Source: Patellaria atrata CBS 101060
Lineage: Eukaryota
Assembly: GCA_010093705.1 (NCBI GenBank)
Contig: MU006094.1
Coordinates: 1,029,550-1,093,549, forward strand
Length of the DNA stretch: 64,000 bases
Direction: 5' to 3'
Both the position numbers and the translations under genes were made by a program. This document shows, one piece after another, positions 1-64,000 of the stretch. Below the pieces are notes generated by a model, which saw only the letters and a list, made by a program, of their open reading frames with translations, made no database searches and was not told where the DNA came from. The number at the start of each line of letters is the position of its first letter. Within the stretch, counting starts at the first letter, position 1.

Positions 1-1144
1 ATTGAAGCGCAGCATTGGTAGCAGATGCTTGAAGTTTGGGCATGATGTAATCTCTAGTCCAAGGGGCAACCTTAGTCGTAGCGGCCATCCAGCGCGCAAG
101 ATAGGCTTTGAAAGAACGTTGATCGACGTCGCATTTGCCGTTGGGTTCGCAGGCTACCTCGAACATAACGTTCGTATTATCCTTGAAGAAAACAGATGTT
201 CCCTCAAGGATTCCCTGCGTCCGCTGGCGCCAGACGTCTGACTCGGTCTGATATTATTAGTAAGGCCCCAGCTTGATTCTCTGTGATAACTTACAATATT
301 CCACATGGTTGCGGCTCCTAGCAAGTACACACCGGCATTGTAGCTCCATTGGATGTGATTGACTCTTGTGCAATTGATTAAATCATCGGATCCGTCGAAG
401 AAATGCCACCGCTCGTTCATCAAACCAACATTCTGAGTCCACTCGAATGCCCTCGTGGCCCATTCCGCATAAGTCTGGTTACCGGTGTATTTGGCTAAAC
501 GAGCGGCCATGTTAAAGAAGCAACCATTAGAAATGGTGTTCTTATAGTTATAACCATTATTGAAAGTGAAGATTTGCCATTTCAGCCCACCACCGCAAGT
601 GCTATTATCCCAACGAGGAATCTGTGTGTGAACAACAGCTTGAGCTAAAGCGAGCCAATCTGGTTGATCGTCCGGAGGTGAAGGGAAGTTGACTTCAGCA
701 GCTTGTAGAGCTGCTAGACCCCAGAATGCTTGATCGTCGTTACCCAAAGTTCGTGACTGATTTGGTGGCATATAATCATTATTAGGCCCAACTTGGAACA
801 ACATAGCTTGTTTAGTGATCTCGTTATAGGTCTCGTCTCCTGTGTAATACCAGTAATCCACCAACGACCCGAACATAGCGCCTGCTTCCCACCAGTAGTA
901 TGGATCCGGGAGATTGCCTGGTACGTCGCCGGTATTGTTTCCAGTGTAGTATTTGACCATGCCATATGCTACCTCGCTCGCTGCTTTCTTGATGGAGTCT
1001 GGACGTAACAAAGGACATTAGAATTGTCTCACCCGGTGTAGAGTTTACTGGGAGGTGCTTACCATCAGACCCTAAGTCTAAGTCGATTCCCTTTACTGCG
1101 GACATGCCCAGCAGGGCCGCCGAGGCTAAACTGCGCAATTTCAT
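1..1144 (-). CDS. GH76 mannan endo-1,6-alpha-mannosidase (DFG5/DCW1 family), 3' end outside window
   Basis: Exons 1144-1063, 998-295, 247-<1 with GTAAG/AG introns. Signal peptide [19 protein letters not shown]; motifs [57 protein letters not shown]. Confidence 0.93.
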
Positions 1145-2609
1145 GTTCTGACTGTGAAGGTTTGTTTTGTCTCCTTTGAAGAACAAGAATGGAGGTTCCG
1201 CAAGGTTTGGTCAAAGGATATGATCAACGCACAGCGCTGAAAGAATACCGGGTAGTGATTCGAGCGGAGCAATGGCACAACTTGGAGGTTAGGAAGACTA
1301 TTCGAAGATAATACAAATACGCACACTTCAACACAAAACGAAGCGAGGGAAATGAAGGCGCGGGCGGCAAAAGCGACGGTGAGGCTAAACGGAAACCTGG
1401 GAAGCGACCGAAGAGCGACTGTGTCTTTGCGAGTGCAAAAGAAACCCACGATCGCTAAGTTATTAAAGACGTATTCATGTGTCGTAGAAGGATGTTGAAA
1501 GAGTGTAAAAGCAGTGGTATGCTTTGAGTGGAAATGTAAACCTGCTTTCGATCAGGGGCCGGGCCTGGGGTGTGATTATGGATGAACACTATGGGTCTAG
1601 TTTCTTGGCTCCGAGGCTCTGCGCAATGACTACTATAAACAGAAGCACAACTCCCGTCAGTAGCAATAACTGTCACAGCGATGACAGGATACAACTAAGG
1701 GAAGGTATTTCAAGGCGTGTTAAACAGTGTGGACGAAGTGTTCGATATTTTGAGAGAACGATCAGTTGCATTTGAGATTCTAGTTCTAGAGTTGACCACT
1801 TTTTTTTCTTTCTGAAGCGCCAGTTGTTTGGAAAGTGCATCAGCTGGGCAACCAAAACAGATCTCTTGGAAGTCGAAGAAACTCTGCGAAAGGGAAATGT
1901 CACGGGAATTGATTTTCGTTCCACCTACTTGCGTTGATACACCGTTCATTAATTCAAAGAGTCTTTCTGAGGTTCTCGTATCTCAAACCAGGAGGCACAT
2001 GATTATATTATTATCCATACAGTTGCGGGGTACTGTACATTGTCCTCTTATACAGTATAGTACAGTAGATGCGTTAGCATAGGCACAGAAAGCGAATATT
2101 TTAGATAAAGAATGGATGTTGATGTACAATAACTGTGCAGAGTACAAATTATTAAAACAAATTCGAGGCGCCTTCGCAAAGTATTCGCGGCTTTCATGGT
2201 TTGCCACGGGCGTCAACTGCACCGCCTACCAAGATTGCTCAGCTCCGAGTGGTCACGTGATTCGTACTTTGCAGCTGAAGTGAACTGCTGTTATTCTTGG
2301 TCGCTGGCTCACAAATCCTGACAATCTTTATTCAACCTCATCACCATCCTACCAACAAAGCCAGATTTCTACATTTTCCCTTCTCTGTGATACCCATTGA
2401 AGCTCGGCGTCTCCGCTCAGCTTCTTCCATTGTTTACGATCGGTCAGCCACTTCAGAACTAACGTCGACAACGTAATATCTCGCTTCCACAATCTTCCTA
2501 ACGCTCACTCTCCACGCCTTACGAAAGACCACCTCCCATCGGTCGCGCAACTCGACGACCCTTATTTACGAGCCGCGTACATTCAACAACTTAACGAACA
2601 AATCACAAA

Positions 2610-3396
2610 ATGGCCGACCGCGAGCAGCCGTACGACCCTTACATTCCAGCTGGAGGAAATCCCGGTGCGGGAGGAAGTCAAGGAACAAATGGCAACCACC
2701 GTACAGCGGCGCTTCAAGCGGTAGGTGATCCCATATTTTCTATAGCAAAGAAGATATCGTAAAATTATTTTGTTCTGCGAACGAGAGATGTTTCATGCAT
2801 CCGAATCCTCCGATGAAAGGAGTTACAGCATGGGATGAAGTTGACATCACGATGACTTATCCTCGAATGATGATCGCATCCGCTTCTACTTTTTGGATAT
2901 GGGAGGATACTGGAATCTATAAGAGCACTTCTGTGTGCCAATATACAAAGCAACTCCGACCTTGAGCTTTTCGCGCGACCATTGATTCCGTTCTCATCAG
3001 TAATACCCTACACACCTCCATTCATACCACTTCTCTTCATGTTTTTCTTGAGAATATGAGAACTAGACTAACACGATATTGTAGGAAATTGACAGCACCG
3101 TCGGTATCATGCGTGATAACATCAACAAAGTATCGGAACGTGGCGAGCGTCTAGATTCCCTCCAAGACAAGACCGACAATCTTGCAGTATCTGCTCAAGG
3201 TTTCCGACGTGGTGCCAACCGTGTTCGCAAGCAGATGTGGTGGAAGGATATGAAGATGCGCATGTGGTTGATATTGGGCATCGTCATTCTCCTCGTCATC
3301 ATTATCGTGCCTTCAGGTAAGATCAAATGCTCATAAGGGAACAACCCTCCCTTGAGGAATATACTAATGATACATGCAGTCGTTGCCACCAGGTAA
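2610..3396 (+). CDS. SNC1: v-SNARE synaptobrevin/VAMP
   Basis: Exons 2610-2720, 3085-3316, 3380-3396. R-SNARE motif [25 protein letters not shown], then WWKDMKMR and a C-terminal TM helix. Confidence 0.96.
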
Positions 3397-4776
3397 ATGT
3401 CCAATATCGATTTGGACCGGACGAGTGTATGTTGAATTAGACAATAAATGGAAAGCTTGGTGTGCTCGCTGGATCAAAAGAGAAGATTAAATTCTTCGAT
3501 GCAGTTTGTTATTCCAAACGGACCATAGATGGATGTAGCTTTACGTTCGGGCGAAATCGGTGCTTTGGGATGCTTATGCCTTTTCTTCCTACCTCAAGTT
3601 CAGGTCTGTAGTAATCGATGCGTTTTCTTCACACGAGCCGCAGCCAAAGTTATGTTGTGTAACCTCCATTTTCCGTAACCTATGTGTCAAATGATGATAC
3701 GGAAAGTGCATACAGCTGCTGCTCACATCCAGTACACTTGATATTCTCTCGGCTTTGTCCGTAGTCGACTTCTCAACCTAAAGGGACGAACCGAACATTA
3801 ACTTAAGGATAAAATCCTTTGTTGAAACAAACGTACTATCTCCAGGTTTTATTATCTACTACTATATTGCCAGATCAAGCTTAAACCTAGTCAACAGAAA
3901 AGGTAACAGCTTTGAGATCGCCATACGTGATGGGATCTGCATCGGACTCTCAAACGGGGATTTAGCCTCATCAGTGTTTACCCAAGAGATTCTGGAAGCT
4001 GACATGAACACGAGTTCCGCAGGATGTCGCACATAGTGAAGTCCGGAGGATTACTGCTATAGGGACTGAATAGGTAGTCGTAAACCATAAGACCTCTGGG
4101 CAAAGAAAGAAGAGAATAGGAACTCGCCACAAGCTCCGAGAGGACGAAGAAAATACAGTCAATAACAGCTCGTAGATGATTCTGATATCCCGTGTGACTG
4201 CAACAGGTTTACCATGCAGGTTGAAGTGTAAGGTTAATAGGAATTCTCCTTCGATCTAGGCTTATTTGGATAGCAGATCAATTTCAATTTGTATATTTCA
4301 ACTAATAGGATAGTGGATGGTAAAAAGGGACAGGGAGTGAGGGAAGAAAAGAGCAGTACCGGAGTGGTGTACTCTGATATCATGCATGCTGATGGTGAGG
4401 GAAATGATGCACATGGGCTATTTTTGCTGCTTTCCATTTGCCTATGCTTCTCCCACTTAACCTTTTTGAAGTACATTCTAACTGAGAGCGGTCAAGCTGA
4501 CCCCAGCTGCTGCCATGTGGGGAGCGGACGACTGTACGGGAAGGATGGAAAAAGCCAAGACTTTGAGCTGATTGCCCGCAGCGCCCGCCTTTTCATCAGG
4601 AAACCCGTGATTATGTGACCGACTTCGGCTTCATACAAAAATCAGCCTCTTCGCACAATTGAAAAAAGATATCATTGTTGCTGTACGATTTCCTTGTATT
4701 CCAGTGCTGGTACTGCTTTTTGCTACGGTCTCAGGCCCGCTTGGGCGGTTAACTTTTCCGGATTGTCCTTTTTCTG

Positions 4777-7709
<2,933 letters not shown>

Positions 7710-8552
7710 AATTTCGACTTTTTGAACTATCGAACTAGAACTGTTATGCTTAATCCGTTGATACCCGAATCGTATATACACCCACACTTCATTTTTACTT
7801 CACGAAAAGTTATGACATAGAGGAGGTCCTACACTTGGGCTAGGATTTTTGATTTACATTTTTTTAGGTAGAGAGCGAAGGAAGTATGTCAGGGTGATGA
7901 GGAGACGGCGCACCATTTGTAAATGGGATGATGGGAGATTGTCGTTTTGTGCTTAACTTGTATATAGACCTGCACTTCAAAAAGTTTCAAACCCGCCAGA
8001 CCTTTGCGCTCTTTTCTAGCATACCTTATGCGTGATTGTATATGGGTGGCTACCTCATGTTAGAGGCTAGAAATGTTATCAGGAGGTTATAGTAAGGCAG
8101 TAGCGGAGTGTCGTCGTACGTTGAGTTCTTTCATACCTTGGGTTGATTTCGTCACCTCTCTCCCCTCTTTCTCCAATCTCTTAGGTCCTCTCTCTCTCGT
8201 TTCTCGTCTCTCATCCGTCTCTCCTCTCATTCCGTTCAACTTTCTTATCTCGGGGTCTGTTCTAAGACTCATATCACTTCCTTTACCACGGCTGGCACTT
8301 TTCGTTGCTTGTATTCATGCTGCCCATACTCACTGGCGCATATATGATATGGAATATCGATGACTATTTAAGCTACGTATGTGCGCGGTTATAACTTGCA
8401 GGCTATTTGTGCACTTTAGTCCATTGTATACAGCGGAGTTGCAACCCTTTTTAAGAGCATGTTCAAACCTGGCGGAGTTACATACCTTTAGCGGTGATGA
8501 ACCTGCTATTTGAAGCTCATTCATGTTAATTGCTTACCACTGATCTCAAATA

Positions 8553-10007
8553 TCATTGTATTCTGTCTACATATCTCTCCTCCTTTTTCTCCTCTTGTAT
8601 CAGCACAGCTAATATTTCATCATCCCACCATCTCAGAATACCATCCTTACACCACGTTGCCACTCGCCGATATCTTCACTGAAGGGCTCCAAAATACCTT
8701 TGAACAAAGTAAGCGCCTCTTTCCATGACATATCCATCCCCATACCTAGTGAGCAAAGATGAAACGTCGCACTCGGCCTGGTCGAATGCAAAACGTGCCA
8801 AATCACTCCCTCCTTTAGTATGTACTTCTTCAGCAAGAAGTTCATCATCTTCACTAACCGCTTTCACGTCATTATAGATATCGCCCATTTTTGCAGTCAC
8901 CAGGGACGGTCCAATCGCCTCATAGGCCGGGACGATACAAGCAAAGCTCCAGTCAATTATCCCAGTAATGTTGAACTCTTCGTCAACGAAAATATGGTCG
9001 CCTTTGTCATCCATGTGCTTAAGGAAGAAAGGACCATTGTTGAGCTCTGGATCGAACGGGTTAAGTCCGTTTATAGCCAGCCGCTCCAGGCGTTTGAATA
9101 TGACGTACGCATTCACCCTGTAGCGCGAAAATAGTTGACCAGAGGAAATAAGGGACAGATACTCTTGCGCCCGGGATGTGTAGTACACCTTTCTATTGTT
9201 GAACAGGCCTAGGTATGCTAAAGTGCCCGTCCGATCACCAACTATAGGTCCAATAGTGGGTTTTCCACGTGGATTCAGCGTCAGGGATCCAATGCGCTCG
9301 AACGGATGCTAGTGAATGGTGTTGAAGATACTAGCCAACTGGCTGTATACCTTCTCCCTCTGCGTCTTCGACCCACCCAACTGGCTAAACGCTCGGCCAG
9401 GCAGCTCATCGATCAGCATAAAAGCAGCACCAACGTCATTACCGGGGCCATTTCGAAGGCCATAATCATGAACCTTGGGTGCAGGGATAACCACAGATTC
9501 CAACCATTTAAGAGGGGGTGCATTCACTTTGAAGGATATCGTTGCTGAGCTTGTCCAAAAAAGAAGTGAAATTCTGACGGAGGAGGCGCGCCAGCCAGAC
9601 TGACCCGTCCACAAACAGAATGCGAAGATGCACATGCATGCCACCCATTCGCGACCTCCCTAAGAAATCTGCCTCGTCCAACTTACATTCGTCGCACTGG
9701 TTGCATTCCGAGGCTCGCCGAAGGAGGTTCTCATCTTTCACTTTGGCACAGAGGCTTTCCAGCGCTTGGGTTAGAGCAGCGTCCCAAGCAGCGTCACTAA
9801 GCGGTTCTTTCTAAAGGAACGTTAACCGGAACCTAAGACGGAAAATTTAGTGTTACGGACGAGACAACAATGAAGGGTGGATAGTGAATGAGTAGCACAA
9901 AAGTGCTGAGTGCAATGTTCGCAGTTGCTTATGTCAATCGCTGCAGGATTCGGGCATTCGAGAATACAACAACTCCAAAAACGATGGTCGTGCGCTTGAT
10001 GAGACAT
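8553..10007 (-). pseudogene. APH/choline-kinase-like phosphotransferase with N-terminal Cys/His finger, disrupted
   Basis: Exon 10007-9861 (CxxC..HFCxxH), intron 9860-9811, then MGGMHVHLRILF..WLAR. Frameshift at the G5 run near 9515, in-frame TAG at 9309-9311, Brenner-type HMDDKGDHIFVD..IIDW, and further frameshifts at about 8790-8750 and 8657. Confidence 0.8.
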
Positions 10008-10430
10008 GATGACTGAAATCGTAGAATAGTAACTGAATTTTTCTGGTGAGGTAAGCGTTATAAGTGTAAAAAAAGAACTTTAAGCCCTAACCTTCCTAGT
10101 CCTACAATAAAACTACTTGAAATACTAGTTTACTACTGCGTCGGGGAGCAGTGGGGAGACTGGAAAATAGTCCGCGCCTACGTGAAGTAAAATAGCTGCA
10201 TACCCCAGGTCTAGGGACTATATGTATAAACTACCAAGCACCACTCTTATCTCGTAAAGAGTCGAAGACTGTTTTCTTCCAGCTTTGGTACCTCGAAAAC
10301 CCTTCCGTCGAGCGTGAACGTTTGAAGTGAAACCGTCACTTTAAGCAAGTCAAGTCATTCCCCAAGCCCAAAGTACCACAGAGCTGACTCTACACTGTAG
10401 AAATAGAAGACTACCGACGATTCAGTCTCC

Positions 10431-10993
10431 ATGGTGCAGTCCCGCTTCTCCTCCTCCCAATACTTCTCTGACTCCTTCGTCGAAAGTGCCGGGGCCGTCC
10501 TTTTCCGCCTGTCCACCCGCGAAATATGCATCCTCCACCTCCTCTCCCGCGACGAATACGTCCTCCCTAAAGGCCGACGCAACTGCGGGGAGACGAGGCA
10601 GAACGCCGCTGTCCGTGAAGTCCGCGAAGAGACCGGGTACGTGTGCCGCATTCTCCCGGTAAACATATCGACCAGGAACCCTCCTGCGATGGAGACGGAG
10701 CACGTTCCTGATGAGCCGCGTTTGCACGAACACACGCGGGAACCTTTTGCGTTGCAGGTGAGGAGGTTAGGGGATGGGATGAAGGTTGTGTGGTGGTATG
10801 TTGCTGCTGTGAACGAGGAGGAAGGGTTGAATGAGGAAGCTTAGGAGGGGAGAGGTTTTGAGTCGAGTCTCATAGCTATACTGATGTGCTCGACAAATTG
10901 ACGTTCGCAATGGATAGAGTTATGGTTGAGAGGGCTATTGAGCTTGTGGAGGGGACTTACGGGGGTGGGGATACGGTAGCGGAGGGATCGTAG
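10431..10993 (+). pseudogene. Nudix hydrolase; ORF stops at 10844, apparent C-terminus continues in another frame
   Basis: Nudix box GRRNCGETRQNAAVREVREETG. After the TAG at 10842, a shifted frame reads ERF*VESHSYTDVLDKLTFAMDRVMVERAIELVE to a TAG at 10993, resembling the usual C-terminal helix. Confidence 0.7.
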
Positions 10994-11403
10994 AGGTATA
11001 TATGATTGATTGTGTTTGAGAGGGAGGGAGATGGGGTATATGGGAATTATGAATTGTTGTGGTAACGGACTCGGTTTTCTGTTTTGATGTGTAATATGAA
11101 TTAACTGCCTAACCAGATATGAGATCTGCAGATAGAGAGGAAGGTGGTGGTGCTGGTTAAGACTAGATAGGTAACGTAACTGAATAGGGAAGTCAAATAA
11201 CGGTATAGGTTATGTTGGCCCTGCCGGCACCTAGGATTCATGGAATAGTAACTGAAATGTTCTAGAGAGAATAAACAGTAGAAGAAAGGACTTCAAGGCC
11301 TCACCGTTCCGGTCCTGTCGATGAAGCTGCTTGGAATAAAATAAAGGAGGGGAGATTGCGGCCGTACTTTACCATGGGAGATCAAAATCCTACACGAATA
11401 GGG

Positions 11404-11419
11404 ATATATATATATATAT
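11404..11419. repeat. (AT)n microsatellite
   Basis: ATATATATATATATAT. Confidence 0.85.
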
Positions 11420-11560
11420 TCATCTAAAGCCTCAAGCTTAAAGTCCAAATCCAACCCCTAAAGCCCAACCCTCCAAACCAAACCAAACCAAACGGCCCAG
11501 CGCTAACCGCCTGACAAAGCACAAAATCATCACCGAGGAAGAATGATAATCATGACTGAT

Positions 11561-11585
11561 CTGAACTGAACTGAACTGAACTGAA
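11561..11585. repeat. (CTGAA)5 microsatellite
   Basis: Five perfect CTGAA copies. Confidence 0.9.
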
Positions 11586-12123
11586 CAGAAAATAGATGGC
11601 CTAATATGATACACGATATACAATACACAATACACGAATCCTTTCCCCCCGGTATACAGCATACTAAATACCCATACTCGACTCCATCGGCTCGAAGCCT
11701 AAGCTCTTAAGTGGAGACCGGAGTAGTGTTCGAGCCTACGGTACCAACGGGGCAGACTGCACCCAACCGATAAACCCGAGCAGCAGTACGGACCGGTGCA
11801 GAATCCATGACAATCGAGCATAAAGACATCGGGGCAGTTTTCAAAACCGCAAGATGCAATTAGCAATCCAGGTCCAGACGTAAGGGTGAAAACGACAAGT
11901 ATGATAAACCTGGAGGCGTGAAGACTATATCGGGATACACGCGTGAAATAACATATCACTTGACATCCTGAAGAGCGCCCAGTGTAACCGAACTTAGATT
12001 TGACCAAATTTCCGTAGTGAATGGCCCTAGGTCTACTCCTAGAGGTCAAAATACGTCTACACCCGGGGGAAGAAGTCTTCAACATCCCCTTCCATTATCT
12101 AAAACGCACGAACACTCTCATCC

Positions 12124-13920
12124 TTACCCCTCCTTCTTCCCCAACATAGCCTTAGGACCATAACAACAACTTGGATCATTAGGATCAACGCTCTGTCTCC
12201 TAACCTCTTCCCTGACGAGACCCTCGATCTCCGCCTTCCGCTCCCCCGCGCCTCTGAAGCTCTTCCTCCCCCTAACGAACCAGTCCACGCCCATGATACA
12301 CACGACGACGAAATACACCGCGGAGACATAGTTCATGGAGCCGGCGGTAGCGGGGTAGGTGTACGGGAAAGAGTACATGATGACTGTAAAAGCGGTCCAG
12401 ACGAGCAGGACGACGTTCGCGACGAGGCCGATGGGTCCGAGCCAGAAGGGGCCGGGGGCGATGTTTTTGCGGCCGCGGATCAGGAGACAGGCGGTCGGGA
12501 CGCTGTAGGAGAGGTAGAGCAGGACGATGCAGGCTGTGATCATGCTATCGGGACGTTGTTAGTGCTGGACTCTGAGGTGCTTTGGTTTGGGGGTTAGGGG
12601 GCACGTACGAGTTGAATGCGGTGTAACTGCCTAAATAGAGACATCCCACACAGGCGACGATGAAGGTGGTGGCTGTATGTGCGTAGAGTGGGACACCGAG
12701 CTGCGGGTGCACTTTTTTAAGGAATTGGTGGCCGGGGAGTCCTTTGTCTCGGGCGAAGCTCCATGCTAGTCTGGATTGCCAGGTATGGCTCGCGACTAAG
12801 CAGCCAAAGCCTGTAGCCAGAATTAGGGATTCCAGAGCGATCGCACCTGCTTTACTGCTGGTAGCGCGGTAGAAGAGTTCGAGGATGGGGACGAGAGTGG
12901 GTGTTGCGACAAGTTCGTTGAAATCGCCGACGATGCTGAAGAACATTGCAATGGAGTAGGTCCAGGAGGTGATGAATCCGATGGCGACTGTGCCGAGGAT
13001 GGCGATTGGGATCATACGTTCAGGACGGTGAACTTCCTCGGCGAGATGGGTCGCACAGTCAAGGCAAGCGAATGACCAATTGGTGTTGATGAGACCCACA
13101 AGGAAGGCGATGCCGGATTGGCTCCATCCAGTGTTGTTGATAAATGTGGCGAAGACGAATTTGGCTTGCTGGTGTGTTGGAGCTACTGACGGAACGGTGA
13201 TTCCAATGATAAGGAAGGAGATAAGAGAGGTGTATAGAGTGATTTGGGCCAGTATTGGGAGATGGCGGTTATAGGTGTTGAAGAAATAGCAAAAGAGATT
13301 GGAAAGCTGGTAAGCTACGAAGACCATCCAGGATTTGATCTCCCTTGAAGAAGTCAGATGTTGGACTCAAAGAAGTAGAATCACACATATCAAAAGGAAT
13401 CAACTCACAAGTCTGGATGTGACAATTGCCAGCAACCGACCAAAGCGCTTCCTAAAGCCAAAGCCACACTAGCAGAGGTAAAGATAGATCCAGCGAGAGC
13501 AAACCATCCAGTTAGGTAACTCGCAAATCTAGCATACTTCTTGGGTGCCAGCTCGTTGGCCCAGAAATACTGACCGCCAGCATTCGGCATAGCACTCGAG
13601 AGTTCGGATAATGTGATACCTACGCATGTTGAAATGCAAGTTATGATGATGATGCCGTAAATGATGAGAAGAGGTCCACCAGAGTTGATACCGGTAACGA
13701 GAGCAGCGGAGATACCGAACCAGGAGTTCGTGAGGGAGAAACCGACACCCAGGACAGCCCAGACAGAGTAATTACGGCGTAGGTCCTGGGTATAACCCAT
13801 CTCGGCGAGTTTGAGGGCATCTTCATCGAGGAGGGCCCTGTTCGGACTATCTCCTGGGGTACGTGAAGTGACACCTACGACCTTCTCCTCCTCCATTGAA
13901 GATATATCTGTTTGAGACAT
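12124..13920 (-). CDS. APC-family amino acid/choline permease (HNM1-like)
   Basis: Exons 13920-13409, 13343-12609, 12544-12124. Motifs LAEMGYTQDLRRNYS, ELSSAMPNAGGQYFW, DCATHLAEE, SRLAWSFARDKGLP; many TM helices. Confidence 0.93.
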
Positions 13921-15591
13921 GAGTGATCGACTGAAGCTTCGAAGTCTCTTTAAAATCCAACGCTCATATATGGATGTAGTAAGCCAAGGACCCGTGCGTG
14001 AGAGAGACGTGCTCTTTCCCTGAATAGGTGTGGAGAAATAAGCCAAATACCCCAGATAGGTACGACCTTAATGACTGGAATGGGGAAGTGATACAGTCAG
14101 ATGTCCTCGTGTAAGCACCCGACGATATTGAGATCTTGAACTGCCGCGGCGTCGTACAAGTATGCCGTGATGCAGTAAGGTACAATATAACAACACAGTG
14201 AAGTACACGGGACCCCTTAACGATAACAAAGACAACACACAACCGCGAAACCACGAAATAGTTCAGAATAGAGCAGAAGCTGGGAAAAGCTCGAATTCGA
14301 AATGAAACGGACATGATCGGGACGAAGAGCGAGATATATAAACTTACCCAGCAGCAGAGTCAACAGCTACTTTGGAAATCCAGTGGAGCGGATATGCCTA
14401 CCGAATCTGTACGATGTGGTAGGTTCAGATGATCCAATGTCGTTCCTCCAATTCCTGCAAAAAGCTACAAAGTACGAACGGGCATTTTCATCCCGTCCCC
14501 CATCACCTGTGAATCTGGGTCCAACTTTCGTTTGTCAAATACTCGTCGTCCAAAAACGCCTCCACCTGCGCAATTTTACCTACAAAGTTCCCGATCTCTC
14601 GGTATCGCTCGTCCAGGGGGTTGAGCAAAACGTGGATTGGGGCGGCCTTAAAGGTGACCTTCCTTCTGTTCGTTACCCTACCTTAGCTCTATCACCCACC
14701 TGCGAACAGCTGCGGAGGAACATGCCTCGTGTTGATGTCGACGAATGCGGGATGGCAGGAATTCGCTAAACTCCAGACTCCAGAAATCAAGACGACGTGG
14801 AGTTTTCTGTTCACGGCCCGCTGCGTGCTTCGGCCGGGTCAGCTACCTACCATTAAACCATCCCCACCGACTTTAAATAATCAGATATCAAAGTCAACGA
14901 ACACATTCTACAGGTCGATATCGCGTCTAAGCAACTTAAGTCCCTCGACCTGGATCTCTTGTCTGCCCTATCCCTCTCGGCCCAAAGCTTGAACTCCTCG
15001 TTGGAACCACGCCGCACCAGTCCTCCACCTGCTATCACCACTATCAACCCGTTATCTACACTACCTTCCAGACTTCCCAACCGCCACCTATCGTTATTAT
15101 TTCAACCCTACCTTACCAAACCCATCCCCAAGCAGGTTCCCCCATGGCGCAAGCCACAAGCCCTTATCAAGCTTTCCCCAAGCTCCATATTCGTCCGTCC
15201 TCTCCCTTCCTCTCTACAAATCCACAACATCACTTCACAAACACCCCAAAACATCAACAGACCTTAAATCAAAAACCTAAGTGACTTTACTAACAACGGG
15301 GACATAGCCCATTCGCGCTCCGTCCGCCCCGGTCCCCGCACTCGCGCTCGGTCCTCCTTATCGGGAGCGGTGAGCGACGTCTGCCAGACGAATCACAACC
15401 CGCTGCCGGATGTTCTGCTAATGTTCACCTAGGGCAGTATGGTCGTGTCGTACAAAGATATCATGGGGGCTGTATTCCTTCCACTGTAGAACTATAATCT
15501 CAGAGCTCGGAGATTTGAGGCAGTCTGTCCACTTGTTTCCATCAGCGCCAGAACCTTCTTCTTCTTCTTCCTTTTTTGTTTTTTTTTTTTT

Positions 15592-15691
15592 NNNNNNNNN
15601 NNNNNNNNNNNNNNNNNNNNNNNNNNNNNNNNNNNNNNNNNNNNNNNNNNNNNNNNNNNNNNNNNNNNNNNNNNNNNNNNNNNNNNNNNNN
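15592..15691. other. Assembly gap (100 N)
   Basis: Run of 100 N following a poly-T tract. Confidence 1.
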
Positions 15692-16010
15692 ATTTCTTCG
15701 CAGATATCCTGAGCGTTCGAGACTGAACTTTTGCCGGAACCAGCCGTCTCGGGCCGAATGGGTTGCGGATGCCTTGAACCCGCCCTTTTCCCAACCCTCT
15801 TTTCCGGAACTACCTTTGAGGTGCCCTATAAGGCCCCTAAACGGTCGAAACTGACAATGACACTACCTTGCTCTTCCAATGCTGACCAGAATATACTATA
15901 CTGTACTCTACCGACGACAGACTCACCGGTTCAGAGTGTGCCTAGTAGGAATGCTCGGGACCATATGATTCCGTGTATAGAGTGTACTTCATAGTGTATA
16001 AAAATTGTAT

Positions 16011-16102
16011 TGTACATATCTCGTGCTGTACATACCCCGTACTGTACATATCTCGTGCTGTACATATCCCGTACTGTACATATCGCGTGCTGTACATATC
16101 CC
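16011..16102. repeat. 16-bp minisatellite (TGTACATATCYCGTRC), about 6 copies
   Basis: TGTACATA recurs every 16 nt, with alternating TCTCGTGC/CCCGTAC variants. Confidence 0.9.
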
Positions 16103-16607
16103 ATCCTAAACAAAACACCCGAATGCAACACTACAGTAAGTACAGTACAATACAGCACTACAAACCCTAGTAGCTGACTGTGCTGTACTGGAGTATCACT
16201 GCGCATGTAGACATCTGGCTGTATCGGAGGACTACGGTACCGTACAGATGGTTGAAGCTTGGATGGTGAAGTGGGTTGTTCCATCGGGTGAGGTATACCC
16301 GACTTATACAGTACACCACCCGTACGCTCCGTAGCTGTATCTTCTGGTTGTCCTACAGAAGGAGCTTTCGATATCAACTCCATGCGTGCGTTACAAATCA
16401 TTGCCATCCCACAGTCACAGCACCTCAAATGTAACAGACTCTACTATGCAAAGAAGGGTATATTTACTATCTAAAGCCCAACGAGTGCGGAAAAGCCAAC
16501 AATCCCATTACCCCAAATGCAGCGCTAAAGACAAGACATGTTACTTTCCATTCAGGAAGTGGCCTAAACGGCGATATAGGAAAATTCATCGATGCATTGC
16601 AGGTCGC

Positions 16608-17391
16608 TCATAGCCCGCCGATGCCGTTCTTCTCGTCGATGTGCTTGTAGCGTTCGAGTTCCTGGCGGTGCTTGAGCAGCATCGCCGTGCAGAGCAAGAG
16701 CAAGACATCGATACCTGATTATCGATTAGTCATGGGTCTATAAAATAACGAGAATGAAAATTGAAACATACCGACACAGCCGAATAAGGCGGTGAAAACG
16801 ATGTCGAGGAAGCTGTTTGCGTAATCGCTGAAGGGACCAATGCAGCCCTGTCTCTGCGCAGCAACGAGGGAATTACTGCATGTGGAGTCTTGCACAAAGG
16901 GTGGAGAAGTGCTGTTGAGGTAGCCACAGCATTCGAACTAGTCCGGGTTAGTGGCGTTTTCTCACCTCCTCCTATAAGTGGTGACCAACCTTCTGTTGAA
17001 GCAGACTCTGCGCCAATGGTTTTTCCTTCGCCCACATGGATTCTAGGTTACTCCTTGTCTTCAAGGTCTCGAACCAGATTGTCAGGCCGAGGATGAGCGT
17101 GAATAGGGAGCAGAAAACGAGAAGCCAGCCTTGCAACCTCAACCAGGCTTTGTTGGTGGGGATGAATAATGCTGGTAGAGAAACGAGGAAGGTGACGAAG
17201 ATGAATATCGCGTTCACGATTCCTGCGGTCAATGGACATTGACTGAGTAGAAGATGTTGTGCTACGGTATCTGTTGATGGAGCTGCTCGCATTTCCGTCT
17301 CTGACATCAAGGCAAAGGCTAGAATGAGACCTCCGGTTGCGGCAAAGATGAAGTCCATGCTGAGGAACACGAGAGTGAGCTTTTCCACCAT
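16608..17391 (-). CDS. PLS1: Fungal tetraspanin Pls1
   Basis: Exons 17391-16990, 16937-16772, 16714-16608. Four TM helices, the CCG motif (FECCGY) in the large loop, and C-terminal ERYKHIDEK. Confidence 0.93.
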
Positions 17392-19982
17392 CCTGTCGGT
17401 TGTATTTTTGATCTCTTTGAATGCTTCCTTTTGATATTGCAATAATTCCGGACTGAGGCAACTTTTTTATGTCGTGAATTTCGTTCAAAAAGAAAGGTCG
17501 ACCAGCGCTGCAGAAATGAATGGAAACAGACTGGCTGTATGAAGGAGAGACACAGGACGGTCAAGAAGAAGATAAAATAAATGAAAGAATAGTCAAGAGT
17601 TGAACGATCTTGCAGTAAGAGCGCTCGCGTTCTTCACTGCAAAGAATTGGAGGAAAAAAAAAAAAACGCTATAAACAAGAAAGTATACGCACTAAATGGC
17701 GAGAAAGAAACAAAAAGCGCAGAAAAGAGTAGAAGATGGATGGGAGATAGGCAAATATGAGGGCATTGACAGTGATGGTAGCATTGTCAGAGGTCATGAT
17801 GGGCCGGACGTCAAGCGTTTCAGAGGTGTGGCAGACCAGGGGATGGGCGAATCATTCATCGGCCCACAAGGGGATTCTAGGCTCACGGCGACACATGAGG
17901 TGATTCTGGTGTGAGTACGTCTCAAATGCGTCGATACAGATATGTCTTCATATCAATAGCATCATCAGAGTTTCGATGATGGTTGAGATTGTTGTTGTGA
18001 AGTGAGCCGACGTGTGCGAACCGTGGAAGGGAAAATACGTGATTTCCACATCGGAAAATTGTTACGGCGAAGGATATGGTACGCTTACGTGATTGGATGA
18101 AATGAAATCCGCGGATACCGGCAGTGCAGATCTAGCACTAAGCTAAGCGAAAAGGAGGATAGAGAGAACCAATCATTAATCACTGTGAGTGAACATGATG
18201 AAGCATCACGTGCAGACGGTACAGTGCAGCCCAGGGGGTAACAAGCCTCCCTTTTCGTCCTCGAAATCTTGTTCGTCAGGTATGGCTTGGCATGTGTTCT
18301 CCTGGTTGATGGGGTCAAAAATTCGCAACGTTCATTCGTTAATAATCATTATGGTGGACCCTTCAGGCAGGTAATTCAAGGATCCGCAGCGCATCTGATG
18401 AGTGATGAGTGAGGGCGGAATTTGGGGGAGTTGCGGCTTGCTGACAACATGGGTTACGATTCTTCTGTAAGCAAATGTTGCTGACATGGACCGATTTGGA
18501 GCGTATGGTCAGTGAGAGATCTGAATCTAGAATTCAGTTGAAGAGACAATAGAAGATGATGTCGGGTGGTATGACTTTTGGATAGAACTATGTAGAGACG
18601 GATAACCTGAAGGCGGTTGGGTGTAACAAAATACGGTTCGTAACAGCTTCAGATGGGAAGGAGGTCTGAAGTGGGATTTCTCTTCAGAGGTGTCATGGAG
18701 AAAGGAAGCTAGCAAGCCTTCCTAAACTAGCTTTATGATCAGAGGGAAAGTGCAGACGGTGAGCATGACCGTGTGTGATACAGCCAGTAAAAGTGAGTAA
18801 AAGTGAAGCCCCCCACAGATGAAAGTCCGAAATACAGCCCTTTCCCCCTTCCCAAATTCCCCCCTTCCTCTTTTCGAACGTGCTGTCGTTTCACTCGCTC
18901 CCCCATCAAGTCTCACTTTTCCTCAAGGAGAAAAGAAGCACAGCCCTTGAACTGTTCGAGTTACGAGCATCGTTCGTCCATCGTTGGAAGAAAAGGCACA
19001 AGTTCAACGTTCTTTCGAAGCTTTTTTTTTTGACCGTCTCGTTAACCTTTCCTGATCCTATCGAATCATCATACGCACCAAACCTCATTTACTACAAGTA
19101 CGATCCAAGGTCAAGGCTTGGATACAGTTGGTAGTCAAGCGTCAAAACCCGTAACGATCTCCCATCACGGTAGTTGCTACGCTAGGAAAGGAAGAATTAC
19201 AAACCCACAGACCCTTCCTTTCATCTGGGTAATCATCTGTAGATTGTACTGTAAACGTGGGACAAGCGATACGGTTGAGGTGCAAAGAGGGTGGAAAGTT
19301 ACTGTAGGTGGCCAGGTATGGTTACTCCTTTACCTCCTTCGTCGTGCGTGTACGACTTGCGTTGCGGAACCGGGGGTTTTCTTCAGAACCTGAAGGTGGT
19401 AAAGGGTCGGAGTTTTGTTGTACAGGACTGCCCAGAACTGCCCAGCGTAGTTTTGGTGTGGTAACTGTGGTTCTGGTGTGGATGCCCGCCCGCTCGCTCG
19501 CCCCTTCTTTCCTTGCATCCCCCATCCCGCCACCGCATTTCGCAGGGCAATACCGACCCAAACCCAATCCTTCCCTTTTCCTCTTTACAGTTGTCCGCTT
19601 TGCCTGATCAGTCTTTAACAAGCTCTTGTTTTAGAAAATTGACCTCTTAACAACCAGCATTTCAACTATCCAGCATCTGCTGTACCTGCTGAAGACAAAT
19701 TACCATTAACGAACTGCAAAGAGACGAGAATTTGCAGTAAATAAACCCGGAAAAAAAAAAGAAGAGGCATCGGTCGGCATTTCCCAAGTCAGGCGCTTTT
19801 TGCGGTGCGGCAACTGCCCAGGCTGGCTATTAACTGCTCTGTCAAGACAGGTTCCCTCACCACCAAAAAGGCAATCCCTCCCCACACAGTCGCGAAGCAC
19901 CGCAAAGAGTAAGGCCAAACAGTATACCCAAAGCGTCATAGAGCTATCCACCAATTCAAATTTACGTTGCATCGCGACAATC

Positions 19983-20869
19983 ATGGCCAGCGAAATTACT
20001 GATCACGATCAACAACAATCTCCCGGTCACGACGAGGGCAATGGCAACGGAGCTCTCGCATCTGATGCCAATCGAGGCACAAAACGTCCTCGTCCCAGCG
20101 CTGCAGACGACGACGACGACGATGATGCCGCTCCAGGTCGCGAAAGAAGAAAGATTGAAATCAAGTTCATTCAAGACAAGTCGCGAAGGCACATTACCTT
20201 CTCGAAGCGTAAAGCCGGTATCATGAAGAAGGTAAGCACCAGAAACTCCGTACCTCCTCCGCGAACGCGAACGCTCTTGAAGCAGCAACCACCACTTTTT
20301 TCGCGACATCTAGTTCCATGTCGCGTCGCGTCGCACTGCATATATCGCCTCTCCAGATATCGCTCTGACTGACTCACCATCAAGGCATACGAGCTTTCTG
20401 TCCTTACTGGTACCCAAGTCCTACTTTTGGTGGTTTCGGAGACCGGACTGGTCTATACCTTCACAACACCAAAGCTACAGCCTTTGGTCACCAAACCAGA
20501 AGGCAAAAATCTTATTCAAGTAAGATTAATCCTGAATGAATCGAGTAATTGCAGTCGTACTGATAAGTTTAGGCATGCTTGAACGCGCCGGAACCCTCGA
20601 CGGGTAACGAGAATGGAGTCGATGATGGTGGAGTTGACTCGCCAGAGGACAACTCTCATGCACAAGTACAACGACCTGGAGGAATGCCACCCAATGCCGC
20701 CATGCCACAGCAATATGGTGGTATGGGTGCTGGTATGGGTAACGCTGGCATGACCCCAGAGCAAGCACTACACTACCAAACATACCTTCAACAACAACAA
20801 CAGCAAGCCTCAAATCAATACCCAATGCCACCACAAGGCAACTATAAACCTCATCCTCACCAACAATAA
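19983..20869 (+). CDS. MCM1: SRF-type MADS-box transcription factor
   Basis: Exons 19983-20231, 20385-20519, 20573-20869. RRKIEIKFIQDKSRRHITFSKRKAGIMKKAYELSVLTGTQVLLLVVSETGLVYTF and a Gln-rich C-terminus. Confidence 0.97.
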
Positions 20870-21509
20870 ATGGTACAACGACACACGCATCCTTGACGAA
20901 GATGAAGGTAATAATGGAACATGGTTAATGTTTGGTCTATAGCTTGGTGGCTACTAGCGGATGGGGGGTTAAACAAGCAACGAAAACAACTTCCCCCTTG
21001 GCTTTGACAGTAGAAAGGAAAGGTTGTTCCATATACACATGTATACCCGAAATACGTGCGCACACATTCAAACCACTGAACTTTTTCGCGGATCCGGTGG
21101 GAATGCTTGAGGTGTTTTGCTACTAATTTGGGGCTGGGCTTTGAAATCGTGGGAGGGAAACTTTTTTTCCAATTCTTCTCTTTTTCGATCGAGGGCTTGG
21201 TGGTGTCCGTGGAGTTCATCCCTTTCTTTTTATCTAATATGCACGGTGAGAGAGTCGGTTTTGATGTTGTCATGTATTGAGTTTTCAGTATCAGAATCTA
21301 TAAAGTTTTCTCGTACCTGTTATCATGCCATTGTTTATCTCACTCAGCTCTTGATATTTATTTTGTTGCTGGAAGATGGAAGATTGGAGGTGGGATTGGA
21401 GGATTTGGGTAAGCAGAATGAAGAGGAAAGGGAATGGAGAATGTTGGTCTCTTTATTATTATCGTCTTTGTTGTATAGTACTAGCCTCCTCTATATCACA
21501 TCTCTCTGT

Positions 21510-21511
<2 letters not shown>

Positions 21512-21553
<42 letters not shown>
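21512..21553. repeat. (CT)n microsatellite
   Basis: About 20 CT units with one interruption. Confidence 0.95.
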
Positions 21554-21555
<2 letters not shown>

Positions 21556-23071
21556 ACTCAATACTTTCAGTCACACTAGGTTTATATGGCATAGTAGCGT
21601 AACTACTTCAAATCAATCAGTCCCTCACTTTCCTAAAAGGGTAGTCCTGATATCCCTTTTCTAGCACCATGCCTACAACCTCATTAAGTTGCAATTTCAC
21701 ATATTTCCAATCATCAAAGGTCCTTATTGTCCCCAAATTCTATTTCATCCACCATCATTCCTAACCAATACATCACAAACCCAGTTGACCTCATCCTTTT
21801 CGATTTCATTCCTCAATCTCGAAGTATGGTTCAACGCTCGTCACTTATTCTCTTGACAAGCGGGCGTCTCATCTTCAGAACTTAGAAGGAGCCTATTCTC
21901 TCACTCAGCCTTACGATCTTCTTTTCTTTTCTTTTCTTTTCTTTTTTTCTTTTTTTTTTTTTAAAAAAAAAAAAGATATAATACACCATCAAAACTCTCC
22001 CATTTCCCAAACATCCTTCCATTTCATCCCGAGTCAGCCGCACCTTTCCCTACCACAAATTTTTTCCCTAAGGTAAGGTGAGGTAAAGGTAACCACGCCG
22101 ACACCCGACACTTTCAACGTATACATCCTAACTTAAGTCCAATCCCATGGAAACCCAAATTGGTTTCCTCCCCGCCTCATTTTGCATACCTCGTACCCCC
22201 GTCAAATCTAAATCTCCACCACACCCAAAGACTCGAACATTCACGTGCCACCTCAATATCACCCCACCTCAATCACCCATCCCATCCCCCTCCTGGATAC
22301 AACACCCCCCTTTCAATCCTGATAAGGGATTGGAAGTGACGTTGATAGATAGACAGCTAAAGGCTATTCGGCTTATCGAGACTTGCGGGGATGGGGATAC
22401 CGTAGAGTGTTGTGCGGTATATGTGACCGTGTGCGTTGATATGGGTATAGGTATGAAAGAATACGAGGGGGACTATAGGGTTTGCCCGATCATACATCAT
22501 TCCTGTTAAGGGGACTGGGTTGGGAGTGGTACGGATTATGAGACTGTTTATATAGTCTGTCCCTTACTAGCTAGTAGCTACCGTGTATTTCGAGTTCGAG
22601 CGGCGTATTTTTGACTCTTTGTCTCAACGGCCGGATTTACATGGAATAGTTCTACGCTCGAGACGGTCTATTCTAGACTAGCTCTACTGATCTCTTCATT
22701 CCGCGGGATTCCTGACCTCACCACCTCCACCCCTATTCCATTTTGTGAAAGGTCACTATGGCTACCTGACCAAACTCTAGAACTAACCGTGCAATAGCCC
22801 CGATCCGAACGCACACCCAAAACCGTTCCCTTTGCTCGGATTCTGAAATCAATGACGAAGGAACGATTCTGTCTTATGATTCGGCTTGTTATCATCAATG
22901 ACCTCCATTCCTATAGAGCCACACACCCTCACCCCCTCCCCAAAAAAAATCCATCAAGTTAAATAGACACAAACAGTAAACCCCTCGCACGAAGTTAATA
23001 AACTCCCCCACACCTCCAACCCAAGTCCGAACCATGGACAGAACTCCACTCTAGGCTCTGTATATACCTCT

Positions 23072-23106
23072 CCCATATCCCATATCCCATATCCTATATC
23101 CCATAC
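23072..23106. repeat. (CCCATAT)5 tandem repeat
   Basis: Five near-perfect 7-mers. Confidence 0.85.
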
Positions 23107-23245
23107 CTTAAACCCCCCCCTCTCCTTTTACCCCCAACCACCTCACCAGCCCCTGAACACCAAACCCAAAATTCCAACCGCAAGACGCATGGAGAATCGG
23201 AGAAGCGCAGGCCATGGCTATCTAAGTCCCTGAGAGTAAGAAAGT

Positions 23246-23348
23246 GTTGGAGAGAGTTGGAGAGAGTTGGAGAGAGTTGGAGAGAGTTGGAGAGAGTTGG
23301 AGAGAGTTGGAGAGAGTTGGAGAGTTGGAGAGTTAGAGAGTTAGAGAG
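23246..23348. repeat. (AGAGAGTTGG)n 10-bp tandem repeat decaying to 8/7-mers
   Basis: Seven perfect copies at 23251-23320, followed by shortened units. Confidence 0.95.
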
Positions 23349-24424
23349 GGGAGATGTCTTCAGGAACTAGAACGGTAGGGTGGGTGAATGGTATGATATC
23401 CTCATATTCTTAGTTCCAGTTAAAGAAAGCAAGAAAAGATAGGTATGGGATGGGTTGCTATGATTACGATTGTGACTGCGGTTGTGGATCTTTGGGTGTT
23501 TGGGTCTTGTCATCCTACCGAACTAGAACTATTTGGTGGTACAGTAAGGATGTTAACTTTTAGTTCTAAGTATCGACTATCAATTCTTCCTTAAACCTCT
23601 CATCACCCTAATCTCTCATAACCTACCCTAGATCCATTCCCGCTGATGGAAAATCACGGTATAGCACTATATCACACTAGCACTATACCTCAGCTCAATT
23701 TTGTTCTATCTTATTCCACCTTACTCTATGTTAAGCGGGATGATCCGGTATACAGTTCACTGTCGAGTTATGACACAGTATTAAGGTAAATACAGCTGAC
23801 GCATTGGTCGTTGGCTGAAATGATGTAGATCTGGTATATGGGAACCCAAGGTGAAATTTCACACTCGAACGATGAACGGGTAGTTAAACATTCACACTAA
23901 CCGACAATTCCTCTCTTGCATTAACAAACTCGACAATAATAATAAATAATTTCCACAATATGATAGGCTGAATTACACAAAAAGACCGAATGACACAACC
24001 ACCACCTACATTCCATTCCTCCATATGATCCCAAAAAAAAAAACGAACGACTCCTCCTAAAAATCGTGGGTATCAAAGCCAGCCGCCCTCAAAAGTGAAA
24101 GTTAAACTTCCCCTTATATCCTCCGTCCGAATCGAATTCACAAAAAATCCGATGAAATAGAAGGAAGTCGCGAGTAAATAAGTTTGAGCAAAAAAAAAAA
24201 AAAAAACAGATTTATAGAAAATGAAAGCGGAGAGCGCCTAGCTTTTGACACGAAAAAATATGATGTGAATACAGATAAACGAAATGGCTAGAGCGGTGGT
24301 ATGCGGTACGCTCCCTTTTTCTCTCGAGTGCGAGCATTATCAATATAAACGGGATAATAAACAATGAGAAGAGATAGTGGGACTTTTCGGAAAAATATTA
24401 AAATGATAGACAAAAGGATTTGAA

Positions 24425-27400
24425 TCAATTACCCCTCAACAACATCTCTACGGCGCGATCGACTCTCAATCCGTCACCTAAATCCGTCATCCTGAGAGCC
24501 CTTTTCGCGTCCTCGCATGTAAATCCCATCTCGACGATTCTGCGGATTGCCTTCTCGGCCGAGTTCTCAGCGGGATTGTTATCCGCCATCTCGCGCTGCA
24601 GTGGATGCTGAGTTAGCACCATGCGGCGGGGAGTCGCTCGGGAAATCTCCCGTTTAAGGCCGGTATTATAAGAAGGTGATGCTTGGCGCTGTGGTGGAGT
24701 ATAACTGGATGGCGGTGGGGTAATGGAGGGCGGTTGAGGAACTGAGGCGGGTTGAGCGAGGTAGCTTGGTTCGGCGTAAAGGTTTGAGGCACTGGATTCA
24801 GGTCGAGGATTGGGTTGAGTGGGAGAGACTGGACGATCGTACATGGAGGGAACGACGCGAGATGAAGGACGACCTTGGAGCGTGGATTCCCGGAAGGTTG
24901 GTCTTACAACATCCTCAGTATGCATGAAGGAGGTTCGAAATGCGGGTTGGGATAATAATCCTGGAGACAGTGGTACCATCTGGGATTGTCGGAAAGCCGG
25001 GTGGTCGTGAATATTAGGCATAGGAGGGACAGGAACGGTAATGACTTGGCCAGCGTGATAGATCTCTTGTTCAGCGTACGATGACGCCATGGACATTCTT
25101 GGAGTTGGAAGAAGAAGCTGAAGGCCGCGAGGTTGTTTCTGCAGTGGCTCCATTGTCTCCACATTGGCTGGAATTTCAATGGGAGATTCGAGTCTATTCA
25201 TCACACTGCTCCACATACTCATCGGACGTTCCTGGCTCATCCTTACATGAGTACCTCCGCCTGTCGCTTTCTTGAGACGAATCTCCGCTATGTGACCTGC
25301 CATTCTTCTTGAAGTAACCTCACGCATCTCCTGCTTGATGGGAGAGTTTGTACCAAAGATAGCGGCAATTTGTTCTTCGTATACTCGCGATAGCGCTTCT
25401 TTTAAGAACGTGCTACGGCCTCCGTCGAAATCGGGTGCGGGCCAACTCGTCCATTTTTGCTCAGCAGCGAGCATGAAAGCGGTAGGACTAGGGTCGTTGG
25501 CCCAGATGGATAGATCGAGTACAGCTGATAGACCAAGAGTTTTAATCCAGTGACACCATTCCTCTATAGATATTGTTAGAAGAATTAGTAGAACGAACGG
25601 AACAGAGTCTTACCTAGCATGACCTCTTCACCATCAATATCACCACCTTGTACCGCAGTGCAATCAAATAACCCGTAAGCTCTAGCCTGCTCTGTCCGGC
25701 CTTCCATACCTGACACTCCTGAGATAAGAGCACTGAGACAGTTCCATAGTTCGGTCATGTCAAATAGTTGCTCCGCACTCAATCCACCTGGATTGCCTTT
25801 TCCAAAGCATTCAGGTGCACTCATCAACACACTGCTGGACTCCAATTCTGGAGGCTCAACAATGCTGCATGTGCACGTTTGTTGGTGTGCGAGAACACCA
25901 CCTTTCAGCCAATCCATTTGCCCGATAATATCCTCTTCCCTTCCCTTTCCACACCCAAAAGTCTGACAGAAAGTCCAAACTCTCCATGCTGCGTCGTTGA
26001 AACGAGATGCAACCTCAGGATTGATGCTAGTAAGTGATCGGATCGTCTCAGGTCTGAGAAACGTCTTGCACTGCCTGAGTACTATGGATTTAAGACCAGC
26101 AATGACATAAGCATCGCGAAGGTAACAAGCGAAGTAAGATTTGGCGGTGTAGTCCGGCTTGGGTGCAGCACTATTAATCTCAGTTGATTCATTCGGAGTG
26201 CAGATCTCGCGGAATTCCCATGCAGCTAGACTCTGCCGCTTCAGAGTCATGCGCATCAAGCGAAGCTCATTGTCTTTGAAGACTCGATAAAATGCCTTGT
26301 TAAGTACTGCAGTCGCGAAAAGGTCATCAAGGCTGTCAAGATTCTCGAGGATTTTGAGAATAATCGACTCGGCATCGCCGACCGAAATGTTAAGCTCAGG
26401 TTCAGCTTCCCCAGTGGGCTGGGTAGCCTTGGGCTGGGGTTCCTCAAATGAGTAATTTTGTACTACCGGACTTTCAGCCGGATACTGTACTTCATGATGA
26501 TTGAAGGGCATCGAAAGCTTGCCCACATTTTGTTTGAGTTGCCTTATTCGCGAATTCTTATTTTTTCGTGCTCCATCTATCGGGACAGAACTAGTCGTGC
26601 GTCGCACATCGATATTCTGTGCAGCAATATGATTTGGAGATACGCGTATTGAACCCCGCTCGCTGAAATACCCGCTCGGCCTATTTCTGGGAGGAATTGC
26701 TGGAGGTGTCTCTGCAGTTGAGGGGACCATCGCTAAAGGTACTTCTTCCCAATGGAACGGTGACACCTCTGAAAATGCGGTAAGTTGTATTTCAAGATCT
26801 TGCTCAGCCTGACTCCATGTGGGAGTGTCCGTTCTCCTACAGAATGGAGCTTTAGGCATAGGTGCATCGACAATTTCGTATCGTGCCGTTGGCCGGCTAC
26901 GAACTTTAATTGTAGACCGTTTGCTCGCAATCGAGCTTTGCGAACCTCTCCGTCGGCCGGTACTCGAAGCTTGCGAAATCCTGCGTTTGCTAAATGAAGT
27001 TGCCGATGATCGTCTCCTTCCCTTGCTCATGGAGACATAAGAAGGTCGGCGATTAGGACTCCATGCTACTGGGGGATGTGCAGTTGATGCCGCACGGCTG
27101 ACAGCTATTACTTCTGGTGGTGCGGGTTTACCTCGCGCAGGTTTCGGTGGAAGTGGCTTGTTTAAGGAGAGACGACTTTCTCTCCCTGATGGTGAAGGAG
27201 GTATGGCGGTTTCAAGTTGCGGAGATCTCAGTTTCCTTCCTGAAAGGGGAGTTGAAGGGTTAGGTTGATCACCCCGAAGGCTTACTCGGTGTGGAGATTT
27301 GATAGAGTACGTGGCACTACCAGTTTGTCTGTCGAATTTCACTGGCTTCAATATTTCTGGAGCTTGCTCCGCCTCTTGTTCTACGCTTGTCATTGATGAA

Positions 27401-28344
27401 CTTTCGCTATAACTAGAAATTTGCTCTTCTTCTTCTTCGAAAGAGGTATCCGAATCGGAGACATCCGAAGGCCTATGTGGTTCTGGAATGGCATACAAAG
27501 GCATACCGAGAAGCTTTGACGCTTTCTGTCTAGATCGACAAGAACTCGATGCTTGTGAAAGAGGAGATATCATTGATCCGCGGCTTCTAAGAGTTCCATC
27601 TGAACCCGGAGGTGATATTGTGGACATGTTGGTCCCGTTTACAGATTTTGAAGTCCTCTTCGAAGTTGATGGAACCGGTTGCAGAGGTCGACCAGGCTGC
27701 TGTCCAGGAATGACCACTTGAATTCTTGGTCGTTGTTCTTTACTCGAACTAGATGCTCGTTTAGGTGATGCCTGAGAAAAAGTTGAATTTATAGGGCTAG
27801 GATCCGAAAGGAAAGCCTGACTGGCATTAGCAACAAGAGTGACAGGCAAATCTTGGTCCCAACGAGCCTTTCCATCCTTCCAAACCCCAATAATGCTAGC
27901 AGTCGATTGCTTTTTGCTTGCCTTTGGTGATAACGCTGGGCTAGCACTCCTGTGAGAGCTAAATCTGGATGCTGGTCGAATTTCCGGCGTCGGTGATGGA
28001 GTCATACGTCCAATTGCTGAAAGTACCTCATCATTCGGAGATGTTGCCATTGCGATTTCATAGTTCGAGAGTCCCAAAACGTTTGCTGCTTTCGAAGGTA
28101 CAGGTCCACCTTGAGGTACGGCGTGAAGAATGGTTCCATCATAGCTATGGGCCTTCTTGTGACTCTTGCCTAACATCCATCTCTTCGACCTAGGTGACGA
28201 TGACTTGGTGAACTGCATGTTTCGTCTCCCGAACTGCACACTAGGAAACGTCGAGTTTCGTGTAAAGATTGAACCCGAACTCTCATCTGCTTGAAAACCG
28301 TCCTCAGGAATGGGAGGAAACTCGAGATGAGAGTCAGTGGCCAT
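24425..28344 (-). CDS. Large (about 1290 aa) hypothetical protein: disordered Ser/Pro-rich N-terminus, F-box-like helical segment, C-terminal UBA-like domain
   Basis: Exons 28344-25614 and 25563-24425 join in frame across a GTAAG..CTAAC..TAG intron. Motifs ESIILKILENLDSLDDLFATAVLNKAFY and AIRRIVEMGFTCEDAKRAL..RAVEMLL (UBA MGF motif). Confidence 0.88.
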
Positions 28345-31300
28345 GGTGGGTATGCGACGTGTATACAAGGGCTGAGTCAAGGTAGCATGAAAGGGCAAAG
28401 TCCGTGAGTGGTGAGCACCAACAGCATTCGCATGCGCACCTCAGAGTCTGGAGCGGCTTTTGCTGTGGTTGCGATCTACAGAAGATATGTATCAAGAATT
28501 AAGATCCGAGTTGGAAGCAATGAGTTGCATGCAGAAGTCGTCCGAACGCACTTTTCTTCTTTTTTTCCCGCGCTCTCACACTCTTACGCTCTGACTGTAA
28601 CACTTGGCTGGGGGCATGACATATATAGAAGAAGAAGTAACATGCCTTTCATCACTGCATACTGCATCCACAGGTCTGCGCCCGGGGCCATATGGTCGGG
28701 TCGTCAGCCCTTGCACAACCGCTGTTGGCTTGAGACGAGGGTGAGGACCAGGGCAATCAGTCCACAAGATGAATTGTCGTTGGTTGATTTTCGCAGTAAG
28801 CATACACCCATCTGGGATGCCTCAAGGCCAAAGTGATGCATCATTACTCCTGTAGGTAACTTGCAATCTATCTGTACGGTTGGCGTTGCAGGGAGGTTGA
28901 ACATTTTCGGAGCCCTACATGGAGATTATTTAGTGAGGGGTATGGAGAAATTTGGAATGACTTGGAGGACTTGGGAGGTAAACAAGCAGGGCAGTAGTGT
29001 ATGGAGAGGTGGTGACATCTTGGGGTGGGTGTAGTTGGACTCCCCTTGGATAGTGGAAGAGAAGGTGCTCTTGGTGGGTAAGTGCCCCCGAAAATAGACC
29101 CCAACGTGGTGGCTGTGGAACGACCTACAGGCTGCAGTAGGCTGATGAATTTACAGCAATAAACCTTACAGCAGCTACGCTTTCCATTCTCACAACCCTT
29201 CCATGACAGCCACCCTCCACTATCCTTATCCCACAAGGGCATAGAGTTATATGCAGTCCAATATCAGTGAATAGCAGTAGTGTTAGCTTCCTAGGGCTTC
29301 CCCCCCCCCTCTCTCTCTTGTCCCTACGGACACTTACCCCCCGGACTACGGATACTTTCTGCGTGTCACATATCTTCATTGCCCTTCTTGATTCTCAAGA
29401 TGAATTTCTATATCTAAGGCCTGCCGCGCTCAGTGCAAAAATTCAAGAATTGTGAACTTTGTGCAGATCTAGACAATAGGAATGGACTACCAGACTTCAT
29501 TTCAAAGTAGAAGCCTTGTCTCAAACCGAAGTATCACATTGTCCCCGTGAGGAGGAAATGTTTTTCAAAGATAATTTCTTGATCGGATACTTTCATTTTC
29601 GGCTTAAGAAATGACCTCTTAGCCGCTCTCCGTTTTGATAGTAGCAAGCCGTCCCCGATACCAGATCGATCGAGGAAGTCGGTTTCTGATCATATCTCCC
29701 CCTTATGAGCGATTTGATAAATTTTGACGCTTGTAGCTCTTGGACTCGGAGTAGGAGCGTGCACTCAATTTCGTCACTGCGCAAGTTTGAGCACAGATAA
29801 CCTTACATCTTATATCTTCTAGGGGTACTTGAACGTCCATGAGGATATTTGGGACACCTGCAGGAAAAGAACCTTTTTACCTTTTGCTCTTTTGCAGACT
29901 GATATCGGCATTTACTAGCATCTTCCTAGATATCGATAGATGGGGTGTCCTAGCTTGTCGGGCTCTCCCCTTTGCGTGACTGTATTCCGGAGCTGGGAAT
30001 TTGACGTGTATCCTACTAACCATCTTTCCAACGTAACGGGAAGGGTGGTAGTAAATCCCCTAGTGCATCGTGACCAATGCGATTGGCAAGGGAACATATT
30101 GAAGCTGAGCTGAGATATTACCCGGTGGCCTTACACATGGCTGCGTTTGTCGAATATGATAATGATGTTGTGTCAAGGACAGGCCACTATCTTCAATTTC
30201 TTTTCCTCTCCAGTTCCCCGTCCTAGGTATAGATTTTGATTGCAATTCCACTGAATTGCGTTATCATGCTAGAGCTTGATAACACCTCAAAGCGAGCAAG
30301 CGAACAACTGTCCAGTTGAAGACGTTACCAACAGATTTCCCTTGTACCAACAACCACAGGTCGAAAGTTGATCTAACAACCCTTGTTTGAAAGTCCTTAG
30401 GCCCACCTCCCACCTCTCCACATCTTCCGGCAGTCGATGGCGTGGATGGATGGATAGGCAGTCGGGGAGACGCGCCGTCCGCGCCTTTCCCGCCGCCCCT
30501 TGTCCGTCTTTAACGTTGATCAGCATGGATATGCACATCACCTTCCTTCCGCACGTGGACTTCCTTCAAAGTTCGCATCCTATTTCCTAAAGATGAATAA
30601 TCTCGAGAAGAGCGCCATTGTGCTCTCCACTACTCACTTTAAACAGTACCACACTCACATCTTCCTGGAGCCGGTGTCCGAGGAGAGGCCGTAGAAGTTC
30701 GACAAAAGTCGCTCAAGTCTTAACTTGTTTGAGAATATAGCCTTGGCCTGTGGCTGTTGGACAATGAGAAACTGCATACACTTCTGTACCAACAGATGAG
30801 AAGATATGTTTTAGTTACACTAACCGACTGTCCGCTCAGAAAGCATCAAGTGATTGGAAAGCTGTGAAGTGGACGTTGATTACGCGTACTACTCGGTTTT
30901 CCGACAAAGCTGATCGTGTAGCGGAAAGACCGTCAACACGAGAAATGACGTTAGCGGACGGACGATCGTATGGACGATCGATGAGGACAACTATAGGGAT
31001 ATCCGCCGTCGCTGAAACTTTCACTTCCTGATTGAGGACTGTCTTAACAGATCAAGATATCATCTCAGACACGAACGTTATGGCTTCGTACTTTGTAAGA
31101 CTTATCGTCAAATTCAGTGCCTCGGTTTCCCATCAGCAAACACCATGCGCCGGTTGGATTCTCTTAAGTCTGACACTGCAGAATTTCCCCTCTTCCGCGC
31201 TACATCGGCGTGTAGGCGGTTAAAGAGATGCATTGCTCCTTGTTTTTGCCTGCTTCTCCTCCTTTCAGACCGGAGTATCAATAACGTTGTACGACATAAT

Positions 31301-32407
31301 TACTTGGGGAGGGGGGTTTGCGTGGGGTATTTACTTCCGTGTAACGAACTCATGGACTAGAAAACTTGCTTCCTAAAAGAATCAAAGGTATGGACTAAAC
31401 TTCTTATTCGCTATAAGAGACGCAATACCCTAAAGGTTCGTTTAGATGGGAGGTATGAGCCCCATACCGTAACACAAGTGAGCTGAAATCGCTTCTGTCG
31501 CCTGATCAATGCGGTGCCACCACAGGATGTGCGGTTATGTGATGCTTTCTGCCTCCTCAAGCAATCCAAGGGAAGAACTTGATTACCGTTATGGAAAACT
31601 GGCCGTTGAATCAATCCATATGGAAACACTGCAGTCAATTGACGTTTCAATATCATTACTCCATGGACTACATCCCCATATAGTATGGATGTATGTCTAT
31701 GCAGGTTCCCTTTCGTACCTTGTCGTGCTTGTCCATCTCCTGCGAGGACGGGACGGGGGATGGACAGTGAGGACGAGGGACATGTTCTTATGCCTACCCT
31801 CCGTTTTGTCTTCTGTGGTGCAAGTGACGATAACGGCATTCCTGAAACAACCATGACACATTCCTCAGGTTACCTAACAAAAGCGTTTTTGAAACGTGTA
31901 ATTCTCGAACGTAACATCGCTTCCAAGGCATTTTCTATGAGACCGCGTAGCGAAGGTCAAGGAAAGTAGATACAGCTCCATAATACCCTGCATGCGATAG
32001 CTGCAGGGCGAAGTATCCGGTCACGAGTGGCTCAGCATCGTGGTTTAAAAAGTACAACTGATAAGTATCCTTTTCGTAGACTTTATTGAGCTTCAATGTT
32101 GGTGGCGGGCCTGGCCTAAGGCCGCCGAAACGGGATCATAAGGTATTATGGCTGATCCATGTATGTGATAATTTGTGATGCTATTGGAAGATTTTGAATA
32201 AAATTGTTAGTTGATATGCCGTGAAATACTGAATTGCGACAATATGAGCGTATGCCGTTGGAAAGAGAGTTGGGATTGAGGAAGTACGCTAGAACGGAAC
32301 AGGGCTGGGACGGAAACTCCAATGCCAAGGCGTAGCTGCCAAACTCACCTCTGGAAAAACAACCTCATCACTCGGGAAAGTCGTGGTATCGTCAACCTGA
32401 TCCAACA

Positions 32408-33088
32408 ATGGGTGTAGGAGGTTCAAAACCAGAATCAGAGCGGTCGCAACACGTGTTTGAAGCGTATGTTAGCCAATTGTGTTCTTTAAACCCTGAATAA
32501 CTGAAAAGAAGCTAATCTTATGCGAAGGGATACCCCAATCCGATTCTCCCAACAGCTCGTAGATTCTTTACAAGGCAGCCCTCAGGTGAGAGAATTGGCG
32601 TAATGGACTTTTGATTTGATATGCTAACGTGTTGAATATAGTCCGACTCCACTCGTGCTAAAACCCTCGAGCTTCAAATACAAGAACGAGTGACTGCCGA
32701 ACTAGAAAGACTCCGAGCAGAGGAAGATAAGCGGCTAGTCGAGCTATACGATAAGGTATCAGAAGAGTCCGAAACTTCATCCGAGCCCTCTCTTGTTGAA
32801 AAAATTGGGGACAAGTTCAACACCTCCTCTGCTTTATCCGAAAAGGAGAAGCAACGGAATATGAGCAGAGACACTGTCTCGAAGGAGATTACGGAACTGA
32901 AGAAAAAGCTGGATGCGCGAAAGAAACTCGAACAAGCTGATACTGCTGTGCAGAAGGCGAAAGATGATGTGGTGACTTGTTTGAGGATGAACGATAGACG
33001 GCCACTCGATTGCTGGAAGGAGGTTGAGAAATTCAGGAGTGAAGTGAGAATATTAGAAAGGGATTTTGTACAAAAGACATTACAATGA
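32408..33088 (+). CDS. MIC19: MICOS subunit Mic19 (DUF1690, CHCH-type)
   Basis: Exons 32408-32463, 32528-32585, 32642-33088. N-terminal MGxGxS myristoylation-like start, coiled coil, and CLRMNDRRPLDCWKEV (CX10C). Confidence 0.88.
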
Positions 33089-35740
33089 GGGACTACCCAT
33101 AATAGAAATAATATAAGGATGGAGTGTAGTATAGGAATGTCTAATCTTTACAGGTAAAGAGAGATTAGGTCCTTTCATTGTCATAAGAAGGGCGTTCCAG
33201 GGTCGCCATACAGGTGCTGTACACATGGCGGCATAGAGATAACTTGATTTCGCCCAAACCCTTGGTATGTACATGTAAGTTGTGGTACCATTGGATTGTA
33301 CTTTACATCGGACTTTTTCTTCTCTTTATACCTAAGTTGCAGCTCTTTTGGATTTATAGACCATACTTTCCTTCCTTCCTAGATTTGGATTCGGCTTCCC
33401 CTTAACTTGCAGGCGTCCTTTCATTGTTCTGCACGACCTAGTAGGAGCTCTTTTTGTTTGGAAAACTCTTGTTTCGTTCATCCCTGGAGCTCACTGCGAG
33501 TGATTTTCGGATCAGAAGCTACTATTTATCTCTATATCCACGTATGTCAGGATCTTCCTCCAATTACAAGGAATAGTTCCGTTTCTCTATACTATTCAGT
33601 CGGTATCCTTCTTATACTGCACCGTATTGTAGTGTAGGAAAATCGTGCCCAAGGACCGAATGATTTTGCCGATCGAATATCTACTCCTAAACATCGTTTG
33701 TACTGCTAGTTCACCTAGATATGAACATCTTCAGGTAGTCAATCTCCAATATTTCTTTACCATGGGTGCTCTTTTTTCGAGTCGCTCCTTTTCTCACTTA
33801 CAGTGATATTTGTTTTGTTCGTTCCCATCTTAAAGAAAGCACACCCCCCTACTTATCGTCTCCCCAACTTTCAAACTTCGCTTATGCCCAATACTATCCC
33901 TCAAAACCAGCTGCTCGCGGTGTTCCAAATCTAGTCTCATATTTTCTCTGTACCTCATCCTCCTTTCAAACCATACATCTACAGCAATGAGCTGAACATC
34001 AGTCTCGCCATTAACTTTGCAACTGCGTCGATATAACGACGACAACTACGATAACGAGAACAACAGCAAGGACTTATGACGTCTCGCACCAGGGTACTCG
34101 AGAAGATCAAGAAACTCGATGAACAATTCCGCATCCTGGTTCCACATCCAGTCATCCACCCACCTTTCGGAACAAAATAGCGAGCTTATTGGGCAGTACA
34201 GAACTGCACATGGGTACAAACTGGCCGTGGAGCGATCATGACGATCACTCAGTATCTCGAAGATGGAACGCTAGTTCCAGTTCCGCCGACATCATAACAT
34301 ATACACATCTTACCATACTGTACAACTCGTACAAAAACTTCTATCATATTCAATTTACCCAGCTTACCTCTTATACAGTACCACCCTCAAAACCTTCTCC
34401 GTACAAATCATAAAACATGCACTGTGCACCTGGGCAACCAGCACACCATAGCACCCCCTCGACACCCGCACCCTGTACACCACCTCTCCACGTCTAGAAG
34501 AGCTCAATGACCTCGAGGTTTCATCAAGTGATGCTGGTACAGATCGTATCCTCATAGGGCCTTTAATCCATGCCGCAACAATACTAAACCCCTGCAAGAG
34601 GATCCTTTAGCGACACCGGGCTCGCCGTAGCATCCGGGACTTTGGGGATGTCAAGGCCTTTTACTAGGTCTCCGATTTCACGTACTCTGGTATGGGGTGG
34701 GTCAAAACCGTGGAGGATAGACGGTGGTAAGCATATCCTTTTATATCCTGATGGTCATAGACATTACATTTGGCCTTACTGCTATCTACCGACGATGCGC
34801 CGCAGGCTTATTTACGATCACAGTGAAAGGCGAACCAGAGGACCACTTCAAACTCGAGCGCTACTAGACTATCCGCTGAACAAGCGCTAACACGAAATGC
34901 GATCACTCTCCTCAGAAGCACATGCAGACGAGGATGCAGACCCAGCGAAAATCGAGGAGTACAGACAATCGCGAAATTCTACCAACACAGTGAGGTCTCA
35001 GGCTATTCAGCAACAACTTCAGCCCCGTGTGAGACGACGTTGAACTAGGCGAGCCCCTCGAGGTAAATGTTCTGGAGAGGGTCTATTGAGAGAAAGAGCA
35101 CGGTAAATCTTCTATGTAGATGTCTAGGGGCTGTGACGAAAAGTCCCGTACGATCGGATCGACCTAATTTTCAACCTCGAGCCACGGCCATTCATCAAAT
35201 TCAATACCCTGTCGGACCAACAGAATAACCTGCAGTCTCAGAAAGATTACTGACCACGCTCCGTATAATCGTTGTCAAGAGAATGACGGTTCTTATACGG
35301 GGGTTTGCCTTCTAGGTACGGACCAAAGGAGAACTTTTATTGTATTTGTACAATGTAGAGCAGCAATGAAGAATTGATGGCGACTGAATTAGCGTCTGAT
35401 ATCGAAACCTATGTGTTCAACTAGGTGTTGGTACATTGTAATATCTTCCTGTGAAGGGAAGGGAGGATTGCAGTTTGGGATGATCTTTCATCAGCAGTCC
35501 TAGGATATACAAAGCTAACTTAGACGTCGAATCTAAACTTCAAGCTCGTTAATGTTGCCCCCTTTCCATCCACTAACTGAAGTCTGCCACAGGCAGCCAG
35601 ATATCAGTAAATCACATGTCCAAGACCTGACATCACCTGCGCATATCTCTTTACAACTTTCTTCACAACTTTTATTCCCCTTCCCACTTGTATCGTCCAC
35701 AATGTTTTTCTCGACGCATGTTTATGATAATCCTCCGCAG

Positions 35741-35752
35741 GTATATAAACCC
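35741..35752 (+). promoter_or_regulatory. TATA box GTATATAAACCC upstream of the 35932 ORF
   Basis: About 190 nt upstream of an ATG in good context (caacaATG); same form as the TATA boxes in the 44-51 kb array. Confidence 0.55.
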
Positions 35753-35931
35753 ATCTCCCGCATCCTAAGTTTTCGAATTTCACTCCTCAACATCAGGGAC
35801 ACTATAGATCCCAGCACCTCACATCATACCATATCTCCATATCTCCATAACTCTGTTCGCCCAGCGGAAATCACCACCCCGTACCATAAAAAAAATCTAC
35901 ACCATACTCAAACCCCGTCTAAACAACAACA

Positions 35932-36936
35932 ATGCCCTTCTCCCCTTTCCGCCGCAGACCCGCACCGCCCCTCTTCCCTCCAACATCCCATCCTAACGCG
36001 CAGGAGGACTCAAACGGCCAAACCCCACAACAACATCATCCCTACCATCCCCCCACAGGTCCCAATCCCACCTAGCTCACAACTCCCCATCCTCAGAACC
36101 AGAGCCAAGACAAAGACAACAACGCAAACGAAATTGACGACCCAAGAACCCTCCTCGCGCTCCCGGACGCAGGATCTCAGCAATCTTCCCCGTCGACAAT
36201 CCGTGCCAGTTCTTCAGGTGCCAAAGTCGAAGTCGATGTAAAAGTCAGGGATGAAGACGAACGCCGAACCGAGTACCGGACTGACGCGATCTTGGAACGG
36301 GAATCCCACCGCACCCGCACCCGGAACCAAAACTATATAGGCGCCAGGGCCTGGAACCTCTCACCGCGCGCGATTGTTCGGACTCCGGATGCGAGTGGGA
36401 TGGGTGGAACGGGGTTGGTGCCGTTGCGGGGAAACGACGTCAAGACGAGGGATTTCGCACTCAACCCAAGCACCCCCTCCAACCAAACCAAAGGAGGCTT
36501 CCCCCTCGGGTTCGAGACGCCTAACGTCGCGGTATCGGACCTCTCCGACCCCAGTAACCGGATGATCGAAAGCGCCTCCGAGCTTCGTAATGTGTCGCGC
36601 GGCCCTTCAGCAGCCAGACTAGCCGAAGATATGGTGGCGGGACGGGCGCTTGTGCTTATACTAGCGAAGTCGATACCGAGGATGGAAGTCCGACGTACGA
36701 ATATGGAGACGGGGACACGGTATATGTATTTATTCTCTTATAGTAAGGTTGTGGGGGTTGAGGGGTCGGTGAGGCGGAGGGGGGTGGGCGTTGGACGGGT
36801 TGAGTTGAGAGATGTTGGAGAGGGAAGGGGAGAAGGGGAGGTGGGTGGATGGACGTGGGGAGATGTCTTCATGCTGCTGTTGAGTGCGTGTTGTGTGTTT
36901 GTTGTTACGATTGTGGTGGTGAAGGTTTTGGGATAG
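35932..36936 (+). CDS. Hypothetical tail-anchored membrane protein (334 codons) with one in-frame TAG at codon 48
   Basis: Single frame from ATG 35932 to TAG 36934-36936, interrupted only by TAG 36073-36075. Hydrophobic C-terminus WTWGDVFMLLLSACCVFVVTIVVVKVLG. Confidence 0.55.
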
Positions 36937-37138
36937 TGTTGTGAGGAAAGGGGGTTGTGTTAATGACTGATGGATGCATGGATGCATGGATAACATAGAC
37001 TTCGGAGTTCTGGGTGTATTAGGGACGATACCCTCTTTCTTGAGTAGCAAGTAATCAAATAGCTCTAAGCCTCAGTCAATAGAACCACTCTATGCAATAA
37101 AATGCCCTCAACTCTATCCAACAAATCCCACAAACCCC

Positions 37139-38248
37139 CTACCTCCCCTCCTCCCTCGCCTTCCCCCCCGTCTCCTTCTCAACAACATCAACAACAAAAG
37201 CCCCGCCCAACAAAATCGCCGGCTCCCTGATATTATTATGCTCATAGCTCAACGTGCCCACGCCCCCCGCCTCGAGTATCAGGCTCGGGTTCTCCGCGAT
37301 ATTCTTCCCGACCCAGCGAGCCGCAAAAGCGCGGAGGATATGTCCGTGCGCGACGATGAGGATGTCCGATGGTGGCGGATTATCGTCCTGCGGGGATTGC
37401 GCGGAGGACGAAGCTTCCGGGTCGTCGGGGTTGAAAGATTTCATGACGGGAGCGTGGTGCCGGGAGCGGAGGTGGTGGATGAAGCGGTCAAGGCGGTGCG
37501 TTATATCTTCTGGGGACCTGGGGGTGTAGTATTAATACACGTCTCACAGCTCATGAAAAACAATAGAGAGCGGAGTGGAGGAAAAGACCAGACTCACTCT
37601 CCCCCCGGACATCCATCTCGCCAAATATCCCACCGCCCCCCTCGTCCTTCTTTCCTCCGCTTTTCTCTTATCTCTGCGCTCCGTAGACCTTCGTAGTCTC
37701 CGTAGTCCCACTCGCGGATGTCGTCCGTGATTTCGATGCGGGCGTGCGTCCGGATCTCCTTGCTTCCGTCTGTGGGTGTGGGTTCGTCGTCGCTGTCGCA
37801 TTCGGAGTGTTCGTTGTCCACGTCTTCTTTGGCTTTGCGCCAGGGGTATTCTTGGTCGCAGCCGAGGTGGAGGAGTTCGAGGGTTCGTTGGGCGCGGTGA
37901 CGGGGGGATACGAAGCTGTCGGCATGGTTAGTCTTGACATGCGAATACCAGCTCCGCTATCGTGAATTGGATTTCTCCTCCTCCATATAGTCGTGAAACT
38001 TTTACTGGCGAAGTTTTATTCCATTGGGAGGACATCCCCCTTGAATCTGAAAAGAATGTAAACACCTACACTCGCCCCAACCGCGCTGGGACGATCAACC
38101 TCTCCCGACCGACCAACGCCCTGCCTGTAGCTCTAATCCTCTTCTCCCCATTGGCCGTGAGAGGCAGCTCAGTGGTGCCCGTATGGCGACCGTTGAGGGA
38201 CCATTCTGTCTCGCCGTGCCGGATGATGAAGACCCTTGGTGTCGTCAT
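37139..38248 (-). CDS. Histidine phosphatase / phosphoglycerate mutase family (sedoheptulose-1,7-bisphosphatase SHB17-like)
   Basis: Exons 38248-38070, 37915-37598, 37517-37139. Motifs [45 protein letters not shown]. Confidence 0.93.
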
Positions 38249-39060
38249 CGGATAGGCTGGGCAATTGACAATTGAGGGCTTGATGGGATTTGGGAAGAGG
38301 AGTAGAAAGAAGGGGGGGGAAAGGGGGTTTAATATAGGGAAAATGGAAGGAGACTTATGCGACGTAATATATAAGGTAAGGACTTGTCCGTAAATAAAAA
38401 CGAAGATGCGATGAAGGTACCTTGGGATGGCGGGGTGATACAGACGACCCCGCCATCTCCGTGAAGTCCAGTAGACAAATAAAGGGGTTAGTCAATGCTG
38501 CCTGGCATCTGCAAGGTGATGAGTGAGCATTTCTCACAAGACCAAGATGAAATTATAAGCAGAGATGATATATGAGTAAAGAACCTGCATTCACTATCAA
38601 ATCCATTCCGCCCTAATGATACAAACTCGCTTGAAAAACAGCAAACCAAACCACCAATGACCGTTGGTGTAAGAAAGACAATGCTCGCTTGAGTTACAAT
38701 CTCAATGCCCATATGCTAAAGTGACAGAAAGATGCATCATACTGTCGTGAATCGTGAGTCGTGAGATGCAGTGTATGCAATGGAAAGGTTGAGTCGATGA
38801 TGGTTGAAAAGAAAAGCCCTATCCGCAACATCATTGTGTCCGCTATAATGCATGAGGAATTTTCCTACTCCAAGACTGATATGTAGAAATACAAGAGTAG
38901 AAAAGTTTATGCCGACGCTGATGCAAATCGAACCTTGTCGATGTAGTGAAAGAGTCGCGAGTCGCGCCATATCGTCCAGTCGTTAATGTCGATGAGAGTC
39001 TTTATCCAGAATCATAATCTTCATATGAATAAAGTTCAATAAAGGTTGCAGTGGGAAGGT

Positions 39061-40077
39061 TCAGTAATTGTCGTAATCCTCCCAACGTCCCTGACCAGAC
39101 TGTTTCTGGTCATGTGAAGGTTTATTGGTAGCACCAGCACCGTATCCTCTTACAGCACCTGCTAACGTGCTGAAGTTGCCACGGCCAGTATCATTACTGG
39201 CTCGATCGCCAGTTAATACATCGGCTGGCCCATTTGGACTGTTGTCGAAGGTATTAGCGAAATGAGTTTTGTCATGTCGTGAAGGGGAGCTTGTACCGCT
39301 ACCGCGGCGACGGGAAGTGTCATAACCGTCGTCATATCTGCGATATGATGCATATGCCTCGTTTGGATAAGTGGTTTTGGTCGCAGAAGGGACGGCACTT
39401 GGAGGAACGTATGTCGAACTGTATGGTGGATTGCTCGGAGGCTGGTATGCCGGTTGATTCACGGGAGATGGAGTATATGAGCTTGGAGGACTATAGCGAC
39501 GGGCAGCGCTAGACGGCTTTTCATTGTTAGTGGAAGATCGTAAATTCAAGATATCAGTGTTACAACTTACCTCCTGAGGATGTGACTGATAAGCTTGATG
39601 ATAGCCCTGAGTAGGATATGCTGATGGATATGAAGGGACTGGTGCCGCAGTCGGTGGTCGTCCGTATTCTGCTGGATTGTATGGTCGAGGTACAGCATAT
39701 GAATCCATGTTTGAAGGTGCGGCACCATATCCCTTGGTATTATGTCTACGCCCACGATCATAATCGGGGGACGAGTCCCTAGCATAGTCTGTCCTATGTC
39801 TCCTACGAGATGATCGCGCATTCAGGTCATCACTTTCGTGTCCAGCGTAATCGTCGTAATCCACTCGAGATGGTGGAACAGAGTTGTATCGTCGTCGATT
39901 GCTCTTATCACCCCTGCGATCTCGTTTGCCATCGCGTTTACGTTCATAGTCTCGCTGTTCCTTGTCACGTCTGTCCTTTTCCTTTGCTTTGAAATAACCG
40001 CCAGGAAGAGCCTCGAAGGCCTTGTCGGGGAGCTTTTCCACTCCGAGGGAGAATGCTTTTAGTACGAGGGCAGCCAT
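39061..40077 (-). CDS. Hypothetical low-complexity Arg/Asp/Tyr/Pro-rich protein
   Basis: 338-codon ORF with a probable 54-nt intron 39570-39517 (GTAAGT..CTAAC..AAG); TATA-like CTATAAAA near 40221-40228. Confidence 0.75.
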   Translation of the reverse strand: MAALVLKAFSLGVEKLPDKAFEALPGGYFKAKEKDRRDKEQRDYERKRDGKRDRRGDKSNRRRYNSVPPSRVDYDDYAGHESDDLNARSSRRRHRTDYARDSSPDYDRGRRHNTKGYGAAPSNMDSYAVPRPYNPAEYGRPPTAAPVPSYPSAYPTQGYHQAYQSHPQEVSCNTDILNLRSSTNNEKPSSAARRYSPPSSYTPSPVNQPAYQPPSNPPYSSTYVPPSAVPSATKTTYPNEAYASYRRYDDGYDTSRRRGSGTSSPSRHDKTHFANTFDNSPNGPADVLTGDRASNDTGRGNFSTLAGAVRGYGAGATNKPSHDQKQSGQGRWEDYDNY

Positions 40078-43000
40078 ATCGCCATCTAATAATCAAGAGT
40101 CCTTAGTATGGAGCGGGTTGGGATTGAAACCTAGGTGCGTGTGGGATATATGTGTTATCAGTACAGTGGGCTCGGAGAATCTGGTATACAGTGGGTTCGA
40201 AGTTAAATTCGAGGATGGAGTTTTTATAGTATGTTACCTTCCCAAGCTACTTCGACAAAGTTGCGTGCGAATTCTAACATGGACTTTACGAAGTTAGTAA
40301 TCATGTAGCATAAGTTAGGAGGAAGTGAGTGTACGTACTTTGATGAGTGAGACTTGAGAAGAGAAAGGTGGACGTAGAGATGAGTACGAGGATATATAAG
40401 CTTGTGGGTTAGTCGATGATCTCAGCGCACTGGTGTAGCAGTATCGTTAATTGAATATATGAGGAGTGAAATTGTTATTGGTGAGGTTGACGATTCGGGA
40501 CTTGTCGTGGAGGCTCTGAGTACGGTAATGCTCAGAAGGTATTAGCGCATGATCGCAAGTATGCATCATTGGTGGACTTGAAGGCGGTGAATCCCAAGTT
40601 AGGCTCGGCCGAAAACCGGCAGGAACACGGTTGGATGGTTCAGATGTTTAGGGAAGGAAGGACCTGCATCGCCACCGAATAGAGAAGGAGTGAAATGTAC
40701 GGAGAAGTCGTCTGACACTGGAAAACCTTCAATATGACGTAGGTAGGCTAAGGTTTAGGCTTGACCTTACAGTTTCACTACCTTTGGCTACGTACACCGC
40801 CTCCGACATGGAGCCAATGATGAGCCGAGTTAGAATTAGCGAAGATTGCCGCAAGGATTAAGCCTCGTCCATCTTTCTTTCTTATTTGAACCCGACCGTC
40901 ATCATCAAATGGAGAAATGGACGCATCTAGAATTACAACATCATTGTGAGGTGGCATTATTCCCCTGCTAACGTTCTGTACTCTCGAGTATAGAGAACTC
41001 GAAACTGTATAAAAGGGGGCTTGACCGTATTGTGCCAGACACTTGACCATACAAATGTCAAGGAAATCGTTTCTACTGCAGATTAATGCCGCGGACCGTC
41101 CCACCGTCCAGTAAGTAATTGCTCAAAAAATGCACAGCCGGGCGGGTAATGCCATTCGTGATAGCATATAGGATAATACAGATATGTGTTCCCCTACTAT
41201 TGGATATGTCTACTGGCTTCTCTCACTCATCATGAAAACCCCACATTCATCCCATCAATCCCCCACGGCATCCCATTCAAGCGGAAACATCCTCCAGTCT
41301 CCAGTTGACGGATGACATCGTCCTTTGACATTTTGCCTTCGAATCCATAATGTGTTTTAAGGGACGCGTTTATACATGGCCTGCAATACCGTAAACCACA
41401 CCCGATGAGATCAACATTGAATATCTGGCTGTCTGACATATCCCTTCTTCCACTATGGCATTTCCCCTCCTCTTGTTCACTTCGTCTACAAGGCCTGGCC
41501 AGCCCGGCTTGCTTGTACAGGAAAGGAGAGAATGTAAGGGTGACTCTGATAATTGGAAGACCTGAAATTGTTTCAACCCACTACTGTACGCTCACTCTCC
41601 AAATGGAAGGTTCTCTGGCCCTACTGCCCGTAAAAGTCGAGATCGTAGAAGACCTTCCAGCTGTACCAACCACAACGCCATACCGGCCCTAGATATTGTC
41701 GTTACTTCGGGCCTTGCAGTATGCGAGAATCTCTTTAGCAGGCATACAGATGCCGAAGAACTCCATTCTGACAGAGGAGAAAATATTTTAATGATGACGG
41801 CATCTCGTTGGTTATGAATGGACACAGTATGCTACCTCTGTACTTCTCCGTGCAGTAACACCAACGTCAACCTCTCACAGCATGACATCATCATACGGCT
41901 ATATCAGATCTCATAGGACTATTCTTCATTTACCAAACAGCATCTCTAAGTAAAGTGTTATCATAATTCTACCAGTAAAGACTCAAAATTGTCCTAGTGA
42001 GAATGCTACTGGTAATTTGGGATACCCTAAGTCCTCGATTGTATGGTTTCCCTATGGGATGCTTAGGTCAGCTTAGGTCAGTCAGAGTCAGTTACTGGAA
42101 TGAAGTCCACCTATAGCCCTCCCTGCTGCTCCTAATCAACAAGCGGCGATGATAATCCCCCCCATTACAGACTTTTTCTTTCTTCCTTCCTTCCCCTATT
42201 GAAGCTTCCGCAGGCTTCTAAAGCAACACCAGTTCGCCTTTACAATGATGGCGTAAGAACAGTCTAACTACGTCTAGTGCCATAGAGCAGTGCACAGTTC
42301 AAGTCAAAGTGATGAAATTGTATCAGTCATTTGCAAATAAATAGTTTCTATCGGGCAACGGGCTGGGCGCTGGGTTATGTCATTGGAATTTATAAGATCA
42401 CAAGGATATGCACACGAGTGCTACCTACAGTGGGCGAGCTGCAAACAGTCGTCGGGCATTTTCATATGGCTATTTAAACTGATAACCGCCAATGCAAATA
42501 TTTCTTTCAACTATCCGCTTTTCTCCAGTTCGGGAAGATATTCATTTCGCCATTGTGTTGCAAGATGGGGCGTTATAATTATTCGCTTGTTCTTACAACG
42601 TACTATTTAACTTGCTCAATCTCAACGAAAAGTTATTACCTGCGGCTGTTACGTGGAGAGTAGTATCACTATCTAGGTTTGTTGCTATTCATCAACACTG
42701 CGCGTTATCTATCTTCGTAGGTTACGCAAGCTCTACTCATGTGGTCCAAGAAATCGCTCCTAATTTGTCCTGCAAGAACAACAATAAGCTGAGATCGGAA
42801 TCTTGTTACTCGCTTCTTTCGCATTTAGATCCATGCTCCAACTCCAAGGCTTGTAAACTCAAGAAGTAAAGATTCTTTTATATCTAAGATCTGCCCTTTA
42901 GTCACGCAGGCCGGACCATCTGTCAAAGTCAGTTATGCGTTGTCTGTAGTCATCAGAACGGATCATCTGCTGTCTTACCGCTGAGGAGGCTATAATCACC

Positions 43001-44199
43001 TCCTTTTTGTCCAGACTCCCTCCTCTTTGAAATTACTCTCGAGGATACTCTTCAACTACGGGTTTGAAGCATCAGAATTCATATTTTCCATTCCATGTTC
43101 GCACATGATTTGGATCTGAATTGGGCTCGTGTCGGTCCTCATCGCATTTGGGCCTTTGGCTTTGACTATAGGCCACTTGAGAAAATACCCCTTTATGTTC
43201 TCACTCTAACTCTAGTGATGATGGATCGTACCACCATATGCTGCGAATACTCGTCAATATCTCAGTATTGTTCATACTCCTCATTAACTACCAGTGATAA
43301 TGAACTATATCACCGTGCTATCTATCTCTTTCCTCTTCTACTCCATCGCCTTCAAAGTATCCCCAACCCCCCCAAAATAGAAACGGAGCCAGAATACCCC
43401 TGAATCCCGCCATCCTCTCCCATTCGCAAATCCCGTCTTTGAGCGGGGAAAATTTGCAGGACGACGACTGGGCCTCCAATGACACCCTTTTATATCGTGT
43501 AATAGCCAACGAGGTCTTCCTTGCCCTTTGTTAATTCTCGTTTCGAATCTCAGTCGCAAAGTCTCTGGAGGAAGAAAGGGAGGCTGGGTCGAAGGGATGG
43601 TGCTTTAATACTAACATCGCGGTAAGAAATAATCAGGGTGGACGTGTCATCCACAAAGATATCTGATCACTTCCCCTCCAGTTCTGATGCAATGGTGTGA
43701 TCATTCACTTGCCGCCCCAGGGAGGAAGCGGTCTAGACATCGGTATATATATACCTTTCGCTCTCACCTTTGGATTCTCTAGCTTCTCTGTGCAAAATCC
43801 TCATATCGAAGAAGAACAGAGAGATAAAAGAAATATATTGGAATCTGTCGAGCAACGTTCACCGACGAAGGATTCGGCTTGCTTTCGCAGTGGAAACCAC
43901 GACGCTATTGCCTCAGAAGCGGGGAATCGGGCATTGGCGTTCGAGAGCTGGACGCCATTGGTAGGATGTGCGCAATCTCAAATCATTGGGTGATTATGGT
44001 CTTTGTTAAACGCCCCTATTTCAACTTGCTTTAACCTCTGCGGCATGGAGCGCATCGGATACCGGCGCTGATGATGCTCAACACTCAAACAACAATACAA
44101 TACTCCCCACCATCACCCTAAACTTCCCACCCTCCAAATCCTTTATATCTCCCCTATCCCGAAGCGCCAGGAATATCATAGGTGAGCTAGTGAATGGGG

Positions 44200-47100
44200 A
44201 AGCGACCACAATCATCTGGTCCAACTCTGGCAGCGCCCGAATAAGGTAGAGTTATTATTGAGGATACCGGCCCCACCCCGAAATAGCGGAGAAGCTTCTT
44301 TTGAAGCTCCGACGGTGGAAAATTGCATTTTGCTGTCTTTGTCCCACTTCTGCATTGAAGTGCAATGTTGCTGGTTCTGAGTTAGGTCTAAGGGGGAGGG
44401 AGGGGAGGGGAGGGTTTATATATCCCCGCCAATTGCCTTCGTCATCCCCGTCGCTATTCACTTTGCACGTGATGGGGGTGGGGATATCATGAGATAGATC
44501 TGTCTCTCGATCTGTGAGTATGGTAGTCTGATCCCCATTCCCTATGCACGTGGTAGGTGGTGGGGATGTCATGGGGTTATAGCCTATCTCATGTTTGGAT
44601 GGATGGATGGATGGATGATACTCCTATCTCATTGGCGTCGTATAACTTCTCGGATAGTGTAGTGTGCTACCGGATACTGATAATGCTAAGTATTTATAAT
44701 AGCAATGATGATTGTGATCGTGCTGATCATCGCCACAAACTCCCTGTCACGGGTTAAGTGGCTTGGATGATCCAGTGGCTTAGTCATACTGTACTTTAGC
44801 AGAACAGCATATGCTGTCTCAACACTTTCTTTCCTTAAGTTTGAGCTTCAGGTACATATAGCAATATACCTTTCAGCTTCCATCTGAGGTTGAGCCATAA
44901 CACTCCCCACCTGTATCGAGTTGTCTCTTCTCGTTTCTCGTACTCAGAAGGAAGGAATATGGTATGAGAATTGAGATAAGAGACTTGACAATAGTTGTAG
45001 TGTTTGCTTTCGTATCTGGACCGAGGTCTCCTCTATAATATAATCTTTTCGATGCGGTGGACAAGGACAATACCGCGCCGTCTTATTTAGTGTTTTGGCC
45101 TGGGGTGGATGGTTGTTGAGTGGAGGTGGAGAGTATGGGGAGGGAAGGTATAACAGGCTAGAGCCTAGTGGTATGGGTTGCCCTACATCCGAAGATCAGT
45201 CAGTAATATTTCCCTCAAACCTACCCTCAGACTCTTCTCTTCTTCTTCATATTGATTGTAGATAGCATCTGGACTAGATAGTTGGAACACAATTACTAGA
45301 GGCCGCTCACAGAAGGGGGTTATGTTTTTGATACTGGCTGCAGGTTAGGGGTGATGTCATGCTTAAGCACAAGACAACCATAACACAAGACAGTTACAGC
45401 ACAAGACAGTTATAGCACAAGACAGTTGTAGCACAAGACAGTTGTAGCACAAGACAGTTGTAGCACAAGAGAAGTAGAACACAAGATGTCCGTAATACAA
45501 TCCAACGAGAGCATAAGGCGTCCGTAACACAAGACAGCTATACCAAAACACCTCCTTACCACAAGGCCCCTTAACACAAGACAGTCATAGCACAGCATCT
45601 CCTCACCACAACATCTCCTTACCATGAAACCCCTTCTTACAATACAGCTATACCACAAGACAGTCTTAATACAAGAACGTCATATCCCGATAGACCTATA
45701 TCGTGAAATCCAAGCGTACAATCCAAAGGGAAAATATCAGTGATGCTCACCATCCCCAACAAGCAACAACACTCCTCATCACCTTCATTCCTATTTCCCA
45801 TCCTCAGTATTCCTTGTTCTCATCTATCCCGCCTCATCCATCGCCTCCCCTCACCTCCCCCCTCAACCCTCTACTATCCGAACAGCACAGCCCCCATCAG
45901 ATCCACGATCCCGAGACCACAATCAACCGATAAACTTAGCGCTTTCAGCCCACCCAGCGAAAAGGGGGGTGCGTGATGATGCTCTCTTTCAACAACTGTT
46001 AGTGGAGGAGTGGTGGGGATCATCGCCTCCCCTAGAGCACCTGGACAATCACACTTGACACTTCCATTTCCTCTCCTACAAGAGAATAATAAATCAAAGA
46101 TGTTCCGGGCAGAGCACCACAATGGACGCCTGTGATGATCTTGGACAAATGTCGGAAGTATTTCATACAGTAACCGCAATGATACTCCTACATGCAAAGC
46201 TTCAATTCGTGCTCGAATGCGAAGGGGATGATGGGTTTGAGTTGAGTCGAGAGCTGAGAAGGGGGTTATTCATTTAAGGTAGTAGACTAGAAGCTTCCTA
46301 GGGGGGTGGGAACGGGTCAGGAGGTCACTGTATGCATGTTTTTAACGGTCATAAGGGCTCAGGGGGGACTCTGGGAAGGGGAAAGGGTCGTATGTTAGTA
46401 ATGCTGATCATCAGCTAAGGTCATACCGGTCGCCGTTATGGGTTATATATCAAATCAGGGGATTCTTTCTTGTGTTGGAGTTGGAAAACTAACGTAGGTC
46501 AAAGACATGCGCCCCAGAGACCACAGTGCGTGAACCTGATGAATATTTCAGCCGGGAAATAGGTTCGTTCTGCTTCTCTGATCCTAATCAGCTGCTTGCG
46601 TTTGTTCTTCTCGCAATTGAAGTGGATGGCTAGTTTCGAGCTTTGAGTTAAAGGAAGGAGGTTATATACTCATACTCCATCCTTCTTCGAGTCATAAGGC
46701 TACCTGTGGCATGTGATACTGTACAATCGCCGACGGAAAACCGGAAAAGGGGTAATATATTGGTGCGGCCCAGCACCTACGAAAGATGATGGTAGTGATC
46801 ATCATCCTCCATGAATATTCGCACTTCTGTCTTCTTCCTTACAGTACCGAGAAAAGGCATGGACGATACGGGGTCCCCGAGACGACAATGCGTTGCGTGT
46901 ATGTTTTTTGGAGCAACGAACCATCAAGATCTGAACTCCTCAAGCGGTCCAAATCCAAATTAATCGGACTTGTTGCAACATCACTTGGGTATTGAGAGAT
47001 TTTGGTTCTCAGTTCGAAGTGGAAGAGAAGGGTTTATATACCCCTAAGCTCCCCTTAACTTCCGAATTTGGGGACAATTATGATAGAGTGACGTCACGAC

Positions 47101-50100
47101 GTGAGAGCGAATATACACCTGTGATACTCACCATCTACTAAAGATAATGAGGATATTATTTTTCCTTCTCAAACACTCCATCCTCTAGGTTCGCTTCTAA
47201 CTTCCTAAGCCTCCCAATGAGAGTAATGATATTGAATTGGAGCGGCGCTCCAGAGAGCGGAGTGGCTTGTTCTCAGCATCCTCAAAGAAATCCGTCAACG
47301 CTTTTGGTTTTCCAACCCTGAACCGTATTCAGTGAAGTCTTTGTATCTTGCTTATCATGGAGTAAGAAGCAGTAATGTTAGTTTCTCAGTTGAGAGTCAA
47401 AAGGCAAGGGGTTTATACCTAAGTTTTGGACGTCCCTTAGCACTGATGTCATGAAGAGATCATTACACATGATTCAGGGGTATTTTAAAGGGGTAAAAAA
47501 AGGGGGTAAAGGGAACAGACCGTTAGAGTATGGGTGAGATATTGAAGATGCTCAATGTCTGTCGGAGGTAAATATGATGATTATCATCACTCCATTTATT
47601 TAGTTTCCATCTTCGTCCAGGAACAAATCTAATACTTTCCCTCAGGATTTGTTGGTCGAGAGCTCATAAGAGAGTTGATTGGTTTTGGCGTCCGAATCTC
47701 AAACAATAGATTTGATCTTGTATCTCAGGATTCGTGAACTTCACTTCATACACGGAATAGAATACTGGTTTCTGAGTTGGAAGCGGAAGACCGGAGGAAG
47801 GATTTATATACCTCAACTTCCCCTTCCGTTGGCATCACGGTCATATCGGGATATTTCGAACACATAAGACGCGATCCCACAACCAATCCAATGAAACGGT
47901 AGTTGTGCAGGCAATACCAACGCACCAAGCAAGCCCTGGGGGATGTTGTTTCTAAGGTGAACGCCTTACAAAGATGACTTGATATACCCGACATCTCTCT
48001 TCTATTCAATATCACGAGATACTACAGCATGTCGGGCGATAACGATAGGAAAGGGGAACATGCGGCGATGCTGCGCATTTACCTCCAACAGAGACGGTGA
48101 TTACCATCGTTTCAGACTTCTACTTTCAGAATCGCTGCATACCCAAAGCCTCTAACATGGTCTCTCGGAGTGCTTATCTCATCCCATTTCCCACCAATAA
48201 TAACAGGAACGGGGTGAAAGCAGAACGTCAGAATGGCTCTGTAATGTGGAACCAATTCTTCATCGCGACGTTATCTGCGACTTCTTCTTCCCTTTAGATT
48301 GTAATAGAGGATAGGTCTGGGTTTGTTTGAGGTTTAAGGGAAAAGGGTTTATATATCCAACATTCCCCCTTCATCGGCATAACTGGACCATTTACGGCAC
48401 GAGGTCTATGAATGCGCAACAGAACCGTGAGAACTGCTAAATCCCAACATCTATTGAAAACGGAGTTAACAGTTATCATCATCCTAGACTTCTCAGTGTC
48501 GCGACCATTTTCATATCCAGAACGCCCATTCAGTCTCCAAGTGCTTATCCCGCCCTTCACACCCAATAGGGTTAGACGTATGATCGTATGAGAAATGGCC
48601 TAGCGTAACAGACTCTTCAAGTGCAGCCAGAATGATCGAGATAGAACTCTAGCATTTGCTCTCGGTATGTTGGAGTAGAAGATGGATTTCTGAATTTGAG
48701 ATTAGGGGAGAAGGGTTCATATATTGATGACCTATGCGGTATTATGCATGGCATCACGAGATATACAGCATATTGATCTATGCCTCGGAATGCGGTAGAA
48801 AGGGGTTTCTCAATGTGGTGATGGTGAGTATCCGCCATTAGAGATTACGGTTGTTATGATTTCCAACTGATCGCTATCAAACCTTTCTTGCATTCACAAG
48901 TCCATAAGACCCCTTATAACGTAAGGATTCATAGGTCGAGCGACCACAATAACCAATACCCTGATACGGGTTCAGACACACGCCGCACACCAGAATACTA
49001 GATGATGATTTTTTTTAAATCCTATCCGTAATCTTTACGTTCCAAGAACATCTTCTCACGGCCGAGGTTGAGGTGGATGCTTTATATTAAACGGAGAAGC
49101 TGTGAGAGAACAGTTTATATATTCAGATCCATTTTCCCCGTAGGTCACGAATTATATGATGTACCCCATGTGGTTAACCCCTGAGCGTCCAGCAGTCACA
49201 TGATCGTTATTCCTTCTATCTTGCAGCTATAACAGAGATCTCCTTCTAAGGTTGAACATTTCCCATCTACTCAATTCACGAACCTTCAGCAGGGTTAAAA
49301 GGTAGAACACCAACAAGGCCCCTCTTATTTCGCGATTCTTAACTTCGATTTGGGTGGAACAGAAAAAAGGGATTAGCTTATTCGGCCGACTTGACCCAAC
49401 CAACATTGGCTTCTTTGAAATCTATGGATAGATGTTCCATAAACTATCCCAATGACCGGGGAGTACCACTACCACCTGAAGATAATCAACGCCATCACTA
49501 TAATCCCACAAATACGCAGTCAGGGAAAACATTTTTATTCTGAAATTCAACTGAGAGAAATTCCCAACGGTGAATGTTCCATAAATTCTTCATGTAGTGC
49601 CAAACAGCCAATTAAGGAAAGGTGCTTGAGCATGACCAATTGACTGGCTCGAGTATAGGTTAACCTCTCTCACAAGGTCGAAACAACTTGAAATGAAGTT
49701 GGAAGGAAGCTAAGGGATGAAGCTATATACCCTATCCTTACCGCAGTTGACCGCCTCATGCACCCACCCTTTCCCGTCATAAGATCCCAACCCAGACTGC
49801 CAGAGTGCAAGTGATACAGTTGGACTTCTATTTAAGTAGTTCTTCCTTCTGATATTCAATTCATTCGAAGTTCTATCCACCACTTTGCTCTACTTGGGAT
49901 TTCCGATAACGGATACGTTTCGCCTATTGGAGACCTTAAACGGCGCTGAGCTGATGACAGAGAGACACATGCATAGTACAGCAACGCAGTAGTATAGACT
50001 CAAGGTAGCTATCATCATCTTCCACTGAGTATTCTATCCGGCGACTCATATTGCCTGGCTAAACTTGGAACCTCAAGTGTGTAGGATATTGGCTCCACGC

Positions 50101-51650
50101 CTCACAATCTCGTCATTTCATGGTTCCGATTTTCCTACATATGATTTCCAAAAAAAAAAACGAATTGATCGCTTGTCAGATGCTTCCAATCTCATCTGAG
50201 TCTTGTTGGTTTCCCAGTTCTAGAGGAAAACCAAAAAAAGAAAAAAAAAAAAAAAGTGAAGAGGTGGTTATCTATACCCCTACCAAGCCCCTTACAAGCT
50301 GTCTAACGAGCGCAGAACATCAAGTGATATCCATCCCACGGCGCTGTACGCTTATACGTCATGGAGGTAATGACGACTAAGTTATCTAGGTCAGCTGGAT
50401 GGAAACTTTGGTAATAAAACCCTCTTCCATTAACCTTTAGCTCTGTTTAACTGCAACTGGAATGCTTCGTGAATTGCGTACAGCCGCCGAGAGATCAATT
50501 CCGAGCTCTTAACCCAACAACTATATCAATTGGGAGGAAGGTTCTGCTCTGTCTAACTTAGACGTGTTGGTTTTATGGCAGAACCTCTCCCTAGTCTTCC
50601 AGAAAAGGGGATGGTGACCATCTACTCTTGGTAGGATTGAGTGCGCTCACCACGGATTGACGGTGATCTCCCCTAGTACTCAAGCGAAACGCTTATGAAT
50701 TAAGTTTGGTACGAATGATAAAGGGTGAAATCAAAGTCGCTCTAACCCGGATATTATATTCATAAATCACTGCAAGCAACAACGAGCCCACAATGTGGCA
50801 TGTACAATGACGATTAACAAAGCACCCCCGGAGACTGTTCGATATGTAGTTGCAGCAGTCGTCGTAGAGGAGAAAGAGGAGGGATTTAAGTAAACCAAAA
50901 TCCTGCTCACAAACTACCTGCTCACCCATAGGAACTGACCTCGCTCCTATGACGTGCTCAAGCGATCATCTTCTGCCTAAATCTTATCATACGCATCTTC
51001 AAGCGTAGTAGTAGATAGTATTTAAGACCTTTCAACCGGAGACCACTTCATCTGTTCAACAACAAAGCACTCGGGAAAGATTGCATATCTGATAGGTTCT
51101 ATGGAAAATTTGGCCGGTTGGAACCGTAGAATAACCAGGAAAGAAGATTGTTCTCCGCGGGTGTCCAGAAAACACCTTCATTTGGAGAGGGTTTACCGTT
51201 TATCGTGACCATAGAACATGTGATAGAAGTTCAATCGAGGATTGATGATCAAAAAGACCAGCGAGTATTGATGGTCAACAGTACCAGCTTGGAGTGATGA
51301 TAACTTCCACGCTTCCGTCTTTTTAGACCTTATGGTCTAGAGTGATACGCCAGACCTGCACGGACCTGCCTGGCCATCTTATGAGAAATATTGGAGCCTC
51401 CAGAGCATCAGAATGGAGTACCATTTCAATCAAGCATCTGGCAGGTTTATTCATATCCTCCAAGAGCAACAACGAACGAATAACTGTTCTCCTAGATAGA
51501 TATTACTTCCCATCTTGGAAGTAAGTCCACTGGAGAAGAAAAGGACAGCAAAGAACAAGAGAACGGTGGGTTTTTACCCCTATCCGCAATTTTGAATAGA
51601 CTACGCGCCCTGTACCCCCCCAGTAGGACTCATTCACCGGTCATACATTT
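44200..51650 (-). repeat. Degenerate tandem array of promoter-bearing units (370-400 bp period in the core 46.1-49.2 kb)
   Basis: Plus-strand pattern GGTTTCTSAGTT-like, purine tract, GGGTTTATATA(Y)CC-like, recurring near 44412, 45148, 46263, 46660, 47030, 47408, 47800, 48345, 48713, 49113, 49721, 50266, 51568. Pairwise similarity is visible elsewhere in the units, e.g. 48011-48115 vs 48753-48866. Confidence 0.75.
45367..45675. repeat. 16-bp minisatellite (CACAAGACAGTTGTAG), degenerate towards the right
   Basis: ACAAGAC core recurs at 16-nt spacing; near-perfect over 45384-45470. Confidence 0.9.
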
Positions 51651-54600
51651 CATGGGCAATTCCCGGAAACGTCAAGAGTCACGTTTGCGTCCGTAGACTC
51701 CCGCAACGAGAATATAAGTCAAACTTCTTCCTCTTCCTCTCTTCCAAATCAAGTCCAAGTCCCTCCTTTTAAGTTCAACTCCCAGTAATCACTCTTCCGT
51801 TCCCCCGTTGCGTAATTGGTCAATGTCCGCTATTTCCTTTGTCGGCTATCCTATTCAAATTTCCTTACCAGTCTATGTTCGAATCCTATCAACACCAAAC
51901 TTCTACGCGGCGGCGAAACCCTTTTTCTTTTTTTCTTTTTCCTCTAAGATTTTATTATTTTTAAGTATTTTTATTTTTTGATAAGGGGAGAGCCGGATTT
52001 CATGAGATGTTGTTAGTTAGGGTTAGGTCTTTTGTATAGTGGCGTGTTCTATGAACACTCCCTTTTCCTTTTTATACTCTATATATTCCTGTACAATAAA
52101 TCCCCGCTACCATGGGTATCGGAAGATAATTATCACACGCAAGGGATGTAGGACGGTTTGTTCGACCCCCCTGCTCGAGTACAGTACAATTGCACGGTAC
52201 GTTCCACCAGGAGTGGGATAAGTGAGGTATGTGATATGGATGGACAAGATATTAATCCCCTTACCGCCTTAGACGAATCCGAAGATACGTCACCTTCTGC
52301 ATATCTAAGCGTTTCTCAACTGTACTGCTGTAGCGACTGAGATTTTGTTACAGCTCTTAGTTGTGGAGCGCGGAGATGAGATCCGCGTAATCGAGATATT
52401 GGATCATGGTATTCTCTTGTGTAAGAATGCGTCTTTTCCTTGATTTGGAGAGACTTGTTCATCTCTTCTATTTCCCAAGTCTTGGGAAAATTGTTGATGC
52501 TGATAGCTGATATTATCGAACGCTGGAGATGGTGACTATCTTTTGCCGCAATTGATTAGCGGAAACGTTATGAGATAGCCAAGGCTAATATCATTGAGAT
52601 AAATGGGTCGAGGCGCAAGGATCCTTTTGGCCTTACAAGGAGCTATTGACACTAAAAAAGAAACGCGAATCTGATAGTTTCTAGTTGCCTAATAGCGCTC
52701 TTTCCGAGATGGAATTAGACCGGATCGGAAATTGTCTTCTCAAGATGGACTTTCAAAGTCTAATGTGAGGAGATCTTATAGCTCTAGATATCCCTGAGCA
52801 CAACCCGCTACCACACTCAAAAGTCATTTGACATCGCCAGTCCCTTAGGGACTCGCTGCTCACCTACAACCATGCATTAGTATCATCATAACCTTAGCCA
52901 GGGGGTATAAAGCCCCTCCGTCTACAGCATCAATCCCATTACAGAAAGCCAGAAACGTTTCAGTAGTCCGGCCTTCGTACGTGTTCACAACCATGGATGT
53001 GACGCTGACTCACTGTGCCGTTCTACCCAGATGGAGAAAATGACTAAAATAGGGCAGTGTCTTTCACTTATTGCTTTTTTTGGTGTGGAGCGGAGCCCGA
53101 AGTACATGAATTAGGGAGGGCAGTTGAAGGAGTGTGACTGGGTTTTTGTTCGTGGACTGGATATTTTTCTGTTATGCGCTGGTGGGTATGAAAGACCTTA
53201 TCTGAACAGTCAAAACAATGATGATGATGATGACGATGACGATCTCAGAGTAGTAAAAACAATCATTGTCTACATCCATATATGGCGAATATAAGTGGCG
53301 AGACCTACGGTATATCGACTAGCGGACTCCGTTACCAGAAAGAATAGTCGTGACCTCGCCCGGAACAGACAACCACTCTATGCGGTTCACTTAGGACGAG
53401 GAGAATCGAGGAACTCGCTCAGTTTGGTCAAAGGCCCTCCACCTTTGAAAGAATCATAAGTATAATGATGTTCGGCTTTGGAAAGTTCTAGACCTACGGC
53501 AAGAGAACCTGGCTGCGCGGGGTTGCGTAAGGATAAGGAGCTATGGCTACATGCGATTTCATGTATGGCCTCTACTGACGGTCATCATAACAACTAGCCC
53601 CTACTGTAAGATCATAATAGGCCTCGATCCGGTCAGGTATACGATTGCTTACGTATCGCGTTCTCAGTCGATTATAATAGTAGGGGGGGCTAATGCTTAA
53701 GTTCCCCAATATCGGCATCCTGAGTGCAGTTATGTGATGGCGAAGGGGATTTCTGCAGAATCGTGCATCCACAACCTCGGGGTATAGTGGAATGGAGTCG
53801 AAATTCCATTGTCCGAAGCGCCTTCTAGAAAACCACAAGCGAAGTGATAAAAATAATGGATGAAGCCATAGATGCCATCACCGATTTTGTAAGGTCTAAG
53901 CTAAGCTGTGCGAGGTGGATAATGGCCTGACAATAATCTGTTTCATAAATAGATTGATTAAGGACGTAAGGAAGGACATCTACTTCTAGAAAAAAGGGTC
54001 CTGGATCTGAAAGGAGGATTATATCAACGAATCAATTGTATCGAGTCGGTCTGATGGAACTCATCTAGCGATTAGTGGAACCATTGTAAAATAGAGTATC
54101 GGACGACGGTAATGTGAGATAATGCCTGGTGCTCAGCGCCTAGTTCTTTCATTGTCACAGCATTGCTCACTTACTATACATTCTAAGGTAGTATTTGACT
54201 CCCCCGAATAACATAGTAGAAAATATGAGAATGGGGCCAAACCGAACATATTGTTAGACCGTGAAGATAGTCAAAGTTAGTTGATAGTCGGACTTATCAG
54301 CGGTTGTTCGACACGTGTAAAGAGACTGAGTAGTGTCAGCCTTGACGAGTGAGGATGGACACACTTCCAGTTGTTGAGTACTCAAATGAGTTATCTCAGT
54401 TCGTTGGACTCCGCTTCAATTATGTTACTTGATTATCTGTTACAAATCAAACCTTGTAAAGGCTTCGAAGCTGCACCGCATATCTAGCCGAACCGGTGAA
54501 AGTACATGCGTAGGTTGGATTGTGGTAGGATTTTTTGAGAGCATTAGAAGCTCGTACCATTGAATTGATAATGGTCAAAGATATCATCGACGATTGCAAC

Positions 54601-57600
54601 ATTGTTCATAATGGCTGTAAGAGGGATAATTGAAGTATCACATAGATTTGCTGTGCAGACGATCGTGGCATACCTGCATTACCCTGAAATCACTCACTGC
54701 GATAAGGTTTACTCTCTTGCAATTTACAAACCACAAGTTATTCTTTATTCTTCCCGATTTTCAGAATGGTGGGAGAAGTCTGGTACTCGTAGAGTGACCG
54801 CTCTTCTCGATCTCAATGTCAGTACTGACCATTACGGTCTTCGTCGTATTGCGAGAGTGTATCGTATTGTAGATTATCCGGAAGACAATTTTGAGGGCGG
54901 GAAGACGAGCAACCGAGAAATATGAACACTTTGTCCTGCATGTATTCCGTAATACATGGTCGTATATGTATGAGAAAGAAGTCAGTATTTACAATAAGAC
55001 TACTAGATTAATCGACCTTTAAGCTGGGGGATGTTGGCCTTAACCACGTTTCAACAGCTGCTCAGCGTAGATCTCAACCGCCAAATTGTTGACTCGAGCT
55101 CCATCCGCATGCTTGAGGATCGGGTGATATCATCCTTGAAAAAGCATAAATCCAAACGTCGTCATATGCGGCTGATTAACGTCCTCTAGAACCAACGAAA
55201 ATCGCCATGCTGTGCATGCGAGGGCACTGGGATCATAGAATGGATACTAAATCAGGGCCACAAACTGTTGACCTGATAGTTAGAGGCTTCGGGGAATTGT
55301 TGCTGCAGCATCCTGTCCGTATGCAGCGGACTGATAGCGGTGACGTGAAACTCGGTGCTACTGGTTAAGCTCGTGGCGAATTACTCCGGGACTGGCGCGG
55401 AGGCAGCATGTTACAGTGCGCAAGTGATCATTGGTTTCTTAGTCGCGGTGACGAGGCGGAGCATGTAAGCAGACTGATCTGGACTGAGTAGTATTTCATG
55501 AGACTTTCGGTAGAACTATGGAGTGTACCCGTGGTTTCAGGAGAAGTATAGGAATTTTGAGATTGGTTTGTGACCCTAGAAGAACCCCAAAATCTCTAGT
55601 TACATGGAGACTGAAGGGTAGATCCTTGCCTTGTGTGCTTCAATTGCCACATACACGGTTTTCAATGCGTAGTCGTCGCATTTTCCTACGTCAGTTCGGA
55701 AGTATATTGGCCGCAGATTGAAGATGCAGCGGCAAACTTGTGCCACATGCAACCGGGGTCCTTTTGTCTGGTAGTTATGGACAGCATTGTTCAGTCGTAA
55801 TGAATTTGAGTGTCTCAATTTCCCATGCTAGGATATCTGTACGGTGTTGTCCGTTATGTAGACTATGATCCACGGTTAATTCTAGATAGGATGGGGTTGT
55901 ACAGAATAACCACTACGTGAAAGAATGGAGTTTTGCACAAGAGGACAGTAGCAAGGTTGGAAAGACTTCACTCCTCCTACATAAGTCTAGGATTCGGGAC
56001 GCGCAGTACTCGTCGATCAGAACCGGGGTAAAGATGAATCTCCGGTTTGCAGATGAGCATTAGACGCTGCTGCTAGATAAGCTACAAGCATGCGAGGGGT
56101 TCTCGAATAAACTTGCGAGCGGCGGGTCGAAATTGAGAGAAATTGCTTGAGTTGCATACTTAAACAGCGGTCTGCAAGTCACAATTAGCTATAGGGGTAG
56201 GGCCTGACAGAATGTTCAGTTCCTTTGGGTACACATCCTTTCTACCTACCTAGAGATTGTTGATGAATTAAAGTTTATGCTGAAACAGAGTACGATGCAG
56301 TCTGTACGTCTAAGGGACCTGTAGACATATGGTAGCAACAATGCCTGTCTGCGGAGGTTCCGATGATGATTATGGGTCCTTGTATACATTCAGGCGGATA
56401 TGATTAGATTAGTCTTGAAGTCTGGGTTTAGTTTCTGAAACATACCCAATGATTTTGCAGACCAGGTGTTCAGTTCTGACAACCACCGTTTTTGACGTCA
56501 GGATGCCAACCCTTGGCCCTGGAAAGAATCTGTTTGGATGATTTTGTGAAATAAACGTAAGTAAATTATCTGTGGAGTGGCATCCCTCACATTCGTGGGA
56601 TGGACAAGGGGCCCTGAGAAGATCCACTGCAGCTGTTTTTACGAAAATCTCAGCAGCATGGGTTTGATATGTATCGGCATCCAACCGATGGGCCGAATGG
56701 CGATCGATAAGGGAGCATTTATTGAGCGTGCTATAGTAGTATTCTGTACAAGTCCTCACTACCGTAGTTCTACTCTAGCTTGTCTTGCCGTAGTTGAAGC
56801 AAGAGCCTGGGTACGCATGTGCACTATTGATGCAGAGTGAAGCTCGAACTGCGAAGGTCACCGTCGGCCGAAAGCTCAAAATCACGACTCAAGAGAATTA
56901 TTGTCTGTGTAGGGTTAATCACCAAACTGAAATCGTTGAAACTAGTTGACTTTGAGCAACACACCGAGGACCAGGATGCGATGCGCCACGTTCTTCTTTC
57001 TCTGAAGCGCAAGCAGATGAGCTTTTTGTCTTCGTGAGGCTAGCACGGCCAGGAAATGTGACTCCGTAAGATCTGGGGCTTGGCAAAAGATAATAATGGG
57101 AGTGAGATCGGTTGGAATTGCTTGCTGATGCTGATGAGATCTACATATCAGGCCATGTATTTGGACTGTCTTTGACGCATAATATTCCCTTCGGAGTATT
57201 GACTGTAAAGGGAAGCCGCCTAAAGGTCGGTAGGCATTTTGCTGAAGCCTCGTGGGAAGAGCGTAGGGATTGCTGCCCGTTTACGAGTGCCGCTCCCGCC
57301 GTTGAAACTTGGGGGATAACCGTTTGGGACTTGTCATGACCGTTTTAGGGAAGGACCCCTGTTGGCGATGAAACCCATCCTTGTTTTCGATGTGCGCGCA
57401 TCCCGCGAATAAGTGACAATGATGCAGAGAGGGCTGCATCTCGGAAAGTCAGTGTGATCCAACGGAGTGGAAGAAGATTTACATCCTAGAGTCATATTAC
57501 CCTTCAATTGGGCCGCTCACAGACCAAATGCATTTTATCCAGGGCAAAATCCTTTTCATGGTTTCGTAGAGGATTTGAGTTTGCTTTGACTAGAGTCACA

Positions 57601-60600
57601 GGACAGAGGCGTAAACGGAAATGAAAAAGATACACGCCTTCAACAGGTGAACTGCATGATTAGCACGTCAGTAACTGTTATAGGATCCCGTGGCCTATGG
57701 TCCTTCTGAGCTCAACCGTGGGACGGATATCAGAGACGGCGAGACGCATGATTATCTTCATCTTGCGTCTATCCTGAGGTTGGAACCCGTTAGGGTGAAT
57801 ACGTAAATACGGGAACAAATGAATTGCGTGCAACGCATCAAGCTTAAAGCTTCGGTGAGGTGAGCTAGGATAAAAGATAGTAGAGGCCGATATATCGAAA
57901 GTCACTATTGGAATTTCCAATTATTGTACAAGCGCGTACGTGTATGTATTGTACGATCACTGGTCGATAGATGATGTGATTGATGAGGAAGGCCTAGCCG
58001 TGCTAAAGAACGGTAACAAACGGCATAGAAGCTTCATGGAAATGATAAAGTTCATGTGTGCTGTAACTCGTCTATAAGTCTATAACAGAGATGATATGCT
58101 GCGAGGATAGCCTGCTAGTGCGGTAATATCTAGAAATCCTTCTGTTGTTACTTGCGCAGTTGCGATCAGCTCTGAAAGACTCTTTATCAATGAAACATTC
58201 CGATTGCAGATTTGAAGGCAAGAATAATTGATAGTTCCGCAGTTCGATGCTCTCAAGAAAGAAAGTGCTTAACGTCGTAAGGAGGATTCCGTCGAGCCAT
58301 GGTAGCCGTGATTTGAATATATTGCGACCTCGTCATCCTCAGATTGGTGCTATTGCAGGTCTGTGTGTTGAGGATAATATTGCCTGCTCCCGGGCCACAC
58401 AAGGAGATTAACCGCACCCAATAGGTGAGACTACCGGCCTCACCTACAAAGAATAATAACCCAGGAAACCAGTACTGTTTGAAAGGCTGAATACGGTGAT
58501 CACAAGGAGGAATGCTGCAAAGATGGAAGCGCAAGGAGTTTGAAGAGCGCACAGACACCACGGACAGATATCAGATTGATATGAAAACAACCAATTCCAA
58601 TAATGAATTCTTCAACATGGGGATATTGAACAAATGTTGTATTTTTCTCACATACAAAAGTCTAGACCTTGGGAAAATGAAGAGAACAGGACGACTAAAG
58701 ACGAAATGACGGCAGGTCGGATCGTGAGCTCGGAGAATTTTGGCATCCACTGATTTGCTAGCAATATCATATAACGAACATTTGCTCGTTTATGATAATC
58801 GATAGATTGTTGCCGGTGGAAGTTTTGTACCGACACCCAGTGACGGTTTAATGGTGATTGTTACACCACCACAGGAGAGAGTACGCTCTTACGTTGTATC
58901 AGCGTACAACATCTCTGTTACATGAAGACCTATGCCAGATGATTACTTCCGATGATGTGCTGACAAGGCATGCGAGGCATGTAAGATTCCCTTTCACGTG
59001 AAGACGATGCCATAGACCAAGCGTGGGATTGGAGCATCGATTTTCCAAACCGCGAGACTGGAAACCAATTTGCAAGCACACCAATCAAAAAAATAGATAG
59101 TGCATAATCTGCAGATCAGCCTACAGAGCCCTGGGTAATAATGAGCTCAGTAGCCTGCATTTAACACGTCGAGGGTGTAAGATTGTCGCAGGACTCTAGA
59201 TTGTAGGAAGAGAAATGGCGATACATGAAAGAAAAGTTAGGAAGCGGCTACCGATAGCCTAGGAAAGAAATTGTCCGTAGTGAATACTGTACGTCGAAAA
59301 GTAACTGTGTATATCCATGAATTTCATGAATCGATTATTAACATTCATGAGAGGTGTTGGCATGAAGAAGGAGGCCCATGAAATGAACCTAGAAAGATGA
59401 AGGAAAGTATGATGATTGAGCTAACGAGATAGCGGTCCCACTTGAGGATTATCATTTCAAATTATCCTATGGAAGAAAGGGATTTCTAGGATTCTAGGGA
59501 GTCTTGCGGGCGGGTGATGCCAGGTGGAAGGGAACCGTGGCAAGCGTGGGAGGAGACGCATAATGGTGAGGGTTAGGGAAGTCAGGATGAGGGTAAAGTA
59601 GTAAGGGGAGATGATGAGAGGAAGCTTAGGAAAAATGGCTCCTCTAATCCTCTTGGGGGTTTTCTTGGGCTTCTTCGAAGTTTCTAGACGCTTTTCTTGC
59701 GGGACCTGCTCTAACCGAGAATGATCGGCAGCGTGATCTACACCGCGGTCTTTCCCGCGCTCGTGTTCCGTTGTGTGAGAACTAGTTGAGCTTGACCCGA
59801 GTTCTATCATGGATGAGCCTTGAAAGCTCTCCCGGACTGGCTAAGCACACGAGCAATCCGACACGATATCCGTTACCTTGGGCCAACGCGCACTAATAAT
59901 TACCGTGAGTTGACTTTTAGGTTGTTATTAAGGTAACGTATTCAACGTGATTGATCGTCTCTTTGTGTACCTCCATGGGATAGATTCTCCTTAGTCCATA
60001 CTCCATAGTTCTACGTCGCCGACTATGTTATCATGTAACTCCCATTTTGGTAAAATCGTCGCTTTACCTCATCCATACAATATGATATGCGCTTCCCAAA
60101 ACGGCTTTACCATTGTTATTGCTTGCGACAACGAACGAAAAGAGAGTATTGATTTGACCTTTTCTGGTCTACCCAGTGCCACGGTCTGTTTCGCGTACCG
60201 ATCCTCAAGCCTCGTGCAAAATGGTCTAACAAGTGGCGGGATCGGTTAGAGGACTTCTCATCTCCACCGTCGCAGACTGACGTCCAACGTGCCGGATCGC
60301 TATCTCATCCAAGTTTATTCCCACTGTGACCTGAGACTGCGCAGCCAATCCAAAAATATTCATATTATTTGACACTGCGCTTTTAAGAGAAATAATAGAT
60401 CTTACTTATAATATGCAATACATGCCTGCTGGAGTGGGGCATGCTCCTGCAGAGCGGACGAGTCTTGACGAAAACTTGAAATGTCCGAAACAGAACAGTG
60501 ATGCGATGCCTCATAAATGCAAATTTTACCGCCGATTTCATCATTGTACTGGATTGAGAGTACTGTGCTGTATGTATGTACAACTTATTGAAGGGCCTTA

Positions 60601-63313
60601 ACTGCTCAACGCCTCTCAACAACTAGATAGTGCAGCTAATATGGATTGGTCTAGTCAATGACATTGAAAGCAAATGGAAGTGTACAGTACTGCCCTTGAC
60701 CCATCCGCGGGGGAGATATGCTCTAGCCCATCTCATAGGCTGACGAATGCAGCATGATCTGCAAAGGAAATAACCCTTTTTGTTCTCCGCAAAACTGTAT
60801 GTATGGTAACTTGGCTGTAACTTGCTGTAACTTTGGGAGACCTCTAGACGGCTCGGTTACATGACACAGGAAAAAGCCGTAATGATTCCCTTGATCGAAG
60901 AGCGTCAGCGCGTGGGGCACCAGTATCAGGTGGAGCTCTTCGCGCGTTGATGATCGACCCGCCATAGGACAGGCTAGTTTGTTGCGCAAAGAGTTCGACT
61001 TAAGGGGCTTAAAGTTATACGTGTAGGAGCAAATCTATCTGGACATCTACGGATTGGCTTCATACCGAAACCCTCTTAGCGGACTGGCGACGCAACGAAC
61101 TACGTACCACTAAGCGTTAAGTTCTGGGACGGAGAAAATCCCAGATTGGTGAATTTGTCGTTTCCCGCGCTTGCCTATTAGTTAGTGTCAGAAAGAAAGG
61201 TGTTGTCCAAATATATACCACCTACTATCGTGGTATCATCGCATGGTGGGTGTTAAATTAGGAGGCGAGTAAGGGAACCCTAAGACAACCTGTAGATCGA
61301 CCAGTTCATCATCGTTATATGATCATCCACCCCTCTCCCTTCGTTTCTTCGACGAGTCATAGGCTCAAGATGGTCTGGGAGTTATGAGCTGTACTGTTAG
61401 TGCGATTCTTTGGTCAGCCGCGGCCCTGAGGATCCGATGGCAAAGGTGTGTGGTGTCACTGGTGTGTGAGATGTGAATGGACTGCTAGAGCTAGACAGCG
61501 AGAGGAGTAGAGAGACTAGAAAGTAAGCCCGATACCTAAACCACACCCAATTTCAAGCCATGCGGATCATCAACGCCGCCAGAGCCATGTCCATCGGAGG
61601 ATTCGCTTGTGATTTCTACGCTATCAAAGTTGAGAATGATTACTGGCCCCTCCCTACATTCGTGTACATACACACCGTCGTTTGCGAGCTTACTAAAATA
61701 GACGGTGGTGTATGTGTTTGCCCTATCTTCAAAAATGCTGTCGACTTGACGGATCAAAATCTGCTACCAGTACAATCTTGTGCTATGGTTTGCGGTGTCA
61801 CTGAAGCTGACCTCGACGAGTGCTTTCTCCACATCGGTCTAAGAATTGTGAGAATGACAAAGGAGGCGTAGGCAGGGGTGCTTAAAGGATGCCTCCACCG
61901 TTTGTTATGACCCTCGTCGTACTTCTCCTGTACTGTACCTGGTCATTTTCATCAAGTGGATGTGCTCTTTTCTCACGCCTCTTACTTCTGCGGCCCCCCT
62001 TTGACTTTGTGCGTCCAAAAAATCCCACGAGGTCCGGGATCGAGTGCCTTTATTTCACATCAGCCCTGCGGACATAAGCTGCGGCCAAGGATAAAGAAAT
62101 CACACGAACGGGGACTTCGATATTGCTATATTGTAACTCTACGACACCACCGAGTAACAGGTAGCTTTAAAGTTATCTCAGCACTTTAAAAATTGCCAGC
62201 TTCTTCTGCGCCGTCGATCGATCTTGATAGATATTCCCGCAAAGTGCGAATCTCACCGTCACACAGATCTCTTCAATAGTGTACAGATAGCTCCCCGAGC
62301 CCCGTCCTTTACGTTCTTTTTTTATTTTTTCCTAATTCACCTTTTTCAGTTTCATTATCAAGGAGGGCCGGTGCCACCTTGCGCTCTTTTGGTGCGATTA
62401 TCGAATCGTGGTGCAGTTACTTTGCCGAGATCGGGGAAGTGCTATTTCTCACTAAAAGGCTTCCTACGCTTTAGAAAAAAAAGCAAAAGCAAAGGTCCAA
62501 AAACAGTATTGGAGCAAGGCCGTGACGCCTCACGGTCTATCATTGTTGCTGTTGTGCACTTGTGTGCCTCTCTAACCGAGGAATTTAACCGTCACACTGG
62601 ACTCGTGAGAGTCTCGTGGGGCCCGTGGGAAAGTCTCCCTTTCTTCACCCCGGTTGGATCTGCAGCGCATCATTGCCCCGTCCACCCTTACCCTGTAACG
62701 CCTCATTCCTCGAACGGTTGGATAGCCGGCGCTGTATAGATTGACAGGACCAGGCATCTTTGGCGGATCTCCGTCCCTGCTCCCTTGCCCGACCACGCCG
62801 ACTACTCAAGATAGACAAGACTCCTAGCAAAGAGTAAAACCGTTCAAGGGCCGCTCAAGGGCGCATATGACCAACTTCTCCCTTTACAGTAACATCTGCA
62901 CTGCCGTTGAGGGGACAAGTGTGGGCACGGCTCCTCCCAGATAATAACGGTTCGCTTCCTCCAAACGTCGACCCATCACCGCCGCCCAGGCCATCGTTGT
63001 CTGATCCGTGCTACTGGTGACGGCGACGTCTAACTCCCTGATCTTTACCTTTCACAGATCGTATACCTACAGTACTTGTACAAGAACACTCCTGCGGGCC
63101 CAAGCCTCTTTTCTCGCTTCTTAATAGCCTCCTCTTGTTTGGCCTCAAGTCCTGTTCGTTAACCTCAGCTATCATTCCTTCAACTGCTTTCGCTAGCCGT
63201 TGTTGTAACTTGAACTTTTCTATCTCTGCCTTCTTGTTGCAGAGTGGGCTTGTTGCTCGAGTATTGCTTTTGGTTAACGTTGCTGTTCTCTATGAGATAT
63301 GCATTTGTCGAGT

Positions 63314-64000
63314 ATGGTACAGAACGGGAGGGATGAACGTCGTGAGGCGCACGATCCCATTCACCAACGACAACTTCATTATTATTCTCAAACTCAAAAC
63401 AAACCGCTTCATTCGCAACACGACATCGTTTCTGCACTTGCTTCGAATCAGTTTGCATCCCAACAGCAGTTGGAATATTCATACCACCAGCGCACCCCTC
63501 AGTCCCCTCCTTCGCCACCCGTAGAAGAGGTTAACAAGCCCTCACTACCTTCGATTTCGAGTCTGCTCGGAATAGCGGATGGTGACCGAGCGAACGGTGA
63601 GAGTGGTATGTAGACGAGAGTATATTCTCGAGAAACTTTTATTAACATCTGTTAGGGCAAAATCAACAACAACACTCTGCAGTGTCACAAAACGTGGTAG
63701 CGGCTGGACAGACACAGGAAACTCGACCTGATCAAACTCCTCAATCTTTTGGCCACACGATCGTGAGCAACCCCAGAATGACTTTACCGCCAACTCCTCC
63801 TATGCAGCCGGATTCCGTCGTTGACGGCAATCAGTCTCCTTCCGCCACCTCGCAGTCGTCAATATCTGCGGCTCCTTATTATCTCGGTTCCTCTCTCAAC
63901 AACATGGAACCACACCAGCAGCGCCAAAATGTACCGACCGTATCAGATACCAAGCGACACCATTCAATGACCATTCATTCGGGTGTTTCTCCTTATAGTA
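63314..64000 (+). CDS. MtfA-like C2H2 transcription factor, 5' part (zinc fingers expected beyond the window)
   Basis: Exon 63314 (or 63299)-63605, intron 63606-63655, exon 63656->64000 open to the end. SPPVEE..SLPSISSLL..ADG and LPPTPPM resemble my recollection of the Aspergillus MtfA N-terminus; the fingers themselves are not visible. Confidence 0.72.

Follow-up and report, generated by a model that had tools for sequence, protein, structure and literature searches.

A 64-kb stretch of the Patellaria atrata genome (the window) carries on its minus strand seven contiguous head-to-tail units, a real tandem repeat whose homology spans the whole unit length, together with one outlying promoter copy (Table 1). 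The unit bodies have drifted to near-random similarity and are near saturation; a TATA-containing 11-mer is the sole element standing out above background in the seven-unit alignment. Our preferred reading, to which we give a probability of roughly 45%, is that a mini transcription unit was amplified long ago and that its TATA boxes, which are predicted to start short non-coding transcripts of unconstrained sequence, are under selection.

A tandem array of seven units and an eighth promoter copy

Pairwise nhmmer comparisons, with E values scaled to 128 kb, give alignments of 270-342 nt that join the seven core units (E 1e-7 to 1e-2); searches with single units retrieve their neighbours in matches some 300 nt long (E 1.5e-7 to 6e-4), and an iterated unit profile, run over the whole window, has matches confined to the minus strand at 44330-49143. 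When the region from 40 to 58 kb was cut into 400-nt tiles, 10 of the 90 gave non-self matches at E<0.01, eight of them at 46.6-48.9 kb, the other two involving a minisatellite. The first T of the TATA box lies at 49121, 48723, 48355, 47810, 47417, 47040 and 46668, giving start-to-start spacings of 398, 368, 545, 393, 377 and 372; core units are 366-400 bp long, except for one of 545. The unit at 47040 (u47040) acts as the hub, aligning to the largest number of other units. Mean pairwise identity over the 310 columns of the seven-unit alignment is 0.43, against 0.38 in realigned shuffles, and transitions make up 48% of the column differences between units, where noise would give one third. Tandem Repeats Finder returned no period near 380; given the lack of a clear period and the low pairwise identity, homogenised satellite DNA was rejected.

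Beyond the core, the promoter copy at 44422 lies 2 kb downstream and aligns to u47040 with a pairwise E of 0.03 over 100 nt. The 545-bp unit contains a truncated sub-unit whose match to the promoter profile (E=1.4) is not significant, and one or two decayed units can be read at 45700..46269, where the TATA box is lost (AATGAATAACCCCC), the CT tract and AACTCAAACC are retained, and patches resembling GATGAT/GGTGAGCATCAC can be seen near 46020 and 45750; matches there are weak (profile E 0.3-0.9, pairwise E 0.2). Promoter loss is seen in at least three remnants of the array (47990, 46269 and about 45880). The interrupting minisatellite has some 6.6 clean copies, with degenerate ones up to about 45700. 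The insertion at 44807..45314 shows a summed contig depth 10-60 times that of its flanks in two DNA runs, and contigs break there with loose ends at 44804-44902, 45145 and 45312; it has no second copy within the window.

Table 1. Features of the array and its surroundings, with positions counted from the first letter of the window.
Feature	Position	Strand	Basis or remark
Core of array, seven contiguous head-to-tail units	46270..49181	-	nhmmer pairwise, single-unit and iterated searches, tile scan
TATA element TATATAAACCC of u47040, representative of the conserved block	47030..47040	-	Identity of 11-column window 0.76
Initiator-like AACTGAGAACC of u47040, 26 nt after TATA first T	47004..47014	-	AACTSAGAAAC at >=9/11
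Equivalent initiator-like sites (start positions)	48696, 47778, 47391, 44383	-	AACTSAGAAAC at >=9/11
Truncated, decayed sub-unit in the 545-bp unit (GGGTATATCAAG.. CCTTAGAAACAAC)	47811..47990	-	Read by eye
Decayed remnants, one or two units	45700..46269	-	Read by eye, weak profile matches
16-nt minisatellite interrupting the array	45366..45486	.	Tandem Repeats Finder score 154; repeat family D1
Insertion with dispersed high-copy sequence	44807..45314	.	Read depth, contig breaks
Outlying eighth promoter copy: GGCGGGGATATATAAACCC, 28-nt C/T tract, AACTCAGAACC	44365..44452	-	Profile E=0.0028 (iteration 2, before its inclusion in the profile)
47-codon ORF and stop behind the 44422 promoter	44212..44355	-	Longest first ORF among the units
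Stretch claimed for units 49721, 50266 and 51568	49182..51650	-	Array membership unsupported

A sequence-only reading of this DNA had proposed that a sequence of about 380 bp was amplified in tandem long ago, giving 12-13 units. The amplification is borne out for seven contiguous units by the significant, minus-strand alignments given above; the ATG positions which that reading had named are present, and the patches that it saw shared between bodies were located (GATAAGCACT near 48170 and 48540; ATCTCGTGAT..CCCCTTTC at 48011 and 48753). The number of units did not hold. Its unit at 46263 is a positional remnant only, having lost the TATA box, and its outlier at 45148 falls inside the dispersed high-copy repeat. 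Neither 49721 nor 51568 has significant similarity to any unit in profile, single-sequence or pairwise searches; 50266 is marginal, with E 0.05 over 283 nt to u47040 and no unit retrieved by single-sequence searches. Across 49182..51650 the promoter profile scores E 0.56-3.6, values that unrelated TATA sites elsewhere reach as well. Because the outer units are without support, 46263 is a remnant and 45148 belongs to the dispersed repeat, the supported count is seven full units and one promoter copy.

The array sits inside an 18-kb stretch without a Pfam-recognisable ORF, and the locus is surrounded by ordinary single-copy genes, with a histidine-phosphatase gene at 37.1-38.3 kb on one side and genes beyond 58 kb on the other. 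For one ORF in the flank, 39061-40077(-), which shares the strand of the array, the database yielded one match (P0001, 93% identity, with a Dothideomycete source name). Read depth over the array is about 330 and 483 in two runs, flat, DNA-like and equal to that of the flanks, and the unit is therefore not a high-copy family in this genome. A metagenome scan for TATATAAACCC N{10,30} AACTSAGAAMC returned six loci, by our estimate about the number expected by chance, and none of these has a second unit or a significant profile match beyond the pattern itself. In the literature on tandem TATA-box, non-coding or small-gene arrays in filamentous fungi, Dothideomycetes and Patellaria atrata we found no such array described.

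The TATA box and its promoter-like surroundings

Minus-strand TATATAAACCC-like boxes followed by pyrimidine tracts, as described in the sequence-only reading, stand at the seven core positions and at 44422. In the seven-unit alignment the 11-mer has a mean pairwise identity of 0.76, the next-best window reaching 0.54. This value was matched by none of 5000 column shuffles and by none of 60 shuffle-and-realign controls, whose top window stood at 0.53 +/- 0.03 (highest 0.61). The 8-mer TATAWAWR is strict in five of the eight units (49121, 48355, 47810, 47040 and 44422) and one position off in the remainder (48723, TATATGAA; 47417, TATAAACC; 46668, TATATAAC). The longer form TATAWAAMCC occurs five times in the window where 0.36 occurrences are expected, four of the five being on the minus strand at 44.4-48.4 kb.

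The idea that the promoter is better kept than the body is rigorously supported for the TATA 11-mer alone; the CT tract and the initiator-like motif, like the GATGATGAT/CCCCTT patches (0.52-0.54), do not rise above windows in realigned shuffles. CCCCTT is present in seven of the eight units, a count that shuffles reach too, and the secondary blocks picked out by eye (GATGATGAT, TAGATGGTGAGCATCAC, the CCCCTT/AGGGG look-alikes of stress elements and the 5'-splice-site-like GTGAGA) are likewise not above realigned shuffles. Base composition cannot explain the identity of the box, since columns with an A/T consensus outside it average only 0.437 (G/C columns, 0.398). RIP is indicated by a TpA/ApT ratio above about 0.89 and a (CpA+TpG)/(ApC+GpT) ratio below about 1.03; at 46000-49200 these indices are 0.74 and 1.17, the same as in the flanks, and RIP was rejected as a neutral cause of TATA survival. 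The conservation of the TATA box is known from one genome and one locus.

All eight promoter copies share one orientation. The pyrimidine fraction between the TATA box and the initiator-like motif is 0.73-1.00 in every one of them, and in seven of the eight at least 75% of the 20 nt after the box are pyrimidines. Counting both strands, the window has 12 occurrences of this composite of TATA box and tract; seven of these lie in the minus-strand array, and the same composite lies upstream of two ordinary genes in the window, 40398(-) and 14340(-). The motif AACTSAGAAMC is found at 9/11 or better in five of the eight units, 26-39 nt downstream of the first T of the TATA box. The conserved block, a predicted assembly of TATA box, pyrimidine tract and initiator-like motif, matches a filamentous-fungus core promoter. 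In the xylP promoter of Penicillium chrysogenum, the TATA box lies 34 bp before the start with a pyrimidine tract between them, and mutation shows that both carry activity, 8% and 22% being left (PMC9703631). TATA-type Pol II core promoters of filamentous ascomycetes, xylP for example, carry a pyrimidine-rich tract behind the TATA box and start some 30 bp downstream, an element order and spacing also seen in the array (PMC9703631). Unlike in ordinary fungal promoters, the block here recurs eight times, roughly every 380 bp, and none of its copies is followed by a recognisable gene.

Coding and RNA content of the units

None of 88 ORFs of at least 35 aa has a Pfam match at E<0.01, and all 10 ATG-initiated ORFs that were sought in the protein collection are absent from it. 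The first ORFs of the units run to 2, 9, 9, 11, 12, 13, 25 and 47 codons and have no common motif, signal peptide or CAAX end; no frame-specific conservation was found among units. At the peptide level the two strands show equal self-similarity, all of it within the translated promoter (seven weak pairs on the plus strand vs four on the minus strand). In three units compared by eye, the distance from the aligned start to the TCTCGGGG patch appeared to follow a 3n spacing, an observation too weak to use.

The 47-codon ORF belongs to no Pfam family, is absent from the protein collection and has no candidates among longer proteins; among 1.84 billion representatives its one match is P0002 (E 1.8e-5), which is an artefact. 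Each of P0002-P0009 is built from three conserved blocks (11-12 aa) with variable stretches of 10-11 aa between them, the pattern recurring every 64 aa. Because back-translation shows the three blocks to be three reading frames of one nucleotide repeat, these entries are translated CRISPR-type arrays, and P0002 was rejected as a homologue, being a mistranslated array with a chance match inflated by repeats. The RGGAG in the ORF recalls the Amu1/Par32 family, which has several copies of a GRGGAGN motif (PMC4501750); the ORF has one FRGGAGI, no repeat and no Pfam match, and the assignment was rejected. There is no support for the 47-codon ORF as a gene. With no shared ORF, no Pfam match, no homologues and an artefact as the sole library match, a protein-coding small-gene family was rejected.

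Shared RNA structure fared no better: the mean fold z is -0.3, and Rfam gave no match at the gathering score, the best sub-threshold one being sR2 (E 0.38, 45735-45786). No tRNAs were found. A box C/D snoRNA cluster was considered from the ATGATGA-like words in several units, which recall the C box (RUGAUGA), and rejected, as visual inspection showed neither a paired D box (CUGA) nor a terminal stem and Rfam is empty. A spliced-leader RNA array, all copies of which would carry almost the same leader exon, then GU and an Sm site, was also rejected, because the first 30-40 nt past the initiator-like motif differ between units; GT stands at the aligned position in only about five of the eight, and there is no consistent Sm-like site.

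Competing explanations and meaning

On the preferred reading, a mini transcription unit some 380 bp long would have been amplified head-to-tail in a filamentous ascomycete so long ago that its copies are now almost saturated. On the minus strand, each of the seven units and the eighth copy would open with a predicted Pol II core promoter of textbook fungal type, its pyrimidine tract 15-30 nt long, and the TATA boxes have presumably been retained by purifying selection. If they are kept by selection, then each unit should still bind TBP and start a minus-strand transcript, perhaps of 200-250 nt, with a sequence free of constraint. What keeps the array may then be the activity of its promoters, or the act of transcription, rather than any conserved product; possible uses are effects on local chromatin or a neighbouring gene, or a supply of short non-coding RNA. 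Constraint is not uniform, since promoter loss was tolerated in at least three remnants and a dispersed repeat and a minisatellite were inserted. That at least eight autonomous mini-units form a promoter array selected for its firing (through TBP/Pol II loading, chromatin or neighbour interference) or for a stream of RNA is a narrower proposal, which we regard as possible and somewhat doubtful.

Comparable doubt attaches to the main rival, the view that the array is dead, the relic of an amplified small gene (promoter, short leader and an ORF of about 50 codons) whose copies are now pseudogenes with relic promoters, at most the one at 44422 being alive. The near-saturated bodies agree with this, as do the early stops in every unit, the remnants without a TATA box, the two insertions and the surrounding 18 kb devoid of Pfam-recognisable ORFs; an ATG or near-ATG recurs 55-70 nt past the TATA box, and a 47-codon ORF survives in the terminal copy. 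Birth-and-death arrays of genes and pseudogenes are likewise made of head-to-tail copies on one strand, with neighbours most alike, uneven decay and insertions. Yet all parts of a decaying array should drift alike, whereas here an 11-nt element stands far above the rest; neutral decay leaves that difference unexplained in the face of the shuffled controls, as do base composition and RIP. The 47-codon ORF, moreover, is without a homologue, and such a stop-free run would by estimate be expected by chance in about one unit in eight. Were each unit instead the gene of one short, fast-evolving peptide, as the sequence-only reading had allowed, the ATG found 55-70 nt past the TATA box in most units would be accounted for; the disparate lengths of the first ORFs, their lack of a common motif or frame-specific conservation and the absence of a peptide signal on either strand leave this the least credible of the explanations.

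The conserved block might be something other than a promoter, or more than that, and the strand itself might be misread, as TATATA is identical on both strands. Yeast 3'-end signals comprise an efficiency element, UAUAUA, and an A-rich positioning element, and TATATAAA could act as a yeast-type element of either sort; the block might then be a signal for 3'-end formation (TATATAAA with a U/C-rich tract), or the units might be read on the plus strand, where stop-free runs of 69 and 82 codons cross two unit bodies (46786-46995 and 48049-48294). However, on the plus strand the box becomes TATATAC, a poorer TATA, with purines next to it instead of the fungal pyrimidine tract, and the ORFs there have no peptide similarity past the translated promoter and no Pfam match, the four that were sought in the protein collection being absent; we think this very unlikely. 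We judge a mobile-element origin to be just as improbable, with an LTR or other promoter-bearing terminal region tandemly amplified and then decayed. A unit of 370-400 bp with an internal TATA box does resemble an LTR, a dispersed repeat lies within the array, and plant tandem repeats that reportedly arose from parts of retrotransposons have been described (PMC3648361). Against this, the unit profile finds no further copy in the window, the units and the dispersed repeat share no similarity, the array has single-copy read depth, and inspection by eye showed no TG..CA ends, primer-binding site or polypurine tract.

Several known systems invite comparison. The spacers between rDNA genes contain tandem repeats of Pol I spacer promoters, which are likewise promoter copies upstream of nothing obvious; these lie in rDNA, whereas the array has a single-copy gene setting and a TATA-type Pol II signature. 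The 21U-RNA/piRNA loci of C. elegans and spliced-leader RNA gene arrays combine a conserved upstream motif with a variable transcribed part, and share with the array a promoter element for each unit, a variable body and one orientation; here, by contrast, the units are few, some 380 bp long and with differing leaders. We know of no mini-gene array of that kind in fungi.

The locus is a real but modest curiosity. If the array is dead, it is no more than what tandem duplication ordinarily leaves behind, and the main lesson is that very old repeats missed by standard repeat finders can be recovered by profile searches. If the TATA boxes are selected, the array would be a filamentous-fungus counterpart of those mini-gene arrays in which the upstream motif is conserved and the body varies, and, with its bodies left to drift, a natural example of promoters preserved for what they do themselves and not for their product.

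Extent and homology of the array

The sequence-only reading of this stretch had proposed about 12 to 13 small transcription-unit-like repeats with conserved promoters between 44200 and 51650. The array is real at about half that size: it comprises seven contiguous minus-strand units (46270-49181) and an eighth promoter copy at 44422, each unit being named here by the first T of its TATA box. The TATA boxes and pyrimidine tracts described earlier are present at eight positions (see table). The pattern TATAWAAMCC occurs five times in the window, where 0.36 would be expected, and four of these sites are on the minus strand of the array. On both strands of the window, 12 sites combine a TATA box with 20 following nt that are at least 75% pyrimidine, and 7 of them also fall in the array; the composite sites at 40398(-) and 14340(-), outside the array, lie upstream of ordinary genes.

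Unlike Tandem Repeats Finder, which found no period near 380, profile methods detected a repeat of about 380 bp. Single-unit queries matched neighbouring units (E 1.5e-7 to 6e-4) along roughly 300 nt, and an iterated nhmmer profile of the unit, a scan the sequence-only reading had itself proposed, matched only the minus strand at 44330-49143 and nothing else in the 64 kb. An all-against-all matrix joined the seven units from 49121 to 46668 (the second and fourth entered at 48721 and 47808) through alignments 270-342 nt long; u47040 is the hub, and the E values of 1e-7 to 1e-2 refer to a 128-kb search space. Scanning of 90 tiles of 400 nt across 40-58 kb gave ten non-self matches at E<0.01, eight of them at 46.6-48.9 kb and two involving a minisatellite; internal repeats at this threshold were not seen outside the array at 40000-58000. 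Transitions make up 48% of differences in aligned columns, as expected of true homology, and the copy at 44422 scored E 0.0028 before its inclusion in the profile.

We restrict the array to these members because the other claimed units lack confirmation: 49721 and 51568 match no unit, 50266 gives a marginal alignment (283 nt, E 0.05), 46263 has lost its TATA and is a remnant by position, and the outlier 45148 lies inside a high-copy insertion. When scored with a profile of the promoter alone, the sites outside its training set (50293, 49744, 51586 and 47997) gave E 0.56-3.6 and did not outscore unrelated TATA sites, for example 35739(+) and 43721(+). The seven-unit core can be taken with confidence to be a promoter-bearing unit of about 380 bp that was amplified in tandem long ago; its structure is secure.

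Coordinates of the array promoters and of features in and around them
Feature	Position	Strand	Remarks
TATATAAACCC-like boxes, then pyrimidine tracts	49121, 48723, 48355, 47810, 47417, 47040, 46668, 44422	minus	
Minisatellite, 16-nt unit AGCACAAGACAGTTAT (plus-strand reading)	45366-45486, degenerate to about 45700		about 6.6 clean copies
High-copy insertion	44807-45314		summed contig depth 10-60 times flanks, two DNA runs
47-codon ORF	44355-44215	minus	single library match, database protein record P0002, E 1.8e-5
Palindromic TATATATATA with pyrimidine tract, oriented toward array	43744-43751	plus	promoter profile E 0.02
TATATAAACC box, as in array	35742-35751	plus	about 190 nt upstream of ATG of proline-rich ORF
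Proline-rich ORF	35933 to about 36936		no Pfam match
Two telomere-like units (CCTAACCCTAAC)	52010-52030 (approximate)	minus	near upstream end of claimed array
A/T homopolymer run, 23 nt	50233-50255		near upstream end of claimed array
Fused ARG5,6-type protein	4978-7626	plus	
Orphan flanking ORF	39061-40077	minus	single database relative, protein record P0001, 93% identity
Assembly gap	15592-15691		100 N

Genomic setting

The array is located within a gene-poor stretch of about 40-58 kb, in which no ORF of at least 90 aa has a Pfam match at E<0.001 and the best score, 0.0057 (ORF 40781-41122), is at chance level. These 18 kb (40000-58000) without a Pfam-recognisable ORF are surrounded by an ordinary gene-dense fungal region; besides the ARG5,6-type protein, the window encodes a GH76 hydrolase, an amino-acid permease, a MADS-box factor, a DUF1690 protein and a histidine phosphatase. 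The source of P0001 labels it a hypothetical protein from Patellaria atrata (Dothideomycete).

Between the core and the 44422 copy stand decayed remnants, the minisatellite and, directly adjoining it, a dispersed repeat. Summed contig depth over the insertion is 3,500-31,000 versus about 310-480 in the flanks; both sequencing runs covering the array stretch behave as DNA (flat depth), and contigs break at the insertion edges, with breaks recorded at 44804-44902, 45145 and 45312. The insertion probably represents a dispersed repeat or a solo element that entered the array, and no second copy is present in the window. The plus-strand site at 43744 may be a convergent promoter. The TATA form earlier noted before the ORF at 35932 is there, but its resemblance is limited to the TATA core (profile E 0.048). 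The telomere-like units and the A/T run are probably due to chance.

Search for a product

The absence of a conserved ORF, as originally claimed, was borne out: the first ORFs behind the promoters (2-47 codons) are mutually unrelated, no frame is open in the profile consensus, and 88 stop-to-stop ORFs of at least 35 aa on both strands have no Pfam match at E<0.01. All ten ATG-ORFs of at least 60 aa are absent from the protein collection. Weak peptide-level self-similarity (7 and 4 pairs on the two strands) is the same on both and derives from translated promoter.

P0002 was rejected as a homologue of the 47-codon ORF. It and its relatives P0003-P0009, recorded as proteins in metagenome and NCBI records, are built of three conserved 11-12 aa blocks with variable stretches of 10-11 aa between them, recurring every 64 aa; the blocks are a single nucleotide repeat read in its three frames, and the records are therefore mistranslated CRISPR-type arrays, to which the match is a repeat-inflated chance one. 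Repetition in such translations inflates HMMER scores and can yield false homologues for short queries. Longer proteins gave no candidates.

Rfam returned nothing at gathering score on the array, only a sub-threshold archaeal sR2 look-alike; no tRNAs were found, and putative transcripts (+28 to +250) folded no better than dinucleotide shuffles (mean z -0.3 sense, +0.6 antisense). Pfam, Rfam and the protein collection linked the array to no known family of proteins or RNAs. Scanning metagenomes for the promoter pattern yielded six loci, by our estimate roughly the chance number, with a second unit in none of the six, and no account of an array of this kind turned up in literature searches.

Conservation of the TATA box

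The seven units, aligned with MAFFT, have a mean pairwise identity of 0.43 over the 310 columns that contain six or more residues; the top window of 11 columns coincides exactly with TATATAAACCC (0.76), followed by windows at 0.52-0.54. An identity of 0.76 was reached in 0 of 5000 column shuffles, and 60 shuffle-and-realign trials gave an overall identity of 0.38 and a best window of 0.53 +/- 0.03 (maximum 0.61). Given these controls, the unit bodies are close to saturation and the TATA box is the only demonstrably conserved element. The proposal that the promoter is better kept than the body is accordingly demonstrated for the box alone; neither the CT tract and initiator-like motif nor the GATGATGAT and CCCCTT patches visible by eye individually exceed the realigned control. 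A coarser test against shuffles was in agreement, with promoter segments (-30 to +50) reaching z=25 and the two body segments z=3-5. Base composition does not account for the conservation, since consensus A/T columns outside the box average 0.437 versus 0.398 for G/C columns. RIP was rejected as its source, since the array and its flanks have the same indices (TpA/ApT 0.74, (CpA+TpG)/(ApC+GpT) 1.17).

Five of the eight units match the 8-mer TATAWAWR strictly and three have a single mismatch; the 11-30 nt after the box are 73-100% pyrimidine, and AACTSAGAAMC is found at 9/11 or better in five of eight units, 26-39 nt past the first T. In the xylP promoter of moulds (PMC9703631), a pyrimidine-rich tract lies between the start and a TATA box 34 bp upstream of it, and destroying the box or the tract leaves 8% or 22% activity, respectively; the array block shares this architecture, there shown by mutation to drive xylP.

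The pattern is statistically clear and unusual in that the TATA box alone is kept. Purifying selection on TBP binding would best explain it, a tentative reading to which we assign a probability of about 0.45. The main rival, a dead small-gene array, is less likely: early stops in the units, three remnants that lost their TATA box and the insertions within the array all fit it, but it offers no explanation for the conserved TATA box. That the near-palindromic TATATA serves at 3' ends or on the plus strand is improbable, as is a mobile-element-derived satellite, and hypervariable micropeptides are more improbable still. The box stands at 0.76 in units whose remainder has drifted to 0.43; under purifying selection on TBP binding, most units would have worked as promoters through most of their history, their transcribed parts being unconstrained.
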